IMG/VR virus record: IMGVR_UViG_2728369393_000001
From: a virus
Lineage: Duplodnaviria > Heunggongvirae > Uroviricota > Caudoviricetes
Direction: 5' to 3' (one strand)
Length of the DNA stretch: 64,000 nt
The notes beneath the pieces were generated by a model. That model had not been told where the DNA came from and made no database searches. It saw only the letters and a program-made list of their open reading frames with translations. The stretch's first letter is position 1; the number at the start of each line of letters is the position of its first letter. The position numbers were made by a program, and so were the translations under genes. Below, piece after piece: positions 1 through 64,000 of the stretch.

Positions 1-68
1 GTCCGCAGGGCGGGGTGACAAGTTACTTATCTTACAATGAGGCTTCACAACATTGATTAGGGAAAATC

Positions 69-503
69 ATGTCTGACGTCTCAACAAACCTCTATAAGAG
101 TCAGTTGTTGGACTATTACTATCAGCGGCGCGCTGAATCGTCCATTAACAAAGGCTCTCGATTTTTAATCAGCAAGGCCGTTTTCGGTACCAGTTCACTG
201 GTTACTAAGAAAGGAGATGGCACTTATGAGATTGGAGAACTGCCAAAGGCTTTCGATCTGGCAGAACTGACCAGTCAATTTTGCACCATCAACCTCGTCC
301 CAACCTACTCAGGCGGGATAATTACTGTCCGAATGGACCTTGATCAAAGTCAGTTGCAGGAAGGGAAAAACTACCCATTCAACACTCTGGTTGTTCTGGA
401 TAACGAGAATAAGCCAATCGCCATTATTTGTGTCCAAGAAGACTCGCTGTATGTGGGCAAAACATATACCGCAGTTATGGCCATAAACTCGACTACAGCA
501 TAA
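69..503 (+). CDS. tail fibre operon protein immediately upstream of the tail fibre gene (P1 R-like by position)
   Basis: 144-aa ORF with ATG at 69, ends 12 bp before tail fibre start; no diagnostic motif. Confidence 0.4.
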   Translation: MSDVSTNLYKSQLLDYYYQRRAESSINKGSRFLISKAVFGTSSLVTKKGDGTYEIGELPKAFDLAELTSQFCTINLVPTYSGGIITVRMDLDQSQLQEGKNYPFNTLVVLDNENKPIAIICVQEDSLYVGKTYTAVMAINSTTA

Positions 504-514
504 GGATATGCTTG

Positions 515-3133
515 ATGAATGACGTTACAGTTGTTACATCGGTTACTTACCCATCACCCGAGTCGTTGGCTCTGGTGGCTGATGTGCAATACCACGAACC
601 ATATCTGTCAGCCGCTCTAAACCGAAAATTCAGGGGAATTGTTGACCCGGGATTTTATGCTGGTTTCTTGCCTAAGCCTGGCGGTGGAATGAACCTGTTA
701 ATCACCTCAGTGGATGGAGATAAAACCGCTGGCGCGGCGTCAGTGGATATTGGTGAATTCTACCAGGTAACTATTCAGCATCGTAAGGATATCTCTCTTG
801 CACTTAACGCAGGCAAGAAATATGCAATTGTGCTGAAGGGAAGATACCTTCTTGGAGAAGATACCTATCAGGTGAATACCGCGTCACATATTCATGCAGC
901 TGAATTTGTTGCCAGAACCTATACCGATTCATATCAGTTAGGTGATGGGGAACTGCTGGTTTGTACGGTGAATATCCCTGCTGGCGTATCTACCATTACT
1001 CAAGAGATGATTGATACATCCGAGCGTATCAACCGCACGATCGGCATTGATATTTCAGACTCTGTAACCAGTACCAGAAGTGATGTTGCTGCGAGTTCGC
1101 TGGCAGTTAAAAAAGCCTACGATCTGGCGAAAAGCAAATATACGGCGCAGGATGCAAGCACAACGCAAAAGGGATTAGTTCAGCTCAGTAGTGCCACTAA
1201 CAGTACGTCCGAAGTGCTGGCCGCCACACCGAAAGCTGTCAAGGCTGCATATGACCTGGCTAACGGGAAGTATACAGCCCAGGATGCAACCACGACACAA
1301 AAAGGGATAGTTCAGCTCAGTAGCGACACCAACAGCACTTCTGAAACATTAGCTGCAACTCCAAAAGCGGTTAAAGCTGCATACGATCTAGCAGCCGGAA
1401 AGGCACCATCCAGTCATACACATCCCTGGAATCAGATCACTGGTGTGCCAACAGCTTCATTGACAGCGAAAGGCATCACTCAGCTCAGTAGTGCCACTAA
1501 CAGCACGTCTGAAGTGCTGGCCGCCACACCGAAAGCTGTCAAGGCTGCATATGACCTGGCTAACGGGAAGTATACAGCCCAGGATGCAACCACGACACAA
1601 AAAGGGATAGTTCAGCTCAGTAGCGACACCAACAGCACTTCTGAAACATTAGCTGCAACTCCAAAAGCGGTTAAAGCTGCATACGATCTAGCAGCCGGAA
1701 AGGCACCATCCAGTCATACACATCCCTGGAATCAGATCACTGGTGTGCCAACAGCTTCATTGACAGCGAAAGGCATCACTCAGCTCAGTAGTGCCACTAA
1801 CAGCACGTCTGAAGTGCTGGCCGCCACACCGAAAGCTGTCAAGGCTGCATATGACCTGGCTAACGGGAAGTATACAGCCCAGGATGCAACCACGACACAA
1901 AAAGGGATAGTTCAGCTCAGTAGCGACACCAACAGCACTTCTGAAACATTAGCTGCAACTCCAAAAGCGGTTAAAGCTGCATACGATCTAGCAGCCGGAA
2001 AGGCACCATCCAGTCATACACATCCCTGGAATCAGATCACTGGTGTGCCAACAGCTTCATTGACAGCGAAAGGCATCACTCAGCTCAGTAGTGCCACTAA
2101 CAGTACGTCCGAAGTGCTGGCCGCCACACCGAAAGCTGTCAAGGCTGCATATGATTTGGCTAACGGGAAGTATACAGCCCAGGATGCAACCACGACACAA
2201 AAAGGGATAGTTCAGCTCAGTAGCGACACCAACAGCACTTCTGAAACATTAGCTGCAACTCCAAAAGCGGTTAAAGCTGCATACGATCTAGCAGCCGGAA
2301 AGGCACCATCCAGTCATACACATCCCTGGAATCAGATCACTGGTGTGCCAACAGCTTCATTGACAGCGAAAGGCATCACTCAGCTCAGTAGTGCCACTAA
2401 CAGCACGTCTGAAGTGCTGGCCGCCACACCGAAAGCTGTCAAGGCTGCATATGATTTGGCTAATGGAAAGCAAGCGGCAGACGCTACGCTCACTGCTCTA
2501 GCGGCACTAGCTACAGCAGCAGATAAACTCCCTTATTTCACAGGTGTTGATCGTGCCGCGTTAACTGCATTGACAAGTGTTGGACGCGCCATTCTTGGTA
2601 AGACCAGTATTCAGAGCGTTCTTGATTACCTTGGTTTAGGGGAAGGCTCGGCGCTGCCCGTTGGTGTACCTATTCCATGGCCCTCAGCCACACCGCCAAC
2701 GGGGTGGCTGAAATGCAATGGTGCAGCATTTTCTTCTGAAAAGTACCCAAATCTGGCAAAGGTTTACCCAACGTTAAAATTACCTGATTTACGCGGTGAG
2801 TTTATCCGTGGCTGGGATGATGGGCGAGGGATTGACTCTGGTCGCTCTATTTTAAGCGAGCAAGGATATGCAACGGAGGATCATGCTCACGGATTACCGT
2901 CAAAATCAACCGTAGCAACTGACCGCTCAATTAATTTCTACTTTGACGAGGCATGGGCTACTAGTGGTAATACGGGAGTTATCAGATGGGGGAACACAAG
3001 CGATGCAGGATTGCCAGCCCCTAATTATGGAACTTTTAAAACATATAAACAGTCCGTAGCTAATTTAGGTACTGCTGGCTTAGAAACCCGCCCTCGTAAT
3101 ATTGCATTTAATTATATTGTGAGGGCGGATTAA
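515..3133 (+). CDS. S: tail fibre protein: constant N-terminal part with 100-aa tandem repeats fused to the currently expressed variable C-terminal collar / receptor-binding domain
   Basis: ATG (MNDVTVV) 29 codons into track ORF 428..3133; repeats KAVKAAYDLA..TQKGIVQLSS; C-terminus GEGSALPVGVPIPWP..TGWLKCNGAAFSS..RGEFIRGWDDGRG (tail collar-like) ending RPRNIAFNYIVRAD. Confidence 0.88.
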   Translation: MNDVTVVTSVTYPSPESLALVADVQYHEPYLSAALNRKFRGIVDPGFYAGFLPKPGGGMNLLITSVDGDKTAGAASVDIGEFYQVTIQHRKDISLALNAGKKYAIVLKGRYLLGEDTYQVNTASHIHAAEFVARTYTDSYQLGDGELLVCTVNIPAGVSTITQEMIDTSERINRTIGIDISDSVTSTRSDVAASSLAVKKAYDLAKSKYTAQDASTTQKGLVQLSSATNSTSEVLAATPKAVKAAYDLANGKYTAQDATTTQKGIVQLSSDTNSTSETLAATPKAVKAAYDLAAGKAPSSHTHPWNQITGVPTASLTAKGITQLSSATNSTSEVLAATPKAVKAAYDLANGKYTAQDATTTQKGIVQLSSDTNSTSETLAATPKAVKAAYDLAAGKAPSSHTHPWNQITGVPTASLTAKGITQLSSATNSTSEVLAATPKAVKAAYDLANGKYTAQDATTTQKGIVQLSSDTNSTSETLAATPKAVKAAYDLAAGKAPSSHTHPWNQITGVPTASLTAKGITQLSSATNSTSEVLAATPKAVKAAYDLANGKYTAQDATTTQKGIVQLSSDTNSTSETLAATPKAVKAAYDLAAGKAPSSHTHPWNQITGVPTASLTAKGITQLSSATNSTSEVLAATPKAVKAAYDLANGKQAADATLTALAALATAADKLPYFTGVDRAALTALTSVGRAILGKTSIQSVLDYLGLGEGSALPVGVPIPWPSATPPTGWLKCNGAAFSSEKYPNLAKVYPTLKLPDLRGEFIRGWDDGRGIDSGRSILSEQGYATEDHAHGLPSKSTVATDRSINFYFDEAWATSGNTGVIRWGNTSDAGLPAPNYGTFKTYKQSVANLGTAGLETRPRNIAFNYIVRAD
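1165..2460 (+). repeat. tandem direct repeat, 300-bp unit, about 4.3 near-identical copies, inside the tail fibre CDS
   Basis: cagctcagtagtgccactaacag recurs at about 1189, 1489, 1789, 2089, 2389; copies differ by a few SNPs. Confidence 0.9.
2619..2644 (+). other. Hin/Gin-family recombination crossover site at the expressed tail fibre locus (constant/variable junction)
   Basis: TTCTTGATTACC-TT-GGTTTAGGGGAA; left half resembles hix-type half-site, right half is shared with all silent cassette sites; homology to cassettes begins exactly at the TT core. Confidence 0.7.
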
Positions 3134-3138
3134 TTATA

Positions 3139-3750
3139 TCAACTGGCTGTAGAAAGTTGTTTTTCAGGCCAGTTGAGATCTGGTGCCGTGGTTAAATCCA
3201 TCGCGTTCAGCTCGTCTATATAATCTAGCACGGAGTTAAGCTGCGTGGTTTCTGCCTGCGTCAACTTCCGTCCAGCCCGTAATTTCAACTGAATCAGACT
3301 AATGGAATCCATCGCAGTATCAATCAATGACTGACGTTTTGTTTCTGCTGCCTCTACAGCTGCACTATGTTGAGCCTCAGTATCAACCACCCATTTCTCT
3401 CCATCCCATTTGTCGTATGGTGTTAGCGGGGCGATAGTGGTTGTATTTTCCGGATAGTCACCCAACACCGTGATTTCTTCGGGATTCCCAGTGTCAATGC
3501 TATAGACAGTTTCGCCACGATGATCTGGCACATACTCCCATGAACTTAAATCCTCTGAACGGAGAATCGCATAACCTGCTTTATGTGAGCCTGGAGCATC
3601 CAAACAAGAATTTGCCGGAATACCAACGCCAACAGCAAGATATTCAGTTGATGCAGAAATATATTCCCGATTACCACCATCATAGTTATAAACGATAATG
3701 TTTCCTGCCTGTATGGCTATAAGTTCGCTATTTAATATCGCATTATCCAT
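3139..3750 (-). CDS. tail fibre assembly protein (Tfa / U-like chaperone) belonging to silent cassette 1
   Basis: 203 aa, ATG; directly downstream of cassette 1 on the minus strand; Tfa-like conserved C-terminal region. Confidence 0.7.
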   Translation of the reverse strand: MDNAILNSELIAIQAGNIIVYNYDGGNREYISASTEYLAVGVGIPANSCLDAPGSHKAGYAILRSEDLSSWEYVPDHRGETVYSIDTGNPEEITVLGDYPENTTTIAPLTPYDKWDGEKWVVDTEAQHSAAVEAAETKRQSLIDTAMDSISLIQLKLRAGRKLTQAETTQLNSVLDYIDELNAMDLTTAPDLNWPEKQLSTAS

Positions 3751-3760
3751 TATGCTGCTC

Positions 3761-4211
3761 TCACAATATAATTGAAGGCAATGTTACGTGGGCGGGTTTC
3801 ATTCCCCCAGATAACTCCGTTCTGTATTGACTGGTAAATTTACCATTAATCGCTCCTTGCCGGACGGCGTTATCTGTCGACAACAGACTATCCCCCCCTC
3901 TGTCATTTGGCACCAATACCGTGTTATCCCACGCGTCCCATGACCGAATATTATGATAATGACTTCCTGTTAACCACCCCTGTATGCTTAAGATGACCCT
4001 TCCCGCATCCACACCTCGCCCATCATCCCAACCACGGATAAACTCACCGCGTAAATCCGGTAATTTATTGGTGGGGTAGGCCTTTGCCAGTTTGGGATAC
4101 ATTTCAGAAGAAAATGCTGCACCATTGCATTTTAGCCAGCCCGTTGGTGGTGTTTCTAAGGGCCACGGAACGGGCACACCAACAGGCAGTGCAGAGCCTT
4201 CCCCAAACCAA
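3761..4211 (-). other. silent tail fibre C-terminal cassette 1 (promoterless gene segment); 1-bp deletion at the junction puts it out of frame relative to the other cassettes
   Basis: encodes GEGSALPVGVPVPWPLETPPTGWLKCNGAAFSSEMYPKLAKAYPTNKLPDLRGEFIRGWDDGRG..; junction reads ttccccaaacc (C4) where other copies have C5 or CCCCT. Confidence 0.75.
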
Positions 4212-4223
4212 CGTTTTTATGCC
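4199..4223 (-). other. cassette crossover site 1 (inverted relative to the expressed-locus site)
   Basis: plus strand TTCCCCAAACC-AA-CGTTTTTATGCC; contains the stop codon of cassette 2. Confidence 0.65.
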
Positions 4224-4687
4224 GCCCTTACGATGTAATTAAATGCAATATTACGGGGCGGGTTTCAGATGCTGTACGAACTGAGCGAGAGGCGTCGAAT
4301 GTCCAGTTATAAGAGCCATAACCCTCAATAATTTCCGTTTCCTTTAGGCCTGTAGATAATACTTGACCATGTTGACTAAATGGCCCTGAACTAAGTACAT
4401 CTCTAAAAAGCTGAGTACGCCCGAAAGAACCAACAATATTCTGAATTGCATCATTCTGTGCAGATAATAAATTACGGCCAGAGTCAATCCCCCGCCCGTC
4501 ATCCCAGCCGCGAATAAATTCGCCCGTAGATCCGGCAATTTATTAGTAGGGTAAACCTTTGCCAGATTTGGGTACTTTTCAGAAGAAAATGCTGCACCAT
4601 TGCATTTCAGCCACCCCGTTGGCGGTGTGGCTGAGGGCCATGGAACAGGTACACCAACGGGCAGTGCCGAGCCTTCCCCCAAACCAA
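4212..4687 (-). pseudogene. silent tail fibre cassette 2, degenerate (two internal -1 frameshifts)
   Basis: conserved N-part intact to PDLR, then frame lost (cgggcgaa where others have cggggcgaa); second 1-bp loss before the terminal RPRNIAFNYIVRAA motif. Confidence 0.7.
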
Positions 4688-4699
4688 CGTTTTTATGCC
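4674..4699 (-). other. cassette crossover site 2
   Basis: TTCCCCCAAACC-AA-CGTTTTTATGCC. Confidence 0.65.
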
Positions 4700-5174
4700 G
4701 CCCTTACGATGTAATTAAATGCGATATTTCGTGGACGGGTTTCACTCCCGCCAGTATTACCAATACTCCCTCGAGAATGAAGTGTCGGTGATGGAATCAA
4801 ATTCCCTCCTGTATTTGAGGCATCAAGCCCCCGTCCTTGTGTGTATGTTTTTTTGAAAATTGTCGCCAGCTCCCATTCATCTTTTGTGTCGTAACCATCA
4901 TTGGCTACAACAATATGTCGGTGCTTTTCCAGCATTCCTGTCTGAATGCTCAATAAAGCACGTCCCGCATCCACCCCGCGCCCATCATCCCAGCCGCGAA
5001 TAAATTCTCCCCGTAAATCCGGTAATTTATTGGTGGGGTAGGCCTTTGCCAGTTTGGGATACATTTCAGAAGAAAATGCTGCTCCGTTACATTTCAGCCA
5101 CCCCGTTGGCGGTGTTTCTAAGGGCCACGGAACGGGCACGCCAACGGGCAATGCTGAGCCTTCCCCCAAACCAA
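4693..5174 (-). other. silent tail fibre C-terminal cassette 3 (intact)
   Basis: in-frame from junction GEGSALPVGVPVPWP to ..TRPRNIAFNYIVRAA stop; track ORF 4693..5169. Confidence 0.8.
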
Positions 5175-5186
5175 CGTTTTTATGCC
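5161..5186 (-). other. cassette crossover site 3
   Basis: TTCCCCCAAACC-AA-CGTTTTTATGCC. Confidence 0.65.
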
Positions 5187-5688
5187 GCCCTTACGATATA
5201 ATTAAATGCAACGTTGCGAGGGCGAGTTTCTGTACCTACATTTCCACTAATTTCACCATAACGTTTAACACTACGAGAGCTAATAGCTCGTAGTGAGGAA
5301 GGCACCTTATGACCGGGTTCGTCCGTTTTAACTATTCCCCCGTCACCGTATGTAGCTAGTATTCCTGGATTTACGCCTTCCCGTGCACTTCCTGCGGCGA
5401 GTCCGTCCCCTGTCCATAATTCCATATAGTGTGCATGGTCCAAAATTGTGTGTGGCTGCCAATTAAGCAAAGCGCGGCCAGCATCCACCCCGCGCCCATC
5501 ATCCCAGCCACGGATAAATTCACCGCGTAAATCAGGTAATTTTAACGTTGGGTAAACCTTTGCCAGATTTGGGTACTTTTCAGAAGAAAATGCTGCACCA
5601 TTGCATTTCAGCCACCCCGTTGGCGGTGTGGCTGAGGGCCATGGAATAGGTACACCAACGGGCAGCGCCGAGCCTTCCCCTAAACCAA
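5180..5688 (-). other. silent tail fibre C-terminal cassette 4 (intact; conserved part nearly identical to the expressed copy)
   Basis: hand translation 5488..5690 has no stop; encodes GEGSALPVGVPIPWPSATPPTGWLKCNGAAFSSEKYPNLAKVYPTLKLPDLRGEFIRGWDDGRGVDAGRALL..RPRNVAFNYIVRAA. Confidence 0.8.
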
Positions 5689-5700
5689 CGTTTTCATGCC
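5675..5700 (-). other. cassette crossover site 4
   Basis: TTCCCCTAAACC-AA-CGTTTTCATGCC. Confidence 0.65.
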
Positions 5701-6127
5701 GCCCTTACGATATAATTAAACGCAATGTTACGAGGACGAATGGTTACATAATTAACCCCATCACCTCGTGAAGGCCCTGCAAATGAAAAACGGGAAAATC
5801 CTGGTTGGTTAGAAACAATTTGGTCATAGTTATTGATTGAATGACCAGACCCAATGTCGAAATTACCTCCGTAATGAGAAAAACTTGTACCATCCTGCCC
5901 TGAAAGCAGGGTACGTCCCGCATCAATCCCGCGCCCATCATCCCAGCCACGGATAAATTCACCGCGTAAATCCGGTAATTTATTGGTGGGGTAGGCTTTT
6001 GCCAGTTTGGGATACATTTCAGAAGAAAATGCTGCACCATTGCATTTTAGCCAGCCCGTTGGTGGTGTTTCTAAGGGCCACGGAACGGGCACACCAACAG
6101 GCAGTGCAGAGCCTTCCCCCAAACCAA
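5694..6127 (-). other. silent tail fibre C-terminal cassette 5 (intact)
   Basis: track ORF 5694..6122, GEGS..RPRNIAFNYIVRAA. Confidence 0.8.
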
Positions 6128-6139
6128 CGTTTTTATGCC
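6114..6139 (-). other. cassette crossover site 5
   Basis: TTCCCCCAAACC-AA-CGTTTTTATGCC. Confidence 0.65.
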
Positions 6140-6566
6140 GCCCTTACGATGTAATTAAATGCGATATTTCGCGGCCTGACAGCAACAAAATTTATACCAT
6201 CACCTACAGAGTTACTGGTGAAATTAAATCGTGAAAATCCTGGCTGATTTCCGACGATGCCATCATGAAAATTAATTGCGTGCCCTGCACCATCGCCTAT
6301 ATTTCCGGCACGCTGAGAAAAGTTTGTAGCCTCTTGGCTGCTTAATAATGCTCGCCCATTGTCCACACCTCGTCCATCATCCCAACCTCGAATAAATTCG
6401 CCCCGTAGATCCGGCAATTTATTAGTGGGGTAAACCTTTGCCAGATTTGGGTACTTTTCAGAAGAAAATGCTGCTCCGTTACATTTCAGCCACCCCGTTG
6501 GTGGTGTGGCGGAGGGCCATGGAACAGGTACACCAACGGGCAGCGCCGAGCCTTCCCCTAAACCAA
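6133..6566 (-). other. silent tail fibre C-terminal cassette 6 (intact)
   Basis: track ORF 6133..6417 starts at an internal TTG; hand translation shows the frame stays open up to the junction. Confidence 0.75.
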
Positions 6567-6578
6567 CGTTTTTATGCC
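6553..6578 (-). other. cassette crossover site 6
   Basis: TTCCCCTAAACC-AA-CGTTTTTATGCC. Confidence 0.65.
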
Positions 6579-7038
6579 GCCCTTACGATATAATTAAAGG
6601 CAATATTACGAGGACGGTTTTCATTAGCTGTTGGCACGACACGAGAGGCGTCGAATCCAAGGTCATCGGTTTTGCCTATATCAGTTGTGTTATTCGGCAT
6701 TCTCGCAGATCGTGTTCCTGCATCATAAAAAGCCCCTCTGATTGCATCAAAAGACATGCCAATCCCGCCATCGGCGAACCCCTCAATATTTCTTATTGCA
6801 TCCCCCTGTGAAGATAATAATTGTCGCCCGGCATCCACACCACGTCCGTCATCCCAGCCACGAATAAATTCACCGCGTAAATCCGGCAATTTATTAGTAG
6901 GGTAAGCCTTTGCCAGATTTGGGTACTTTTCAGAAGAAAATGCTGCTCCGTTACATTTCAGCCACCCCGTTGGCGGAGTGGCTGAGGGCCACGGAACAGG
7001 TACGCCAACAGGCAATGCTGAGCCTTCCCCCAAACCAA
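6572..7038 (-). other. silent tail fibre C-terminal cassette 7 (intact)
   Basis: track ORF 6572..7033, GEGS..NRPRNIAFNYIVRAA. Confidence 0.8.
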
Positions 7039-7050
7039 CGTTTTTATGTG
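7025..7050 (-). other. cassette crossover site 7
   Basis: TTCCCCCAAACC-AA-CGTTTTTATGTG. Confidence 0.6.
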
Positions 7051-7552
7051 GCCCTTACAATGTAATTAAAAGCAACGTTGCGGGGGCGCATTGATATCCA
7101 TGCCCCGGTAAAATTATCCTCTGCCGTCCTTTGAGTGCCTGTTATGGAGTTATCTGATGATGCTGGAACATAATCGCTATTATCTCCTGCTTTAGGATTA
7201 GCAGGGTTTCCAACAGTTATAACAGAATCAGCAGTAGCATAAGCGATACCTACTTTGACATTAGTAGTCAGATCGACACCGTAATAATCCTGCAAAGCTG
7301 TACGAATAAATGTTGCAGTCTGACCACTTAGCAATGAACGCCCTGTATCAATCCCTCTCGAATCATCCCAACCACGGATAAACTCACCGCGTAAATCAGG
7401 TAATTTTAACGTTGGGTAAACCTTTGCCAGATTTGGGTACTTTTCAGAAGAAAATGCTGCTCCGTTACATTTCAGCCACCCCGTTGGTGGTGTGGCGGAG
7501 GGCCACGGAACAGGCACACCAACGGGCAGCGCCGAGCCTTCCCCTAAACCAA
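7044..7552 (-). other. silent tail fibre C-terminal cassette 8 (invertase-proximal)
   Basis: track ORF 7044..7517 plus upstream conserved junction; ends MRPRNVAFNYIVRAT. Confidence 0.75.
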
Positions 7553-7564
7553 CGTTTTAGTCTT
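7539..7564 (-). other. cassette crossover site 8, last of the array, 55 bp from the invertase start
   Basis: TTCCCCTAAACC-AA-CGTTTTAGTCTT. Confidence 0.6.
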
Positions 7565-7618
7565 AATCCCTACCTATACCAACGATGTATTTTTAACTAA
7601 ACAAAGAGGTTGTTTTTC

Positions 7619-8191
7619 ATGCAAATTGGCTACATTCGTGTGTCAACAAATGACCAAAACACAGATTTACAAAGAAATGCACTGAATTGCGCAGGATGTG
7701 AACTGATTTTTGAAGATAAAATAAGCGGAACAAAGTCAGCCAGACCAGGCTTGAAAAAGCTGCTCAGAACGTTATCAGAAGGAGATACGCTGGTTGTCTG
7801 GAAGCTGGATAGGCTTGGCAGAAGTATGAAACACCTTATCACGCTTATAGAGGAGTTGCGGGAAAAAGGTGTTAATTTCCGTAGTCTGACAGACAGTATT
7901 GACACATCAACACCCATGGGGCGTTTCTTTTTTCATGTCATGGGTGCTTTAGCAGAAATGGAACGTGAATTAATTGTTGAGAGAACACTGGCCGGACTGG
8001 CAGCTGCACGCGAACAGGGACGCATTGGCGGACGTCGCCCGAAGTTGACAAAAGAACAACATGAGCAAATAGCGAGGTTGATCGAAAATGGCTACAGCAG
8101 GAAACAGTTGGCAATTATTTACGATATCGGTGTATCGACGATTTATCGTTATCATCCTGTAGAGAAGCGCCAAACTCAATCTGAGCTGTAA
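7619..8191 (+). CDS. cin: serine recombinase DNA invertase (Hin/Gin/Cin/Pin/Min family)
   Basis: MQIGYIRVSTNDQNTDLQ (catalytic Ser), C-terminal HTH; ATG at 7619 with AGAGG RBS; adjacent to the cassette array. Confidence 0.9.
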   Translation: MQIGYIRVSTNDQNTDLQRNALNCAGCELIFEDKISGTKSARPGLKKLLRTLSEGDTLVVWKLDRLGRSMKHLITLIEELREKGVNFRSLTDSIDTSTPMGRFFFHVMGALAEMERELIVERTLAGLAAAREQGRIGGRRPKLTKEQHEQIARLIENGYSRKQLAIIYDIGVSTIYRYHPVEKRQTQSEL

Positions 8192-8626
8192 TTCTAATGC
8201 CGCGTCGGTGTAATTTATCTTGATAGAATAGGTACATTTATCGCGCGGCACATCAATTCGATGTATCTAGCGCCTGCTGACCGCTAATGAAAACTGTTCT
8301 CGAAATGTTGTCCCTAGTCCGAGACTAGGGTATCACCTCTGGAAAGCATACGCAGAACCTTTTTTAACCCAGGGTGCCCAGTTTTTTTGCTGCTCGCCTT
8401 ATTCGCAAAAATTAGCTCACATCCTGCGCTTTCAAGTGCTTTTCACTGCATAGCTGTGTTTTGTTCATTTGTCTATATGCATACATAGCCTATTAACATA
8501 TTTTCTGCCCACTATCGTTATTTATTGCAAGCTACAGGTTTTAATTAACAAAACCAGTGTGTGTGGAAATCACAAAGTGCATACCGTTCTCAAATGTTGT
8601 TCAACTTACTGTTGTATAGGTAAAAA

Positions 8627-8890
8627 ATGACATTTTATGTACATATCGTGATGTTATCCCTTCTTGGTGGGGTGTATTCGTATTTGAGTGGGCTATGTGA
8701 AAACCGTTACGAGTCTTCATGCAAGAAATTGCTGGCCGAATGTATTTCCGCCGTACTTGCTGGCTTTATTGGCATGTATCTCGCGGAATATAAGGACATG
8801 AATGAAAGCCTTCAGAGCTGCATGGTTCTTATTTTCAGCGCCAATAGCAGGCTTATTATTGAAGGTTCCAAAAGTCGGTTGAATAGGTAA
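8627..8890 (+). CDS. small membrane protein upstream of the holin gene
   Basis: 87-aa hydrophobic ORF. Confidence 0.35.
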   Translation: MTFYVHIVMLSLLGGVYSYLSGLCENRYESSCKKLLAECISAVLAGFIGMYLAEYKDMNESLQSCMVLIFSANSRLIIEGSKSRLNR

Positions 8891-8964
8891 GTCTCTTATG
8901 CAACATAACCGGTTGAGAAGTTACTTTGCATACCATTACCTCCTGACAACGTAGGAGGGAACTT

Positions 8965-9294
8965 GTGCTTGACACACAGGAATTAGCTCCAGTTGCTATT
9001 GCGCTCCTGCTTTCAGTAATTGGTGGGATAGGCACGTTCCTGATGGATGTCCGAGACGGTCGCCAGTCTGGCAATTTGTTGGGATTGGTTACGGAGATCT
9101 TTGTTGCAGTGACAGCTGGCGCGGTGGCGTACCTATTGGGGCAACACGAGGGCTGGGAGTTATCAATTACGTACTTAATGGTAACGATAGCCAGCAATAA
9201 CGGTCATGAGGTGATTTCAGGGATGAAACGAGTGAATATCGATAGCATTCTGAATGTTCTTACAAGTTTGGTGAAAAAGGGAGGCGGGAAATGA
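8965..9294 (+). CDS. lydA: holin-like membrane protein (P1 LydA-like)
   Basis: 109 aa with hydrophobic segments; position between invertase and darA operon; length matches recalled LydA. Confidence 0.55.
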   Translation: MLDTQELAPVAIALLLSVIGGIGTFLMDVRDGRQSGNLLGLVTEIFVAVTAGAVAYLLGQHEGWELSITYLMVTIASNNGHEVISGMKRVNIDSILNVLTSLVKKGGGK

Positions 9295-9734
9295 TTGGCT
9301 GGGGTGTATGCGTTCTTGCGTTAGCCTTAGCCGATCGCTATTTGCTAAAACGCAAGGACATCACGCATTTAGAACTTGGTGATGTGGAAATTAAACCGGG
9401 TTTCATCCGGGTGCCGTTCAAATACCGGTCTAAATTCCCGTTTTTGCGCGGCGCAACGGTCAGATATTGGATCCGCGATGTTCAGAAGCCGACGACAGTG
9501 ATTGAAGGCGAACAACGTTGTTTGACGTCGGCTGAACAGGGCGAAAACAGTGAATGGTTGTACATACCCACTGAATATATGGGTAAAGGAGAGCGACTGT
9601 GGCATTTCAACGTCATGGTTACGCATGGCGACTCGTTCATTAACCCGTTGTATCGGATTTTCCCTGTTACTCAGCAAATCCGCAGAAGTTACGTAATAAA
9701 TCTCGCACAGGATGTGTCAGATGACGAAAAATAA
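9291..9734 (+). CDS. lydB: antiholin-like protein (P1 LydB-like)
   Basis: 147 aa; start overlaps lydA stop; synteny. Confidence 0.5.
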   Translation: MIGWGVCVLALALADRYLLKRKDITHLELGDVEIKPGFIRVPFKYRSKFPFLRGATVRYWIRDVQKPTTVIEGEQRCLTSAEQGENSEWLYIPTEYMGKGERLWHFNVMVTHGDSFINPLYRIFPVTQQIRRSYVINLAQDVSDDEK

Positions 9735-10323
9735 GTATGCAACGGTCGATTTTGACCAGGTTAATGAAAAGGGGCTGAAATCCCTTATCGCGGCGATCAA
9801 TAAAACCGGTGTTACGGTAATTGAGGTTGACTCCAGCAACCGCGCAACAACGAAAGATGGCGTTAAAGTTAAAACCGCAAAGCTGGTTCTTAACGACGGA
9901 CAAATTCTTGCCATACAGGTAAACGATACTGGCGATATATCGTCTGTGAGGCTGAATGGAAAAGCTATTCCTAACGCTCAGTCGCCGGATATCAAGACGC
10001 TTGGTACCGTCATGGGGCAAGCGGCCCGCAAAAACTCCGCAAAATTCCAGAAATCACTGATCGCCAAAGCGAAACGTGTTGCCAATCCGGTAGACAAGAA
10101 ACCGGCAGTAAAATCCAACTTTCAGCGCCTGCAAGAGGCAAAACAGCGGAATGCTCAGGTGGTTGCCGCTTATAAATCAGCGCAGAACTCGGTGTCTTTC
10201 AATCAACAGCAGATCACTGATTTGCGGGCGAAGCTGGATAAGGAGACAGGCCGACTCAATAACGAAAAGGCCCGAAATGGCGAACTCAAACGCCGTCTTA
10301 AGCAACTGAAAGCAGGAAATTAA
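9721..10323 (+). CDS. hdf: Hdf-like protein (shares a segment with DarA)
   Basis: ATG 3 codons into track ORF 9712..10323; KNSAKFQ segment shared with the downstream DarA; coiled-coil C-terminus. Confidence 0.55.
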   Translation: MTKNKYATVDFDQVNEKGLKSLIAAINKTGVTVIEVDSSNRATTKDGVKVKTAKLVLNDGQILAIQVNDTGDISSVRLNGKAIPNAQSPDIKTLGTVMGQAARKNSAKFQKSLIAKAKRVANPVDKKPAVKSNFQRLQEAKQRNAQVVAAYKSAQNSVSFNQQQITDLRAKLDKETGRLNNEKARNGELKRRLKQLKAGN

Positions 10324-10324
10324 C

Positions 10325-12244
10325 ATGGAACAGTTCAATATCAATAAAGGGGTGACGATCAAGCCTGGGCTTGACGTGCTTCCCCCGCCAGTGACTGATG
10401 ATGAATATCGCGCATTAATGGCCGGTGAGGACCGCTATCTGATGACGGAATCCAACACCCTGGAGGAAATCGAGGCTACGTTCTTCTATGACACGCCGAT
10501 CCACTGGTGTGCTACGGATTTACTGGAGGCGATTAGTTCTACTCGTTTGCAGTTACACCGGACCATGCAGGCATTTGTCCGGGCATTGAACCAGAAGCTG
10601 AATGGTACCGGAATCTCTGCGGGGAGTGATAAAACGGGGGATGTGGCCCAGAGCGGCGCGCGCGCGATCGGCGGTGCTGAAATTGGCCGGGCACGTAACG
10701 TTAACGGGCTGCCGGTCCTGCCAGCCATTATTCCGCTCAGTGATGGTCAGACTATCAGCATTCTGTTTCATAGCCCGACAGCGGAAAACCGGATCACCAA
10801 TAGCGATACGCTGGTTGCTTTCCAGTTCTTACTGAATAAAAAAGACGTTACTCACACCGTTGCTCCGATGAGTGGACGTGATATGACGCTGGCGCAGGTC
10901 ACCATGAAACTTGCCAACCTTGCAGAGAAAAACTCGGCAAAATTCCAGCGTGCGCAGAAGAAGAAAAAAGCCCTTGTTGATGAAATAACCCAACTACAGG
11001 CTGACAGTGACCAGAAAGAGGACGCCATGAGCGACCTCGCGGATCAGGTGGCAGCGGTAGAAGGGCAGAAGGCAGATCTGGAGCAGAAAATTAACGCTGT
11101 TGCATCGGAAGCGGATTCTCTTTATGAAGAGAATGAGCGTTTGCAGGGGGAGATTGATCGGCTCAATCGCACTGGTGGGCGCGATACCATTGCCCCTGCG
11201 GGGATGACTGGTGGGCACTCTCGCGCGCTGACGGATCGCCTTGCCAGTATCAAAAATCGTATGCATATGGACGGGGAAGCGACGCTCAGTAATGGTGCAT
11301 CAATGAAGCAATTCATTGGGGACGGCGAAGGGTATATCCAGTTAACCGATCCGGATGGCAGCGTATACATGATCAAGGCTAAATCCATACAGGGTGTGGA
11401 CATGGCAGATGCGATCGGCAAGCTGTTTAAAGCCTATAAAGCGGGTAATGTATCGGAATACCTGGTCCAACCAGAAGAACATAAACCGGAAAACGTCGAA
11501 CCTGAACCAGCGGAGGATACCGGTAGCTCTTCGCCTGAACCAGAAGTCTCTGTAGGTGCATATCGATATGCCCTGCAAATGCGTCCGGCGGCCCCTGGCG
11601 CAATACCTGAAGGTAACAAAGCAATTCTGCCGCGCCCTGATGAAGGTGACCCGTATTATGAATATGCACGCTACGGCATTGCTACTTACGATACCCCGCT
11701 TTCTGATCAGCAAATGAGTGAGTACGACCTGAAGTTATTGCCTCGCGAGGATTCTTTCGATTTCCTGGCGAAGACACTTACTAATGGTCCGTTTGGCAAA
11801 TATGCACAAAAAGCTCTGGAGCTGGCCACCAGCTCACCAGACGAGTTCCGCGTAATGCTGAAAACTCAGTTTCAAAAAACTTTCCCCAATATTGCGTTTC
11901 CTGGGGGCGCTGGCACCGAGAAAATGGTGCAGAGCATGATCAATGCATTGCAGGCCGAAGTCGGTGAGATTACTCAGCCAGAACCGGCCCCGGCACAGCC
12001 TGATGAAACGGTTAGCGAAGCAGATGCAGAGGCTAATAAAGCCATTGAATATCTCAATAACGTGATGGATATGCAAAGCACTGACATGGCGGAGATCCGT
12101 AACGCCCGGGGCAATGTCCGGGAAGCGATTGCAGCCCTTCAGGCTGCCGGACGTTTTGAGGAAAACGAAGAGCTGGTTAACGGCGCAGCTCGCCACCTGG
12201 CTGATCTGTTGGTAGCAATCCAGAAAGCGGGGGTAGCGGCATGA
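10325..12244 (+). CDS. darA: DarA-like capsid-packaged antirestriction protein
   Basis: 639 aa; position after lydAB-hdf; size and synteny consistent with P1 DarA. Confidence 0.7.
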   Translation: MEQFNINKGVTIKPGLDVLPPPVTDDEYRALMAGEDRYLMTESNTLEEIEATFFYDTPIHWCATDLLEAISSTRLQLHRTMQAFVRALNQKLNGTGISAGSDKTGDVAQSGARAIGGAEIGRARNVNGLPVLPAIIPLSDGQTISILFHSPTAENRITNSDTLVAFQFLLNKKDVTHTVAPMSGRDMTLAQVTMKLANLAEKNSAKFQRAQKKKKALVDEITQLQADSDQKEDAMSDLADQVAAVEGQKADLEQKINAVASEADSLYEENERLQGEIDRLNRTGGRDTIAPAGMTGGHSRALTDRLASIKNRMHMDGEATLSNGASMKQFIGDGEGYIQLTDPDGSVYMIKAKSIQGVDMADAIGKLFKAYKAGNVSEYLVQPEEHKPENVEPEPAEDTGSSSPEPEVSVGAYRYALQMRPAAPGAIPEGNKAILPRPDEGDPYYEYARYGIATYDTPLSDQQMSEYDLKLLPREDSFDFLAKTLTNGPFGKYAQKALELATSSPDEFRVMLKTQFQKTFPNIAFPGGAGTEKMVQSMINALQAEVGEITQPEPAPAQPDETVSEADAEANKAIEYLNNVMDMQSTDMAEIRNARGNVREAIAALQAAGRFEENEELVNGAARHLADLLVAIQKAGVAA

Positions 12245-12606
12245 CACTATCAGCTATTGAGTTAATGGATCTCAGCGATAAGTTGGATGCTCTGATGTCC
12301 AAAGCGGCTACCGCGAGTGGTATGGAGTTGCTGGATATCAGCGATGAAATTGACCAGATCATGCAACAGATGGGGTACGGCGCGTCCGGCGGTGGTAGTG
12401 GCGAGGAAAAACAACCTTCGGAACATGATGGTGTGCCAAAACTGGTTGCTGATTTCCTGGCTGATAAATTCGTCGATCAGAGCACCGATGCATTTATCGG
12501 TACCTTGCAGGATTTGAATCAATATGTTGGCACATACATCGACCTGGACCAGGTTAAACAGCACACGGCGGCATGGATAGCCGCCAACATTAAAGAGGCA
12601 GCATAA
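12241..12606 (+). CDS. ddrA: DdrA-like protein
   Basis: 121 aa, start overlaps darA stop (ATGA). Confidence 0.55.
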   Translation: MTLSAIELMDLSDKLDALMSKAATASGMELLDISDEIDQIMQQMGYGASGGGSGEEKQPSEHDGVPKLVADFLADKFVDQSTDAFIGTLQDLNQYVGTYIDLDQVKQHTAAWIAANIKEAA

Positions 12607-12618
12607 GGCGTAACAGGG

Positions 12619-15606
12619 ATGAGCTTAAGCGATCAGGTGGTAATGGCCACCAGCATAGAAACGCTGATCGAGCTGCTAAAGAACCTGCCCGATTATGGGC
12701 GGGTTTCGTATGTGGTGACAGCGAAGGGAGACGAGGTAAAAACAGCGTTTGATATCGTCGATGCCTCAGCTCTTTTGGTATCCAATACTCTGGATGGGAA
12801 AATTAATCCTGACTATCCCCAGGAACTTCAACCGCGCGACCGGACCCGCGCATCCAGCCTTCTTCAGGTTAACCAGATATCCAAAGATTTGCGGCCTGCT
12901 CAGCTTACTGATTCCGGTTTATCCAGCCATGGCGCGCCGATAATTGGTGAGGACAATGCCGTTGAGTCAGGTAATGGGAGGACCATGGGGATCATTAAAG
13001 CCTATCAGGACGGTAATGCGGATCGGTATCGGGAGTACCTGATTGAACATGCGACCGAATTCGGAATACGACCTGAAAAGGTTGAATCAATGACGGCTCC
13101 GGTACTGGTGCGCCGCCGGTTAACGAAGGTTGACCGTGTTCAGTTTGCCAAGGACTCAAATATTTCTGATCTCCAGGAAATGGCAGCCAGTGAAAAGGCT
13201 TTTGTTGATGCCGACAGCATAACTCCGGCGATGATGGCGCTGTTTAACCCATCAGAAAGCGGAGATCTGCTTAGCCGCAGTAATGACGCGTTTATTCGCG
13301 GATTCATGACGCAAGTTGGTGCCACACAGGCTGCTGGCCTTGTAACGGAAGATGGGCGACCAACACGGCAACTTGTTGACCGTATACAAAACGCGATCTT
13401 TGCCAAGGCATATAAGGATGCGCGCCTGGTAAGAATGGTTGCAGAAGAACCTGATCCGGATATGCGTAATGTTCTGACGGCGCTTAATGCGGCAGCCAAT
13501 GATTTTGTCCAGATGCAGGCTTTATCAGGAGAAGCGCACAAGCAGGCTGTGACAACTATTGTTGATGGTATTGAGACAGCGGATAGTCTCGATAAAAAGG
13601 CGCTGGCGGCATTGAAAGATGCGGTAGACCTGGTAAGGCAATCGAAGGAGTCAGGCCAACATATTACCGATGTTATTGCTCAGGGGGATATGTTCAGCGA
13701 AACAGCCCCGGAAGTGAAAGCTCTCGCGTTGTTCATCGTCGCGAATAACCGTAGCGCGAAGCGTATGGCCACCGCCTTTAAATTGATGGCTCAACGTATC
13801 AATGATGAGTTACAGCACCAGGGCCAGGCGCTGGGGGATATGTTTGGCGGTGGTGATGTGTCGTTACAGGATATCCTTCGCCAGGTGTCTCAGGAACTGG
13901 AAAACGAAGGCATGCAAGGGATATCCGGCGGTCTTTTCGAGTCCGTTTCCGGCGGTAGTTACAACGGTGTTGCTCCATATACCAGCTTGCTATTACATCG
14001 GGCATCCGGCATCAAAGACATTATTCATCTGATCAGGCTGCTTTCCCGTACAGATCCCCAGGATGAACAGCTTGTACAAGTGCTTGCGCATTTTGTTCGA
14101 ATGCCTGTTGCCGACGTGAATAAATGGTGCCGATTATTCGGTATCAGCAATTCGTTACTTCGCGGATTGTTAAATCACGCATCCTCCCTTGGGCGCGACG
14201 GCTTTGATGAGATAGCGCAGGCGATAAAAAACGGAGATATGCCACCAGCTATTGACTGGTTTTCCATTCGCCCAACCAGGGTGAAAGCATTCCTTAGCGC
14301 GGCGCATTCGGCATCACCATTGGCAGAAATGGTTCAGAGGTTGTCGCTCATATTCACAGACCATACCGCGTTGGGTGATCTGACTCTGGACGAGATGAAA
14401 GAAGCCTCCATTCAGTGGGCCGATCAACAAAATGAGGTTAACTCTGACTTCTTGCCAGCATTCAGGAAGGCCGTTAGTAAAGCGGATGATGCCCGTGGAA
14501 TTCTGAAGGCATTTAAGGCATTGCAAAGTCGTGTTAATAAACATGTCGGTGATATCGATGGGGTAACGGCGGAAGGCCGGGATATCCTTAAAGAGCACGG
14601 CATAACGCCAGAGTTTATTGATGAGATCAGGACGGATATGCAGCGTGAGGTCGTATCGTCCCTGCAAATCGTAGCCAGAGCGTTGGCGGATGCTAATCCG
14701 AAGAGTGCGGCCATTGTTAACCGGGTTATTGGTGATATTGAAGCATCGGAGGGCATGGGGGCGCTGAAACTCTTCCTTTCGCGAGCGTTTAATCCTAACG
14801 GCAATATTCTCCCTGGCATTATTGGTGAGGCTAAAAAGTATGTCAGTGAAGAAGAACTTGAGCAGCTTGACCAACTACTTAAGCGATTCTCATATAACCC
14901 GCAGACACGCTGGCAAATGAATCAGCGAAGTATGGGTTCGGTCCACGAGAAAGTGTTATCTGCCATGAACAGTGCGATCGCCAACTCATCCGTATCTGAA
15001 GAAAAAGCTCTTGAGTGGGCCGACTCTTTTATCACGGAAGAAGTGGAAGAAGCCCGCGCTGGACAGAATGGTGGGATAGACCTGCGCAAGGAACTTGCTG
15101 ATATTTATCGCCTGACCGGCGGTAAAATTTCGACCTTAACAAAGGTGGTTCACCACCAGGGAAGGGCATATGCAAATCTTAATGGTGTTGTTGCTGTCAA
15201 TTTGAACGATGAAAATGCAAGTGCACTGTGGCACGAGCTGGGTCATCATCTTGAGTACAGTAACCCTGGTTTGTTAGAGAAAGCCCGGTCATTCCTGAAG
15301 GCCAATGTTGAAGGGGATAAGCCATCTTTCGTTAATATCGGTGGGCGTGGCAAGCCTGAATGGTGCTTCAGATCTCGATTGAGTAATATTTATATGGCGA
15401 AGGTATACCCGCCAGCCTCAGTGAGTAATTCCGGGAAAATTCGGCAGAAATCACCGACTATTTCCAAAACGTCAGCAACGGAAGTATTCTCTATGGCTCT
15501 TCAGTTGTATCATGACAAAGAGGCCGCTGCCGCATCACTGATGAATGGTGACGGATTGCTGGAACTGTTATTAGGTGTGGCAAAGGAGCTAAATAATGCA
15601 GATTAA
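12619..15606 (+). CDS. ddrB: DdrB-like large protein of the darA operon
   Basis: 995 aa, ATG at 12619; synteny. Confidence 0.65.
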   Translation: MSLSDQVVMATSIETLIELLKNLPDYGRVSYVVTAKGDEVKTAFDIVDASALLVSNTLDGKINPDYPQELQPRDRTRASSLLQVNQISKDLRPAQLTDSGLSSHGAPIIGEDNAVESGNGRTMGIIKAYQDGNADRYREYLIEHATEFGIRPEKVESMTAPVLVRRRLTKVDRVQFAKDSNISDLQEMAASEKAFVDADSITPAMMALFNPSESGDLLSRSNDAFIRGFMTQVGATQAAGLVTEDGRPTRQLVDRIQNAIFAKAYKDARLVRMVAEEPDPDMRNVLTALNAAANDFVQMQALSGEAHKQAVTTIVDGIETADSLDKKALAALKDAVDLVRQSKESGQHITDVIAQGDMFSETAPEVKALALFIVANNRSAKRMATAFKLMAQRINDELQHQGQALGDMFGGGDVSLQDILRQVSQELENEGMQGISGGLFESVSGGSYNGVAPYTSLLLHRASGIKDIIHLIRLLSRTDPQDEQLVQVLAHFVRMPVADVNKWCRLFGISNSLLRGLLNHASSLGRDGFDEIAQAIKNGDMPPAIDWFSIRPTRVKAFLSAAHSASPLAEMVQRLSLIFTDHTALGDLTLDEMKEASIQWADQQNEVNSDFLPAFRKAVSKADDARGILKAFKALQSRVNKHVGDIDGVTAEGRDILKEHGITPEFIDEIRTDMQREVVSSLQIVARALADANPKSAAIVNRVIGDIEASEGMGALKLFLSRAFNPNGNILPGIIGEAKKYVSEEELEQLDQLLKRFSYNPQTRWQMNQRSMGSVHEKVLSAMNSAIANSSVSEEKALEWADSFITEEVEEARAGQNGGIDLRKELADIYRLTGGKISTLTKVVHHQGRAYANLNGVVAVNLNDENASALWHELGHHLEYSNPGLLEKARSFLKANVEGDKPSFVNIGGRGKPEWCFRSRLSNIYMAKVYPPASVSNSGKIRQKSPTISKTSATEVFSMALQLYHDKEAAAASLMNGDGLLELLLGVAKELNNAD

Positions 15607-15904
15607 AATCGCAGCGCCATTAGGCGGAGATGCCATTATCGAATTTGATGATAATGAAGAAGTTTCCGGGCGTTTAAGCATTATCTCCGGTGACATTACC
15701 GAGGACATGATCGCTGAAGCCATAGCTGGAGCAAATCCCAATAGCTATATGGGATTCGTTAACACCCTTGATGCTCCCGCAAGTGATGTTCTCCGAACGC
15801 TGCATCTTTACGCTGGCTGGTTTGTTGATTGGCCAGCAGTAGATGGTGGCGATGAGGACGACGACGATGATTTTGGTGATCATGTAGACCAGATCGTATA
15901 TTGA
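15596..15904 (+). CDS. small acidic protein, last gene of the darA operon
   Basis: 102 aa, ATG overlapping ddrB stop; poly-acidic C-terminus (DGGDEDDDDD); followed by terminator. Confidence 0.4.
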   Translation: MQIKIAAPLGGDAIIEFDDNEEVSGRLSIISGDITEDMIAEAIAGANPNSYMGFVNTLDAPASDVLRTLHLYAGWFVDWPAVDGGDEDDDDDFGDHVDQIVY

Positions 15905-15907
15905 AGA

Positions 15908-15934
15908 AATCCCGCCAATCGGCGGATTTTTTTT
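15908..15934 (+). terminator. rho-independent terminator
   Basis: TCCCGCC-AATC-GGCGGA stem-loop followed by T8. Confidence 0.7.
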
Positions 15935-16841
15935 AATCGCTTTCCACTTCTTCCGTGGTGTTTTCTTGCAGTTCTGTTAATGCAGCACGACATAGGTTCC
16001 GGGCATTGGCTATAGCCACACTTTTGACTTCATCCGTCATCGTGCAGGTAATGTACTGATCGAGTTCTTCAGCGCGGATGATGCTTTTGCCAATCAGAAA
16101 CTGTATTTGCCAGAGCAGATCGGCATCCATAATCAGAATTTCTGCCGGGCCTTCAGGGCCAGCCGGGAAGGAAACATAAGACTGTTTGCCCAGCCCGACA
16201 ACTCGACAACTTGCTTCAAGAATTGCGCGCTTGAGGTCTGACTTTATAACGGAAACAGGTTGATTTTCACCAGTGATTACGCCGTTGACATGGAAAGGCA
16301 TGTAGCTTGAAATACGCTCTACTTTCCACACGCCAGCAAGCGATCCTTCATGCAGCACAATGGGGGTAACCGCGAGTTTCATCTCACCATATAACTGCTG
16401 GCAGATAGCTGGATTGCTGAATACATCTAAAGGCTCACATTCAAACAGCGGCGCAATCTGCATGAGGTCCATCATGGTCATCCCTGGGGTACGAGCAGTA
16501 ATGAATTTGCGCATACCAGTATCCATTGCGCTCCAGATTGCTACACCATGCTTTTTGCTCACTTCTTCAGTAAAGCCAAGGTGGCACATGATGGTTTTTT
16601 CGATAGCCAGATCAGAGATAGAAACTTTTTCGCCAGGTACTCCATCATTATTGATGGTCACTTCGACACTCTGGCCATTACGTAGGCGGTATTGAATGGT
16701 TTTAGTTTTTTGTGCTGTCATAGTCTTTTCTCTGCTTAAAAACTGATGTATTGCGTCTTCAGGTGGGTTAGGAATGTTTTCCCACCAGCGAAAGCAATAT
16801 CTCGTGGTGTTCTGTTCGTTAAAAACGCGTGCCATTGCCAA
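15933..16841 (-). CDS. hypothetical protein
   Basis: 302-aa ORF (possible internal start at MTAQKT); no motif recognised. Confidence 0.4.
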   Translation of the reverse strand: MAMARVFNEQNTTRYCFRWWENIPNPPEDAIHQFLSREKTMTAQKTKTIQYRLRNGQSVEVTINNDGVPGEKVSISDLAIEKTIMCHLGFTEEVSKKHGVAIWSAMDTGMRKFITARTPGMTMMDLMQIAPLFECEPLDVFSNPAICQQLYGEMKLAVTPIVLHEGSLAGVWKVERISSYMPFHVNGVITGENQPVSVIKSDLKRAILEASCRVVGLGKQSYVSFPAGPEGPAEILIMDADLLWQIQFLIGKSIIRAEELDQYITCTMTDEVKSVAIANARNLCRAALTELQENTTEEVESD

Positions 16842-16918
16842 CTTTGGCGTTTTTTAGCGAGTTCGTGCTTTTGTTGGCGTCTGGACCACCGCTTTTCTTT
16901 CAGTCGTTTTTTACACAT

Positions 16919-17407
16919 TCAGAACGGAATATCGTCGTCAAAGTCCATTGGAGGTTCGTTATTGGCGTTGCTCTGAGGTTTACCGCCACCACTGTATTGC
17001 TGGTGGTTTTGAGGTTGGTTTGATTGCCCCCAGCCATTTGAGGACTGTGAATCGTCACGGCGAGCGCCGATCATTTGCATGGTGCCGCCCTGGCTGACGA
17101 TAATTTCCGTCGTGTAACGTTCTACACCGGCGTCATCTGTCCACTTACGGGTTTTAAGTTTCCCTTCGATGTAGACCTGAGAACCTTTTCGTAAATACTC
17201 ACTCGCAATTTCAGCAAGTTTTCCGAACAAAACGACTTTATGCCATTCTGTTTGCTCTTTCTGTTGGCCCGTTTGCTTGTCGCGCCATGATTCATTCGTT
17301 GCGATGCTGAGTCTTCCGACCGCTCCGCCATTTGGTATATACCTGATCTCCGGGTCTTGCCCCAGGGTACCAATCAGGATGACTTTGTTTACACCGCGTT
17401 GTGCCAC
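16919..17407 (-). CDS. ssb: single-stranded DNA-binding protein
   Basis: OB-fold N-terminus, Gly/Gln-rich linker, acidic tail ending DFDDDIPF. Confidence 0.93.
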
Positions 17408-17426
17408 TTATCTTACCTAATAAAAT

Positions 17427-17443
17427 AAATTAATTAGAGCAAT
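17427..17443 (-). promoter_or_regulatory. C1 repressor operator-like site upstream of ssb
   Basis: minus strand ATTGCTCTAATTAATTT, 16/17 to recalled consensus ATTGCTCTAATAAATTT. Confidence 0.55.
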
Positions 17444-17575
17444 AATGTATATCTTTGAAACGTAGCTAACAAGTGATTTGCATTATCCTGTGCCTTCTAA
17501 AGGGATCGAGTCAGTCGGTATTGGCTGTGAATGGGTGTTGTCCTGGAGCGTAAAAAATTCGCTTATGAGGTCTTT

Positions 17576-18133
17576 ATGAAGGGAAAAACAGCCGCAGGAG
17601 GCGGTGCAATTTGCGCTATCGCGGTGATGATTACCATCGTGATGGGTAATGGCAATGTGCGAACCAACCAGGCGGGGCTTGAGCTTATCGGAAACGCTGA
17701 AGGTTGCCGACGTGACCCATACATGTGCCCGGCGGGTGTATGGACTGACGGGATTGGTAATACACACGGGGTAACGCCAGGCGTGCGAAAAACCGACCAG
17801 CAAATCGCCGCTGATTGGGAAAAGAATATCCTGATCGCTGAACGCTGTATTAATCAGCACTTCCGGGGCAAAGACATGCCCGATAATGCCTTCAGTGCAA
17901 TGACAAGCGCGGCATTCAATATGGGATGCAATAGTTTACGGACCTACTACAGCAAAGCGCGAGGCATGCGAGTAGAAACGTCCATCCACAAGTGGGCGCA
18001 GAAAGGGGAATGGGTGAATATGTGTAACCATCTCCCTGATTTCGTGAACAGTAACGGCGTGCCACTGCGAGGCTTAAAGATTCGCCGTGAAAAAGAACGT
18101 CAGCTTTGCCTGACGGGACTGGTCAATGAATAA
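17576..18133 (+). CDS. lyz: SAR-type endolysin (lysozyme with N-terminal signal-arrest-release domain)
   Basis: ATG 15 codons into track ORF 17531..18133, GAGG RBS; MKGKTAAGGGAICAIAVMITIVMG hydrophobic Gly/Ala-rich N-terminus then lysozyme-like domain. Confidence 0.85.
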   Translation: MKGKTAAGGGAICAIAVMITIVMGNGNVRTNQAGLELIGNAEGCRRDPYMCPAGVWTDGIGNTHGVTPGVRKTDQQIAADWEKNILIAERCINQHFRGKDMPDNAFSAMTSAAFNMGCNSLRTYYSKARGMRVETSIHKWAQKGEWVNMCNHLPDFVNSNGVPLRGLKIRREKERQLCLTGLVNE

Positions 18134-18380
18134 ACTCCGGCAGCTCCGCCGACTTTCGACAATGAAGTTATCGCTGGCGGCGATAGTTTTCGACTCGATT
18201 TTCATGGCGGTATATGTGCTCAATGAGACGTGGCCACTGGAACCGCTATTATATGCCGGGCTTCGGCTGTGCCTGACATTTTTGAGCATGGCTGCAAGAT
18301 TGATGCAGCAGAAAGAAACCGCTTCAGATTGCCCACGTCGCGCGGTGCGAAAATATATGGCACGCAGACGAAGGCGATAA
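18126..18380 (+). CDS. small membrane protein with Arg-rich C-terminus downstream of lyz
   Basis: 84-aa ORF overlapping lyz stop. Confidence 0.3.
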   Translation: MNKLRQLRRLSTMKLSLAAIVFDSIFMAVYVLNETWPLEPLLYAGLRLCLTFLSMAARLMQQKETASDCPRRAVRKYMARRRRR

Positions 18381-18423
18381 TAGTTAACGAGAACCCGGCA
18401 GCCGCCGGGGTTATTTTTGATGG

Positions 18424-21154
<2,731 letters not shown>

Positions 21155-21220
21155 TTAATTAGAATAATTCGCATCGTGTTTGAACGGAATTTAACACTAG
21201 TCACTTGTTAAGGATTACCA

Positions 21221-24200
21221 ATGAACAAGCTATCTATGGGGGTGTTTCGCTGTTCAAGTGTCAGCGAAATATTGAAATACATTAGGGCAATAACATCTCA
21301 CCGAGCGCCGATTAGATACGGCGTGGAAAAGGTGGAAGGCAAAAGCTATGACCGACTACGCCGGGAGGCAAATCAGAAGGCGATAGATTTGCTTAATTCG
21401 CTGGTGGACGGCGCGACACTGACAGATGAACAGCGCCAGATCCTGGCTGGGTACACCGGCGAAGGCGGCATTGGCGGGTCCGTCTCCGAATATTACACAC
21501 CAAAGCCGATCGCTGAAGGTGTCTGGGAGATCATGAAGCTCTACGGCGCGGACGTAGGTAACACTCTGGAACCATCGGCGGGAACCGGCGTTTTTAATGA
21601 GACAAAACCGGTTGGTACGGTGATGACCGCGACTGAGATCAGCAGTGTTTCCGGTCGTATAAACCAGCTGTTGCACCCGGAAGACAGCGTACAGATTTCT
21701 CCGTTCGAACAACTGGCTGTAAGCACGCCTAACGATTCATTCGACCATGTTGTGGGTAACGTTCCGTTCGGTGGTCGTGATAACACACGCAACATCGATA
21801 AGCCTTACGCAGAAGAAACGGACATGGGTTCTTACTTCATGCTCCGCATGCTGGACAAGATAAAGCCAGGCGGATTCATGTGCGTGATTGTGCCGCCGTC
21901 CATTGTTTCAGGTTCAAACATGAAGCGGTTACGCCTGCGCCTATCACGGAAAGCTGAATTTCTTGGTGCCCACCGCTTGCCTACCGGTACTTTTGACGCT
22001 AACGGGACCAGTACGGTCGTAGATGTGGTGCTGATGCGCAAACATCCGGCAGAGATGGCTGAGAAAATCCCCCTGGTGGATGAAAGCACTCTCGAATCGG
22101 CAAATGTGCTTTGGTCAACGTTTATTTCTGGCAAGTGGTTTGAAAAGGATGGCCGCCGGTTTGTTCATGGCACCCAGGAAAAGGGCTTCCAGGGGCGTAT
22201 TGAGGTTCGTGCCGACGGTCAGATTGATAACCAGGCTCTTAAAGCGAAGCTGATTCATCGTTTCGAAAGCCGTATCGACTGGTCTTTGCTCGATATGGCT
22301 GAACCGTCACCGACCGCAGACGTTGTTGGTGAAGGGGAAATGCGCCTGATTAATGGCGTATGGCAAAAATATGCTGGTGGTCGCTGGATTGAAGCTGATG
22401 CAGGGAAGGAACTTAAGATCGATGCTGCCAGTTATGGCGCGGATAGCTGGGAGGCTCTTCAGCGTAACCTGACTACAACAGAAGGCCGTCTCGGCATGAC
22501 ATTTACCCAGATGGCAAATGTCCGCGATAAGTACACCACATCAATCAGCGACGATATGGTGCAGCTGGTGGACTGGATTAACAGCCAGCCTGAAAAATAC
22601 CGTGAACGCTTGTATCGCGGGGCGATGATTGGCCGGATGTTAATTGAATATCAGGACATGAAGGCCGCCGGGCATAGTGCTGAACAAATCGAACAGCAGC
22701 GCCTTTCTCTGGTATCCCGTTTGCAGGCAGAGATTGACCGTTTTGGTAACCCCGGTCGCGGTCCGATAGCGAAATTATCGGGGAGCGGTGCGCGCGCCTG
22801 GTTTGCTTTCCGTGGTGCAATTAAGCTGGATGGCACTATTTCTGACGAGCTGACAGGAAAACTGGTTACGCATGATTCCAGCGCCAGTTATGACTCCACC
22901 AGCTATCAGGACACCCTGCGTTATCTCTACAGTGATCTCACTCGCGATCCAATCCAGCTCGATGATTTCCGCCTTGCGTTTACCGGCGAACTGCCAGCCA
23001 GTGATGACGAGTTGCTTAATTTATTGGCCAGCACCCCTGGCATTGCGGTTTCACCGTATGGCGGGATTGTTCCGTTCGCCCGCGCCACCAGCGGCGACAT
23101 TAACGAGATAGTGGCTCCAAAACAGGAATTCCTCGCCACGCTCCCCGACGGTCCAGTAAAGAACAACGTCCTTAATCAGCTGGCAGCGATCGAAGAGAAG
23201 CGCATCAAGACGCCAGCAGAGAATATCCGCTTTAAGCTCAATAGCCGTTGGTTCGACCGTTCCGTCATTCTGGAGTTTTTGCAGGAAAACGGCTATCCGG
23301 ATCTGCGCTATGTGCAGTCAGTGCAGTTGGAAGGCGACGAAATGGTTTCTGACACCTATCACGGTGGTGATGGCCTGTTCGTCGGGCACCGATACGGTGT
23401 CGTCCAGCGTAAGGATAAAGAAACAGGCGAGATCCGCTACGAGTGGGACCGTAAATCAGGTGAAAACGCGACCGGGTTCCCGGCACAGCTGGAAAAGTAT
23501 CTCAATGGTGCGCGTATCGGTGGCAAAGATAGCGCGACGGCGAACGGCTACCGCGAGCAGATGGCACTGCTTGAGGACCAGTTCAATAAGTGGATCAAGA
23601 CGCACGATCGCTACGATGAGTTGGTTGCCAAATACAACGATGTGTTCAATAGCAATATCCCGTATGAACATTCTGGCGATCCGCTTGGGTTGAAGGGATT
23701 AAGCGGTAAGCGCCAGCCATTTGATTACCAGAATAGCGAGGTGCGCCGACTGTCCGAAGATGGGCGCGGCATCCTGGGCTTCGGCACCGGGCTGGGTAAA
23801 ACCACGACCGCGCTGGCGCTTGAGGCGTTCAACTATGAGAACGGTCGCTCTACCCGTACTGCGTATGTAGTGCCTAAATCAGTGCTGGAAAATTGGTATT
23901 ACGAAGCAAAAGAATTCCTGAGTGAAGAGGCATTCAGTAACTACTTGTTCGTCGGTCTTGATGTGCTGATGGATGGCGATCAGATTCGCCAGGTGCCGGT
24001 GCTCAATGAGAACGGTAAACCTGTTCTTGGTACTGATGGCACTCCAGTTATGCGCGATGCTCTTAAGCTGGCAGATGAAGCCACTATCACGGCGCGGATG
24101 AACGCGATCCCGCACTCAAACTACCGTGCAGTCGTGTTTACCAAAGAACAATACGCCCGCATTCCGCTACGTGATGACACCGTAGATGAGCATGCACAAG

Positions 24201-27200
24201 ACATGCTTTATGACTTCGTTGCCGCCGGGCGCGTAGCCAGCGCAATGGATTCCGACTCCCATCGTAAAGAGGCGGCGCGTCGCCGGGTATTGTCGGAGTA
24301 TTCAGATACCGGTACCGAAAAAGCAGAGAAATATCCGTACTTTGAGGATATGGGCTTCGATAGTGTGATCGCCGACGAAGGCCACAACTACCGCAATAGC
24401 TATAAAAATGGTCGCGAAGCGTCACAACTGGCCTATCTGCCCACCAGCGCGGTGGCGCAATCGGCGCGGGATATGGCAATCAAAAACGCGTACCTGATGA
24501 AAAAGAATGGCGGGCGCGGGCCGGTTCTCCTGACTGCAACGCCAGTCGTTAACACCCCGATCGATGCATACAACATGCTTTCTCATGTTCTGCCGAAGGA
24601 ATACTGGCAGAAGATGGGGATCTACGGTCCTGATGACTTCGTTAAATTCTTCGGCAAGACCAGGCTGGAAACGGTACAGAAAATCAGCGGTGAAGTTGAA
24701 GAAAAAATGGCGCTGGTGGGCTTTGAAAACCTTGATGCGCTGCGCGGTATATTCCATCGCTGGGTAACGCTTAAAACGGCGGAAGACGTTAAGGATACCG
24801 TGGAGATCCCGGAGCTGGACGAACACCAGCAGGATGCACCACTTACTGAAGAACAACTGGCGGCGTATGAAGAATTGCGTCAGCAGGCGGAAGCGGCGGC
24901 CAAAGCCAACAATGGCGTAACGACCTCGGTCAATGAAGACGGCGTGATTGAGCACGAGAAGGCCCGTCCGATCTTCTCAATAATCAGGGATATGGACCGC
25001 GTATGTACTGACATGGACCTGTACTATCGCCGGATCACCTATCGTTTCCTGCCGGAGTACGCCGATGCGGTGCAGCAGCTGGCGGACAGTTTGCCTAAAC
25101 AAGCCACCAGCGAAGACGACGACAGTGATGATTTAATCACGCAGCAATCGCAATACTCCCTGATAGATAAGGGCGAGTTTATTCAGTTGCAGGTTCCGGA
25201 AGCGTTCGAGCAGGAAGTGAATAAGCGCCTGGCCAGGTTTGGCATTGACGAACAGACCGTAACTCACCCCGTTACGCCCAAATACGCGAAGCTGATTGCC
25301 ACGCTGAAGGAGTTTTTCCCGGAAGGTAAGCAAATCATCTTCACCGATGAAAAAACGCAGCACCAGAAGCTCAAGCGCATTATCTGCAATGCTCTTAACC
25401 TTGAACCTTCAAAGGTGGGGATACTGAATGCTCAGACGGTTGCCGAGGCAGGTAAAACCGGTAAGAAACTGAAAGCGGTTAAACCGCCGAAAGAGTTACC
25501 GGATGAACCAACAGATGCACAGATAGCGAAATACAACGAGCAAATGGCTCTGTATGACGCCTATATCGCGCAGCAAAATGAAATGTCGTTGGGCGGTCTG
25601 GAAAAGATTGCAGCCGACTTCCAGGAGGGCCGGACTCCGATCATCATCTGCAACAAAAAGGCAGAGGTGGGTATCAACCTGCATCGAGGAACGACTGACA
25701 TCCATCATCTGACGTTGCCATGGACTCCAGCCAGTATTGCGCAACGAAACGGTCGCGGTGCCCGAGTTGGCTCCAACCGTGCAAGCGTTCGCGTTCACTA
25801 CTACTGCGGCAAGGGTTCTTTCGATGAATACCGACTGAAGACGCTGAAGCGTAAAGCAGGCTGGATCTCCGATATCCTCCGTTCAGATAAGTCAGAAATG
25901 GAGAACGCCGACGCCAACGATATGATCGAAATGCAGATGTATACCGCTAAGGATGATGGCGAACGTCTGGCAATGATGCAGGTTCAAATGGATAAGGCGA
26001 AAGCCGCGCAACGCGCTCGCCAGAAAGAACAGGCTACTATCGACCTTCAGAACTACATCAAGGCGCAGCACGCAGCTGGTGAGGATGTGGAGGTGCTTAC
26101 CGCTGAATTAGAGCGAAGCAAAGCGGAACTTGAAAAGACCACCGCCGAGGTAGCTAAATTCAAACAGGCGGCAATGGCCAAGGCAGCGGATAACGCAGAC
26201 TGGAAGGCACGCTGGGGGAGTGTCCATCACACAGACCGTATGTTGTTAGCACAGTATCGCGCGTCGTTGAAAAGCGCCATTCAGCGCAAGGCTAATATCT
26301 CTCAAGCCATCTCCCGCTATGAGAAATTATTGAACCGTACTCAGAAGGCCGCGACGGATATCAAACGCCTGCGCCCGCTGGTGGAGGATGCATTAAATAA
26401 AGGCATTCTGGATGTTGATCCTGACCTGGTTAACCATGCGAGTGAGTTCCTTGTTATCGGCGATCGCTCATGGCGTGTAGGCCAATACTACGATTGTGCC
26501 GGTGATATCGTTCGCATTAAGTCGCTGGACTTCGACAGCCAGCGCGCAGACGTGGAGATCATCTTCACCTTCAAAGGCACCAAATCTGGTAACTGGGATG
26601 TGAAGACGCTGGATAAACAGGTTGATGTAACTCCCGATGAAGATGCTGTTATGCAGAAAATCAGTGGTGGCGTCTCCATCGCCGGGATTAACGACATCGT
26701 TTCCTGTGACGATTTCTACCGTTTCCAGCAGCGCGGCATGATCAAAATCACTGACTCATACGGCGTTCAGACTACAGAGTCAGGCTATAGCATTGATTTT
26801 GTTGGTACCTATACGGACCCACTGAAGCATGCGGTTTACCCGGATCGCCGTGACGGCGCGCTGAAGTCGTCAATTGCAAAATGGGTGCTTGGTATGATGT
26901 CGGAAGGGAATAACCGCCAGATCCGTTCGGCAGAAGCATTCCTGGTTGAACTGTTTGGCTCCAATTATGGCGATGTAATCGCGTCATACGGAGATACGCT
27001 ATCCCCTGAAGCAATTCAGGAGAAAATAGCGGATGCGATCGCCAGAATGCCGGAGAAAACAAGCCAGGGGGCTACTCGTAACGGGGATTCTGAACTTGAA
27101 GTCACCAATGCCATTTTCGGTACCAATGAGTTCCGGGCGTCAGATTATGAGATCACCACAGCACAGTTTGGCACCATTGGCATTTACAGCAATAAAGACG

Positions 27201-27988
27201 AGATCAAGCAGGCAATGGACGCAGCAAGCGCGCGCATTGCAGCAGAACGGAAAGTCAATCTGAATCATGCAGTCGCCGCGCTGACTCAATCGTGGGTAAC
27301 AGCAATCAGGGAGGCCGCCACCACAGGAAAAATCACACCGGCAATTGCGGATGTCGTAAACGACGGCTCTAAATTTATGGATGCCTATAAAATGGATGCG
27401 GTGCAGTTGCCATCAGCCTATGGGCAACTCAGCTATCGCATGACCTACAACCTGGTATCAATGTTTACCGACCTTGCCATCCTTGGGCTGGTGGACCTTA
27501 ACGAGGTTACGCCGGAATTGCTCAGCATGCGCAAGAATCATGTGGAGATATTGCACAGAATTAACACGGTACTTGCCGGGCGCACCGATGAAGAGAAACA
27601 GGCAGACGCTGATCGGATAAACCTGGCCCTTGGCAACATCACGGAGGAAGAAATTGCTGCCAGAAACGAGAAACAAGAAGAGTTATCATCAATACAGGGT
27701 GATGCCACCAGCATAGCTCAGTCTCTTGGTCTGAATTATCGCGTATCCACCGCCGACCTGAAGATGATGTACGCACCAAAATTCGCCGCTGGCGAGGTAT
27801 TTGGGCTTCAGGAAGCCTCCGGCATGAAAGGGGTTCTTTTCCGTGCGAAAGACGCAATCAAGGCGAAATTCGGCGCTCGCTGGTTGCCAGCGAAGGCGAA
27901 GAACAGCGACTTCCCAGGTAACTGGTGGATTATCGAGACAAAACACAACGTGGCGGACGTTCTGGCCGTCATCCAACAATACGCATAA
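21221..27988 (+). CDS. darB: DarB antirestriction protein: N6-adenine methyltransferase domain fused to SF2 helicase
   Basis: 2255 aa; NVPFGG (NPPF-type MTase motif), GFGTGLGKTT Walker A, ADEGHN (DExH), QRNGRGARVG helicase motif VI. Confidence 0.85.
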   Translation: MNKLSMGVFRCSSVSEILKYIRAITSHRAPIRYGVEKVEGKSYDRLRREANQKAIDLLNSLVDGATLTDEQRQILAGYTGEGGIGGSVSEYYTPKPIAEGVWEIMKLYGADVGNTLEPSAGTGVFNETKPVGTVMTATEISSVSGRINQLLHPEDSVQISPFEQLAVSTPNDSFDHVVGNVPFGGRDNTRNIDKPYAEETDMGSYFMLRMLDKIKPGGFMCVIVPPSIVSGSNMKRLRLRLSRKAEFLGAHRLPTGTFDANGTSTVVDVVLMRKHPAEMAEKIPLVDESTLESANVLWSTFISGKWFEKDGRRFVHGTQEKGFQGRIEVRADGQIDNQALKAKLIHRFESRIDWSLLDMAEPSPTADVVGEGEMRLINGVWQKYAGGRWIEADAGKELKIDAASYGADSWEALQRNLTTTEGRLGMTFTQMANVRDKYTTSISDDMVQLVDWINSQPEKYRERLYRGAMIGRMLIEYQDMKAAGHSAEQIEQQRLSLVSRLQAEIDRFGNPGRGPIAKLSGSGARAWFAFRGAIKLDGTISDELTGKLVTHDSSASYDSTSYQDTLRYLYSDLTRDPIQLDDFRLAFTGELPASDDELLNLLASTPGIAVSPYGGIVPFARATSGDINEIVAPKQEFLATLPDGPVKNNVLNQLAAIEEKRIKTPAENIRFKLNSRWFDRSVILEFLQENGYPDLRYVQSVQLEGDEMVSDTYHGGDGLFVGHRYGVVQRKDKETGEIRYEWDRKSGENATGFPAQLEKYLNGARIGGKDSATANGYREQMALLEDQFNKWIKTHDRYDELVAKYNDVFNSNIPYEHSGDPLGLKGLSGKRQPFDYQNSEVRRLSEDGRGILGFGTGLGKTTTALALEAFNYENGRSTRTAYVVPKSVLENWYYEAKEFLSEEAFSNYLFVGLDVLMDGDQIRQVPVLNENGKPVLGTDGTPVMRDALKLADEATITARMNAIPHSNYRAVVFTKEQYARIPLRDDTVDEHAQDMLYDFVAAGRVASAMDSDSHRKEAARRRVLSEYSDTGTEKAEKYPYFEDMGFDSVIADEGHNYRNSYKNGREASQLAYLPTSAVAQSARDMAIKNAYLMKKNGGRGPVLLTATPVVNTPIDAYNMLSHVLPKEYWQKMGIYGPDDFVKFFGKTRLETVQKISGEVEEKMALVGFENLDALRGIFHRWVTLKTAEDVKDTVEIPELDEHQQDAPLTEEQLAAYEELRQQAEAAAKANNGVTTSVNEDGVIEHEKARPIFSIIRDMDRVCTDMDLYYRRITYRFLPEYADAVQQLADSLPKQATSEDDDSDDLITQQSQYSLIDKGEFIQLQVPEAFEQEVNKRLARFGIDEQTVTHPVTPKYAKLIATLKEFFPEGKQIIFTDEKTQHQKLKRIICNALNLEPSKVGILNAQTVAEAGKTGKKLKAVKPPKELPDEPTDAQIAKYNEQMALYDAYIAQQNEMSLGGLEKIAADFQEGRTPIIICNKKAEVGINLHRGTTDIHHLTLPWTPASIAQRNGRGARVGSNRASVRVHYYCGKGSFDEYRLKTLKRKAGWISDILRSDKSEMENADANDMIEMQMYTAKDDGERLAMMQVQMDKAKAAQRARQKEQATIDLQNYIKAQHAAGEDVEVLTAELERSKAELEKTTAEVAKFKQAAMAKAADNADWKARWGSVHHTDRMLLAQYRASLKSAIQRKANISQAISRYEKLLNRTQKAATDIKRLRPLVEDALNKGILDVDPDLVNHASEFLVIGDRSWRVGQYYDCAGDIVRIKSLDFDSQRADVEIIFTFKGTKSGNWDVKTLDKQVDVTPDEDAVMQKISGGVSIAGINDIVSCDDFYRFQQRGMIKITDSYGVQTTESGYSIDFVGTYTDPLKHAVYPDRRDGALKSSIAKWVLGMMSEGNNRQIRSAEAFLVELFGSNYGDVIASYGDTLSPEAIQEKIADAIARMPEKTSQGATRNGDSELEVTNAIFGTNEFRASDYEITTAQFGTIGIYSNKDEIKQAMDAASARIAAERKVNLNHAVAALTQSWVTAIREAATTGKITPAIADVVNDGSKFMDAYKMDAVQLPSAYGQLSYRMTYNLVSMFTDLAILGLVDLNEVTPELLSMRKNHVEILHRINTVLAGRTDEEKQADADRINLALGNITEEEIAARNEKQEELSSIQGDATSIAQSLGLNYRVSTADLKMMYAPKFAAGEVFGLQEASGMKGVLFRAKDAIKAKFGARWLPAKAKNSDFPGNWWIIETKHNVADVLAVIQQYA

Positions 27989-28021
27989 CAGGAGCGCCCG
28001 GTTCGCCGGGCGTCGCATAAT

Positions 28022-28462
28022 ATGGCCACACTATCTGATACAATAAAACCGAATAAAACATATCTTGAGGCGGTACTCCGTACAGCGTTGTTAGGAAAGA
28101 CAGAAGACGAATACGTTGATTTCTTCCTGTCAGGGCTACGCGGGCGATTACTGAAAAATCCCCGCCTGTACCGCAGCTATGGTCCATACTGGCCGGAAAT
28201 TAAAAAATTATTACTGGAGCGCGGTTATGGTAATTTCGGTCGTCTCGTTGACCGTGACGTTCGCAAAATTTACCGTTATGACCGCCCGGCGCTAACACTC
28301 ATAGCCGCGACGCTCTACAGCCAGGAGCGTTTTGATAATGGTCAGATATACTCAGCCTGGCATTTACTGCCAGTGCCTGAAGAAGTTGACGACCAGGACT
28401 ATGAGTTTGAGTCTTACGATTTGGAAGTTGAAGCCTTGGCACAGGCTGGAGAGAAAACTTGA
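28022..28462 (+). CDS. ulx: Ulx-like protein (gene upstream of lxc)
   Basis: 146 aa; synteny only. Confidence 0.45.
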   Translation: MATLSDTIKPNKTYLEAVLRTALLGKTEDEYVDFFLSGLRGRLLKNPRLYRSYGPYWPEIKKLLLERGYGNFGRLVDRDVRKIYRYDRPALTLIAATLYSQERFDNGQIYSAWHLLPVPEEVDDQDYEFESYDLEVEALAQAGEKT

Positions 28463-28707
28463 AAAAGCGATACTACACAGTAAAGCATGGGACGCTACGA
28501 GCATTACAAGAGTTTGCTGACAAGCATAACGTTGAGGTGCGCAGGGAAGGGGGAAGTAAAGCTCTGCGCATGTACCGTCCGGACGGGAAATGGCGTACAG
28601 TCGTCGATTTCAAAACAAACAGTGTTCCCCAGGGCGTCCGCGACCGGGCATTCGAAGAATGGGAGCAGATCATCATAGATAATGCATTGCTTCTCAATGC
28701 TGATTGA
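28459..28707 (+). CDS. lxc: Lxc/Bof-like C1 co-repressor
   Basis: 82 aa, basic; length and position consistent with P1 Lxc. Confidence 0.55.
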   Translation: MKKRYYTVKHGTLRALQEFADKHNVEVRREGGSKALRMYRPDGKWRTVVDFKTNSVPQGVRDRAFEEWEQIIIDNALLLNAD

Positions 28708-28789
28708 GTTTTGTTGGCCCGGTTTGCACCGGGCGTTTCACAAACAATCAACTGGTTTGTAGTTCCTGCGGCGAGATGAATTATTAATA

Positions 28790-29398
28790 TTATCGTGGTG
28801 CCGATGATGCGATAGCCTGTATGATGTTATCAATATCGTTATCGTTCAGCATGAATATAGGTACACCATTAGAGTTTGCATTTTTTTCAGTGCTCATCAA
28901 ACAAAGCCCCTCATACATGCCGCGAGTTTTTTTGAAATTGGCGACTGATGGAGTGGTGTAATTTCCTTTAAAGTGCATTCCGGCTGATTCATAAAAAGGA
29001 ACCAAATCAGACTGGCAAATCAAAGCGACCTCATTTGGAAATGCAAGTATTTCTGCCAGTATATTACTTCCAAGTCCATTACCACGATATTGCTCATATA
29101 CATATATTTTATGACAGTACAACGGAAAATTTCCCGATGGATGTCCGAAGATTAAGGCGTATCCGAACAAGTTTTCTTCATTAGTAAAGCCCATAATGCG
29201 CAAATGACCGGCTCGGTAACACTCTTCAAAAACGTTAATTATGTAGCTTCTCGCTGCTTTCAGCTCCTCTTCTGTCGGGAACATCATCAACCCCATAAGC
29301 GATGGAGTATAGGCCAGATCCTGAAGAATCCCATTAGCTTCATTTTCGAAAATTAGCGGTAAGTGCGGTACAATTTCATTTGCCGAGGTATTAGACAT
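28790..29398 (-). CDS. GNAT family N-acetyltransferase
   Basis: 202 aa, ATG; acetyl-CoA binding motif YEQYRGNGLGSNILAEI; AT-rich flanks. Confidence 0.75.
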   Translation of the reverse strand: MSNTSANEIVPHLPLIFENEANGILQDLAYTPSLMGLMMFPTEEELKAARSYIINVFEECYRAGHLRIMGFTNEENLFGYALIFGHPSGNFPLYCHKIYVYEQYRGNGLGSNILAEILAFPNEVALICQSDLVPFYESAGMHFKGNYTTPSVANFKKTRGMYEGLCLMSTEKNANSNGVPIFMLNDNDIDNIIQAIASSAPR

Positions 29399-29406
29399 AG
29401 TATGGT

Positions 29407-29430
29407 GAGTCCTTTGTTTTCAAAGGACTC
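29407..29430. promoter_or_regulatory. perfect 10-bp inverted repeat (4-nt spacer) immediately upstream of the GNAT start codon
   Basis: GAGTCCTTTG-TTTT-CAAAGGACTC; overlaps the likely RBS on the minus strand. Confidence 0.5.
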
Positions 29431-29597
29431 ATGTTATCAGTGATAATCGTTTGTTGTAATAGTGTTGATAAAATAATTTTCTATTATGTAAGCAAGCTCA
29501 TTTTTATGACGGGTAATGCAAAAAAAAATAGAATCAAAAAACTAAAAAATAATAATTCATGGGGTTTTACACCATCAAAAGTCCCCACTATAAATTA

Positions 29598-30239
29598 TTA
29601 GAAATAATTATGCTTGCCTGTTAATACCCCTTTCGGCACTTTTTTTTGTTCCAGTGTCTGGGTACCCAGAATTATGTTAATAAGTGGACTTAGTAACGAT
29701 GGTTCCTGGCGGGCTTCAACTTCTCCAGCCATTGCCCTGATGTAGTCGGCGCTGGCAACGTTGTTGTATTCCGTCGCAAAGCAACATAGTAACGTCAGAA
29801 CATGCTCTGTCGTTATTTCGCTCCAGTTGATGTTGAAAAATTCATCGCCTTTTTTATCGTGTTCGGAATCGAAGATGCTTTGGTGGAGGATGTATTTGCC
29901 GGATTCCTTGCGCGGTAACTTGATCGCTTTCTGGCGTTCCAGCTCCTTGTAAATCTGCATTGCTTCAATCAGTACCGGCCTGCCGTTCATGAAGGGATCG
30001 CGCAACCTTACACGCTGGCCAACTCGACCAGTAATAAAGCTGTTTTCCTCTTCCACCAGCACGATAAAACCCTTTTCCTCTTTTTCTCGCAATTCGCGCA
30101 GCAGCTGGAGTTCCATGTCGCGGCGGCGTTCAGGGTAGCTGGTCCGCTCAGCCATTATCAGCTCGTTGTTGATCCATGCAGCAGTCATTGACGCCGGTTT
30201 GCCGACGCTCATCGAAACAACGCATATTTTCTTATCCAT
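29598..30239 (-). CDS. hypothetical protein between GNAT gene and ref (P1 Mat-like by position only)
   Basis: ATG (MDKKICVV) 9 codons into track ORF 29598..30266. Confidence 0.4.
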   Translation of the reverse strand: MDKKICVVSMSVGKPASMTAAWINNELIMAERTSYPERRRDMELQLLRELREKEEKGFIVLVEEENSFITGRVGQRVRLRDPFMNGRPVLIEAMQIYKELERQKAIKLPRKESGKYILHQSIFDSEHDKKGDEFFNINWSEITTEHVLTLLCCFATEYNNVASADYIRAMAGEVEARQEPSLLSPLINIILGTQTLEQKKVPKGVLTGKHNYF

Positions 30240-30427
30240 AGCGCCCCTACAAAAAAGAAAAGCCACCAGCGGCGGCTTAGCAATACAACTGAAGGTAGCG
30301 CCCGGTACTCAGACTGTGCCGTCCATGGAATATTTGAAAAGGGATCCATCCGTACCGGGCGTGTGATGATTCTGACTCAAGTCACTTGTCAGTTGTCAAT
30401 CATTTAAGATTAAAAATAATATATTTA

Positions 30428-30988
30428 TTAGTGCATGATGTTTGCCATTTCATAGGCGTCAGCCAGCAACTCCATCTCTGACTTGTTCAACAAGGTGAAT
30501 TCTTTCTTGCCTCCTACCACGCCATCGGCATGAACAGGGACCAGCCAGGGGTATTTTTCTCTTACTTCAGCCGGTGCTGCATGCTGGTGGTGCCATCTGC
30601 AAAGGGGCAATTGCTTTTTGTGACAACCCGGCGCGGTACGACCGGAGATATGGTGCAGAGACACCTCTTCAGATATTACTCCATGCATGTAGCAGGCAAT
30701 GCAGGGGAGAGTGCCAAGAGCATTGGCGATAGTCTGTTCCTCCTCCGTCGGTGTTCGCCCCTTCAAGCCACGAGATTTTATTTTTACCGCACTTTTCCGC
30801 GTTTTGCTGGCTGGTGGGCGCTCTTTCTGTTTAGCGATACGGCGGTCGATAGAATCCCGCATTTTCTGATATTGCGATTCTCGCCAGGCGGGGTCAGCCA
30901 ACTTTTCCCGTTGCCGAGCGATCGCTCGTTCTCTGGCTGCCTTCTGCCACTCGCGGCGCTGTTCAAGTTTTTGTTCGATTGTTTTCAT
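30428..30988 (-). CDS. ref: Ref, recombination enhancement function (HNH endonuclease)
   Basis: 186 aa from MKTIEQKLEQRREWQKAARERAIARQREK..; HNH-like Cys/His motif CIACYMHG..HH..CHKK; next to cre. Confidence 0.8.
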   Translation of the reverse strand: MKTIEQKLEQRREWQKAARERAIARQREKLADPAWRESQYQKMRDSIDRRIAKQKERPPASKTRKSAVKIKSRGLKGRTPTEEEQTIANALGTLPCIACYMHGVISEEVSLHHISGRTAPGCHKKQLPLCRWHHQHAAPAEVREKYPWLVPVHADGVVGGKKEFTLLNKSEMELLADAYEMANIMH

Positions 30989-31086
30989 ATGGCAAAAAAA
31001 AGGCGGCCTAATGGCCGCCAATGATGTCAAGGAGTGAAGTAATGGCAACGTCTTCGTAGTTGACAAAAACTGCGGCCAAATTATAG

Positions 31087-31103
31087 CAATCAATTAGAGC
31101 AAT
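31087..31103 (-). promoter_or_regulatory. C1 operator-like site upstream of ref
   Basis: minus strand ATTGCTCTAATTGATTG, 14/17. Confidence 0.45.
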
Positions 31104-31563
31104 GGTATATATTTTGTTTCTCGCGAATCACATTTTTTCACTTCAGTACCTGTGTGCTATACTCCTTCTTGATTGATTGGATGCGGAATACAAACCCGCT
31201 CTTTTGTGCAGCCTGGCTCCTTGCCAGGCTTTTTTTTATTTCATCATGGAAGCGGTTAACGCTTTGGACCTTGCTGAACTGATTGAAAGGGCATTGTTTA
31301 CCTTACCCAGGAGTTCGCCAAATTCCCCCATCACTCTAGTAAGCCCGCGCCGCGCTTCCTCCTCCGTTGCATTCATCACAAAATGTTCAGCACTCCGCAT
31401 GCTTTTAACGGGGAACGCAACAGATATCGAGTCGATATCAGGCATCCTATCGCTCAACTTTACGGTGACAATGACAGATGGCGACAGAATATTAGTGCTT
31501 ACAGACAGCACTACATATTTTCCGTCGATGTTGAAATCCTTTCTCATATGCCACCATAAATAT

Positions 31564-31580
31564 CAAAGAATTAGAGCAAT
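31564..31580 (-). promoter_or_regulatory. C1 operator-like site just downstream of cre
   Basis: minus strand ATTGCTCTAATTCTTTG, 13/17. Confidence 0.4.
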
Positions 31581-31597
31581 CATTTACGCGTTAATGG

Positions 31598-32629
31598 CTA
31601 ATTGCCATCTTCCAGCAGGCGCACCATTGCCCCTGTTTCACTATCTAGGTTACGGATATAGTTCATGACAATATTTACATTGGTCCAGCCACCAGCTTGC
31701 ATGATCTCCGGTATTGAAACTCCAGCGCGGGCCATATCTCGCGCTGCTCCGACACGGGCACTGTGTCCAGACCAGGCCAGGTATCTCTGACCAGAGTCAT
31801 CCTTAGCGCCGTAAATCAATCGATGAGTTGCTTCAAAAATCCCTTCCAGGGCGCGAGTTGATAGCTGGCTGGTGGCAGATGGCGCGGCAACACCATTTTT
31901 TCTGACCCGGCAAAACAGGTAGTTATTCGGATCATCAGCTACACCAGAGACAGAAATCCATCGCTCGACCAGTTTAGTTACCCCCAGGCTAAGTGCCTTC
32001 TCTACACCTGCGGTGCTAACCAGCGTTTTCGTTCTGCCAATATGGATTAACATTCTCCCACCGTCAGTACGTGAGATATCTTTAACCCTGATCCTGGCAA
32101 TTTCTGCTATACGTAGCAGGGTATTATAAGCAATCCCAAGAAATGCCAGATTACGTATATCCTGGCAGCGATCGCTATTTTCCATGAGTGAACGAACCTG
32201 GTCGAAATCAGTGCGTTCGAACGCCAATGCCTGTTTTGCACGTTCACCGGCATCAACGTTTTCTTTTCGAATCCGCCGCATGACCAGTGAAACAGCATTG
32301 CTGTCACTTGGTCGTGGCAGCCCGGACCGACGATGAAGCATGTTTAGCTGGCCCAAATGTTGCTGGATAGTTTTTACTGCCAGACCGCGCGCCTGAAGAT
32401 ATAGAAGATAATCGCGAACATCTTCAGGTTCTGCGGGAAACCATTTCCGGTTATTCAACTTGCACCATGCCGCCCACGACCGGCAAACGGACAGAAGCAT
32501 TTTCCAGGTATGCTCAGAAAACGCCTGGCGATCCCTGAACATGTCCATCAGGTTCTTGCGAACCTCATCACTCGTTGCATCGACCGGTAATGCAGGCAAA
32601 TTTTGGTGTACGGTCAGTAAATTGGACAT
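31598..32629 (-). CDS. cre: Cre site-specific tyrosine recombinase
   Basis: 343 aa MSNLLTVHQNLPALPVDATSDEVRKNLMDMFRDRQAFSEHTWKMLLSVCRSWAAWCKL.. matches Cre as I recall it, except it ends LEDGN where I recall LEDGD. Confidence 0.97.
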   Translation of the reverse strand: MSNLLTVHQNLPALPVDATSDEVRKNLMDMFRDRQAFSEHTWKMLLSVCRSWAAWCKLNNRKWFPAEPEDVRDYLLYLQARGLAVKTIQQHLGQLNMLHRRSGLPRPSDSNAVSLVMRRIRKENVDAGERAKQALAFERTDFDQVRSLMENSDRCQDIRNLAFLGIAYNTLLRIAEIARIRVKDISRTDGGRMLIHIGRTKTLVSTAGVEKALSLGVTKLVERWISVSGVADDPNNYLFCRVRKNGVAAPSATSQLSTRALEGIFEATHRLIYGAKDDSGQRYLAWSGHSARVGAARDMARAGVSIPEIMQAGGWTNVNIVMNYIRNLDSETGAMVRLLEDGN

Positions 32630-32636
32630 TTAACAC

Positions 32637-32858
32637 TCAGATAATGGTTTTAAGTAAAGTGTACAGGATCGGCTCTGCCTTTACCTGTTTATGGTTCTCG
32701 TCATAGAAACGCCAGCGACCGCGCGTGCGTTCTATTTTCTCTTCACCGCGCGATAATGACAGTTGGCAACTATCACGATCAAACCCTTTTGCCCGCCAGT
32801 AACCACGGTTTTTCTCAAGCTCAAGATGAGTGGACACTTTAGCAGCTGAATATCCCAT
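32637..32858 (-). CDS. small ORF between loxP and cre
   Basis: 73-aa ORF on the cre strand in the cre promoter region; may be non-coding. Confidence 0.25.
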   Translation of the reverse strand: MGYSAAKVSTHLELEKNRGYWRAKGFDRDSCQLSLSRGEEKIERTRGRWRFYDENHKQVKAEPILYTLLKTII

Positions 32859-33047
32859 TTTTCACCTCTGATTGATTGGTGGTGCTAAGTGCGCTACGCG
32901 AAATCTGGAGCACTAACACTGCCAACATTTCGCAGATTTTACGTAGCGCAACCTTGATCAAATGATCAAGTGATCACTATTTGACCTGATAAGGTATTGA
33001 ACTGTATGGATTTACAGGTAAATTGATCATGTTCAATAACCCTTAAG

Positions 33048-33081
33048 ATAACTTCGTATAATGTATGCTATACGAAGTTAT
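33048..33081 (+). other. loxP recombination site
   Basis: exact ATAACTTCGTATA-ATGTATGC-TATACGAAGTTAT, 419 bp upstream of cre start. Confidence 0.98.
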
Positions 33082-33124
33082 TAGGTCTGAAGAGGAGTTT
33101 ACGTCCAGCTGCGCATAAAAATCA

Positions 33125-33141
33125 AGAATTATTAGAGCAAT
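33125..33141 (-). promoter_or_regulatory. C1 operator-like site (immC region)
   Basis: minus strand ATTGCTCTAATAATTCT, 14/17. Confidence 0.5.
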
Positions 33142-33207
33142 AAATTTTGAGAGAAAAATCCCACTCCACCAGCCAAAAACTGGATTGTTTTTCATAGTTG
33201 TTTGACA

Positions 33208-33224
33208 ATTGCTCTAATAAATTA
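33208..33224 (+). promoter_or_regulatory. C1 operator overlapping a TTGACA -35 element upstream of coi-c1
   Basis: ATTGCTCTAATAAATTA, 16/17; TTGACA immediately 5 prime. Confidence 0.65.
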
Positions 33225-33462
33225 TAGTTTTGCCGCCGTTTCGTAATACGACTTTGGATTCACTATTTAATGTGTCTTCAGCGTTGTAGAGCGGCTCAGA
33301 AGGAAATGAGCAAACAGGGAAACCTTATACAACGGCATTACAGCTATGCATTGCTCATCTTACACACAGCGCAATGTTGTTAGATTACCCCAGCATGGAT
33401 CATGGGTGAAACAGTAGGTCAGAGCTTCAGGCTCTGTGTTGTCAATACAGTGAGGCATAATT

Positions 33463-33672
33463 ATGGCTTTCATTCCACCAACCATCGACGACGTTAGACA
33501 TTGCTCTAACGCTTTATCTGTAGACCCCGCCGAAACCGACGCTGCCCGCGCCATTGCTGAACACTACTCAAAGATATCCAATCAGGAGTACCGCATCACC
33601 CAAGACGACCTGGATGATCTCACTGACACAATCGAATATCTCATGGCCACTAACCAGCCAGACTCACAATAA
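33463..33672 (+). CDS. coi: Coi-like C1 inactivator
   Basis: 69 aa, directly upstream of c1 on the same strand. Confidence 0.55.
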   Translation: MAFIPPTIDDVRHCSNALSVDPAETDAARAIAEHYSKISNQEYRITQDDLDDLTDTIEYLMATNQPDSQ

Positions 33673-33782
33673 ATGCACTAATAAATCTATTATTTTCGTT
33701 GGATCCTTCTATAATGGTGGCCAACAACTCCCAGTGTAATCCGCTGTGAGTTGTTGGCCATGTCAATTCTGGAGGAGGATCA

Positions 33783-34634
33783 ATGATAAATTATGTCTAC
33801 GGCGAACAACTGTACCAGGAGTTCGTCAGCTTCAGGGATCTCTTTCTAAAAAAAGCTGTTGCACGCGCCCAACACGTTGATGCCGCCAGCGACGGTCGTC
33901 CTGTACGCCCGGTTGTCGTTCTGCCGTTCAAAGAAACTGACAGCATTCAGGCTGAAATTGATAAATGGACTTTAATGGCGCGGGAACTGGAACAGTACCC
34001 AGACCTCAATATCCCAAAGACTATTTTATATCCAGTGCCTAACATCCTTCGCGGTGTGCGTAAGGTTACGACTTATCAGACAGAAGCTGTGAACAGCGTC
34101 AACATGACCGCTGGCCGCATTATTCATCTGATTGATAAGGACATTCGCATCCAGAAAAGCGCAGGGATCAATGAGCACAGTGCGAAATACATAGAGAACC
34201 TGGAAGCAACAAAAGAGCTAATGAAGCAGTACCCGGAGGATGAAAAATTCCGTATGCGCGTACACGGCTTTAGCGAAACAATGCTGCGCGTCCATTACAT
34301 TTCTAGTAGCCCTAACTACAATGATGGTAAATCAGTTAGTTACCATGTGCCGCTATGTGGTGTGTTTATCTGCGATGAAACTCTCCGTGATGGAATTATC
34401 ATCAACGGTGAATTCGAGAAAGCAAAATTTAGCCTTTATGACTCTATAGAACCGATCATCTGCGACCGCTGGCCGCAGGCAAAAATATATCGCCTGGCAG
34501 ATATTGAAAATGTAAAAAAACAAATTGCCATCACTCGCGAAGAGAAAAAGGTCAAATCAGCCGCATCAGTTACGCGCAGCCGTAAAACTAAGAAAGGGCA
34601 GCCAGTAAACGACAACCCCGAAAGCGCGCAATAG
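33783..34634 (+). CDS. c1: C1 repressor of lysogeny
   Basis: 283 aa, ATG; position between loxP and pacB; multiple matching operator sites in the window. Confidence 0.75.
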   Translation: MINYVYGEQLYQEFVSFRDLFLKKAVARAQHVDAASDGRPVRPVVVLPFKETDSIQAEIDKWTLMARELEQYPDLNIPKTILYPVPNILRGVRKVTTYQTEAVNSVNMTAGRIIHLIDKDIRIQKSAGINEHSAKYIENLEATKELMKQYPEDEKFRMRVHGFSETMLRVHYISSSPNYNDGKSVSYHVPLCGVFICDETLRDGIIINGEFEKAKFSLYDSIEPIICDRWPQAKIYRLADIENVKKQIAITREEKKVKSAASVTRSRKTKKGQPVNDNPESAQ

Positions 34635-34658
34635 TTTCCATCCGGCATGGTCAATGAG

Positions 34659-36143
34659 TTATTCATTAAGCCATGCCAGAGCTTCATCAACCTGCGCTTC
34701 GTCTTCGACGCTAAGCACTTCATCCTGGGGAACATAATCCGCCAGCATAGCGAAACAATATGTATCCCAATGGTCTGGTGAGTGCAGGTTGAGTTTTTTC
34801 TTCATATCCTCCTTACTCATCACCTTCCATTGACCTGCGGAGTTAATCCCTACAGGGATTTTCGACGCTTCCTCAATAGTTTCATTACCCTTATCCAGTC
34901 TCATACGACCAGATTTTACGGCCTCTGCGGCTTGAACGTTGGCATAAGCACGTTTATCAAAGTACAGGCTCTTATCTTCACGACTATGCATCTTTTTACC
35001 CCAGCGTATACGCTGTACGGTAATACCATAATACTCGTACATCAGATCCGCCGTTGCTTTACCCAGCCCATCGCCGTCTATCGCTATGGTGATATTTGGG
35101 AATCGCTCAGGATTACATTCTGCGAAAATTTTGGCGGCAAGCTGCGTTTCTGTAACGTCTGTGTATTCCAGCATTCGATAGTTGATTACACGGCGTTTAT
35201 TTCTCTGGCCGGACACCATCATGATATTGATAACGGACTTATCCCGTCCCGTACCACCAGCAACGTCCACACATGCAAGCCAGCCCCATCCTTTGGCAAT
35301 CTTGACTTTCCGCCGCGTCGCACGTTCAACCTCATCACGTCCAAGAAGGAAGCCATCCTGTGATTTAGGGAATAGTCCGCGTACCTTAATCATGTACATA
35401 GGGTTATCACGCCCGCCGTACTCCGCCAGCTTCATTTTGATAAATGCTGGCGTTACCAGCGGTGATTCCTCACTGTTAAGCGTGATCGCCGTATAAACGC
35501 CATCAGGGTTACCAGGACGCTTGGCCAGTTTATGGTGAGTATCGTAGAAATAGCCGCTTGGGCGTGTAGGCTGTGACAGTAATAAGATGCGGTTATCCTG
35601 TCCGGTAAGAGCACCGGTGATGATACCGAAAGCTCTATCACTGACACCGGAGGCTTCATCGATAATATACAGAAGATGATCTGCGTGTTCACCGGCGAGA
35701 GCTTCTTCACTTCCCAGACGAAAGCCCTTCGGTACTACAGTCCATACACCTTTACCAGTAACCTCATAGAAAGCGGTTTCTGTCAGAACAAAATAATCAG
35801 CAAGCCATGGAAAACGGCTGGTGGCAGTAGCCCAGTTTATCTTGATGTACTTGAATATACCGGTCATTACCTGCTGAATTTTGTTCGCAACGATAATGGC
35901 GCGGGCACCGGGATACATGATTATGAACAACATGATCATGATAGAAGTCATGTCTGATTTCCCGGTACCGTGACCAGACGAAACAGATGTCTTGCTACCC
36001 TGTTCCTGCACAGACTCAATAATCAGATCCTGCTGCCAGGTAGGTGTTTTGCCGAACAAAACATCAGCGGCAGCAATCCAGTCATAACGATATAGCGCCA
36101 CCAGCTCGCGCCAACGTGGATCCGTTACGCAACTTCTGGCCAT
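34659..36143 (-). CDS. pacB: terminase large subunit (PacB-like)
   Basis: 494 aa; Walker A-like GHGTGKS, Walker B-like YIIDEA, C-terminal nuclease-like region. Confidence 0.8.
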
Positions 36144-37336
36144 TAATCATCATCCCCGTATAGCTTGCGGGTAACTTCTTCGTCTTCCTCCTCGTCTTCG
36201 TCCAGGTCTTGTTCCAGCCATGGGTCGTTTGATACACCTTCAGTATCAACATCTCCATAACCGCCTGTATCAACGATATCGGCGATTTCTTCCCTACGCT
36301 GCTCAATCCACAATGCGGCATCGGCGCGGCGGTTGGCGGCCCGTTCTCGCGCAACTTTGTCCAGATCTTCAAGAGAAGGGCCACCGACGGCTGTTTGCCT
36401 TTCCTCATCATCGGTATTGGTCTTAGGAGCACGCAGATCGGCTTTGATTTGCTCCAGCATCAGGGGCGGCACTTTTCCGCCATGCGCCTCGATGAATTCA
36501 GCTGCTTCCAGCACTGACCAGTTATTTTCACGCTTTCGTTCGTATGCCAGCTTAACAATGCCAGCTTGCCCCATAGATAAAGCGTGCTTTTCCGCCTCCC
36601 GGCTTTCTTTTCGATAGTTATTCCGGATGCTGTAAATGGTGTTGATCAGGCTGCTTATCTGCGCGGAACAGCTGTTTAGCATGCTCGCGATACGATATTC
36701 AGGCGGAGTCCCTTCATCATCGTCTTTTTGCTGATCGCGCATTTCCTGCACCAGACGAATACACGTATCCCTGGCGTTCTCCAGCATAAGGAGATGAGAA
36801 AGAGACTTTTCCAGAAGAGTGGTTTCCAGAACATCGGCCCCGGACCGACGCAACATAGCGCGCGCGGCCTTCCGCGCTTCAACGTTATCTATCAGGTAAT
36901 CGCCAGCTTCGAATTCAAAGCGTTCACCATCATCATCCAGGGTGTCGCGTTCCAGGCGATCACGTAAGGTCCGGTGGGCGCGGGTGATCACGTCATGATC
37001 ATCAGAACGATCATTTATGCGCTTATTTTGGCGCTTCGCATTCTCGACTGCGGCACTGACAACGGCATTAACCCTTTGTTTTTCCGCTATTTCAGCCGCA
37101 ATGTGATCACCTGCATGTTGATCATTAGAGTGATCAATGATCATGCTTTTTAGTGGCTTCCTGACTGGCTTATTTGGCTTGCGGCTGTCCGCTGTCCTGG
37201 TGTCTTCTTTGAAGGCACGGAGATAACGACGTGCAGTATTAGGGTTAAGATTAAACTCGGCGGCATACTGTGCGATGGTGTAACCACCATCTCGCGCCAG
37301 GCGAGCAAAATTCTTCTTGTGATCGTCCCAGGTCAC
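36143..37336 (-). CDS. pacA: terminase small subunit / pac-recognition subunit (PacA-like)
   Basis: 397 aa, acidic C-terminus; contains the pac site in its 5 prime coding region. Confidence 0.75.
36985..37143. other. pac packaging site: 3 + 4 TGATCA/G hexanucleotide repeats (Dam sites) flanking an ~90-bp central region
   Basis: TGATCA-type elements at about 36985, 36996, 37008 and 37104, 37119, 37131, 37138. Confidence 0.8.
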
Positions 37337-37421
37337 TTATGCTTCCTTTCGTAAAAACTCTTTTTGACGCGAGGGTAACGAAAGTCACATGTCAAAAGGC
37401 CCGGAACGGGCAAGCAATCAA

Positions 37422-37874
37422 TCAGATACGTGCGGATGTGGCATTACCGTAATGACGGTGCTGACGGGCCACCTTATTGAAAAGTTGACGCGCCATTACC
37501 CAAGGCTGGTGCTCCCGGCGTTCCTTTTCGTCCTGCGTCATATAGAGTTCGTTCTGGAGTTTTTCATCAAACCGGCGCGGAGCGCGGCTACGGCGAAAGA
37601 ATTCAGGATTCAGAGAGTGGATCTGAAATCTACGTGGGCGTGTACTGTCATCAATCAAAACAGACGAATACTTAGACACAGCGATAGCCTTTAAGCGCAG
37701 ATAAACATCGCGCTTATCGACATCCAGATGCGGGTATTCCTTTTCAAGAATTGCTGCGAGTTCTTTCGCTGATAGAAGAGATTTAGTGCGGATCATGTAA
37801 TCCGCAATCTCGTACGATGTTATTCGTGAGTGATTTATTTCCATGAAGTGGCGTCCCTGCCAGTTAAGTAACAT
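37422..37874 (-). CDS. lpa: late promoter activator (Lpa-like)
   Basis: 150-aa basic protein upstream of pacA with C1 operator in front; start may be the internal ATG (MEINHSR) at 37844. Confidence 0.5.
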   Translation of the reverse strand: MLLNWQGRHFMEINHSRITSYEIADYMIRTKSLLSAKELAAILEKEYPHLDVDKRDVYLRLKAIAVSKYSSVLIDDSTRPRRFQIHSLNPEFFRRSRAPRRFDEKLQNELYMTQDEKERREHQPWVMARQLFNKVARQHRHYGNATSARI

Positions 37875-37944
37875 CCTGTCACCTACTGATTAGCCCATGT
37901 CAACTAATCAACGTGGAATATAATACCCTCGATTAAAGAAATAG

Positions 37945-37961
37945 CAATACATTAGAGCAAT
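37945..37961 (-). promoter_or_regulatory. C1 operator-like site upstream of lpa
   Basis: minus strand ATTGCTCTAATGTATTG, 13/17. Confidence 0.45.
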
Positions 37962-37962
37962 T

Positions 37963-39006
37963 TTATCTAACACTCGACGAGTGACTTGTGATAGCGCCGA
38001 CTCCAAGCGCGTAATCAAAGAACAATCGTTGATGCATCGCCAGCCTACCGTGCGTCTTCTCCCAATTATCGCGGTCACGCTCAATATCACGCTGGCATGA
38101 CTGGCACAGAGGAATTGCGTAAATGTCATGCGCGCATAATCGACTATGACGAACGATATAAGGCGTAATGTGAGCGCCAGCTCCCGCCGCTCCACACCCA
38201 CAGCATGGACGGGAAGCAACAAAGTCCATGTACTCAGGTAATTTTAGCGATTGCAGTTTTGGTATTTTGAAATGCGCCATGCCAGGGTCGGAGTCAACAT
38301 CCACAGGGCATACTTTTGCACGCATCGGCGCGGCGCGTTCTTCCATCATCTGAACATATGCTGTAGCGCGATCGTCATACGGGCGAATATCCGCCTCTTT
38401 CAGAGGTCCGCTATCCTGCGTTGCGGCTTTCATCTTATTTATTGATATACGGCAAACTTCTTCCGGCATCAGGTGCATCATGTTGCGCATGAAAGCCCAC
38501 CAGCACAGTTCCTGAATACTTAAATCATGGCCATCTGAAAGCCCCATTTCCTGACGGGCGACATCCAGTATCCAGTTAACGCGATTATTATGCAGCGTTT
38601 CTTTCAGCTCATTAAAACCACGCATCCGGTAATGGTTATCGTGATGCCAGCACAACAACACCGCGCTATTGTCTCGTTCTGCGTGGACAATATGGTTGTC
38701 ACACCAGCTACGATCTGCGGCCTGGCATTGCCCCTCTTTCCTGCGCAACCACGCCACCAGCGCGTCAATTCCACCAATACGGCGAAACAGTTCATCGCTG
38801 TTAAAAAACGGCTGCAACGCCTCATTTGTTGCCATAGTTTGCTCGGAAACAACGAGGCCGTCGTCCATGTGCTCGATTAACTCACGCGGCACCGGCTCCA
38901 TAATAAATTTACGGCCAGCCTCCACCAGCTTTCTGACTTCCTGATCCACTTTGAATGTGGCGACGCCAAGCTCTTTTTGTACAAAGGGAGTAATTACGGC
39001 TTTCAC
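37963..39006 (-). CDS. hypothetical Cys-rich protein
   Basis: 347 aa; CCGCG..C..C..C cluster near C-terminus. Confidence 0.45.
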
Positions 39007-39033
39007 ATCACACCTTTCATCACTGATTGGGCT

Positions 39034-39234
39034 TTATCTGCTGCCCGGCATTCTCTGTTTAAGCACAACCATTTCCTGACGGCATAACACAGCAATAGCA
39101 GTCCTGGCTCCAATTTGCTTACCAACCAGGTATTGCTTTACCTCGCGGCGACTCACGCCATCAAGAAGCATCTTTAACGCTTCACGGGACAATTTGTTGT
39201 ATTTGCGTGCCATTAATCTACTCCGCAGAACCAT
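39034..39234 (-). CDS. small basic protein
   Basis: 66-aa ORF overlapping doc start; uncertain. Confidence 0.25.
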
Positions 39235-39598
39235 ACAATCTACGTAACGTGTCGGCGACAGAAGATACAGATATCTCGCCAGTCGCAGCGCCTACAGTAA
39301 GGTCTGCCAGTTCAGGTGAATCAAATACCTGCACCCCGTTACGGCGTAGAAATAGCAGCGCGCTGTTTAGCGCGGTACGCTTATTGGCATCATTGAATAT
39401 ATGCCCTCTCGCTGTAGCCACCAGGTAGGTGGCGGAGACTTCGAAAAGGTCGGTGATCTCTTCGTAGGCAACTCTGGCCTGAACTCTCCCGATAATGGCC
39501 TCTGCCCTGCCCGGATCTGACATGCCAGGCAGGCCGCCGTAGCGGCTTATATTCGCATCATGAAGCGCAATAAGTTCTTCCGGTGATATATGCCTCAT
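39218..39598 (-). CDS. doc: Doc toxin (Fic-family kinase) of phd-doc addiction module
   Basis: 126 aa [40 protein letters not shown].. ; Fic-like motif [11 protein letters not shown]. Confidence 0.95.
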
Positions 39599-39819
39599 TA
39601 TCGGTTAACCAGTTCCTTGTTGGTGGAGTCCAGGGTGTCAAACAGGGATGCAAATTCAGCATCCAGCGCCGCTTTTTTGTAGGCTTCGAAAGTAGCCTTG
39701 CTGACAATTACTGCTGGCTCACGGCCTCTGCGGGTGATTTCAACCTCTTCCCCGGCTTCAACATTGTTGAGCACTTCAGAAAGGTTGCCGCGCGCGGTAC
39801 GGAAGTTAATGGATTGCAT
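39598..39819 (-). CDS. phd: Phd antitoxin
   Basis: 73 aa [73 protein letters not shown]; stop overlaps doc start. Confidence 0.95.
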
Positions 39820-39891
39820 AAATACCTCGTGTACTCGTTATGTGTACACAATTATAAACCTCACAGGCATAAAGCACCAGCCCTTTGCAGC

Positions 39892-40281
39892 TTAAATAAC
39901 CGGACAATCATCAAACTCCCCACTTCGGGCATCATTGATGACATGAGTGATCACACCAAAAACAGCATTACTGCCCGTGCATCCATCGTCATCTACTGGT
40001 AACGCCTCTTTCTTCCCGGTGCTTAAATCCTCCAGGTGCTGGCGCGGATACTTCCTGTATCTCTTTATGCGATATTCACCCTCCATAGCGCACACAAGCA
40101 GCGAACCATCAACTGGAGTAAGCGAAGAATCAACCACCAGCAAAGCACCCTGCAATATTCCCTCACGGTGATGGCTATCAGCTGCCCGCATGAAGTAGGT
40201 TGCTGATGGATGTCTAATTATCTGCTGATCAAGAGAAATTCGGCTTTCAACATAATCCGCCGCAGGAGAAGGGAAACCCAT
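39892..40281 (-). CDS. humD: UmuD-like SOS mutagenesis protein (LexA/S24 peptidase fold)
   Basis: 129 aa; S24-like region; LexA box 22 bp upstream. Confidence 0.75.
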   Translation of the reverse strand: MGFPSPAADYVESRISLDQQIIRHPSATYFMRAADSHHREGILQGALLVVDSSLTPVDGSLLVCAMEGEYRIKRYRKYPRQHLEDLSTGKKEALPVDDDGCTGSNAVFGVITHVINDARSGEFDDCPVI

Positions 40282-40302
40282 AGCGTTTTACCTCAAAAAT
40301 AC

Positions 40303-40318
40303 TGTTTATCTGTACAGT
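40303..40318. promoter_or_regulatory. LexA (SOS) box between divergent humD and the 40456 gene
   Basis: CTGTTTATCTGTACAG = CTGT-N8-ACAG. Confidence 0.7.
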
Positions 40319-40455
40319 ATACATTAAAGAAGCACCTTTGGTGCAAACGCGTTATGTACATCAACCACCGCTGATGATTTTTGTGCGCTTTGCTACTATT
40401 CATCACCGCGGGATCAGCGTAACCTCGTTGCCAATCAGTTAATAAGGAATTAGCT

Positions 40456-41040
40456 ATGCCTAATCGCATTCCTCTCGATCCTGTATTGCCCAAAAATTTT
40501 GACTGCACTCCTAACGAGAAACGCTCTAAAGCTCAGCTGGACGCCTGGTGGGACCATCCATATGGGGTTACACAACCTGACGGGAAAATTGTAGTTTATT
40601 GTCTGAATGGTGGGGCGTGGGACCGTCCATCCGTGCTTTGTTTGGCAGATAACTATGATGAAGCCTGTGAACTTGCCGAAAGACAGCAGGCAAGCTGGGT
40701 AAAAACACGGTCTGAACCGACATTCATGTTTTCAAAAGAACCGCCATTTATACTGGCGAGGATGCCGCAGCGACCGGATCATCAACAAGAAATTGTTGCT
40801 GAATTTTCCTCAAGGGATGAGATGAATCTCTTCTCATTAAAGCAGGAAGAAAGGGATCGCGTCGAAGTGTCTCCAACTCTCGACCACAACCGGATGAACC
40901 TGGCCCAGCTCGCCTGGTACAGCAAAGAATTGGAGATGTCTATCGCCCGGCTTGAAAACGAAAAAGCCGCTATCCAAGCCCAGCATGAAGTAGTTCTGAA
41001 CCGGATTAGAGAAATGCAAAACGATAACAGGGGATTTTGA
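40456..41040 (+). CDS. hypothetical protein divergent from humD (possibly LexA-regulated)
   Basis: 194 aa, ATG. Confidence 0.45.
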   Translation: MPNRIPLDPVLPKNFDCTPNEKRSKAQLDAWWDHPYGVTQPDGKIVVYCLNGGAWDRPSVLCLADNYDEACELAERQQASWVKTRSEPTFMFSKEPPFILARMPQRPDHQQEIVAEFSSRDEMNLFSLKQEERDRVEVSPTLDHNRMNLAQLAWYSKELEMSIARLENEKAAIQAQHEVVLNRIREMQNDNRGF

Positions 41041-41397
41041 ATGGCTAAAATCGAGTACCATCGCGATCGCGGTAATTACCTGGAAATATACGATCATGAA
41101 TCTCTTAACGATATCAACGATGCGTTATATGAATACTGTGAAAAAACGAGCGTCACAGATGCACCTGATGCATTTGTCGAGCTACCGGTATATCTCCGCG
41201 ACATCTATGCAATACGAACACCGCCCGTATCGGTGATTCACATTGGCTATGTCCGCCTGTCCATCGAAGAAGATGAAGATCGTTATATCGTGCGCCACTA
41301 TACATTGGACAGAAAAGAGCTTCCCAATGAATGGAACATGAGTAATTTCTACAACGGTGAATATGGCTTAAAATCCGCTAATAATTTACGGTCATAA
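41041..41397 (+). CDS. hypothetical protein
   Basis: 118 aa, ATG immediately after previous stop. Confidence 0.4.
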   Translation: MAKIEYHRDRGNYLEIYDHESLNDINDALYEYCEKTSVTDAPDAFVELPVYLRDIYAIRTPPVSVIHIGYVRLSIEEDEDRYIVRHYTLDRKELPNEWNMSNFYNGEYGLKSANNLRS

Positions 41398-42472
41398 TCT
41401 ATACAGGCATGTATAACAACAACGAGCCTATTAGCTGTCAACAACGTTATTTTCTCAAATAAGAAAAAGCAGAAAACAAATTGTTTAAGGTCACAAATTG
41501 TGGCCTTGATGGAGGAGGGAGGCTTATTGGCTATGGCTAAAAATCAAATTAGACACTTCATGTTGCTGTAGCTCATCAAGATCCGAGGCCACAAAACCTT
41601 TTCCGAAAAACTTCACAAGTAACTCACTAGCCGCATCATTGTCACCTATTACACGAAAGTCATACGGCAACGTCGCAAGTTGACGATGTAATCCTGCTGA
41701 GAAAGTCGAATCTAACAGCGCCCAGAATTCCCACCGCAGGATAATACTCGCCTCTTAATACTGTATATATGTTGTTACGATATGTTTTTCTGTCTCTAAA
41801 AAAAGATGTTAATAGAATGCTAACCATTGAAGGGGATAAAAATATACAATTCCAACAAACGTTATTTTTAACAATTTTTTTCTTTGCGTTGACTTTCCCG
41901 GACACCTTGTCTGACCGAAGGTGCGCGAAAGCCACTTTTTCCTTCCTGAGTTATCCACAAAGTTATGCACTTGCAAGAGGGCCATTTTCTACATATTGTG
42001 GTGGCTAACAGATGAAATGAATGTAGATTAATTGAAGATAAGGAGAAAATTTGAGATGCAATCATGACGTTAATAGATAGGGTCTGCATTACAGACCCCA
42101 CCCGCATCAAGGAATTAGCCGTTCCCTGATGTTTTTCCGAAAACATGTGCCGTAAGCTCACGTTAACGACTTTCATTCACCGAATCCAACTATATAGGGG
42201 TTGGGTTTCTACGTCAACGTGAGCAAGTGCACCTTTACATTTGACAAGGAACCACCTGAATGAACGCTTTTTTTCAGTTCCTGAGTGCATTTTTAGATGC
42301 GCCTATTATTAGCCAGATTCTGGCTATTATCCTCATCATCGTTTTGATTTTGCTTTTAAGGTCAGTAAAAAATGGAATTATGCACTGGCTTACTTAATGT
42401 TTCAGTGAAACATTAAAATCTCCTTGATGTGGAAACAATCATTTTCTGTATGTGCTGGTGGGCACCTGTAGT

Positions 42473-42835
42473 TCAGCTTTCGTTGGCATTTAACTTCGTC
42501 TTTGCTTTCTCCACCAGCAACTTCCAGATGCCTATTTCATTAGCAGCCGCCTTGATGGCGGCATAAAAAGCATCTTGCTGATCGTAACGCTGGATCTGTT
42601 TTTTCAGTTTTGCCTCCACCAATTTAATTTCATTACGTGCTTTCTGAAGCCGCATCACCGCCCGGTTACGTCTGTTCTTGTATAGCGTGTTAATCTCTGA
42701 CAATTGCTTTAATTTACCAGCCTGACTGTGGATTATCGCCTCCCTGGCTTCTGCCGTGCGTCTCATCTGATCTCTTAAGAGTTCACCGTTTTCGATAATT
42801 CTTTCAAGGTGTTTGATGTGATCTGCAACTCTCAT
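42473..42835 (-). CDS. hypothetical coiled-coil protein
   Basis: 120 aa. Confidence 0.4.
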   Translation of the reverse strand: MRVADHIKHLERIIENGELLRDQMRRTAEAREAIIHSQAGKLKQLSEINTLYKNRRNRAVMRLQKARNEIKLVEAKLKKQIQRYDQQDAFYAAIKAAANEIGIWKLLVEKAKTKLNANES

Positions 42836-43506
42836 ACTTCACCCTCGCTTGTATCACCAGCGTCCACCAACGACAATAAAGCCCTGGCCATCTTATGAAC
42901 CAACAGTGCATCAATAATGCCAAGCGTATGCCCCGGCTTAATGTTTAATGCTGCCTCAAGATGACACCTTTCCAGACCGCTTTTCTCGGCTTGTTTATGA
43001 TGATATGGCGTAATAACGTCGCCCAAAACACGGCTAATTCTTTCTCGTAATTGCTGGGTGCCAGCACACTTGATCGCTGTATCGTGGAGACGGTTAACCA
43101 GTTCGCGATAAACATGCGGCTTAATGCGGATACGTTCACCGGTGACGCCCTTTCCTGGCGCTGGCACCGAACTATCCGGAATATCCGGATAGTTGCCAGC
43201 CTCGTAAGCTACCCGCAGCCAGTGCATGAATGTTTCAGTGGACACACAACCACAGTCCACATCGATTTTTCCGCGTTGCTGTTCCAGCCACTGCTCAAAA
43301 TTCAATCTACACGTATTACTTTTATGTTGCTCTTTTTGTCTCAAGGCCAGCACCTGTTGGGCCAGTTCCAGAACGATACCGGGTGACGCTAACCTCTCAA
43401 ATTCCAATAAATAGTTTGCGTCAGGATGACAAGTAGCCTCGCCTGCAAAAAATACCAATTGCTGTAAGTATGCTGTCGTTAGAGTAGTCATTTCTTTTTG
43501 CGCCAT
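42832..43506 (-). CDS. hypothetical protein
   Basis: 224 aa, overlaps neighbours by 4-19 bp (operon-like). Confidence 0.45.
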   Translation of the reverse strand: MAQKEMTTLTTAYLQQLVFFAGEATCHPDANYLLEFERLASPGIVLELAQQVLALRQKEQHKSNTCRLNFEQWLEQQRGKIDVDCGCVSTETFMHWLRVAYEAGNYPDIPDSSVPAPGKGVTGERIRIKPHVYRELVNRLHDTAIKCAGTQQLRERISRVLGDVITPYHHKQAEKSGLERCHLEAALNIKPGHTLGIIDALLVHKMARALLSLVDAGDTSEGEV

Positions 43507-43862
43507 TTCTTTTCACATTCCTTAGTCCATTTTTCAATGTTCATTTTGGCAATATCAGTCATTCCATCACCTAAGAAATACTTTTTCCGGTACGTCTTGC
43601 ACTTAAACCACACTACAACAGCCACCAGCCAGAAAATAAAAGGCCATACGGCAATACCAACTCCAGCCGCGATAAAGCCCAATATCCATAAATGAAGCTC
43701 TCCAACTTCTGTTTCCGGCAATATTCTTAAAGAATTAAACAGCAGGCTGAACGAATGGTCGTATGCATTGGCAGTATAAGACATGCAATCCATATAATTA
43801 AAGTCATAGCCTGCGGCTGCCGCCCATAATGGGCGGTCAAGAAAATGTTTTAGTGTCATCAT
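43488..43862 (-). CDS. membrane protein
   Basis: 124 aa; central hydrophobic helices, Lys-rich C-terminus. Confidence 0.4.
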   Translation of the reverse strand: MMTLKHFLDRPLWAAAAGYDFNYMDCMSYTANAYDHSFSLLFNSLRILPETEVGELHLWILGFIAAGVGIAVWPFIFWLVAVVVWFKCKTYRKKYFLGDGMTDIAKMNIEKWTKECEKKWRKKK

Positions 43863-43868
43863 ATTAAT

Positions 43869-44162
43869 TTAAGGTTCAGACCAGTTATCTTCAATAGCAA
43901 TGCTTAATCTTTGTAGCCATTCTGCTAATTTCAGCATTGCTTCTCTTTCGCTTAAACCACACGGAAAATCATCAAGCGATATTGTTGGCTTGAAGTTTCC
44001 CAAATTATCCATTTCAACGGTCAGATTTTGCTCCAGAACGGTATTTCTTACGCGGCTATTGTGCCGAAGCAAATATACTGAACGTGATTTATTGGTTTTG
44101 TGGTCGAACGTATATTCGGTAAGTATCATCTGACTTCCGCCATGATTATTACCGCGCCACAT
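43869..44162 (-). CDS. hypothetical protein
   Basis: 97 aa. Confidence 0.35.
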   Translation of the reverse strand: MWRGNNHGGSQMILTEYTFDHKTNKSRSVYLLRHNSRVRNTVLEQNLTVEMDNLGNFKPTISLDDFPCGLSEREAMLKLAEWLQRLSIAIEDNWSEP

Positions 44163-44185
44163 AATTACTCCGTGTTAATTGAAAT

Positions 44186-44467
44186 TTAGCTATTAATCTT
44201 CACTTTTATCGCGAACACCTTTACCGGTTTATCACCGAAGTGTGGATGTGTGATTGTTTTTATTTCATATCCGTTATACGGGACGTCAATTCTGCGACTG
44301 AAGTCTTCGCGCTTCGGATATCCCTTTGTGATAATCAGGCGGTAATACTTACGGTTAACGAGGCGCTTATTCCAGTAGTCATTACACAGGCGATACTCTT
44401 CCGTTTTCTCCCCGCGAATCATGGCATCGAAGTATTCACCTTTAACGGCAAGTTGCAGGTTAGCCAT
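44186..44467 (-). CDS. ASCH/PUA-like domain protein
   Basis: MANLQLAVKGEYFDAMIRGEKTEEYRL resembles ASCH N-terminal signature; start 7 codons into track ORF. Confidence 0.4.
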   Translation of the reverse strand: MANLQLAVKGEYFDAMIRGEKTEEYRLCNDYWNKRLVNRKYYRLIITKGYPKREDFSRRIDVPYNGYEIKTITHPHFGDKPVKVFAIKVKINS

Positions 44468-44799
44468 TACCTCACCTCCAGTCTCCATACCGCCTGACCA
44501 ATCCGGCTGGCATGGGTATCTTTGGATACTGTTCCGTCTTTAGCCAGCTCCATAAGAATTTTGCGCAAATCTGCCGAACGCCATTCTTCATCAGGAAATT
44601 CCTTCTCCATTGCCAACCGCAGATTCCAGGTTGCCATCCTGAATGGATATTCCCCGCCGAGAGCTTTATCTTGCAGGGCAGCCCGGTAACGCATCACCTG
44701 CAAAACCTTCTCTTTTACATCCATCTTTTCGCCTCCTGCGGCGGTTCTGGTAGCGGCATCCAGTGTGATGGTATCCACGACGCACCAGGTATTACCCAC
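44467..44799 (-). CDS. hypothetical protein
   Basis: 110 aa. Confidence 0.35.
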   Translation of the reverse strand: MGNTWCVVDTITLDAATRTAAGGEKMDVKEKVLQVMRYRAALQDKALGGEYPFRMATWNLRLAMEKEFPDEEWRSADLRKILMELAKDGTVSKDTHASRIGQAVWRLEVR

Positions 44800-45284
44800 C
44801 CATCATTAGCGTCAGGATGCCCCGGGATGTAAGTCGCCCATTTCATTCGCCAGTCACCTTTCCTGTCAAACTCCCTGGCAACAAGAACGGCTGTTTTGGT
44901 ATCCGGCATTCGCTCACTACAGCTTATCCAGCCATCCGGAGTTACCGGAGAGTTGCCATTTACATCGAAGTTTGGCTCTGCGTCCTGAACCAGGAGGATG
45001 TAACCATTCTTGGCTGTATCAAGTTCTAACGCCTCGGTGACGGTGCCGAAATAGCGATTACCTAAATCAGCATCACAAGTGCTTACATCAATGGAAACTT
45101 CCATGCCTTCGATTAATTCTGGTAAGTTGTAAGTTTGGTTTACAGGCTCTGCTTCCAGCGATGCCAGAGCAATTCGTGCCAGTTCTTCCGCTTCTTCTGC
45201 TGGCAGTACAACGTTGCTACCCGGTCCGTATGTTTCGCGCCACTGCTTGATTGTCAGCAGTCGCTCTTTGGTAATAGTGATCAT
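44715..45284 (-). CDS. hypothetical protein, paralog family A (shares N-terminal module with 46159..46521)
   Basis: MITITKERLL..ELARIALASLEAEPV shared at protein and DNA level. Confidence 0.5.
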   Translation of the reverse strand: MITITKERLLTIKQWRETYGPGSNVVLPAEEAEELARIALASLEAEPVNQTYNLPELIEGMEVSIDVSTCDADLGNRYFGTVTEALELDTAKNGYILLVQDAEPNFDVNGNSPVTPDGWISCSERMPDTKTAVLVAREFDRKGDWRMKWATYIPGHPDANDGWVIPGASWIPSHWMPLPEPPQEAKRWM

Positions 45285-45868
45285 GCCGCGTTTCCTTCTT
45301 TCTTATTAACAATTACACCGTCATATATTTCATTAAGGTGCCCTCTCAACTCCATGCGCCTTAATGCAGATAACATGTAATCGCATTCAACCTGCTTATT
45401 TCCAGTAAATGGCTTATCGTCAGGATTACCCCAACAGCAATTACCCTTGGGCCACCCATGTACTTTCCGTACTCTTCCGTTAACAACGTGAAGTAATCCC
45501 CAGCCAGGTGGTAAATCCTCAACTGAAATAATTCCCGGCTCACTAATAAAGAATCGCCAGTCGCCCATTCCAAGAGATGGATTTTTACGAAAACGCTTTT
45601 TTCTATCTGCCAACAAGTCAGCACGAGAACACTTCGCCTCTATCAGGCATGATGCTGAATTTCTGAATCCCATAGCATCTGGCTGTTCTCCGGTACTGGT
45701 TACAGCTATAAAGCGGTCATGAAAACAAACCTTGAACCCGTTGCGCTTAAGGAACTTATACGCAATCTGACAGAGTTCGCGGTGTGTTAACGCCATATCA
45801 CTCTCCTTTAGTGCGCAAGTGGTTTTTCCAGCGGTTTTGCGCCGCGCTGGGCTTTTTGCAAAAACCAC
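45281..45868 (-). CDS. hypothetical protein with possible PD-(D/E)xK nuclease-like motif
   Basis: D..EAK spacing in GEQPDAMGF..LIEAKCS; start uncertain. Confidence 0.35.
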   Translation of the reverse strand: MVFAKSPARRKTAGKTTCALKESDMALTHRELCQIAYKFLKRNGFKVCFHDRFIAVTSTGEQPDAMGFRNSASCLIEAKCSRADLLADRKKRFRKNPSLGMGDWRFFISEPGIISVEDLPPGWGLLHVVNGRVRKVHGWPKGNCCWGNPDDKPFTGNKQVECDYMLSALRRMELRGHLNEIYDGVIVNKKEGNAA

Positions 45869-46158
45869 AATCCATCATCCCGTAATATTTCATCAACCCC
45901 ATCCGTCGGTTGCTGAGTCTCACCCACTGCCAGACGCCAGGAGCGTTTCTACGAACTAACAGAATCTTTGCTTTACGGTTTTTCATCGCTTTGCTCTCCT
46001 GCGTCTCTTTGCTGCTCGTCGTGCCGCTGCAATACCGGTATGGCGGCGCTTTGGTGCCGGGATGATGTTGTCAGCCATCAGGACATGTGGCTTTGCAATT
46101 AGCGCAGAAGCCCAAAAACGAGTCGGGTACGGTAACAAGCCGAAAAATGCCACACGCA

Positions 46159-46521
46159 TTACTCATCTCCCTTACCCTGAAGCATGGCAGCGCGGCAGGC
46201 GTTCCAGCCATCAACATAATCAAACGTATTGCTATCGTCTGGCTCGATTTCATCCGGCACTACCGGCTCTGGTTGGATAGTGACGTTGGCAAAGGCAGCA
46301 CGCAAACCGGCCTTAATTTCCTCTACTTCATCAGCGCCTAGCGATGAATCTGACAATGCGTGATGGAATGCGTAAGCCATGTCGTCGTTTACTGCAACCG
46401 GTTCGGCTTCCAGTGATGCCAGCGCAATTCGTGCCAGTTCCATTTGTTCGCCACGGGTAAGCCCGTTATCAAGCGGATTTTTAATGAATAATTCGATACG
46501 TTCTTTGGTAATAGTGGTCAT
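46159..46521 (-). CDS. hypothetical protein, paralog family A
   Basis: MTTITKERIELFIK..ELARIALASLEAEPV. Confidence 0.45.
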   Translation of the reverse strand: MTTITKERIELFIKNPLDNGLTRGEQMELARIALASLEAEPVAVNDDMAYAFHHALSDSSLGADEVEEIKAGLRAAFANVTIQPEPVVPDEIEPDDSNTFDYVDGWNACRAAMLQGKGDE

Positions 46522-46760
46522 TTGTTAATCCTCAAAACTTTATGCCCGGGCGCAAAAGCACGTGTTTTGTCTTTACTTATTCGCCACCCGTCTTTACGGG
46601 CCTCTTTTGCACAACCAGACCATGACGTACCGATATACTCACCGAAGTCTGGCACTGGATATACACCTTCCGTACACTGGCGGCAGTCACAATAGAGATG
46701 CATGGTGTAACTTGCAGCGATAGCCATATCACTCTCCTTTGATGCGAATGCCTGTTGCAA
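46518..46760 (-). CDS. hypothetical Cys-rich small protein
   Basis: 80 aa; CDC..C motif. Confidence 0.35.
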   Translation of the reverse strand: MQQAFASKESDMAIAASYTMHLYCDCRQCTEGVYPVPDFGEYIGTSWSGCAKEARKDGWRISKDKTRAFAPGHKVLRINK

Positions 46761-47214
46761 TGCTGTTTATGATGCTGTCAGTGCATGGGGTAGAAAGCTG
46801 GGCATCTCCAGCAATTTTCATGACATCAACATCTGCATATCGAATACCGAGGTGTATCAGACCGGCTATACCTGACTTAAGCCGAGCATTTTCCATAAAC
46901 AGATCCTTTGCCCGCTGTTTTTCTGCCTCAAGCTCAACGCGCAACTTCCCTACCGTTAGCGCAATATCCTCGTTCTCCTGGTCGCGGGATTTGATGTATT
47001 GCTGGTTTCTTTCCCGTTCATCCAGTAGTGCCAGCACGGTTTCTGGTCCGGCCAGAAATTTGAAGGCGTTGAGCGCATCAATATCCACACCGTAATCTTT
47101 AAGTTCCTGTTCGCTTATCAGATCATCATCAACTGGCAACATTAACAGGCGTTCCATTGCCGGAATTGCACGTTCTGCCGCCTCACGCAGTGCCTGATAG
47201 TTAATTTTGGTCAT
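46729..47214 (-). CDS. hypothetical coiled-coil protein
   Basis: 161 aa; INYQALREAAERA N-terminus similar to 48530..49267. Confidence 0.4.
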   Translation of the reverse strand: MTKINYQALREAAERAIPAMERLLMLPVDDDLISEQELKDYGVDIDALNAFKFLAGPETVLALLDERERNQQYIKSRDQENEDIALTVGKLRVELEAEKQRAKDLFMENARLKSGIAGLIHLGIRYADVDVMKIAGDAQLSTPCTDSIINSIATGIRIKGE

Positions 47215-47215
47215 A

Positions 47216-47515
47216 TCACATCACCCTGAAGCCGTTGCATTTACGTAAAAAATCGCAGATATAGCCCTTCATTTTTTCGTGCCAATCTCGATCATTCCCA
47301 TTGCACCAACCATCAGGTGGAGTCCAGTTTTCTATCAGAGCAGCCATTTTCTTTGCTTTCGCCGGAGTAGCTGTTGCGGTATCGCAGTAATGACGAGTGT
47401 CAACCAACGTATCCATACCATCGATATCAAGTACGCAAAACCATGTGTGATTCGGCATTTCAACAGATGGTATTTGTTGCCCACGTCGACGTTTATCAAT
47501 AAGACATACAGTCAC
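47216..47515 (-). CDS. hypothetical protein
   Basis: 99 aa. Confidence 0.35.
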   Translation of the reverse strand: MTVCLIDKRRRGQQIPSVEMPNHTWFCVLDIDGMDTLVDTRHYCDTATATPAKAKKMAALIENWTPPDGWCNGNDRDWHEKMKGYICDFLRKCNGFRVM

Positions 47516-48246
47516 TGGTTGCCTCCTTTGCGAAGCTGGGCAGCAAAGTCAACTAACCACTCAGTCATTTCAACCTTCCCTACCAGGTCTGAACCAGGGT
47601 GCATACAGCAATCACTCTGCGCCGCTTTGAAATCCTTATACTCATATTCTTGGGCCACCAGATTTTTTGCAGCTTCTATAGCAGCATCCACCCCCTGCGC
47701 CCGGACTTCAGCCAAGAAAGCGTCGGTGGCTGACATATTTCCTGTTGCCTTCATGGCCTTCAAAATAACCAGAACGCCATCTCGCCCAACCACCTCAGCG
47801 ATAACCTCGGTGTTGTCGCCAACAACATCGCAGAATGCCTGAAATGCCTTACGAGCCAGCTCATTCTCCACTGCCAGCGCCGTGCGATTACCCTCCAGCT
47901 CTGCAATGCGCTGTTTTGCGGCATCCAGTTCAATCGACAATTTTTCCAACTGCTCTTGATGCTTCTTGTATTCCTGATATGCGTGCCAAGACTGACCTTT
48001 GCGCACACTATCAGTGATATCAGTAATCTGTTCTGGTGTTAGCGTGGTCAGTGGCTGTGATGGGAAAATAAGCACTTTCCCGGAATCCCAATCAAAACCA
48101 GCGTGAATTGACTGAACCTCAACTGAAGGTGTTGAACCAATGCTGCCAGGCGAATGAACAACGATTGTTACATCCATATCGCGACGATGGCTGTGGTTGT
48201 TGGACAAAATACGATTCACCAACTCAGAAAATTTGGAAATTTTCAT
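47512..48246 (-). CDS. hypothetical protein, paralog family B
   Basis: 244 aa; ATDAFLAEVRA module and RKGGNQ C-terminus shared with neighbours. Confidence 0.45.
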   Translation of the reverse strand: MKISKFSELVNRILSNNHSHRRDMDVTIVVHSPGSIGSTPSVEVQSIHAGFDWDSGKVLIFPSQPLTTLTPEQITDITDSVRKGQSWHAYQEYKKHQEQLEKLSIELDAAKQRIAELEGNRTALAVENELARKAFQAFCDVVGDNTEVIAEVVGRDGVLVILKAMKATGNMSATDAFLAEVRAQGVDAAIEAAKNLVAQEYEYKDFKAAQSDCCMHPGSDLVGKVEMTEWLVDFAAQLRKGGNQ

Positions 48247-48566
48247 GCTGATTCCCCTTTCTCTGCTCTCTCCTGTCGGAACATCACTATCATCAGGTCG
48301 CCTTTTGTCGCTATCCTGGCTGTTGTACCTGGTTCAATGCGGCTAAGCTCAAATGCGTCATAGAACGCTTCTAATGCCTTCTGGCGTAGTTCCTGTTTGC
48401 GCCGTTTTTTCCACTGTTTTAGGAAAATGGAACCCAGCCATCGCCATGTGCGGGACATGATGTAAAGCCAACCGAGAAGTGCCAGACCGGTATTTAGGAG
48501 CGTATCGATCGTTATTGTCGTGTCGATATTCACTGGCTGCTTCCTTTGCGAATCTGTTCCGCCCAT
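48243..48566 (-). CDS. small membrane protein
   Basis: 107 aa, one hydrophobic helix. Confidence 0.35.
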   Translation of the reverse strand: MGGTDSQRKQPVNIDTTITIDTLLNTGLALLGWLYIMSRTWRWLGSIFLKQWKKRRKQELRQKALEAFYDAFELSRIEPGTTARIATKGDLMIVMFRQERAEKGESA

Positions 48567-49267
48567 TCTTCAAGGGATTTCTCCGCATATTCACCAGACA
48601 GGCCATCAATCGGATGCGCTTCATTAGCCAACTCTTCTTTCGCTGACAAAATCATGCGTGTAACGTCGAAAACTTCACGCAAAGACTTATTGATAAATCC
48701 GTGATTGAACGCAGCAGCAAGACGGCTGGCGGTATAGTTAATCCCCTCGTTGCGTGCTTCCGCACGAATTTCAGCCAGAAAAGCATCGGTAGCTGGAGTT
48801 TCGCTGTGGTGTAGGGCATCGTTGATAATCATTGCAGCAACTCCGGCCTGCCCTGCATCCGTGACCGACACATGATCAAGAGTTACAGCCATTGCGTGTT
48901 TCAGCCCAGCGTTCTCTGCCACCAGAGCCGCGAGCTTAGTCTCAAGCGGTGCTATTCGGCACATAGCATCAATATTTGTGTCCTCCAGGCGCTTAATTTC
49001 ACCAAGTAGCTCCAGTGCAACCTTTGGGTTGAATGCGGCAATATAACGAGCGTTGTTCTCTGCGTTTTTCAGTCCATCAAAGCCGGTCCATTTGATAACG
49101 TCTTCACATCGTTTATCACCGGGCGTATGCACCGCATACGTACCAGTACCCGGCGAAATAAATGCGACCCATTCGCCCTGTGTTGCCTGTTTTGCTATCT
49201 CACGCAGTGCCCGGTAATTAATTTCGCTCACTGGCTGCCTCCTTTGCGGAGTTGCGCTTCGATGCAC
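48530..49267 (-). CDS. hypothetical protein, paralog family B
   Basis: 245 aa; ATDAFLAEIRA and RKGSSQ C-terminus. Confidence 0.45.
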   Translation of the reverse strand: MHRSATPQRRQPVSEINYRALREIAKQATQGEWVAFISPGTGTYAVHTPGDKRCEDVIKWTGFDGLKNAENNARYIAAFNPKVALELLGEIKRLEDTNIDAMCRIAPLETKLAALVAENAGLKHAMAVTLDHVSVTDAGQAGVAAMIINDALHHSETPATDAFLAEIRAEARNEGINYTASRLAAAFNHGFINKSLREVFDVTRMILSAKEELANEAHPIDGLSGEYAEKSLEEWAEQIRKGSSQ

Positions 49268-49467
49268 GAAAAAAAAGACTCCCGAGTATGACTGTTAAGA
49301 GCTGGTGCGAACGCCGCGTTAAGAACGGCAGCATCACAGCCGTCATCAATATAGAGCGCAATTTTTTTCTCCAGGCGCGCTTTGGCTTCCTGCAACTGCA
49401 TACCCCGGCACGCACGCGGGATATAATCAGCAATTTGAGCGATAGCTTTTTCGTTCTGTTTAAACAT
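49228..49467 (-). CDS. small protein sharing the family B C-terminal tail
   Basis: 79 aa ending QLRKGGSQ. Confidence 0.35.
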   Translation of the reverse strand: MFKQNEKAIAQIADYIPRACRGMQLQEAKARLEKKIALYIDDGCDAAVLNAAFAPALNSHTRESFFSCIEAQLRKGGSQ

Positions 49468-49663
49468 GCTTCACCTCGATAGGCTTGATGGTGTCTAACA
49501 GCAGTCGACGGCGCGTATTTTCTGCAAAGTGGCGGCGTCCGGTATCTTTGTGGTAAAACTCATTTTTGCCGACGACCCACATCCGCTCTGTTTGGTGCAG
49601 TTTTTTTACCTGCGGCCCGTCTTTGGTGATCACGGTGCCGGTATGGGTTTTTACGATTGTCAT
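49460..49663 (-). CDS. hypothetical small protein
   Basis: 67 aa. Confidence 0.3.
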   Translation of the reverse strand: MTIVKTHTGTVITKDGPQVKKLHQTERMWVVGKNEFYHKDTGRRHFAENTRRRLLLDTIKPIEVKHV

Positions 49664-49746
49664 GCCACTACCTCTTCGAACAGATGAACGAGACAGGCCG
49701 ATGCTCGTCCACCTGAAAAACTGACGATTTGATGCATACTCACGGT

Positions 49747-50475
49747 TTATTCCTGAATGCGCTTAAACTCGATTACCCACACCCAGGGATTAGCGTTCCA
49801 GCTTTCTTCACCATAGATGGATTCCCACAGGCGCTGGAACGCAACCTTGGCCATTGCGAAATCCCTCTTGGGAGTAAGGAATGTTCCCGGGTGATCAGGA
49901 AGCAAACTTCCAGCAGGCGGAACGCCCTCAGCCCTTGCATCGCATTCGCTGATATCGTTCAACCGTTCAACGCGCACGTTGGTAATTTCCAACAGAATGC
50001 GTGATGCCCATCGCGGCATGTGAATTGATGGACGCCACCCACCATCAAACTTTTCATTCACAGTGTGAGGTTTCCAGTCGGCATCATCGGGTATCGACCA
50101 TAAGCCGTAATCACCAGGTTTTTGCTCACAACTGGCCCGATAAATCCTTGCTGCGTTCTTCTCATCGCCACGACAAAGGTTGTCGTTCCAGTCCACACTG
50201 CAACCATCTTCATTGCCTAATATCGTCCATGTTTCACGAACCCAAATTCGATCGCCGACGATACCAAAGGGGCAATTGAAAACACTGCTTACACCATCAG
50301 CCCCGTACCACTGAAAACCTGCACCAATTTCCCTAACCATCACTGGTGCTTCTGGACCAACTTCCGCAGGCTGATTTTTCATTATCCGCCGCGTCTGCGT
50401 TTTCCTTCCTTCGAGGATGGCTCGGACCATCTCATCGTTGAAAATCATGCCGCGCTCTTTCACTTCGCCTTTCAT
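49747..50475 (-). CDS. ASCH-like domain protein
   Basis: MIFNDEMVRAILEGRKTQTRR N-terminal signature. Confidence 0.45.
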   Translation of the reverse strand: MKGEVKERGMIFNDEMVRAILEGRKTQTRRIMKNQPAEVGPEAPVMVREIGAGFQWYGADGVSSVFNCPFGIVGDRIWVRETWTILGNEDGCSVDWNDNLCRGDEKNAARIYRASCEQKPGDYGLWSIPDDADWKPHTVNEKFDGGWRPSIHMPRWASRILLEITNVRVERLNDISECDARAEGVPPAGSLLPDHPGTFLTPKRDFAMAKVAFQRLWESIYGEESWNANPWVWVIEFKRIQE

Positions 50476-50653
50476 GCATCCCCCTTACCCATGCGCGACG
50501 ATGCCGCCAAAAGTGATAGAGAACAGCCAGAAATAGATCGCGGCCATAATGATTTTGAATGCCGTGTTCATATTTTCAGCTCCTGTGATTGATTGGATAC
50601 ATGCCGCGCCTTGCGGCATGTTTTTATTTTCACTTTCTCTGTTTTAAAAATCA

Positions 50654-50670
50654 AGATTTATTAGAGCAAT
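50654..50670 (-). promoter_or_regulatory. C1 operator-like site
   Basis: minus strand ATTGCTCTAATAAATCT, 16/17. Confidence 0.55.
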
Positions 50671-51176
50671 TATTGTTGATGGAGAAGCGCGTTTTCATAC
50701 TCCCTGACCATTAACGTAAGTACGCCGTGACTCCTGAAAACACGCGCCACGTCAATCTTATCTTCCAGCGCGAACGCAATTTTACTTAGACCAATTTTCT
50801 TCAGGAGATCAATCTTTGCTGGACCGTCATTTCTGTCATCGGTGGCAGGACGCATAGATAGCAAAGGCTCAGTCCCATTTGTTACGTGCTTACGCAACCA
50901 GGCTCGTGTTTTATCCCTGGCTATCTCACAGCGCCCGGTTACAAACCAGAGGGTGTAAATGCCGGACAACTGGCGCACCATATCAATAACTGAAGTGATG
51001 GGAGCATCAGTGTCACAGGCAAGGTTAAACTCGTTCCAGTGCTCTGTTAATGCACCTTTGCCAGGTGGTGGAAGTAAATGCAGCCTGTCTTCCGTTGCCT
51101 CTGATATCGTCCCATCAATATCTACTATGACGATGTACGGACGTTCCTGGTGTGCGTGTTTATTGAAAATACTCAA
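50670..51176 (-). CDS. HAD-superfamily phosphatase-like protein
   Basis: VIVDIDGTI = DxDxT HAD motif I near N-terminus. Confidence 0.45.
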   Translation of the reverse strand: MSIFNKHAHQERPYIVIVDIDGTISEATEDRLHLLPPPGKGALTEHWNEFNLACDTDAPITSVIDMVRQLSGIYTLWFVTGRCEIARDKTRAWLRKHVTNGTEPLLSMRPATDDRNDGPAKIDLLKKIGLSKIAFALEDKIDVARVFRSHGVLTLMVREYENALLHQQ

Positions 51177-51248
51177 ATGCCCTCCTCATTGGACGAAAAA
51201 AATGCTGGTGGGAGCACTCCACCAGCATTAAAAGTGACACTGTAACTA

Positions 51249-52511
51249 TCAGCGAACGTAAATAGTGCCGCCGTTCTCTTTTTCCCATGCATCGCTACGT
51301 GCATAGCAAACATCGAGAAGTCTTCTTGCCGCAGTTTCCTCTAAACCCAATTCGACAACCAACTGCTCATGACGGCGGGTAACCACATCAAACAGGGTAT
51401 GCAGCCCTTTAGTTGCCAGATCATCAATGAATTCCGGTTCGAACGGCAGCTCTGCATCTGCCAACATAACCTCTTGCGCCCACTCAACTCGACGGACCAA
51501 TTCCGGGCGGCGGCTTTCCATCTCTTTACAGATCAATTCATGGAAGAACTCTACCCAACCTTCCGGCTGGAACTCGCGGAAAATTGCCAACGGCTGGAAG
51601 TTTGGCATCAACCATTCGTTGATTCGGATATCAATGGCATAGCCCATGTCGCAGCAGAACTGATAAGCAAAGTCCAGCTTAGAAACGATATAAGGACGCT
51701 CGTTATTGAACTCTTTAGGCGATGAGATCCCATAAGCCAGGAGGCGCGGGAAGAAGGAGATTTGCCCTAACGTCGGATGAAGTTTGCTTGCAGGGAAACG
51801 GCGCTCAGTAATGCCATACATTTCCTTCTTGAGCGTCGCAAATTTGGCATTCTCATTAACCAGCGCGGTAACCTCTGCTTTTTTATTAGCAAATGCCACG
51901 CGCGCTTCGCTTGCATCTTTAATAGTTTTTTTGAGCTGTTGGTTAAGGTCAGCGACCTGCTTACGCAGTTCCTGTCGCTCGCTTTTAGCTTTGTTATAGC
52001 GTTTCTCAAGGTTAAAAGGATCAAGTTTCATGATCTCTTTATATTGAGATTTTAGCGTTGAAATCTGTGAGTTCCGCAGTTCAACCATCGCGGTCATTTC
52101 ATTGAGTTTTGTTTCCAGCTCAATGCTTATACGTTCGGCATTATCAGCACGCTGGTTGGCGTCATGCGTCGCATCGTCGATCGCGTCCTGTTGCTGGCGT
52201 TTCAAATGTTCAATTTGCAGCTGAAGCTCTTCAATTTCTTTACCCTTCAGACCGAGATCCAACTGCATATTTTCAGCTGCATCTACCAGGGAGTTATGGC
52301 TATCAGCTTCTGCGTTATAAACATCAATAAGCTGTGCGTGAAGCATCTCCGCTGACTGAACCGCATTATCAAAAAAACGTGCTGTGAGGTCATCACAACT
52401 AACGCGGCGTTGCGCGGCCCGGATGTTCTGGATAATGGCCGGGATACCGGCATTCAGGACATCAGGGATAGATACATTTTCGATTGATTGGTTTTGTGCT
52501 GAAGTGCTCAT
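51249..52511 (-). CDS. hypothetical protein with long coiled-coil N-terminal half
   Basis: 420 aa. Confidence 0.45.
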   Translation of the reverse strand: MSTSAQNQSIENVSIPDVLNAGIPAIIQNIRAAQRRVSCDDLTARFFDNAVQSAEMLHAQLIDVYNAEADSHNSLVDAAENMQLDLGLKGKEIEELQLQIEHLKRQQQDAIDDATHDANQRADNAERISIELETKLNEMTAMVELRNSQISTLKSQYKEIMKLDPFNLEKRYNKAKSERQELRKQVADLNQQLKKTIKDASEARVAFANKKAEVTALVNENAKFATLKKEMYGITERRFPASKLHPTLGQISFFPRLLAYGISSPKEFNNERPYIVSKLDFAYQFCCDMGYAIDIRINEWLMPNFQPLAIFREFQPEGWVEFFHELICKEMESRRPELVRRVEWAQEVMLADAELPFEPEFIDDLATKGLHTLFDVVTRRHEQLVVELGLEETAARRLLDVCYARSDAWEKENGGTIYVR

Positions 52512-52512
52512 T

Positions 52513-52731
52513 TCAAAGTTCCGTATTAGCTTGTGCTTCGGTCATTTTTCCTAAGTATGAAGGAGGAAGGACTACGCAATTTGTATCCAGTCCCTCACCT
52601 ATGGCAGCCTGTAAAATTCTGGCTAAGGTGAGTCTCTTGTTGCGATACCTGGTGATGACATGCCTGATACCGCCGGTCGGCGTAACAAAGGCGATCAGCC
52701 AGTAGTGATATTTCCGTCGGAATGGCCACAT
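52513..52731 (-). CDS. hypothetical small protein
   Basis: 72 aa. Confidence 0.3.
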   Translation of the reverse strand: MWPFRRKYHYWLIAFVTPTGGIRHVITRYRNKRLTLARILQAAIGEGLDTNCVVLPPSYLGKMTEAQANTEL

Positions 52732-52745
52732 AGTGCACCTTGTAG

Positions 52746-52762
52746 ATTGCTCTAATAAAAAA
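52746..52762 (+). promoter_or_regulatory. C1 operator-like site (left of a palindrome)
   Basis: ATTGCTCTAATAAAAAA, 15/17. Confidence 0.5.
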
Positions 52763-52794
52763 CGTGATGAGTGTACATCACGTTTTAAAAATAT

Positions 52795-52811
52795 GGAATT
52801 ATTAGAGCAAT
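52795..52811 (-). promoter_or_regulatory. C1 operator-like site (right of the palindrome, inverted)
   Basis: minus strand ATTGCTCTAATAATTCC, 14/17. Confidence 0.5.
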
Positions 52812-52812
52812 A

Positions 52813-53514
52813 TTATTCTGATTCTCGCTCAAAAAACGAGCTAATAAGGGGAAGCCAATCCTCTGACACTTCGCGAGGTCGCGGTTTGCCGTGGAAAAAG
52901 ATTATTCGGCAGTCCTTTGGTAATGCCCCATTCCCCCTGGAGTAACGCGCGCTCGCATATTTTGAACCAGGTTCCACAACATCGGCCTTGTAACTTACAA
53001 ACCATCCTGGATACAGATCCTGAAATGCTGGTGTATCATCGCCCATAACCTTCCGTAAGAACCCCTGATCACCCCAGCACTCAGTAGTGACACAACGAGA
53101 AATCCAACCTTCCGGATCTTGCCAGAATGAACTCCAGATATGCGCTTTTACACTATTTGGTATCCACAGGGCACCGCTACCACGATATTGTGGATGGTAA
53201 AAATCCCTAAGCATGGTGAAGCTGGTTGGTGGATTCTCAAGGATTGGGCGTATATCACCGGCAATAACTGTGTCCAAATCCAGATAGAACAGATCATCTG
53301 TTATATCCGGTCGGAACAACTCGATTTTCGCCCACCAGCCACGGCACTTTTGCCACTGGTTGATCAATGGGACAACTTTGACGCCAGGTACATGTAAACG
53401 CTTCAGGTCTGTCAGGCAAATAATTTCATAGCCTTTTGGCAGTTGATTAACCAGCCACTGCACATCGGAAGCGTTATAGTCACCACCAGAGCGAAAAACT
53501 AAAGCAATCTTCAT
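52813..53514 (-). CDS. hypothetical protein, possible DxD-type glycosyltransferase
   Basis: 233 aa; YLDLDTV motif; weak. Confidence 0.35.
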
Positions 53515-54203
53515 GCTGCACCATCACCTTTCACTTTCATCAATGTCAGGTTTCCGCAAAATACGGCACCAGTGTCGATATACTGCTGATTCCAGAATGT
53601 CTTCGGGCTTTTCACCGGAGTGTGACCAAAGATAAAACGATCTGCGCCCGAAATTTCGCCACCAATATCATCCATCGAATCACTGATACGCTCGCGCGCC
53701 CAGACAACGTTGAAAAGCGGCACCTCCTTACCGAATTGGTATTCATTATCCGGATAGTCGGCATGGGCTATAACGATAGTTTCTTGCCCGGTGTTCAACT
53801 CAATGATATAGGGCAGACGCTTTACCAGCTCCACCAGCGCCCAGGCTAATATTTCCTGATCAGTGTCCAGCATGAAGAACCATTGTCCGCCATTCATTAG
53901 CCAGTTATTCACGTTGCCATCTGGACTTAACGCATCAATCATCAGCCGCTCATGGTTCCCCATCACTGCCCTGAACCAGGGCATCTGCAATAGTTCCAGA
54001 CATTCGACATTTTCAGTACCGCGATCGATAAGGTCGCCGACCGATATCAGTAAATCCTGCGCCGGGTCAAAATCCACACGATGGAGTTCGGACATCAGTC
54101 TGGTGTAGCAACCATGCAGATCACCAACAACCCAGACATTCCTGTATTTGGTACCGTCGATACGGTGATAAATTGTGGGTGCCATCATGTATTCTTCAGC
54201 CAT
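53511..54203 (-). CDS. ppp: Ser/Thr protein phosphatase (calcineurin-like metallophosphoesterase, lambda PP / P1 Ppp-like)
   Basis: GDLHGC .. GDLIDRG .. GNHE metallophosphatase motifs. Confidence 0.8.
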
Positions 54204-54811
54204 TCTTTAAGAGTCATCTGCGGAATACCTCCCATTTTCCCGCATGAAACAACGTCAATCTGTTCACGCGCAGACTGGAATAACAAAGGCAGGTGACTTA
54301 GATTTTTTGGCGTGCCGCCGGAGTGAACGCGTGGTTCTTGTGTAGCGTCAACGCCCACCAGGGCGACATGTTTGAATCCGATATGGAAAGCCAGGTTCAG
54401 AGCGCCATATGCACTATTGCCGCTGGCAATTTCATTCTCATCTTCGCAAAGTCCGAAATGTGCGGACCAGCGCCACGCCCACCACTCGGGAGAATTCATA
54501 TTTTTTGGCTCCATGCCACGATCAGCCACACGACGGAAGCACAGAACGCCGTCTCTGACTTCACGTTCTTTAACATCGGGTAGTGCCATGCAATAACAAA
54601 CACCACGGCGACGGCGGCCACGACCAACGCGCCGCATATTGTCTGGCGATGGATCAAGTGTGAAAAAATAAGAAGCGCGGTTCAGCCAGTCGATGGCCCC
54701 ATTGACCGCTATAATCGGCACTCCGCGCGGCGCAACAAAGTTTGCGGCGCTTGGGCCACTGCCGACGATAATAACGCGATCACTGCCTCTAAATTTATTC
54801 TTGGGAAACAT
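54185..54811 (-). CDS. hypothetical Rossmann-like protein, GSGPS-motif paralog 1
   Basis: [16 protein letters not shown]. Confidence 0.4.
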
Positions 54812-55371
54812 TGAATTGCACTGCTCCTACTTGCATTCAAAATATGTAAATCTGCGTGTTTTTTGCGGGTATCCAGGAACTGCTGTTGCCATTTTGAAAT
54901 AGACACCTGCGTTGGATTCCGTAGGGCTTGAGGGTGCGCGCCATGCCAATGAAGGCCGTTTTGCAGAGAACAGTCATAGCCGACTAATACAACTACTTCA
55001 GCCCCTGATTCAGCAGCCAGACTGATAGCCTGCGCGCCGCTATTTACCCCTTCCGCCGGTCCACAATATCGCCTGTACTCCAACGAAAATGATTTCGCCG
55101 CCGCCAGGTTGGCTGTCACTTTGCGGAATTTCCCTCCCGGTATGGTGGATCCGTATTGCTTCCACCATGACAAATCACCGGCGTATAAGGCATAAATGTC
55201 ATCGAACATCTGCCAGGAATTGTTAACCGCGATGATTGAACAGCCAGTTTTTTCTATAGCAGCACAGTCCTCACGAGTGAGTGACGGACCGCTACCGACA
55301 CAAAAAACAGTCCTAGTCGCCCTGGGTGGTATGTTCATTCTCAGCTGCAAATTCAGCCTCCAGGCGAGCAT
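54709..55371 (-). CDS. hypothetical Rossmann-like protein, GSGPS-motif paralog 2
   Basis: VFCVGSGPS..IIAVNNS; likely start at internal ATG (MNIPP) at 55338. Confidence 0.4.
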   Translation of the reverse strand: MLAWRLNLQLRMNIPPRATRTVFCVGSGPSLTREDCAAIEKTGCSIIAVNNSWQMFDDIYALYAGDLSWWKQYGSTIPGGKFRKVTANLAAAKSFSLEYRRYCGPAEGVNSGAQAISLAAESGAEVVVLVGYDCSLQNGLHWHGAHPQALRNPTQVSISKWQQQFLDTRKKHADLHILNASRSSAIQCFPRINLEAVIALLSSAVAQAPQTLLRRAECRL

Positions 55372-55534
55372 TCATTTCAGCGATTACCGGGTCCACTACA
55401 GCATCTGCTTCCTGTTCATTACGCGGCATGATCGATGCCAGCGATTCATAATTAGCCTTGGATGACACGATTATTCTCCCGATGTTAATGTGCGCTGTAT
55501 CAAAGAACACATATGCACTAATTAATTTATTATT

Positions 55535-56113
55535 TCACGTAGCGAACAACCACTTGTCACCGTTCAATACATGCTCAATAGCCTCACCCTTTTTAAGGCT
55601 CATGTATTCCAGGATGGCGGTTATCGCTTGTTCTGCACCATACGCAAGAACGACGTAGTAACCTTCCTCTCTAAGCCTGCGCATCCAGGCGATCTGCTCT
55701 TTCGTCGGGGCTTTACCATTTGGTTCTTTAAGCTCAATTCGCATGCCGTGATAAATACCGCATGCTTTATCGAGACTCATGTCCGGATAACCTTTTTTCT
55801 GCCCTTCAGCCTTCATTTTCCCGGCGGTTGCTTTTGAACGTTTCCCTCCGTTAGGCGTTGCATGCAACAGCTCATAGATGTCAGGGTGCTTGCGTTCGAA
55901 GTAATCAAAAATGAAAACCTGCTCGAAGTGCTCGCAATTTCCGTCGCGCAGGTCGGGGTTCTTTGCCAGTGCTGCAAGTGCCTTCGCATGTGGAGAAACT
56001 TCTTTTACCGGCGCAAGCGATAAGAATGGATCCTTTTTGGTTTTTGGCCTGGACCGCCCCTTATTTCGACGCTCACTAAAAGCCTGAAACTCTTCCTCAG
56101 TAAAGCGCAACAT
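55535..56113 (-). CDS. VRR-NUC / PD-(D/E)xK nuclease-like protein
   Basis: D..ELK arrangement (GMRIELKEPNGK); weak. Confidence 0.35.
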   Translation of the reverse strand: MLRFTEEEFQAFSERRNKGRSRPKTKKDPFLSLAPVKEVSPHAKALAALAKNPDLRDGNCEHFEQVFIFDYFERKHPDIYELLHATPNGGKRSKATAGKMKAEGQKKGYPDMSLDKACGIYHGMRIELKEPNGKAPTKEQIAWMRRLREEGYYVVLAYGAEQAITAILEYMSLKKGEAIEHVLNGDKWLFAT

Positions 56114-56115
56114 AA

Positions 56116-56361
56116 TCAGTCAAATCCTGCCGGTCGCATGCCATATTTACGCTGTTTTGCAGCCTGCTCTTCCCTGTGCCATTGCGCACATTCAGCGTCA
56201 CAATAAATGCCTGATTCAATCGATTCATTGCAGTAACGACACTTCCCTGTAAATACCTGGCTCACGACCTGTGCCTGCTTTCTGATGTTATCGATGGCCA
56301 TGTCTTTGAGAGCTTCTAACTGATTCATGCTCAGCTCTGCATCATCAACACGTTCTGCCAA
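56116..56361 (-). CDS. TraR/DksA-type C4 zinc-finger protein
   Basis: CRYCNESIESGIYCDAECAQW. Confidence 0.5.
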   Translation of the reverse strand: MAERVDDAELSMNQLEALKDMAIDNIRKQAQVVSQVFTGKCRYCNESIESGIYCDAECAQWHREEQAAKQRKYGMRPAGFD

Positions 56362-56418
56362 TTTTGTTTCCTCGTGAAGAACCTACTTAAGGGCAGAATG
56401 ATACATTTCACAATCAAA

Positions 56419-56435
56419 ATTGCACTAATAATTTT
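56419..56435 (+). promoter_or_regulatory. C1 operator-like site in divergent promoter region
   Basis: ATTGCACTAATAATTTT, 15/17. Confidence 0.45.
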
Positions 56436-56507
56436 CTTTTATTGAGTTAAATAATCAACAAATGACTAGCGGTAGAATCACCATCATCTATTTCTGGCAG
56501 GCTGACT

Positions 56508-56885
56508 ATGGCTACATCAATCACTACAACCCAAAGCACCCGGCAATATCCTCTGACGCGGTATGACGACCGCAACATAGCCGATCCAATACTCAGGGCA
56601 GAGCTACGCAAAGAGGTGATGCTTATGTGTGAATCGAACGACAAGAATCTGACGATTTATTACGTTCTTCCCGATGAGCAATATCGCCCGGATTTGCTGG
56701 CTTACCGTATGTGGGGCATAGCAGAGCTACGCTGGGTTGTGACGCTCGCCGCCGGGCTTGAGGATGAGTCTCAGGGTATGACTGTTGGCAAAAAATTAAA
56801 ACTCCCACCTGCCACCTGGATCCGCGAAATGATTCGCCATTTCCAATACGACGGCCAGGTAATAGGGACATTATCCATTGCGTAA
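56508..56885 (+). CDS. hypothetical protein (first gene of plus-strand structural operon)
   Basis: 125 aa. Confidence 0.4.
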   Translation: MATSITTTQSTRQYPLTRYDDRNIADPILRAELRKEVMLMCESNDKNLTIYYVLPDEQYRPDLLAYRMWGIAELRWVVTLAAGLEDESQGMTVGKKLKLPPATWIREMIRHFQYDGQVIGTLSIA

Positions 56886-56894
56886 GGGAAATGA

Positions 56895-58112
56895 ATGCCA
56901 ACTGAATATGCTCGCGACAACCTTGGTCGCTATCAGACTGATGGATTAAGTGCAAAAGACTTTAACAAGGTCTTCGATCTTATCCGTAAACAGCAGCGTC
57001 AGAATCGGCGAAACGCGCGACGTACACTCACCCCAAGGATTATGGGGATGCGTAACCGCGAACTTGAGGCATTCCTCAGCCTTGGGAAAAAGAAAGATGG
57101 CACCTACTTTACGCCCGAAGATATACGCAGTTTCAACACCTCAAGGCAGGCTCATAAAACCAAATTCAAGAGCACGGTACCCGGCATTACCTATGCTCAG
57201 CTGGTGGCGCAGTCCACCAGCATTGATATAAAACGCGCTAACAACAAAGTTTCTGATGGCACAGGGATCAAAGCCGCGACATTCCTCGGGCTAAAACACA
57301 ACCTTGCATTGATATCTGTTAATGCCTCGGATGAGTCGGTCCACCAGCATCACCGTGTCAGAATTCGATTTGAGGAATGGGATAAAGCCGTTGAGGAAAT
57401 TGCTGAAGACGGTGCGAAAAAAGCCCGAATCGCTGCCGATCTCTGCAAGGGCCGGGTATCTTTCGACTGTGATTGTGGACGCCATCAATACTGGTATCGT
57501 TATATGGCCACGGCTGGTAACTATGCTGTCGCGCCGCCAAAAGAGTATGCATTCCCCAAGATCCGCAACCCTGATCTGACTGGTGTGGCCTGCAAACATG
57601 TGTTGCACGCTATGACGCGTTTTCAGTCTCCCACATGGCACAAGGCCATCATTATTGCCCTGGAAAAAGCAGCTGAACAGGTAGCCTTCGGCGATGACAA
57701 GCGGAAGACAACAACCTATTTCAAAGGCGAACTGGCTAAATCGCTCGCGCGCAACCGGACAACAACGACGGATCAGGCTAAAGCTGCGCGTGAGTATGAG
57801 CTGTATCTGAAATCTCAGGATGCATTAGGCAAAAAACTACGCGCAAAAGATAGCGCCACGGACAACGTTCGCCGGTTGTTAAAAAAAGCTCGCACCACGG
57901 CAAACAGGAAGAATGCCGAACTAAAAGCATCGCGGGTGAGGGAAGCCCAGGCTCGCGCTGAAGCCGACGCTCTCAAAAAAGCCCTGCAAACGCAGGCGAA
58001 CAACCTCATAAAGTTTTTCATGAGTCAGGGAATGGACAAGGCCGCTGCCACTGCGCAGGCGCGAAGCATTCTTGAGACACAAATTAACGAAGCCCGTAAA
58101 CGGAAAGGATAA
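56895..58112 (+). CDS. hypothetical protein with SWIM-like CxC..CxH zinc finger and basic coiled-coil C-terminus
   Basis: CDCGRHQYW .. GVACKHVLH. Confidence 0.45.
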   Translation: MPTEYARDNLGRYQTDGLSAKDFNKVFDLIRKQQRQNRRNARRTLTPRIMGMRNRELEAFLSLGKKKDGTYFTPEDIRSFNTSRQAHKTKFKSTVPGITYAQLVAQSTSIDIKRANNKVSDGTGIKAATFLGLKHNLALISVNASDESVHQHHRVRIRFEEWDKAVEEIAEDGAKKARIAADLCKGRVSFDCDCGRHQYWYRYMATAGNYAVAPPKEYAFPKIRNPDLTGVACKHVLHAMTRFQSPTWHKAIIIALEKAAEQVAFGDDKRKTTTYFKGELAKSLARNRTTTTDQAKAAREYELYLKSQDALGKKLRAKDSATDNVRRLLKKARTTANRKNAELKASRVREAQARAEADALKKALQTQANNLIKFFMSQGMDKAAATAQARSILETQINEARKRKG

Positions 58113-61259
<3,147 letters not shown>

Positions 61260-61305
61260 GAAAAGCCCGGCGTTCGGGCTTTTCTGTTATGACGGGTTCA
61301 ATTTT

Positions 61306-62304
61306 TTATCCGTTACCGCACGACGGTTTCTGCGTGATAAACGTCTCAAGCATCTTTTCCGCAATTGCCGACCAGGTGTGACACTGGACCTTTTCAGCAT
61401 TTTTCACGCGATCAACGCGAGCAATAACCTCATCCCAATCAATCCGCGACTTGATAACCATATGGTTCACCAAAGCCAGGCGATCTGGCGGAAGGCAATC
61501 GGGAGGCGTTAATACCAACGCCCCGCACATTGCCGCCTCAAGTACAGTTAATCCAAGGCTTTCGGGATGCGTAACGATAAAAACGTCACTCTTACGCAAT
61601 TCAGCTGCAAATTCGGTTGCTGGCACCGGCGTCCGCCTGTATGGAGTTACCGAAATATTCCCCGGATCAATGGTAACCAATCCGTCATCAGTCAACGTTC
61701 TGGCCTCATACGGAACGGTCAGACGCTGAAGGTTCATAAGGATACTTAAGGAGTGATCAAAACCACTAACATCAAATGCAGCGTGGTCTACAAAAATACG
61801 CAGAACATCGTCCGTTTTGGTTTCCAGATGGAACAGCTCCTGATTCGCTGCCCATCCAACATGTTTGTTAAAGCGATTATGACGTTCTAACCGACCGGGA
61901 TTATCCAGGTACCGCCAGGTATCATCGCGGACAGTAAAAGTAATATCGACTGGTGCCGAATCCAGCATAGAACCGTCATATACCTGGGCTACCCATCCAG
62001 AGAATCGGCGACACAGTTGCATGCCTATTTCCCTGGGTACCGTAGTAAAATACCTCAATCCTGGTGCCAAAATGGCCTTCGCAGAACATGCTGTCGCAGC
62101 AGTCAACACAGCTTCAACATAATCCTCGGGGCTTTCGACGCCAGGGGAATATGGACGATGGTATTGCAATGTTACCCCTGCCTCACTAAAGGCGCAGGCC
62201 AGGTTATAAGACCACATTTCCGTATATGTTTTCACATCACTGATGGCTGCAAATTTTCGCCCAATGATCAGGATGTTCATCGGCTTTTCCTCATTCCATT
62301 GCAT
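61306..62304 (-). CDS. hypothetical protein downstream of ban (dbn-like by position); weak GT-B glycosyltransferase-like motif
   Basis: 332 aa; LTVLEAAMCGALVL resembles glycosyltransferase donor-binding region; start overlaps ban stop. Confidence 0.4.
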   Translation of the reverse strand: MQWNEEKPMNILIIGRKFAAISDVKTYTEMWSYNLACAFSEAGVTLQYHRPYSPGVESPEDYVEAVLTAATACSAKAILAPGLRYFTTVPREIGMQLCRRFSGWVAQVYDGSMLDSAPVDITFTVRDDTWRYLDNPGRLERHNRFNKHVGWAANQELFHLETKTDDVLRIFVDHAAFDVSGFDHSLSILMNLQRLTVPYEARTLTDDGLVTIDPGNISVTPYRRTPVPATEFAAELRKSDVFIVTHPESLGLTVLEAAMCGALVLTPPDCLPPDRLALVNHMVIKSRIDWDEVIARVDRVKNAEKVQCHTWSAIAEKMLETFITQKPSCGNG

Positions 62305-63668
62305 TAATAATCCTCTTTCCAGTCAGCACCGGCATAGTTATCAAACCGTGAGTATTGGCCGTTAAAAGCCAATCTCACCGTGCCAATTGGGCCATTTCGT
62401 TGCTTTCCGATAATTACCTCGGCAATGCCCTTCATTTCGCTATCCGGGTGATAAACTTCGTCGCGATACAGAAACATAATCAGGTCTGCGTCCTGCTCAA
62501 TTGCTCCTGATTCACGTAAATCTGAATTTACCGGTCGTTTGTCCGCACGCTGTTCAAGTGAACGATTAAGTTGTGACAATGCCACCACCGGTACTTGTAA
62601 TTCCTTCGCCAAAGCCTTCAGTGAGCGAGAAATCTCGGCAATTTCCAGCGTTCGGTTATCTTGCAGCTCGGGGACGCGCATAAGTTGCAGGTAGTCGATC
62701 ATAATCATGCTCAAACCACCATTTTCTTTATAAACACGACGAGCGCGGGAACGAAGCTCTGTAGGTGTCAGGGCGCTTGAGTCATCAATAAAAATATTTT
62801 GCTTGTCCAACAGAATCCCCATTGCGCCAGAAACCCGCGCCCAATCCTCGTCGTTAAGTTGCCCTGTTCGAATACGAGTCTGATCAACGCGTGCAAGAGA
62901 AGCCAGTGAGCGCATCATCAGCTGGTGGCTCGGCATCTCAAGGCTAAAAACCAATACGGGCTTATAGTTACGGACTGCGGCATTTTCGACGAGATTCATC
63001 GCAAACGTGGTCTTCCCCATAGATGGGCGGGCGGCGACAATGATGAGATCGGACGGCTGAAGCCCTGCCGTCTTCTTATTGAGATCGGTAAATCCCGTAT
63101 CAAGCCCCGTTACACCATCATGTGGTCGCTGAAACAACTCTTCTATGCGAGATACCGTTGCATCGAGAATGCTGGCGATATCTTTTGGACCACTACCGCT
63201 CTTTTGTCGTTTTTCAGCTATTTCAAAAACGCGGCGCTCGGCCATATCCAGCAATTCATTGCTGCCCCTGCCATCCTGCGCATATCCAGCTTCGGCTATT
63301 TCATTTGCGACGGAAATCATTTCACGAACAACCGCGCGTTCACGAACGATATCCGCATAAGCACAAATATTTGCCGCGCTGGGCGTGTTCTTTGACATCT
63401 CCGCAAGGTACGCAAAACCACCGGCGCGTTCTAATTTACCGTTCTGTTCAAGTGCTTCAGCAAGTGTTATCAAATCAATCGGTTTGCCATGACTTAATAA
63501 CCTCTCCATCTCACTGAAAATTTCACGATGAGCACTGGTATAAAAATCATCAGCAACTATACGATCTGCAACTTCATCCCAGCGGCAGTTATCAAGCATT
63601 AAGCCACCAAGTACAGCTTGTTCTGCACTAAGGGAATTTGGCATGGATTCAAGAGGGGATGCAGACAT
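62304..63668 (-). CDS. ban: replicative DNA helicase (DnaB family, P1 Ban-like)
   Basis: ATG (MSASP) 2 codons into track ORF 62304..63674; Walker A ARPSMGKTTFAMN, Walker B IMIDYLQLM, DnaB C-terminal motifs. Confidence 0.9.
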   Translation of the reverse strand: MSASPLESMPNSLSAEQAVLGGLMLDNCRWDEVADRIVADDFYTSAHREIFSEMERLLSHGKPIDLITLAEALEQNGKLERAGGFAYLAEMSKNTPSAANICAYADIVRERAVVREMISVANEIAEAGYAQDGRGSNELLDMAERRVFEIAEKRQKSGSGPKDIASILDATVSRIEELFQRPHDGVTGLDTGFTDLNKKTAGLQPSDLIIVAARPSMGKTTFAMNLVENAAVRNYKPVLVFSLEMPSHQLMMRSLASLARVDQTRIRTGQLNDEDWARVSGAMGILLDKQNIFIDDSSALTPTELRSRARRVYKENGGLSMIMIDYLQLMRVPELQDNRTLEIAEISRSLKALAKELQVPVVALSQLNRSLEQRADKRPVNSDLRESGAIEQDADLIMFLYRDEVYHPDSEMKGIAEVIIGKQRNGPIGTVRLAFNGQYSRFDNYAGADWKEDY

Positions 63669-63954
63669 TAGCACTCCACCCAGGCGTGCTGAATGTCAGA
63701 TATAATCGGCATACTCAAATCACTCCTAACGATATGAGTCATCACCAGAAAATCAGGATTAATGCGCCGGACTCTTCCCGGCTGTCACACCGAATCGCCA
63801 GGATGGTGAATCCCTTTACCCGAGAAACAACAAACGGTGGCTTGCACATTCCGGCTACCTGGTTCGTTGCCTGAGCTAGGGGCAAGGTTCCCCCCTTTTA
63901 ACGTCACCAGACCGCTAACGACGCATGTGCCAGACGCCGTGTTACAACCAAATA

Positions 63955-64000
63955 TGGTGGCCCCTACCGGACTTGAACCGGTGACCGTGCGATTATGAGT
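63955..64000 (-). tRNA. partial tRNA (3 prime half; CAU anticodon, Met or Ile2 type), truncated by the window edge
   Basis: minus strand ..aCTCATAAtcgcacggtCACCGGTTCAAGTCCGGTaggggccaCCA: anticodon loop CTCATAA, 5-bp T-stem with TTCAAGT loop, acceptor 3 prime strand plus CCA. Confidence 0.55.

Follow-up and report, generated by a model that had tools for sequence, protein, structure and literature searches.

A mosaic scar and a candidate peptide–antisense RNA module in the variable pmgT-humD region of a P7-type phage-plasmid

Several described systems resemble parts of the locus considered here. Leader-ORF coupling is known from hok/mok, and a standby site is known from tisB. The E. coli type I system ldr/rdl combines a small hydrophobic peptide, a long leader and an antisense RNA gene that faces the 5′ portion of the transcript, which is the arrangement proposed below for a phage-plasmid locus. 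Ldr/Fst peptides bear a signature in which a Trp residue sits immediately past the membrane helix, ahead of a charged cluster (Fozo et al. 2010, PMC2887945). In E. coli, nrdAB is under DnaA control, and DnaA binds the boxes of the chromosomal promoter (review PMC8203912). The genomic setting has also been described, since the pmgT-humD region was published as variable region 8 of P1-like phage-plasmids (PMC9603915).

The window, i.e., the whole stretch of DNA analysed, comprises 64,000 nucleotides of a virus genome (IMG/VR record IMGVR_UViG_2728369393_000001) and represents a P7-type Punavirus, a P1/P7-type phage-plasmid sharing 99.8% identity with phage P7. An interval of about 1 kb in it (41400-42472) falls inside variable region 8. 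A preliminary description, made from the letters alone, had called this interval an AT-rich gap, and it is one: the GC content is 39.2% across 41400-42472 vs 48.4% for the whole window, which places it among the lowest 0.7% of 1073-nt windows.

The nearest sequence is that of P7 (AF503408, from upf93.6 to upf90.8), with 99.8% identity over 41300-42600; the identities of the stretch with MH422554 and SJ46 are 99.7% and 99.6%, respectively. P7 shares the gene remnant, the nrdA-like segment and the 45-aa ORF described below, but it contains IS903, for which the window has the uninterrupted site, and its annotation shows four minus-strand hypothetical ORFs without the remnant, the umuD scar or the plus-strand ORF. 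The homology to P1 is restricted to 41921 and rightward, where 96% identity extends over the predicted promoter PupfN and the 45-aa ORF as well as the annotated nrdA-like promoter with its DnaA boxes. The Lxr protein of P1 is 94% identical to a 194-aa protein of the window. P1 carries hot, whose product is homologous to DNA polymerase III theta, together with its late promoter, whereas the window has upf93.6, a toprim remnant and a umuD scar.

We consider it likely that the gap is a mosaic scar accompanied by a functional small-gene module within the pmgT-humD variable region. It was divided into six parts extending from 41487 to 42397, and the features are collected in Table 1.

Table 1. Features of the gap, with coordinates in the window.
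Feature	Position	Strand	Basis or remark
Inverted repeat AAGGTCACA-aat-TGTGGCCTT	41487..41507		directly 3′ of the remnant stop codon
Toprim/DNA-primase-like remnant	41524..41735	-	~90% nucleotide identity to PhiR41_1 XSB42472
Empty IS903 target CACGAAAGT	41652..41660		P7 annotation and duplicated flanks
Dead SSU5-type umuD-like 5′ end and upstream region	41734..41860	-	alignment to Cyrano
Copy of the E. coli nrdA promoter region	41858..41996	+	93% identity, nrdA's own orientation
DnaA boxes TTATCCACA and TTATGCACT	41951-41959; 41963-41971	+	'dnaA box' in P1 entry M95666
nrdA-like promoter hexamers, -35 TTGCAA and -10 TATTGT	41971-41976; 41994-41999	+	own reading
Conserved leader of the 45-aa ORF	42004..42259	+	two-clade comparison, folding
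Strong Shine-Dalgarno AAGGAG	42040-42045	+	in leader; exposed in fold
Mini-ORF	42056-42067	+	in leader
21-codon ORF	42064-42129	+	in leader; non-protein-like evolution
Predicted antisense RNA, three hairpins	42066..42182	-	folding, MFE -43.2 kcal/mol, z -4.9
Antisense hairpins	42169-42137; 42131-42105; 42103-42075	-	predicted fold
Long inverted repeat	42156-42168 with 42212-42224	+	in leader; several hairpins besides
Sigma-70-like promoter TTGACG-17 nt-TATAGT	42189..42217	-	10 of 12 consensus positions; points left
45-aa hydrophobic ORF MNAFFQFLSAFLDAPIISQILAIILIIVLILLLRSVKNGIMHWLT	42260..42397	+	intact; kept in both known clades

The left two thirds of the gap are very probably a recombination scar of non-functional debris. 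Its left half is a patchwork of pieces from other phage-plasmids, with small deletions where they were joined. The preliminary description had noted a minus-strand frame lacking an ATG and preceded by an in-frame stop, and had taken it for a truncated C-terminal fragment. Both observations were borne out: the minus-strand translation is exactly the peptide that it quoted (...Y*EASIILRWEFWALLDSTFSAGLHRQLATLPYDFRVIGDNDAASELLVKFFGKGFVASDLDELQQHEVSNLIFSHSQ*), and the fragment comes from the 3′ end of a toprim/primase-like gene. The remnant consists of 66 in-frame codons (41724-41527) and a stop codon (41526-41524), with an in-frame stop upstream and no ATG; the sole start reported by the ORF lister is a TTG, giving 48 aa. 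A further 11 nt (41735-41725) are homologous yet out of register, with a 1-nt deletion at 41725/41724. The parent gene encodes 174 aa, and the remnant aligns with residues 109-174 of XSB42472, so that the first 108 codons (including the conserved Glu region 'WITES'), the start codon and the promoter are missing.

In related P1-like and SSU5-like phage-plasmids, the parent gene is intact in the same slot, adjoining lxr in the P1-like plasmid CP063155 and umuD in SSU5-like elements. PGAP labels it 'toprim domain-containing protein', and the full-length relative matches PHROG 849 'DNA primase' with an E value of 9.5e-54. The remnant corresponds to the last 66 residues of PHROG 849 proteins (SSU5-like and some P1-like) at about 90% nucleotide identity, and the hairpin downstream is matched too. 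The family phrog_17952, 68 aa in length, consists solely of this C-terminal piece and is matched by the full-length relative with an E value of 1e-34. The full-length 174-aa relative had no match in Pfam or among PDB sequences, and the toprim assignment follows PHROG and PGAP naming. Judged from its sequence, the remnant is a pseudogene fragment and not a member gene of the toprim/primase group.

Behind the remnant, the inverted repeat at 41487-41507 corresponds to the terminator-like hairpin found after the intact toprim gene of phage PhiR41_1, and the homology reaches 41471. A simple terminator scan did not flag this hairpin because its T-run is weak. In P7, IS903 lies within the remnant after the base equal to window position 41660, with a 9-bp target duplication of 41652-41660. 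The proposal of a decayed insertion hotspot in the preliminary description thus agrees with the published variability of region 8, the IS903 copy in P7 and the stitched left half. In the gap itself, the combination of a transposase gene with terminal inverted repeats that marks an insertion sequence or transposon was not found, and it has no transposase-like ORF (ORF list, Pfam). It also contains no C1 operator, all 11 matches in the window lying elsewhere, and no late-promoter motif (own pattern AAGTTACTT, derived from the LPhot -22 box of P1). No Rfam family matched either strand of 40000-44000 at E values up to 1.

To the right of the remnant, the alignment to phage Cyrano corresponds to the sequence upstream of its S24 peptidase gene, and plasmid matches over 41741-41975 (83%) overlap genes annotated as 'S24 family peptidase'. 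This umuD-like scar retains the ribosome-binding site AAGAGG (41756-41751), while its ATG was lost by a 13-nt deletion. An 11-nt deletion removed half of the LexA box and left TACTGTATA at 41759-41767; the LexA operator palindrome CTGT-N8-ACAG is accordingly absent here in the window, and its counterpart in Cyrano is TACTGTATACACATACAGTA.

The next piece derives from the host chromosome. The nrdA promoter copy is 90-95% identical to the chromosomal sequence in all 5426 of the 5426 complete E. coli genomes, and the counterpart sits 117-257 nt upstream of the nrdA ATG on the same strand. Homology, two DnaA boxes and a -35 hexamer in promoter orientation together identify it as an nrdA promoter segment. 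The labels 'nrdA-like promoter' and 'dnaA box' are attached to this segment in the P1 entry M95666 of GenBank; the genome record of P1 mentions it too. The homology fades at the -10 hexamer, which is TATTGT here vs TATCTT in the chromosome, and unrelated sequence follows downstream. The sense -10 is weak, and is weaker in the second clade introduced below (TACTGT or TACCGT); a simple promoter scan did not score the nrdA-like promoter. Transcription in the sense direction would start near 42006.

The preliminary description had found no convincing ORF in the gap, and this needs correction. The plus-strand ORF of 45 codons is unchanged in length, start and stop both in P1 and in a second clade that is about 79% identical. 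The two clades differ by 33 substitutions in this frame, with zero indels or stops, and replacements are hydrophobic for hydrophobic. The dN/dS ratio between the clades is 0.41, which over 45 codons is only moderate evidence for coding. A Shine-Dalgarno sequence, AAGGAA, precedes the ORF at 42246-42251. The predicted peptide has a GRAVY of 1.56, and its hydropathy peaks at 2.95 over 19 residues. A single membrane helix is predicted, and the tail is basic/polar (RSVKNGIMHWLT); the P1 version shows 96% protein identity. The ORF is annotated in phage SJ46, and PGAP calls it in P1-type plasmids as WP_000123562.1. Thus, an intact, annotated and unnamed gene spans 138 of the 1073 bases of the gap; an RNA known to Rfam was not found.

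The known copies are confined to phage-plasmids of Escherichia, Salmonella and Shigella, and a few database copies are frameshifted or truncated. The module occurs on P1-like and SSU5-like backbones with differing left-hand neighbours. Relatives of the peptide beyond the two clades were not found by a word-indexed search, HMMER (1.84 billion representatives) or phage tblastn, and contigs from genomes, viruses and metagenomes, scanned by pattern and by tblastn, yielded the peptide in the same two clades only. As a consequence, these searches added no diversity for covariation analysis. Comparison of the peptide with Pfam (E up to 1), NCBIfam and PADLOC revealed no toxin family, and the best PHROGs match (phrog_1184, E value of 0.058) was not meaningful; other hits were at chance level.

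Between the nrdA-like promoter and the 45-aa ORF lies the leader, parts of which are more conserved than the ORF itself. The identity between the clades is 93-97% at 42050-42079 and 42140-42199 vs 63-80% in the ORF, and it drops to 54-80% in the blocks beside these conserved ones. In the predicted fold of the full-length mRNA, the Shine-Dalgarno sequence of the 45-aa ORF is paired (unpaired probability of about 0), while the upstream one is open. The 21-codon leader ORF was considered as a conserved peptide and dismissed because its dN (0.21) exceeds its dS (0.08).

The opposite-strand promoter inside the leader is the predicted 'PupfN' of P1, and both of its hexamers are invariant across the two clades. 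Downstream of it, the minus strand is predicted to fold into three hairpins (Table 1), with a stronger fold than the plus strand of the same segment (MFE -29.1, z -3.3). The minus strand of clade 2 gives the same three hairpins (-37.5, z -4.1). Two of the stems are strand-specific through G-U pairs. Between the clades, one stem pair changes in a compensatory way, from U-A to C-G, and three one-sided changes are compatible with the stems; the differences in helix 2 are located in its loop. This covariation is not significant, since 79 of 500 shuffled controls scored as high, and with only two sequence clades a proof of the structure by covariation is out of reach. The last hairpin of the putative antisense RNA is followed by no U-tract that would define its 3′ end. 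Two other pairings were rejected. A 5′-3′ fold-back of 42102-42113 with 42421-42432 is a 12-nt match close to chance in 1 kb and is only partly kept in clade 2. The action of the antisense RNA in trans on the start region of the 45-aa ORF is unsupported, as the predicted duplex is no better than those of shuffled controls. The suggestion in the preliminary description of regulatory or small-RNA features is plausible in view of the nrdA promoter copy and the predicted antisense RNA, while the part concerning RNA finds no counterpart among Rfam families.

Based on these results, we suggest the following scenario. Illegitimate recombination very probably joined the 3′ end of a toprim/primase-like gene and its terminator hairpin to the beheaded 5′ end of a umuD-like gene, and about 140 bp copied from the host nrdA promoter region, with its two DnaA boxes and -35 hexamer, lie alongside. 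The right third of the gap is conserved as a module shared with P1, and on balance we think that it has some function. The nrdA-like promoter, possibly modulated by DnaA, would drive a leader of about 250 nt and then the 45-aa single-helix membrane peptide. The conserved sigma-70-type promoter that lies within the leader on the other strand may yield a stable antisense RNA of three hairpins, which would pair with the leader and limit the translation or stability of the peptide mRNA in the manner of ldr/rdl.

The resemblance to known systems is partial. The locus differs from ldr/rdl in having no tandem copies, no Pfam match to Ldr/Fst and no Rfam match to rdlD. The similarity to LdrD is confined to a weak local match of 15 residues (motif L-x-A-P-[IV]-I-x-x-I-L-A, pairwise E value of 0.002). 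The Ldr/Fst signature is not reproduced: Trp is at position 43 in both clades, the basic residues (R34, K37 or K34, R39, R42) precede it, and none of the residues after it is charged. In the predicted fold, the locus resembles hok/sok and tisB/istR-1, in that the Shine-Dalgarno sequence of the ORF is buried and an open loading site lies far upstream, in the part that the predicted antisense RNA would cover, but there is no Hok/Gef or TisB homology (Pfam). Direct coupling of the mok/hok type is impossible because 130 nt separate the end of the 21-codon leader ORF from the 45-aa ORF. The module is without LexA control, as the nearby LexA box is broken.

With fewer than 60 residues, a hydrophobic composition, a membrane helix and a polar/charged C-terminus, the peptide shares these properties with type I toxin proteins. 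Searches of Pfam, NCBIfam, PADLOC and Rfam linked the locus neither to described toxins (Hok/Gef, Ldr, Fst, TisB, Ibs, ShoB and others) nor to an antitoxin RNA family. Being small and hydrophobic does not by itself make a peptide a toxin. That the module is a true pair of toxin and antisense antitoxin, with no known family matched, appears to us possible rather than probable. We put forward with slightly more reserve that the DnaA-box nrdA promoter, the 45-aa peptide and the PupfN antisense RNA form an unrecognised type I toxin-antitoxin-like module of the P1 and SSU5 families. A literature search on this P1 segment, the P1 genome paper being outside its scope, returned no report of a transcript, small RNA, toxicity or toxin-antitoxin activity.

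Other explanations of the gap were considered. The whole kilobase, including the right third, could be neutral debris in which the ORF and hairpins persist through recent kinship. The limitation to two clades of Escherichia, Salmonella and Shigella phage-plasmids, the non-significant covariation, the few damaged database copies of the ORF and the non-essentiality of the P1 ORFs annotated here would fit this, but the divergence is uneven (leader blocks vs their neighbours), the 45-codon frame is intact despite its 33 substitutions, and the module was kept across different backbones and left neighbours; we regard such an origin as unlikely. Far less credible is that the annotated minus-strand frames, i.e., upf91.3, 91.4, 91.6 and 91.7 of P7 and upfM, upfN and upfO of P1, are real genes. 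The gap does contain ORFs of 79-102 aa, four of which are annotated in P7 as upf91.3-91.7; the frames in question are open in the window at 37-102 aa and stand in the reference genomes with predicted promoters. However, their lengths shift among close relatives. The P7 upf91.x ORFs are not conserved in diverged copies, and upfM, upfN and upfO of P1 are broken or resized in clade 2: UpfN has about 65 aa by the P1 coordinates (60 from the first ATG), 102 in the window and 38 in clade 2, where the sequence at the P1 upfN start is ATG TTT TCG GTA TAA, and upfM has no counterpart of at least 30 aa. Moreover, upf91.4 and upfO traverse DNA that is non-coding nrdA promoter sequence in E. coli, upf91.7 crosses the toprim remnant and the umuD scar out of frame, none has a Pfam match, and PGAP calls zero of them, with the plus-strand 45-aa ORF called instead. 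The hypothetical genes that the reference annotations of P1 and P7 place in the gap are probably spurious. In a CRISPRi screen, upfN and upfO were non-essential for P1 growth (PMC10695390), and a deletion survey, in the form in which that paper cites it, gave upfM, upfN and upfO as non-essential; this neither supports nor excludes the module.

Two further explanations concern parts of the module. The hairpin block could be an RNA element of the minus strand with no regulatory role for the 45-aa ORF, such as a terminator, an attenuator or a processing site separating the leftward pmgV-type operon from hot, or else a small RNA acting in trans. Of the two strands, the minus strand has the stronger fold. 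In P1 and clade 2 the block has pmgV-type genes on one side and hot, transcribed leftward from a late promoter, on the other, and the Shine-Dalgarno-complementary stretch 42040-42060 is invariant; a transcript reaching 42040 would carry a CUCCUU anti-Shine-Dalgarno sequence. Against this, the block is retained in the window though hot is absent, a terminator U-tract is lacking, and the ORF and the block co-occur in every copy found. We give this explanation about as little weight as that of neutral debris. We hold it less probable still that the nrdA-derived DnaA boxes are the core of the locus, acting as a DnaA-binding site that would tie the plasmid-prophage to the host replication cycle. 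Two consensus-like boxes and the -35 hexamer are invariant in P1, P7-type, clade 2 and Cyrano-type sequences while the flanks vary, and DnaA binds the same boxes at the chromosomal nrdAB promoter (PMC8203912). Yet two boxes are few for titration, and the nrdA geometry (boxes, -35, 17-nt spacer and -10-like hexamer) is kept and always faces the downstream unit.

Most of the gap is of minor importance, being a scar within a region already known to vary. The scar illustrates the swapping of pieces by P1-like elements with SSU5-like phage-plasmids and the host chromosome. For re-annotation, the conserved coding unit is the 45-aa ORF, on the opposite strand from the listed hypothetical genes. P1 serves as a standard phage in the laboratory, and resistance genes are spread by its relatives. 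If the proposed module of peptide and antisense RNA is real, the reference annotations of upfM, upfN and upfO would be on the wrong strand, and P1 would gain an uncharacterised module of small RNA and small protein, expressed from a DnaA-regulated promoter of host origin. It would then be a second, RNA-based addiction or stress module of P1 beside phd/doc, wired to the host replication initiator.

The genes flanking the gap are of the phage P1 kind (Doc, Phd, HumD and a Lxr homologue, the latter 94% identical to P1 Lxr). A megablast search with 41300–42600 gave identities of 99.8% to P7, 99.7% to MH422554 and 99.6% to SJ46, while homology to P1 (96%) was confined to the sequence from 41921 rightward. 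The preliminary description of an AT-rich gap was accurate, since its GC content is 39.2% vs. 48.4% for the whole window and ranks among the lowest 0.7% of stretches of equal length. The gap as described there is real and mostly ordinary: its left two thirds represent mosaic decay of a documented type, within a region known to be variable, and the adjoining capture of a host promoter has already been recorded in the P1 literature. The right third is probably not debris.

Several observations concern the surroundings. In P7-type genomes upf93.6 (118 aa, PHROG 5797, function unknown) stands in place of P1 hot, and the related plasmid AP022163 has both hot and a 120-aa upf93.6 homologue. No match to upf93.6 was found in Pfam, NCBIfam or PADLOC. 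The C1 operator consensus of P1, ATTGCTCTAATAAATTT, had 11 matches with at most 3 mismatches in the window, between 17427 and 56435 (0.3 expected by chance); none of the 11 lay inside the gap, and the closest (37945–37961) was beside a pdcB-like gene. The P7 annotation places an intact LexA box between humD and the lxr homologue; converted from P7 coordinates, it falls at 40301–40320, so that humD of the window retains its own SOS operator.

Coordinates of the features in and around the gap
Feature	Position	Strand	Sequence or remark
Left neighbour, lxr/upf93.6	41041–41397 (upf93.6)	+	
Hairpin downstream of remnant	41487–41507		
Toprim/DNA-primase-like remnant	41524–41735	−	stop codon 41524–41526
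IS903 target of P7	41652–41660		CACGAAAGT
umuD-like scar	41734–41860	−	
Second operator copy, SSU5-type, broken	41759–41767		TACTGTATA
nrdA-like segment	41858–41996	+	
DnaA box	41951–41959		TTATCCACA
DnaA box	41963–41971		TTATGCACT
−35	41971–41976		TTGCAA
−10	41994–41999		TATTGT
Leader	42004–42259	+	
Motif in leader	42040–42045		AAGGAG
10-mer in leader	42146–42155		GTGCCGTAAG
Sigma-70-like promoter	42217–42189	−	TTGACG-17-TATAGT; = P1 predicted PupfN
Predicted antisense RNA	42182 to ~42066	−	
45-aa ORF	42260–42397	+	MNAFFQFLSAFLDAPIISQILAIILIIVLILLLRSVKNGIMHWLT
Right neighbour, upf90.8, pmgV-type	42473–42835	−	

The open minus-strand frame quoted earlier was matched exactly by our translation, including the in-frame stop upstream, and its reading as a gene remnant is correct: it is the C-terminal end of a 174-aa toprim/DNA-primase-like protein. 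The window sequence 41443–41735 is ~90% identical to SSU5-like phage-plasmids, and in PhiR41_1 the corresponding DNA belongs to the 3′ end of a gene that adjoins umuD and encodes a 174-aa product ending in ...WALLGSTFSAGLRRQLAMLPYDFRVIGDNDAAGESLVKSFGKGFVAPDLDELQPHEVSNLIFSHSQ, the very peptide quoted. The full-length protein matched PHROG 849 ‘DNA primase’ (E 9.5e-54), PGAP names the intact gene product ‘toprim domain-containing protein’, and nothing was found for it in Pfam or in a PDB sequence search. According to the base-level alignment, homology spans 41735 down to 41471, takes in the downstream hairpin and has a 1-nt deletion at its 5′ edge. An intact toprim gene, facing lxr in convergent orientation, takes this slot in the P1-like plasmid CP063155. 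In P7, IS903 is inserted within the remnant, flanked by a 9-bp target duplication that corresponds to an uninterrupted site in the window; the remnant is therefore dispensable debris. It should be noted that phrog_17952 (68 aa, ‘DNA primase’) covers solely the last 67 (C-terminal) residues of the toprim protein; fragments of this kind have thus been entered as genes in phage records and grouped into a family of their own.

Next to the remnant, 41741–41975 matches (83%) DNA of SSU5-like plasmids that overlaps the starts of UmuD-like (S24-peptidase) genes. Based on the alignment to the SSU5-like phage Cyrano (OV696614), the window retains the ribosome-binding site AAGAGG with its flanks and lacks two stretches, one of 13 nt with the ATG and one of 11 nt that took half of the LexA box (Cyrano sequence, TACTGTATACACATACAGTA). 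At ~41734 the surviving umuD-like codons, TCCTGCGG, meet the toprim homology, so that the toprim gene tail is joined to a umuD-like 5′ end that has lost its start. Judging from these alignments, the fusion is an illegitimate-recombination scar, with neither a start codon nor an intact operator.

The nrdA-like segment is 90–95% identical to the chromosome in all complete E. coli genomes (5426/5426), where the match lies 117–257 nt upstream of the nrdA start codon in the same orientation. Homology fades at the −10 hexamer (TATCTT in the chromosome), and the sequence downstream is unrelated to the chromosome. The old P1 GenBank entry M95666 and the P1 genome record already carry annotations of an ‘nrdA-like promoter’ and its DnaA box. 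At chromosomal nrdAB, box-bound DnaA activates or represses, depending on the DnaA level and the bound nucleotide (PMC8203912). We infer that transcription from the phage copy runs rightward and is DnaA-responsive. Two imperfect direct repeats link this region to the start of the 45-aa ORF (25 nt, 72%; 41927–41951/42262–42286) and to the sequence after it (22 nt, 77%; 41983–42004/42440–42461); both may be due to chance.

The claim that the gap holds no convincing ORF stood for the mechanical ORFs, which reach 102 aa and fail comparison with other copies, but not for its right end, where a short ORF is conserved. The sequence ~41920–42460 recurs at ~79% identity, with different neighbours, in other P1-like plasmids and one SSU5-like plasmid, and each of these copies (clade 2) retains a plus-strand ORF of exactly 45 codons (peptide MIVFFQFLSAFLNAPVLSQVLAIVFIVVLIWFFKSVINRGVRWLI). 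Between the clades the ORF has 33 substitutions, no indel or stop and a dN/dS of 0.41; it was called by PGAP and by the SJ46 authors. In all the collections searched, relatives of the peptide were confined to the two clades. Beyond exact copies, the only database relatives, P0001–P0004 (43–68 aa), have altered C-termini resembling frameshifts or insertions after residues 31–37; errors in sequencing could account for them, or else natural inactivation, the peptide being harmful in that case. Four of the mechanical ORFs were annotated by the P7 authors. The minus-strand upfM, upfN and upfO of P1 and upf91.x of P7 are resized or lost in clade 2, some traversing nrdA-derived promoter DNA and some pseudogene DNA. 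By this comparison, upf91.7, upf91.6, upf91.4 and upf91.3 (P7) and upfM, upfN and upfO (P1), at 41660–42290, are probably annotation artefacts. A screen for essential P1 genes scored upfN and upfO as non-essential (PMC10695390), and a deletion survey cited in that paper lists upfM, upfN and upfO likewise; these results decide neither for nor against the module.

Identity between the clades is 93–97% in the leader at 42050–42079 and 42140–42199, vs. 63–80% across the 45-aa ORF. A 21-codon ORF inside the leader has dN > dS, so the leader constraint is not at the protein level and this ORF was ruled out as its source. Both hexamers of the minus-strand promoter are invariant. The predicted antisense RNA, which is without a U-tract terminator, forms three hairpins (−43.2 kcal/mol, z −4.9); folding is weaker for the plus strand of the same interval (−29.1, z −3.3), as several of the minus-strand pairs are G-U and have no plus-strand equivalent. 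The clade 2 RNA is predicted to have the same architecture (−37.5, z −4.1). The alignment of the clades showed a single compensatory pair and three compatible changes on one side only, along with four broken cells; with only two clades, this covariation was not significant (79/500 shuffles). In the predicted full-length mRNA fold, the Shine-Dalgarno sequence of the 45-aa ORF is paired, while the strong AAGGAG upstream is open.

The layout proposed for the module is that of type I toxin-antitoxin loci, the closest being ldr/rdl, whose sRNA gene lies opposite the 5′ end (PMC2887945). However, the Ldr/Fst signature, Trp plus a charged tail, does not recur in the 45-aa peptide, which resembles LdrD only in a local stretch of 15 residues. 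Searches against described families found no toxin family in Pfam, nothing in NCBIfam or PADLOC and no antitoxin in Rfam; the module belongs to no described family. Peptide, structured leader and antisense promoter could form an undescribed type I TA-like system, a reading that is reasonable though less likely than not. In such a system, the nrdA-like promoter would drive an mRNA in which a long structured leader precedes the frame for the small membrane peptide. A stable antisense RNA would come from the opposite-strand promoter, and its pairing with the leader would lower translation or stability.

Cyrano carries a different unit (3262–3725) in the slot downstream of its nrdA-like promoter, and the resemblance of this unit to a type I toxin-antitoxin locus is closer still than that of the window module. 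It contains a perfect bidirectional terminator (3268–3302), a 20-nt direct repeat GCC(A/G)TAAGTATCTGGCGACT (3334–3353 and 3507–3526) and, behind a GAGG motif, a 27-aa ORF MVNLLFKIVPPMFAIIKAIIEYVNQRP (~3602–3685) followed by a terminator (3698–3722). The 10-mer of the window leader also occurs in this unit at a similar distance from the ORF.

The added value for this segment has two parts. One is that the reference annotations seem to be on the wrong strand; the other is the compact conserved module at the right end of the gap.

Follow-up and report, generated by a model that had tools for sequence, protein, structure and literature searches.

Neighbouring genes on the minus strand of this viral DNA share short segments at their N-termini, in their interiors and at their C-termini, raising the question of whether these segments were shuffled between paralogs within the element, as a sequence-only reading had proposed, or came together elsewhere. 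We analyzed the whole 64-kb stretch (the window; Table 1). We believe that these genes are mosaic families in a P1-like operon, and that their segments, and whole genes, were probably reassorted across the temperate-phage pool by recombination at short conserved sequences.

The gene block and its operon

The shared segments are found in a P1-like phage-plasmid. The window is 100% identical to the RefSeq P1-like plasmid pCFSAN004176P_03 (E. coli strain CFSAN004176), with phd/doc and lpa in the neighbourhood. P1 positions 81963-85182 match window positions 49781-53000 (98%) and P1 85182-86535 match 41852-43207 (94%). These two stretches adjoin in P1, and canonical P1 lacks window positions 43208-49780. 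The same region of canonical P1 has an illegitimate deletion joint with microhomology of 4 nt or less, and, judging by a comparison of the blocks, it appears to be canonical P1 that has undergone the deletion. By its position, the block is in variable region 8 (pmgT to humD), downstream of OpmgT in the C1-repressed pmgT operon; pmgT-humD is one of eight variable regions in P1-like phage-plasmids (Wang et al. 2022, PMC9603915). A promoter-like site at 50698-50669 overlaps OpmgT.

The block is an ordinary set of small accessory genes of the lambda early type, Ea22-like and DUF551 genes among them, on a P1-like phage-plasmid. Matches to the Pfam families Ead_Ea22, DUF551, DUF7739 and DUF4752, together with partial PHROG matches, delimit the modules. 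The block is part of a tightly packed 15-gene operon of exo-xis/ea-type lambdoid accessory genes that is predicted to be translationally coupled. At the 14 junctions from g15 to g01, gaps range from -10 to +1 nt, and at each the Shine-Dalgarno sequence is inside the last codons of the upstream gene. Within the block, the minus strand has a single terminator-like site, and this one is weak (a 5-bp stem, 47787-47772). By analogy with lambda Ea22, the encoded proteins may act as oligomeric coiled-coil scaffolds with variable C-terminal domains, and they would be made early once C1 repression is lost.

Table 1. Coordinates of the block, its genes, the gene joints and the shared patches in the window.
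Feature	Coordinates	Strand	Description
Accessory gene block	43208..49780	-	6.57 kb, lambdoid type; not in canonical P1; holds all shared modules
g03	44715..45284	-	Module A (aa 1-48), middle segment, DUF551 (aa 118-183)
ELARIALASLEAEP patch of g03	45142..45185	-	39/44 identical to 46397-46440 in g07
Type-B joint, copy 1 (g05 to g04)	45792..45809	-	AAAGGAGAGTGATATGGC; tail ..TKGE
g07	46159..46521	-	Module A (aa 1-42), unrelated C-terminal part
ELARIALASLEAEP patch of g07	46397..46440	-	Partner of 45142-45185 in g03
Type-B joint, copy 2 (g09 to g08)	46723..46740	-	Same 18-mer, AAAGGAGAGTGATATGGC; tail ..IKGE
g09	46729..47214	-	Ea22-like N-terminus and coiled coil, own C-terminal domain; ends ..GIRIKGE; Pfam Ead_Ea22, 111 bits
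g10	47216..47515	-	DUF7739 cassette (Pfam, 77 bits); absent from a plasmid with 99% identical flanks
g11	47512..48246	-	Different N-terminus (phrog_6026), Ea22-type coiled coil, C-terminal region with ATDAFLAEVRA; ends RKGGNQ
Type-A joint, copy 1 (g11 to g10)	47512..47532	-	CGCAAAGGAGGCAACCAGTGA
ATDAFLAEVRA patch of g11	47698..47732	-	28/35 identical to 48761-48795 in g13
g12	48243..48533	-	DUF4752 cassette (Pfam, 143.8 bits); GTG start
g13	48530..49231	-	Full-length Ea22-like; GTG start; ends RKGSSQ; Pfam Ead_Ea22, 92.9 bits; phrog_368 positions 1-239
Type-A joint, copy 2 (g13 to g12, DUF4752)	48530..48550	-	CGCAAAGGAAGCAGCCAGTGA
ATDAFLAEIRA patch of g13	48761..48795	-	Partner of 47698-47732 in g11
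g14	49228..49467	-	Unrelated 79-aa protein (phrog_1344); ends RKGGSQ; the tail is the sole shared part
Type-A joint, copy 3 (g14 to g13)	49228..49248	-	CGCAAAGGAGGCAGCCAGTGA
OpmgT, C1 repressor operator	50654..50670	-	ATTGCTCTAATAAATCT; exact match to annotated P1 operator; upstream of operon

Paralogs that mix shared and unshared parts

The mosaic character of these genes was borne out. All three kinds of shared feature on the minus strand were above chance: the best repeat windows were 39/44, 33/35 and 28/30, versus shuffle maxima of 29, 25 and 24. Three Ea22-type paralogs (g09, g11 and g13) and the pair g03 and g07 each mix shared and unshared parts, and the same modules are present in more than 30 different architectures among 120 related loci. 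We found no further copies of any module elsewhere within the 64-kb window.

The internal module ATDAFLAE(I/V)RA, described for genes at 47512..48246 and 48530..49267, is present above chance and is part of a longer homology (g11 aa 98-244 versus g13 aa 80-233, 27% identity, BLASTP E=4e-6) in which the common part is the coiled coil plus the C-terminal region. The second gene does not start at 49267; it starts with GTG at 49231, as in the RefSeq annotation, and its overlap with 49228-49467 is therefore 4 nt, not 40. g11 matches phrog_368 positions 16-239 at 1e-74, and Ead_Ea22 was not found in it in the Pfam search. A further relationship had been overlooked: g09 and g13 have the Ea22 N-terminus and coiled coil in common (aa 1-160 versus 1-163, E=4e-6), with 77% DNA identity between 47166-47213 and 49183-49230. 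Over aa 1-101, g09 is 53.5% identical to lambda Ea22.

The N-terminal module M(I/T)TITKER..ELARIALASLEAEP (module A) is shared by g03 and g07 as proposed (57% identity, BLASTP E=4e-7), but the roughly 60 bp of near-identical DNA resolved into two patches. One is 21/23 identical (45262-45284 versus 46499-46521), and it is set apart from the ELARIALASLEAEP patch by about 75-90 nt of unrelated sequence. By direct reading of the sequence, each of the six differences that we counted within or close to the 44-nt patch is synonymous. DUF551 in g03 scored 75 bits (Pfam cutoff 22), and g03 also matches phrog_60 (1e-61) and, over aa 1-51, phrog_3323. g07 matches phrog_5117 over its full length and also phrog_12449, and its 120-aa architecture is found in other loci too. 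The "TITKER..ELARIALASLEAEP" N-terminal module is an unnamed mosaic family alongside Ea22-like and DUF551.

Gene joints and the exchange of cassettes

The C-terminal similarity is in the DNA. The tail RKGG(S/N)Q had been described as a C-terminal module of three genes. A DNA motif is indeed shared by the three (21 nt, 3 copies with 0-1 mismatch, 0 expected in shuffles), but one of the tails reads RKGSSQ, and BLASTP of the tail alone was not significant (E=0.12 and E=2). This type-A joint, CGCAAAGGAGGCARCCAGTGA, consists of a strong Shine-Dalgarno sequence and the GTG start of the next gene, which overlaps the TGA stop; in copy 1, the Shine-Dalgarno duplex is -11.6 kcal/mol and the spacer is 5 nt. 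In viral contigs, type A is present in 156 distinct contexts, where 24 combinations join at least 7 unrelated upstream C-terminal regions to at least 12 families downstream. The encoded peptide varies (RKGGNQ, RKGSSQ, RRGSSK, REGGNK and LPGGNQ) and the GGAGG core is kept. When loci were retrieved only through the downstream protein, the joint and the GTG start were seen to move with the upstream gene; behind other junctions, DUF7739 and an Ea22 homolog start with ATG. As judged from these comparisons, the RKGG(S/N)Q "tail" belongs to the DNA level: it is a joint between genes and not a shared protein domain.

A second joint, type B (AAAGGAGAGTGATATGGC), had been overlooked. It occurs twice, with 0 occurrences expected by chance, and the 24 nt GGCATTCGCATCAAAGGAGAGTGA at copy 2 match the 3' end of lambda ea22 exactly. 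Viral contigs contain type B in 128 contexts, where 52 combinations join at least 19 families upstream to at least 14 downstream. Conservation at the joints reaches about 12-15 nt upstream of the cores and, for type B, drops to background right after the start codon. In the Ea22 literature, every Ea22 protein is said to end in K/RGE, "significance unknown" (PMC7093339); the type-B joint yields this "KGE" tail, for which no explanation had been given there. Both tails, RKGG(N/S)Q and K/RGE, are no more than the peptides encoded by the joints. From gene geometry alone, the joints are also predicted to provide translational coupling.

We considered whether the tails might be functional peptides, for example a degradation tag or docking motif, with the DNA similarity as a consequence. 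The K/RGE terminus is conserved across otherwise divergent Ea22 proteins (PMC7093339), and some conservation reaches into ..FAxQL.. and ..AGIRI.. upstream. Nonetheless, this seems highly improbable. Differences in type-A-like tails were mostly non-synonymous (2179 versus 653 synonymous) and the motif patches had the reverse, a contrast that is qualitative only because retrieval criteria differed. Furthermore, what stays constant is GGAGG, with a set spacing to the start codon that follows, and the tails are on unrelated folds, with the downstream gene always starting 5-6 nt past the purine run.

Modules and joints are present above chance, many different pairings of unrelated genes are linked by the joints, and homology breakpoints cluster at the joints. 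Among 223 distinct breakpoint coordinates, 33% were no more than 20 nt from a gene boundary (zones making up 11% of the length, p=6e-18) and another 33% were at shared intragenic patches (9% of the length, p=8e-23), where the p-values use distinct coordinates and ignore kinship in a redundant sample that was partly retrieved through the joints themselves, and where some clustering at conserved islands is expected under any mechanism because BLAST segments end where similarity ends. Breakpoints piled up near the ATDAFLAEVRA patch of g11 (47687 in 17 loci, 47732 in 48 loci) and at 45142 in 29 relatives. Plasmid p25-07338_3 is 99.2% identical to the window as far as 47512, where a type-A joint has its last base; a different Ea22 N-terminus then replaces g10 and the N-terminus of g09, and identity resumes at 47046. 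The differences between near-identical P1-like plasmids are cassette swaps, and these begin precisely at a joint. Gene order also differs: in phage RCS47 a type-B joint connects g05 to g08, whereas in the window the type-B joints connect g05 to g04 and g09 to g08.

The sequence-only reading attributed the sharing to recombination, or gene conversion, between paralogous copies within the element. Candidate direct-repeat substrates (three type-A joints, two type-B joints and the patches) are present within 5 kb, and relatives have rearrangements between the two type-B positions. However, the paralogs are old, with only 27-57% amino acid identity; the shared DNA patches are 77-91% identical and the differences in the g03/g07 patch, by direct reading, are synonymous, whereas a recent conversion would have left the copies nearly identical. 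Other phages and plasmids have long stretches of the block at 95-99% identity: single phage records match up to 43% of the 6.4-kb query at 96-98%, and P1-like plasmids are 95-99.6% identical to the block over shared stretches. These matches suggest that the two copies in the element are not mutually closest, and the modules recur elsewhere in the many architectures noted above. Because parts of the block are present at high identity in other elements, the combinations would have been assembled in the wider lambdoid/P1-like gene pool. Judging from these identities, the shuffling took place across that pool and not between copies inside the element, an origin that we consider quite unlikely.

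For reassortment across the phage pool, we propose two sorts of exchange site. The first would be the gene joints, type A and type B, of about 30-36 nt, each with the next gene's Shine-Dalgarno sequence, spacer and start codon fused to the last codons and stop of the previous gene. The second would be intragenic protein-motif islands: ELARIALASLEAEP, ATDAFLAEVRAQG and the coiled-coil start LLDERERNQQY. The comparative patterns point to homologous recombination on short homologies, probably by Red-beta/RecT-type phage annealases; the minimal efficient pairing segment of Red-beta is 23-27 bp (PMC3945230). The protein-motif patches have substantial synonymous divergence; selection on the protein maintains them, and crossovers need not take place there.

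In the Hendrix model, recombination is random and illegitimate, and selection keeps joints at gene or domain borders; the patches would then be conserved functional motifs or domain ends, and a strong Shine-Dalgarno with overlapping stop and start would be selected independently. The deletion joint in canonical P1 and the synonymous divergence in the patches, typical of protein-level constraint, fit this model, and boundary sequences are not findable at most phage mosaic joints (PMC3029335). We regard it as unlikely here, though less so than an origin within the element. A Shine-Dalgarno sequence needs about 6-8 nt, but 18-21 nt are identical between unrelated genes, and the conserved 30-36 nt include spacer bases and codons upstream of the Shine-Dalgarno. 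The combination matrices are dense (24 and 52), the start codon type (GTG or ATG) changes along with the joint, and the swap between 99%-identical plasmids starts at the last base of a joint.

Comparison with known systems

The gene families, the mosaicism of Ea22, including a DUF551-bearing variant (PMC10834534), and the boundary-sequence model are all already published. Among the closest systems is lambda Ea22 (Ead_Ea22, PF13935, lambdoid exo-xis region): g09 and g13 are above the Pfam threshold, g13 and lambda Ea22 both start with GTG and read VSEIN.QALRE, g09 ends in the same GIRIKGE encoded by the same 24 nt, and the window shows the published layout in three parts, with a short N-terminus, a coiled coil and a variable C-terminal domain. 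In contrast to lambda, the window genes are on a P1-like phage-plasmid under C1 and not in a lambdoid prophage under pL, there are three paralogs within 2.5 kb, and g11 lacks the Ea22 N-terminus. The C-terminal domains of the Ea22-type paralogs gave no match in a PDB search and are unrelated to the solved lambda domain.

The location of the block is identical to that of variable region 8 of P1-like elements. In JL22, a gene cluster of unknown function that includes a gene called "ra22" replaces pmgT (PMC9603915), and phage RCS47 has Ea22-like and DUF551 genes at the same site; the window plasmid differs in having a longer, 6.57-kb version of the block.

The joints resemble the conserved boundary ("linker") sequences of lambdoid phages (Susskind and Botstein 1978; Clark et al. 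2001 on HK620, as cited in PMC3029335), which, as recounted there, are short, lie at gene borders with non-homologous flanking genes between genomes, and coincide with mosaic breakpoints. Compared with that account, the linker in the window appears distinct in being the next gene's translation-initiation region fused to the previous stop codon, and it therefore appears as a shared C-terminal peptide. The PeSL cassettes of T4-type phages (Arbiol et al. 2010, PMC2839356) are likewise repeated regulatory elements that include a Shine-Dalgarno sequence and start codon; they lie on either side of small genes that are not essential, in a hyperplastic region, and cassettes appear to be inserted, deleted and replaced through them, as here. 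PeSLs differ in being intergenic units of about 100 bp with a promoter and a terminator stem-loop, whereas we found no promoter and no conserved stem-loop at the joints in the window, which are 20-36 nt inside coding sequence and leave the genes in one polycistronic operon.

Shared modules in a block of sixteen genes

Between about 50475 and 44186, the minus strand of this P1-like phage-plasmid carries sixteen small genes, numbered g16 to g01 as they are transcribed. From g15 to g01, successive genes are separated by -10 to +1 nt, and each start codon has a Shine-Dalgarno site within the last codons of the preceding gene. A scan for promoters and terminators found no internal promoter-like site on the coding strand of the block and none at any of the joints between genes; the sole terminator-like site on that strand was weak (5-bp stem, 47787-47772).

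Features of the gene block and the largest pile-ups of breakpoints found in comparisons with related loci
Feature	Coordinates	Strand	Description
g03	44715-45284	minus	Pfam DUF551 (PF04448), 75 bits over aa 118-183 (gathering threshold 22 bits)
g04	45281-45796	minus	171 aa, no Pfam match
g07	46159-46521	minus	N-terminal module in common with g03, but without DUF551
g09	46729-47214	minus	Pfam Ead_Ea22 (PF13935), 111.1 bits (gathering threshold 27 bits)
g10		minus	Pfam DUF7739
g11	47512-48246	minus	
g12		minus	Pfam DUF4752
g13	48530-49231	minus	Pfam Ead_Ea22 (PF13935), 92.9 bits (gathering threshold 27 bits)
Type-A joint	47512-47532, 48530-48550, 49228-49248	minus	
Type-B joint	45792-45809, 46723-46740	minus	g05/g04 and g09/g08
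Breakpoint pile-up	45142		end of ELARIALASLEAEPV
Breakpoint pile-up	46914-46925		
Breakpoint pile-up	47033-47046		
Breakpoint pile-up	47173 and 47213		
Breakpoint pile-up	47512-47532		
Breakpoint pile-up	47687 and 47732		ATDAFLAEVRA patch
Breakpoint pile-up	48530-48542		

Several of the proteins matched PHROG profiles only in part, indicating that they are modular. Positions 1-239 of phrog_368 were matched by g13, 1-151 by g09, and 16-239 by g11; g03 and g07 matched the same stretch of phrog_60 and likewise the first 50-70 positions of phrog_3323. There was no match of g11 to PF13935 at the 27-bit gathering threshold, and its different N-terminus is that of phrog_6026. Judged by these profiles, g11 is a partial Ead/Ea22 relative that has the coiled coil and the C-terminal part in common. 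A search of PDB sequences with g09 and g13 gave nothing useful (the sole match was a designed coiled coil, E=0.2), consistent with C-terminal domains that are unrelated to the solved domain of lambda Ea22. Experiments on lambda and Stx phages indicate that lambda Ea22 is tetrameric and favors lysogeny (PMC7093339, PMC10834534). The product of g04 contains a D..E-x-K-like motif (..PDAMGF..LIEAKCS..) that is reminiscent of PD-(D/E)xK nucleases.

The mosaic families with shuffled modules that a sequence-only reading had proposed were borne out. When the sixteen proteins were compared all against all by BLASTP, three pairs were significant: residues 1-48 of g03 and 1-42 of g07 (57% identity, E=4e-7), residues 98-244 of g11 and 80-233 of g13 (27%, E=4e-6), and residues 1-160 of g09 and 1-163 of g13 (29%, E=4e-6), the last of which is absent from that reading. 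The N-terminal module that it had assigned to g03 and g07 is real, although the DNA similarity, described as one stretch of about 60 bp, consists of two patches (21/23 and 39/44) with unrelated sequence between them. The ATDAFLAE(I/V)RA segment is common to g11 and g13, as had been claimed, with 28/35 nucleotides identical, and the Ea22 N-terminal patch has 77% DNA identity across 48 nt. These segments are not too short or degenerate to be homologous: observed maxima were 39, 33 and 28, compared with maxima of 29/44, 25/35 and 24/30 in triplet shuffles of the region. The 64-kb window held no extra copies of the modules elsewhere. Fourteen module queries against 120 related loci retrieved via the type-A joint gave more than 30 architectures among the matches listed, including (with A the N-terminal module of g03 and g07) A + DUF551 (26 cases), Ea22N + coiled coil + DUF551 (7), Ea22N + g11-C (7), g07-C + DUF551 (3), A + g07-C (2), and g11-N + g09 coiled coil + g09-C (2).

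Two recurrent gene joints

The RKGG(S/N)Q tail, which had been taken for a C-terminal protein module of three genes, is instead a DNA joint between genes. The motif is present in three copies as described, although the tail of g13 reads RKGSSQ. On the coding strand this 21-nt type-A joint is CGC AAA GGA GGC ARC CAG TGA; the copies have 0-1 mismatch, compared with a chance expectation of none. AAGGAGG makes a near-perfect Shine-Dalgarno site (-11.6 kcal/mol with the 3' end of 16S, spacer of 5 nt), and the GTG in CCAGTGA, which overlaps the TGA stop, starts g10, g12 and g13, as in RefSeq. The gene ending at 48530 had been given a start at 49267; g13 starts at the GTG at 49231, and the RefSeq annotation agrees.

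The type-B joint, AAAGGAGAGTGATATGGC, encodes ..KGE followed by a stop codon, AT and ATG. The 3' end of lambda ea22 has the same 24 nt as g09, GGCATTCGCATCAAAGGAGAGTGA, and the C-terminal domains of the two are unrelated; no start codon follows the type-B sequence there. In lambda (NC_001416, 29847-30395 plus 190 nt downstream) the joint is kept up to the stop (..AAAGGAGAGTGA) and is followed by GATCGG, not TATGGC. The end of lambda ea22 looks like a vestigial ribosome-binding site that would have been left after loss of a downstream cassette.

The joints offer a simple account of the conserved tails, in which every tail corresponds to the ribosome-binding site of the gene that follows. Ea22 proteins all end in K/RGE, the significance of which was called unknown (Dydecka et al., PMC7093339); the simplest explanation would be translation of the type-B joint, with RKGGNQ the equivalent for type A. 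It is unlikely that the tails are functional peptides. The type-A tail varies (RKGGNQ, RKGSSQ, RRGSSK, REGGNK, LPGGNQ and others) around a GGAGG core that stays, and non-synonymous to synonymous differences number 2179 to 653; the trend is reversed in the ELARIALASLEAEP and ATDAFLAEVRAQG patches (22111/15516 and 13733/10304), a contrast that is qualitative only, as the retrieval criteria differed.

Both joints recur between many different genes. Exact-match scans of IMG/VR gave at least 120 stretches per joint. Among the matches listed, type A was in 156 distinct contexts, with at least 7 unrelated upstream C-terminal regions, at least 12 downstream families and 24 combinations of the two, most commonly an Ea22-like gene followed by another Ea22-like gene. 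For type B there were 128 contexts, with at least 19 upstream regions, at least 14 downstream families and 52 combinations, again among the matches listed; g04 was the commonest downstream gene (39/128). Conservation extended upstream of the searched cores by ~15 nt (type A) and ~12 nt (type B), and for type B it was at background directly after the start codon. As a control for retrieval bias, we retrieved loci through two downstream proteins, 80 with DUF4752 and 80 with DUF7739. A type-A joint preceded about half of the DUF4752 genes and about three quarters of the DUF7739 genes. The others were behind quite different junctions, where DUF7739 starts with ATG rather than GTG, indicating that the joint and its start codon belong with the end of the upstream gene.

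RNA folding of the five joints found no shared or significant structure; folds differed between copies, with z-scores of -1.5 to +0.3. In an Rfam search of 42500-51500 at a permissive threshold there was no known RNA element at the joints, and the only match, GcvB-like and sub-threshold (20 bits versus 42), was outside the genes. This match, probably a chance one, coincided with the first of two strong terminator-like hairpins on either side of pap (50599-50621, plus strand; 51229-51201, minus strand).

Breakpoints in relatives and the P1-like setting

Breakpoints in related sequences were concentrated at gene boundaries and shared patches. We fetched ~360 related loci overall; the window was aligned with ~280 loci by BLASTN, and the ends of segments with an identity of 88% or more were taken as breakpoints, giving 223 distinct coordinates. 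Boundaries make up 11% of the length and had 33% of the breakpoints within 20 nt (p=6e-18, kinship ignored); shared intragenic patches make up 9% and had another 33% (p=8e-23, kinship ignored).

Recent changes were seen in close relatives. Plasmid p25-07338_3 matches the window at 99.2% identity as far as the final base (47512) of the type-A joint that follows g11. From there it has GCAAGATTGATTATCAA.. (VSKIDYQKLRE), another Ea22 N-terminus that starts with the GTG of the joint and replaces g10 and the N-terminus of g09; it rejoins the window at 47046, at LLDERERNQQY, with 99.6% identity. In phage RCS47, a type-B joint links g05 to g08; in the window, such a joint links g05 to g04 and another links g09 to g08. 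The DUF551 protein of RCS47 has a g03-type module A followed by 170 unrelated residues. In plasmid pNR329_1, three other genes are in place of g15 and g14, and the Ea22 gene, which there follows a different junction, has an ATG start. The sequence-only reading had attributed the mosaic to recombination between paralogs within the element. The paralogs are old, and long stretches of the block are 95-99% identical in other phages and plasmids, so exchange within the element is an unlikely origin of the pattern.

Over the queried 6.4 kb (44100-50500), identity is 100% with the 95.7-kb plasmid pCFSAN004176P_03 of E. coli CFSAN004176 and 99.5-99.9% with plasmids from O111 strains. With Stx2a and Stx2c lambdoid phages, the 6.4 kb shares segments of ~96% identity that cover 23-43% of its length, a similarity that, on sequence grounds, is recent exchange between lambda-like and P1-like groups; a smaller data set had detected none between these groups (De Paepe et al. 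2014, PMC3945230). In the identical RefSeq record, g07 is labelled "incomplete, missing C-terminus", g04 is labelled "frameshifted", and the start of g09 is placed at 47157, not 47214. Compared with homologs in other phages, all three appear to be full length, and the pseudogene and start-site calls seem to have been misled by mosaic proteins. Automatic annotation can thus be led astray, here flagging two apparently intact genes as pseudogenes.

The block is in the pmgT operon of a P1-like element. Its neighbors are those of phage P1 (pmgS, pap, humD, phd/doc, lpa), with pmgS-pap on one flank and hot/lxr/humD-phd-doc on the other, and the flanks are 94-98% identical to P1. The 17-nt C1 operator OpmgT has an exact match ahead of the operon (50670-50654). 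Five more 17-mers within 2 mismatches of the P1 C1 operator (33208 and 33672, plus strand; 33141, 52811 and 17443, minus strand) are presumably other C1-controlled operators of the phage-plasmid. The pmgT-humD interval is one of eight variable regions of P1-like phage-plasmids (Wang et al., PMC9603915). Window positions 49781-53000 and 41852-43207 are contiguous in canonical P1 (NC_005856), so 43208-49780 (6.57 kb) is extra relative to P1. At the P1 joint (window 49781/43207), CCCTGGGT is followed directly by TACGAGG, with microhomology of at most 4 nt, and the g16 homolog is fused out of frame to a conserved ORF (42832-43506), which together suggest that P1 may be a deleted form. Such a deletion looks to have produced, as by-products, both the C-terminal end of P1 "PmgT" and the odd 196-nt pmgT/pmgU overlap.

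Mechanism and comparison with known systems

The reading that is best supported by these comparisons is that loss of C1 repression would release the operon, that the genes are predicted to be translationally coupled through embedded Shine-Dalgarno sites and overlapping stop and start codons, and that temperate phages would swap genes and gene segments through recombination at joints and conserved motif islands. We infer that the joints may act as substrates for homologous recombination, as in the boundary-sequence model. Their length, 21-36 nt, is comparable to the minimal efficient pairing segment reported for Red-beta, 23-27 bp (PMC3945230). The chief rival is that recombination was illegitimate and selection followed, the joints being alike only because strong Shine-Dalgarno sites were selected convergently. 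For the intragenic patches, where selection on the protein is clear, this rival may hold. Evidence against it comes from the joints: the identity is long and takes in spacer bases and upstream codons, the combination matrices are dense, the type of start codon moves with the joint, and swaps between 99%-identical plasmids start at its last base.

A stronger version of exchange at joints, that both are a cassette-exchange system of lambdoid and P1-like phage-plasmid early accessory genes, beyond passive homology, seems to us rather improbable. If it were true, every joint would bring a ready-made ribosome-binding site and start codon, joint-joint recombination would remove or add whole genes, in frame and expressed, possibly via small circles, and the Ea22-type K/RGE and RKGGNQ C-termini would be by-products. 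By analogy, such a system might be likened to PeSLs or to an integron without integrase. With no RNA family, conserved fold, promoter or terminator at them, the joints are neither PeSL-like nor attC-like. T4-type PeSL cassettes have a sigma-70 promoter and a terminator stem-loop in the repeat, whereas the joints have no promoter or conserved fold and there is only one weak coding-strand terminator-like site; a PeSL-like cassette was rejected. The attC sites of integrons are imperfect inverted repeats that fold into a hairpin, whereas the five joints have no shared or significant fold, and an attC-like or attenuator hairpin was likewise rejected.

The finding is real but ordinary, and of known kinds: Ead/Ea22-like and DUF551 families in a lambdoid exo-xis/ea accessory region, the boundary-sequence model of phage mosaicism, and a variable region of P1-like phage-plasmids. 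Little is new, as the sequence can be found in RefSeq and the families in Pfam, and both Ea22 mosaicism and the boundary-sequence idea are published. Conserved boundary sequences reportedly go back to 1978 and 2001 (Susskind and Botstein; Clark et al., HK620). Published Ea22 mosaicism includes the DUF551-bearing variant (PMC10834534). Our analysis adds an explanation of why the C-terminal tails are conserved and puts numbers on one example of gene joints that can be reused.

Lambdoid boundary sequences are short and conserved at gene borders, as are types A (three copies) and B (two), all at stop/start junctions. They are flanked by non-homologous genes across genomes, as in the 24 (type A) and 52 (type B) combinations among the matches listed, and they coincide with mosaic breakpoints between close relatives, as in the breakpoint enrichment, the p25-07338_3 swap at 47512 and the RCS47 order of g05, type B, g08. 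The two joints are an unusually clear and quantifiable case for the linker model of phage mosaicism, which is usually deemed rare.

Follow-up and report, generated by a model that had tools for sequence, protein, structure and literature searches.

A C1-controlled accessory block of bacteriophage P1 as a probable mosaic of functions with a candidate portable glycosylation module

The closest described counterpart of the locus analyzed here is the pmgL–pap region of bacteriophages P1 and P7 (GenBank AF234172; the P7 'hdm' and 'sht' operons, AF503408). The stretch from pmgM to pap is a long-catalogued, mostly dispensable accessory block of P1 under the control of the C1 repressor. In published single deletions and CRISPRi, the block genes are dispensable except pmgR, for which a deletion phenotype and its complementation have been reported (PMC9024508). 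None of the enzymes is required to form plaques. The results for pmgN are discordant, its deletion being tolerated and CRISPRi scoring it as essential. The single knockouts were recorded as 'normal restriction' with anti-restriction unaltered, so no anti-restriction phenotype is known for the block genes.

The window, the whole 64,000-nucleotide stretch of DNA analyzed, is bacteriophage P1, with 98.5–99.2% nucleotide identity and full synteny to published P1 genomes. Its block shares gene content, gene order, and C1 operators with the P1/P7 region at 98–99% nucleotide identity, and its genes were already known before this analysis. Leftward from ∼50,423, downstream of pap, the window is a variant carrying genes other than the pmgT, pmgU, and pmgV of reference P1, and in that part only P1 variants, MH422554 among them, match the sequence. 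The gene order in the block is pmgM, pmgN, pmgO, pmgP, ppp, pmgQ, pmgR, pmgS, and pap. The six enzymes predicted in an earlier note on this DNA (pap, pmgQ, ppp, pmgP, pmgO, and pmgM) are genuine minus-strand genes at the coordinates that it gave; its span, 50670-56113, also holds the non-enzyme genes pmgN, pmgR, and pmgS, which it left unmentioned. On the whole, we lean toward a block that is a mosaic of independent functions rather than a single pathway and that holds a probable glycosylation module.

The block had been called 'repressor-flanked'. This is correct for binding sites of the C1 repressor, which lie at the block edges and within it, but not for repressor genes, none of which was found flanking the block among the window genes or in the P1 annotation. 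A scan of the whole window for the C1 operator consensus, tolerating three mismatches, gave 11 matches against 0.3 expected. The regulatory elements in and around the block are as follows.

50654..50670, minus strand: C1 operator Op88 (OpmgT), bordering pap on its downstream side; one mismatch to consensus, position shared with the P1 AF234172 annotation
51201..51229, minus strand: putative terminator-like hairpin between pmgS and pap, an 11-bp stem followed by a T run, from a consensus scan only
52746-52762, plus strand: C1 operator Op86b, operator match and P1 annotation
52795-52811, minus strand: C1 operator Op86a, operator match and P1 annotation
55512..55528, plus strand: C1 operator Op83 (Oppp), between pmgM and pmgN; one base different from the annotated P1 operator
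56419..56435, plus strand: C1 operator Op82 (O26), in the divergent promoter region of pmgL and tail gene 26; two mismatches to consensus

Op83 was missed by the scan because it has four mismatches to the consensus. The P1 annotation places a predicted pmgR promoter between Op86b and Op86a (within 52746..52811) and the late promoters LPpmgL and LP26 at the Op82 region. The operators divide the block into three units and, together with the published dispensability, bear out the suggestion of an accessory, co-regulated, enzyme-rich block. The small genes that head two of the units and the non-enzyme genes near pap are listed below.

51249..52511, minus strand: pmgS, a non-essential 420-aa coiled-coil protein (phrog_1660, E 1e-195; P1 annotation)
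52513..52731, minus strand: pmgR (phrog_3177)
55313..55468, minus strand: pmgN, a small ORF heading the pmgN–pmgQ unit, coordinates transferred from the P1 annotation
56116..56361, minus strand: pmgL, a small DksA/TraR-like zinc-finger protein (phrog_54, E 1.6e-12; P1 annotation)

The window ORF at 55313-55510 covers pmgN, and pmgL, just beyond the span of the earlier note, heads the pmgL–pmgM unit. PmgR and PmgS are probably head-completion or morphogenesis proteins; the P7 counterpart of PmgS is named ShtB, 'sheath contraction'.

Three enzymes belong to recognizable families of phosphatases and nucleases.

50670..51176, minus strand: pap, 168 aa, a predicted stand-alone HAD phosphatase of the PNKP 3'-phosphatase type, DIDGT at residues 19-23
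53511..54203, minus strand: ppp, 230 aa, a lambda-type Ser/Thr protein phosphatase, between pmgP and pmgQ
55535..56113, minus strand: pmgM, 192 aa, a predicted VRR-NUC (PD-(D/E)xK) nuclease with D111 and E127-x-K129

Pap, noted earlier for its HAD motif, scores above the cut-off of Pfam HAD_PNKP (43.2 bits versus 27.6, E 5.5e-11) and matches phrog_415 (E 3e-55). Like the phosphatase domain of T4 Pnkp, it is of the DxDxT/HAD_PNKP type, but it has no kinase domain. Homologs were found in 1052 phage records, mostly T1-like phages, Webervirus, and podophages, and the groups supplying most of them gave no match in the PmgO and PmgQ searches. Pap probably acts independently, with nucleic-acid 3'-phosphate ends or nucleotides as likely substrates. 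Ppp was correctly recognized as a calcineurin-like protein phosphatase: it matches the lambda Ser/Thr protein phosphatase (1G5B, E 1.5e-94), with which it shares all metal motifs (GDLHG, GDLIDRG, and GNHE), and the Metallophos family (E 9e-16). The ppp gene was not found at the homologous position in four related loci (L003, L004, L106, and L107), and it is missing from the matching block of distant P1-like relatives and from the triads in other phages described below. It thus appears to be a lineage-specific insertion into the module, confined to the P1/P7 lineage. The VRR-NUC-like assignment of PmgM is supported by a match to the phage VRR-NUC structure 4QBL (E 8e-17), which shares the PD...ExK motif (YPD...IELK, residues 109–129, in PmgM) but not an extra N-terminal region of ∼75 aa. 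The Pfam VRR_NUC score, 21.2 bits, is under the cut-off of 23.8, and phrog_5702, 'Holliday junction resolvase', is matched with E 6e-27. PmgM would act as a structure-specific nuclease, most likely in branched-DNA trimming.

The remaining three enzymes resemble glycosyltransferases.

52813..53514, minus strand: pmgQ, 233 aa, a GT8-like, predicted retaining GT-A glycosyltransferase with the DxD motif D79-L-D81 and H208 in FHGKPRP
54185..54811, minus strand: pmgP, 208 aa, a predicted MptE-like (DUF115) glycosyltransferase fold, GSGPS at 17-21 and IIAVN at 33-37
54709..55371, minus strand: pmgO, 220 aa, a predicted MptE-like glycosyltransferase fold, GSGPS at 26-30 and IIAVN at 46-50

The genes pmgO and pmgP overlap by 103 nt in the −1 frame. 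Pairwise BLAST of the two proteins gives only E 0.003, but profile-profile alignment of their families gives 99.3% probability (E 3e-20), which indicates that they are true, if distant, paralogs. The paralogy proposed in the earlier note therefore stands, while its 'Rossmann-like' label is too generic: from motifs and profiles, the fold is predicted to be MptE-like, the fold of Maf, WaaZ, and sialyltransferases. Both proteins are under the Pfam MptE-like cut-off (PmgP, residues 4-156, E 2.7e-4), and the PmgP family has 249 representatives at E ≤ 0.001. The MptE-like fold also takes in pyrophosphokinases. Conserved residues include D66, S111, and D133 in PmgO and D79 and D81 in PmgQ; the DLD motif at residues 79–81 and the GT8-like character of PmgQ confirm what had been put forward as a possible DxD glycosyltransferase.

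The pmgO-pmgP-pmgQ triad recurs as a conserved portable module in unrelated phages, a finding new to this analysis. It is contiguous in a Citrobacter lambdoid prophage (L003) and is represented by PmgO and PmgQ in a Rhodobacter prophage (L093). In E. coli phage EP_H11 (L104) the triad comes with a protein that weakly matches the GT-B-type family Glycos_transf_1, and in a 247-kb contig (L101) with a GT-A enzyme. In L004, a single 376-aa ORF fuses PmgO and PmgP, and PmgQ and an additional GT-A come next. Some PmgO or PmgP homologs are fused or linked to SAM methyltransferases. The fusion, the apparent insertion of ppp, and the presence of kdsB in the block of distant P1-like plasmids are likewise new observations from sequence comparison. 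Hosts named for the PmgO and PmgQ homologs, among the matches listed, are all Gram-negative except for three Tetraselmis (green alga) virus-labelled records. Genomic context gives conflicting clues to the glycan acceptor: homologs lie in head/neck operons of D3, PAJU2, L092, L093, and the P0083 contig, but also in lysogenic-conversion-type positions, with a PmgQ homolog adjoining int in Chlobot and, in L003 and L100, the triad placed behind the lysis genes.

The best-supported shared function of PmgO, PmgP, and PmgQ is the building of a glycan that would modify the host or virion surface, not nucleic-acid chemistry. To our knowledge, all characterized glycosyltransferases of the MptE-like fold (Maf, WaaZ, and Cst-I/II) use CMP-activated ulosonic acids, and CMP-Kdo should be the sole such donor in E. 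coli K-12; from this we infer Kdo transfer by PmgO and PmgP. For PmgQ, the predicted reaction is the addition of a hexose in alpha linkage, with a UDP-sugar as donor. In E. coli, Maf enzymes can attach Kdo to Ser/Thr (bioRxiv 10.1101/2020.06.03.131540). A kdsB (CMP-Kdo synthetase) equivalog is present in the same block of two distant P1-like elements, Pantoea plasmid CP034366 and L107 (TIGR00466, 254–270 bits versus a cut-off of 155), a link that consists of adjacency within ∼3 kb in these two relatives. The gene is very rare in phages (6/50,697 records) and was not found in P1 itself. The module would work in the cytoplasm during lytic growth; lysogens keep it under C1 repression, and the P1 annotation has a late promoter upstream of it. 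It probably adds Kdo and a hexose to a virion protein or to the LPS core. A phage-made virion or assembly protein is our tentative preference as acceptor. Two observations count against this reading: the single pmgO, pmgP, and pmgQ knockouts have neither a plaque nor an anti-restriction defect, and in the P1 virion proteome paper the main text names none of PmgO, PmgQ, PmgS, and Ppp and makes no reference to glycosylation.

The acceptor that competes most closely is the LPS core, which is the P1 receptor. Here PmgO and PmgP would add extra inner-core Kdo in the manner of WaaZ and PmgQ a hexose in the manner of WaaJ, WaaO, or LgtC, and the altered or truncated core would block superinfection or keep progeny from sticking to debris. 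WaaZ is itself a match for MptE-like (E 6.9e-7), and the motif set SGPS/IIAVN/D/NS/GxD is common to it, PmgO, and PmgP. BLAST relates WaaZ to PmgP (E 0.001) and WaaJ to PmgQ (E 0.007), and LgtC and WbbM are among the best fold matches of PmgQ. There is also a precedent, in that the third Kdo added by WaaZ accompanies loss of the terminal outer-core disaccharide, giving glycoforms that cannot take O-antigen (PMC6358824). The largely Gram-negative hosts and the conversion-type positions fit as well. However, pmgO-pmgP-pmgQ are silent in P1 lysogens because they are C1-repressed, and new LPS would be unable to replace existing surface LPS within one latent period. Homologs also occur in jumbo-sized phage genomes (265–317 kb) and inside head/neck operons, and the WaaZ equivalog models are not matched by PmgO or PmgP at E ≤ 0.1. 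Remodeling of the core is somewhat doubtful, and a virion or assembly protein is favored over it. We know of no report of a glycosylated P1 protein.

Readings based on nucleotides or DNA fare worse. PmgO and PmgP could be diphosphokinases like MptE or thiamine pyrophosphokinase that cooperate with Pap and an ApaH-related Ppp in the synthesis or breakdown of a nucleotide-type signal or precursor, for instance in counter-defence. Pap is a phosphatase, and Ppp does match ApaH-type Ap4A hydrolase models (E 4e-19), but the P1 annotation puts its identity to lambda protein phosphatase at 64%. The recurrent partners of PmgO and PmgP are genuine glycosyltransferases (GT8, Nucleotid_trans, and a weak GT-B match) and sugar-type methyltransferases, not Pap or Ppp, and restriction phenotypes are normal in the knockouts; this proposal is improbable, and the anti-defence role suggested earlier is not upheld. 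Glycosylation of P1 DNA by the three transferases is less credible still. Phage glycosyltransferases can decorate DNA as a general precedent, but those described resemble JGT, TarP, or T4 BGT and are neither GT8 nor MptE-like (bioRxiv 10.1101/2023.12.21.572611). Methyltransferase genes adjoin some homologs, but they belong to the Methyltransf_23 and Methyltransf_24 types, and the neighboring genes checked in the window and related loci include no hydroxymethylase, 5mYOX, or thymidylate-synthase-like partner. Aside from its Dam-type methylation, P1 DNA shows ordinary sensitivity to restriction enzymes. With no base-modifying enzyme found in the block and a GT8-like PmgQ unlike known DNA glycosyltransferases, the proposed context of nucleotide or DNA modification finds no support. 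A single-pathway reading of the block was rejected, given the three operator-delimited units, the absence of ppp in relatives, and the widespread occurrence of the Pap family without glycosyltransferase matches.

The predicted glycan-building module can be compared with several described systems. LPS core assembly likewise combines enzymes of the Kdo-transferase and GT8 types. PmgO and PmgP share the MptE-like assignment and the SGP(S/T), IIAVN, D, and GxD motifs with WaaZ, but they are ∼70 aa shorter, and hhalign relates WaaZ to the PmgO family with only 7% probability. PmgQ has the GT8 fold, the DxD motif, and the C-terminal His motif in common with the core enzymes WaaJ, WaaO, and LgtC. In the Maf nonulosonic-acid glycosyltransferases (PDB 5MU5; DUF115/MptE-like), a 632-residue protein carries flanking domains and acts on flagellin, whereas PmgO and PmgP, at 208–220 aa, correspond to the catalytic core only, and no flagellin is involved. 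The virion glycosylation cassettes of mycobacteriophages (Freeman et al., 2023, PMC10527164; PMC11256854) and the PBCV-1 capsid glycosyltransferase A64R belong to other glycosyltransferase families, while the hosts of the present module are Gram-negative.

Positions 50,000–57,000 matched bacteriophage P1 across 100% of the query in a megablast search, with 99.2% identity to MH422554 and MH445380/1 and 98.5% identity to AF234172 and NC_005856. The next-closest matches to the block were P7, RCS47, SJ46, and other P1-like phage-plasmids. The block is the pmgM-to-pap segment, catalogued since the P1 genome paper, and the GenBank annotation of P1 corresponds to it gene for gene; in P7, the genes are named hdmA–D ("head morphogenesis"), ppp, shtA/B, and pap. 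The tight minus-strand run of open reading frames (ORFs) described in an earlier note, for which a model read motifs from the sequence alone, is present at 50,670–56,361 with all the named genes.

50670–51176, minus strand, pap ORF
51249–52511, minus strand, pmgS ORF
52513–52731, minus strand, pmgR ORF
52813–53514, minus strand, pmgQ ORF
53511–54203, minus strand, ppp ORF
54185–54811, minus strand, pmgP ORF
54709–55371, minus strand, pmgO ORF
about 55313–55468, minus strand, pmgN (ORF 55313–55510)
55535–56113, minus strand, pmgM ORF
56116–56361, minus strand, pmgL ORF

To the left of ~50,423, the window diverges from reference P1, with replacement of pmgT, pmgU, and pmgV. Most P1-like records end their match at this point, and the segment beyond it is common only to some P1 variants. 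Two ORFs are found in place of the pmgT/pmgU/pmgV region (~48200–50620).

49747–50475, phrog_874 ORF, 242 aa
48530–49267, Ead/Ea22-like ORF, 245 aa

Far from the block, at 1180–2470, the window contains a 300-bp tandem repeat (4.3 copies, 98% identity, score 2512) adjoined by an older 132-bp periodicity, and this is suspected to be an expanded repeat within a tail-fiber-type gene.

P1 ranks among the phages most widely used in bacterial genetics, yet roughly half of its genes still lack a defined role. Since 2004, the block has carried the label "putative morphogenetic function," with essentiality tests as the only data. Its sequence, genes, operators, and dispensability are already published, and the PHROG-based RefSeq record NC_005856 already carries the labels "glycosyltransferase," "alpha-2,3-sialyltransferase," and "metallophosphoesterase"; "VRR-NUC" appears in the P1-like phage NC_050153. 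Annotation of pmgO is missing from MH422554, MH445380/1, and OP279344; in MH422554 (locus L002, 7812–8314), the tblastn match to PmgO lands under "PmgP" or under no feature.

The description of the block as repressor-flanked holds for binding sites of the C1 repressor but not for a repressor gene, none of which adjoins the block in the P1 annotation or in the window. The 17-bp C1 operator consensus has 11 matches in the window, where 0.3 would be expected by chance, and 4 of them delimit or split the block. Op82, Op83, Op86a/b, and Op88 are all at positions annotated in P1.

56419–56435, Op82, upstream of pmgL, consensus match
55512–55528, Op83, between pmgM and pmgN, 4 mismatches to the consensus, 1 base off the annotated P1 site
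52795–52811, Op86a, between pmgQ and pmgR, consensus match
52746–52762, Op86b, between pmgQ and pmgR, consensus match
50654–50670, Op88, directly after pap, consensus match
51201–51229, minus strand, strong terminator-like hairpin (11-bp stem with 6 GC pairs and a trailing T run), seen solely in a consensus scan

The span considered in the earlier note comprises three C1-controlled units: pmgL-pmgM; pmgN-pmgO-pmgP-ppp-pmgQ; and pmgR-pmgS, possibly with pap. The terminator-like hairpin between pmgS and pap suggests that pap may be partly insulated from the pmgR-pmgS transcript. The late promoter upstream of pmgL is taken from the P1 GenBank annotation only, and a guessed P1 late-promoter pattern showed no enrichment.

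Deleting pmgL, M, N, O, P, Q, S, or pap singly and in frame has been reported to cause no plaque defect and to leave "normal restriction" (PMC9024508). In a genome-wide CRISPRi study, all block genes were nonessential except pmgN (PMC10695390). The two results for pmgN conflict, as its deletion is viable, yet CRISPRi lowers plating about 70-fold; knockdown of pmgO, pmgP, ppp, and pmgQ, which lie downstream of pmgN, had no effect (PMC10695390). The position of pmgN beside Op83 and the promoter may be relevant to its CRISPRi result. PmgO, PmgQ, PmgS, and Ppp go unmentioned in the main text of the paper on the P1 virion proteome. The published knockouts have normal anti-restriction phenotypes, and nothing in the block indicates DNA or nucleotide modification, which had been suggested together with anti-defense functions. 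A dense accessory block of enzymes, possibly for host takeover, had been envisaged as well: the block is indeed accessory and coregulated, but it is not one system. Mosaic in makeup, it combines a nuclease, the glycosylation triad pmgO-pmgP-pmgQ, a protein phosphatase gained by insertion, genes for morphogenesis, and a HAD phosphatase.

The motifs on which the individual enzyme calls were based lie at the expected residues: DIDGT in Pap, DLD in PmgQ, GDLHG/GDLIDRG/GNHE in Ppp, GSGPS and IIAVN in PmgO and PmgP, and YPD...IELK in PmgM. The predicted calcineurin-like phosphatase is Ppp (230 aa), which matched the lambda Ser/Thr phosphatase structure 1G5B over its full length (E 1.5e-94), scored above the Metallophos cutoff, and has its motifs at 27–31 (GDxHG), 56–62 (GDxxDRG), and 82–85 (GNHE); by sequence, its assignment as a lambda-type PPP Ser/Thr phosphatase is secure. 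The PD-(D/E)xK-like protein proved to be PmgM, which matched the phage-type VRR-NUC structure 4QBL (E 8e-17) with YPD at 109–111 and IELK at 126–129 (PD...ExK). Its Pfam VRR-NUC score (21.2) is just below the cutoff of 23.8, and its PHROG relatives carry the label Holliday junction resolvase.

The call of a HAD-motif protein likewise stood, as Pap scored 43.2 bits with PF25109 (PNKP phosphatase; cutoff 27.6) and has DIDGT (DxDxT) at 19–23. No kinase family was matched by Pap (168 aa) in Pfam, PHROG, and HMM searches, and the phosphatase domain accounts for the whole protein. In contrast to the bifunctional T4-type polynucleotide kinase-phosphatase, Pap has only the HAD phosphatase domain, and because it has no P-loop kinase domain, the database label "3'-phosphatase, 5'-polynucleotide kinase" is overstated or wrong for it. 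The Pap family is present in 1052 phage records, mostly T1-like, Webervirus, and podophages, groups in which searches with PmgO and PmgQ gave no match. Given this wide spread, mostly in groups without PmgO or PmgQ matches, Pap is best regarded as an independent phosphatase, common among phages and of the polynucleotide 3'-phosphatase type. In one distant P1-like element (L107), the Pap homolog and kdsB overlap by 4 nt, which is not general. The overlap raised the idea of Pap as a KdsC-like Kdo-8-P phosphatase, an idea weakened by the 1052-record spread, mostly without glycosyltransferase matches, and by the finding of no Pap beside kdsB in the examined part of a Pantoea plasmid (L106, CP034366).

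The possible DxD glycosyltransferase of the earlier note is PmgQ, whose predicted structure has a GT-A fold nearest to GT8 structures. D79-L-D81 and H208 (FHGKPRP) do not vary across 29 members of the family; the DxD aligns with the DxD region of Skp1 GalT, and H208 is the C-terminal His of an H-x-x-G-x-x-KP-type motif. PmgQ had no Pfam match to PF01501 (GT8) at E ≤ 0.01, and its homologs matched only at E 0.08–0.31. Since the PF01501 gathering score is not reached, PmgQ is placed in a divergent GT8-like family rather than as a curated member. A solitary PmgQ-like gene is found on a metagenome contig (L102, 7001–7633) between pyruvate dehydrogenase genes (E1, E2, E3) and an aconitase gene, a bacterial chromosome context with no phage genes nearby; its protein (P0076) is identical to one named in Candidatus Pantoea floridensis.

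PmgO and PmgP had been described as two Rossmann-like paralogs. The paralogy is borne out, whereas the generic Rossmann assignment gives way to the MptE-like (DUF115) superfamily, in which they are true but distant paralogs. Pairwise BLAST aligned only the N-terminal motif (E 0.003), but comparison of the family profiles, with the PmgO-PmgP fusion protein P0051 left out of the PmgO family alignment, aligned 174 columns at 99.3% probability (E 3e-20). Common to both are SGPS, IIAVN, a conserved Asp, an N-S motif, and G-x-D. An hhalign match of the two families at E 1.5e-47 was discarded as an artifact, the second domain of the fusion being aligned to the PmgP family. Both window proteins score below the PF01973 gathering score of 34.6 bits (PmgO 23.6, PmgP 21.2), which is passed by the family members P0051 (44.6) and P0137 (44.1).

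The predicted structure of PmgO (pLDDT 87.5) has an MptE-like fold, and PmgP is assigned to this fold through its family profile. Single-sequence PDB searches with PmgO, PmgP, and PmgQ returned nothing significant, so that family profiles and predicted structures were required; a BFVD search returned only uncharacterized MptE-like phage proteins. The best fold match of the PmgO model is Maf, with 162 of the 220 residues of PmgO aligned to the middle of that 632-residue protein. Maf flagellin glycosyltransferases are multidomain enzymes with substrate-binding flanks, whereas PmgO is without such flanks. Thiamine pyrophosphokinases and mammalian sialyltransferases matched at lower Z. For PmgO, "alpha-2,3-sialyltransferase" is a fold-level label only, and it is among the labels that need correction, together with the kinase in the name of Pap and any inclusion of Ppp in the module. 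WaaZ matches the Pfam MptE-like model (E 6.9e-7) with the same motifs as PmgO and PmgP. Neither PmgO nor PmgP matched the WaaZ equivalog HMMs TIGR04437 and NF007333 at E ≤ 0.1, with which WaaZ itself scores 479–554 bits. Membership of the two proteins in the WaaZ family, raised by a faint PF27901 (WaaZ_KDO_III) flag on P0051, was rejected on this result and an hhalign probability of 7%; they appear to be related to WaaZ only at the superfamily level.

The pmgO and pmgP genes overlap by 103 nt (54709–54811), and pmgP is read in the −1 frame. At 54790–54796, 15 nt into pmgP, the overlap contains a canonical slippery heptamer, A AAT TTA, in the correct phase. A −1 shift at this site would yield a PmgO-PmgP fusion like the 376-aa protein of a podovirus-like contig, although this may be coincidence. 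The Citrobacter homologs have the same overlap frame relation and no heptamer; the likelihood of its chance occurrence is about 8%.

Outside P1, pmgO, pmgP, and pmgQ travel together. In a lambdoid prophage of Citrobacter rodentium (phage phiNP), the triad is contiguous (41%, 58%, and 43% identity, respectively) and lies between the lysis cassette and terminase, without ppp. The podovirus-like contig (L004) encodes PmgO and PmgP as a single 376-aa fusion protein, P0051, followed by a PmgQ homolog and a further GT-A protein; such a fusion strongly indicates that PmgO and PmgP function jointly. The order in E. coli phage EP_H11 (111 kb) is PmgO, PmgP, a 322-aa protein with a weak, subthreshold Glycos_transf_1 (GT-B-type) match, and PmgQ, and in a 247-kb contig it is PmgO, a PmgP-like protein, a Nucleotid_trans GT-A protein, and PmgQ. 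In a Rhodobacter prophage, PmgO adjoins PmgQ beside a Methyltransf_24 gene, between head and tail genes. PmgO is accompanied by a 275–296-aa protein and a Methyltransf_23 gene in Pseudomonas phages D3 and PAJU2, in a Metapseudomonas prophage and a Hafnia prophage, and in Klebsiella jumbo phage Eowyn; the 275-aa partner of the D3-/PAJU2-type phages (phrog_6804) showed no detectable relation to PmgQ or PmgP. Some members of the PmgP family are fused to SAM methyltransferase domains. These partners are as expected of glycan-building cassettes, which argues against a pyrophosphokinase reading of the MptE-like fold. The order pmgM-pmgO-pmgP-pmgQ-pmgR-pmgS is kept in L106 and L107, both of them distant P1-like elements. 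As ppp is missing there and from all other triad contexts, it is a lineage-specific insertion and not a component of the module. A profile scan of viral contigs returned P1-like loci only. Among the matches listed, all named hosts of PmgO or PmgQ homologs are Gram-negative, apart from three records of Tetraselmis (green alga) viruses, which are suspected to be bacteriophages.

Characterized glycosyltransferases with the MptE-like fold use CMP-activated ulosonic acids; the donor sugar of Cst-I and Cst-II is Neu5Ac. In E. coli K-12, the host of P1, CMP-Kdo should be the sole such donor. Maf enzymes use Pse, Leg, and Neu5Ac and, in E. coli, also attach Kdo to Ser/Thr (bioRxiv 10.1101/2020.06.03.131540), and the KdoIII transferase acting on the E. 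coli core is WaaZ (PMC6358824). In both L106 (9070–9834) and L107 (10658–11425), the pmg block includes an equivalog of kdsB (CMP-Kdo synthetase), within about 3 kb of the triad (TIGR00466 254–270 bits, cutoff 155), and NCBI annotates the L106 gene as kdsB on a 96-kb Pantoea plasmid. Phage kdsB is very rare (6/50,697 phage records), and its association with the triad rests on two genomes. No kdsB was found in P1 or the window, and P1 would depend on the host enzyme for CMP-Kdo. Fold, motifs, and gene neighborhood lead us to infer that Kdo is the sugar transferred by PmgO and PmgP and an α-hexose the one added by PmgQ.

The acceptor of these sugars may be a phage protein of the virion or its assembly, a tentative assignment that falls somewhat short of an even chance. 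In P1, the unit containing the triad is repressed by C1 in the lysogen, lies downstream of the late promoter, and is beside tail and head-completion genes. Homologs lie within head/neck operons of D3 (directly after the major capsid gene), PAJU2, and Metapseudomonas, Rhodobacter, and P0083 contigs and are also present in jumbo-sized phage genomes (265–317 kb). Maf, the top fold match, is a protein O-glycosyltransferase, and the PAJU2 homolog ORF010 is annotated as a "structural protein." A precedent for a protein acceptor is virion glycosylation in mycobacteriophages (PMC10527164). The "structural protein" annotation is found on PmgO homologs at two loci, L097 (3974–4543, PAJU2 ORF010) and L098 (3998–4570, Klebsiella phage Eowyn); if it reflects identification as a virion protein, the PmgO-type enzyme may itself be packaged.

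P1 adsorbs to the LPS core, and the host enzymes most like the two families are WaaZ and WaaJ, WaaO, or LgtC, which point to the LPS core as acceptor, a doubtful possibility. When WaaZ adds a third Kdo, the outer core is also truncated at its terminal disaccharide, and O-antigen cannot be attached to the resulting glycoforms (PMC6358824). A PmgQ homolog beside int in phage Chlobot and the triad after lysis genes in two prophages are in positions typical of conversion genes. In P1, however, LPS made during lytic growth would not be able to displace the surface LPS already present, which argues against this acceptor. What probability remains is left to any other acceptor.

The P1 "hdm" genes are put forward as a conserved Kdo-type plus GT8 glycosylation cassette, a testable hypothesis that was not found in the literature searched. 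As a portable glycosylation module, probably using CMP-Kdo, the triad replaces a vague label with an idea that can be tested cheaply. In its most specific form, the proposal is that a lytic-phase cassette of two MptE-like Kdo-type transferases and a GT8 hexosyltransferase, in P1 and many other phages of Gram-negative bacteria, O-glycosylates a protein of the virion or its assembly with a glycan that contains Kdo, which is rather unlikely to hold. Some phages supplement the cassette with additional glycosyltransferases, with methyltransferases, or with a kdsB of their own. If true, this would be, as far as we know, the first case of virion glycosylation in a classical coliphage, and Kdo would for the first time be found as a natural modification of a protein. 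If the acceptor is LPS, the triad would represent a new lytic-phase means of receptor editing. If it is a virion protein, glycosylation of phage particles would reach beyond mycobacteriophages to phages of Gram-negative bacteria, which matters for immune recognition of therapeutic phages.
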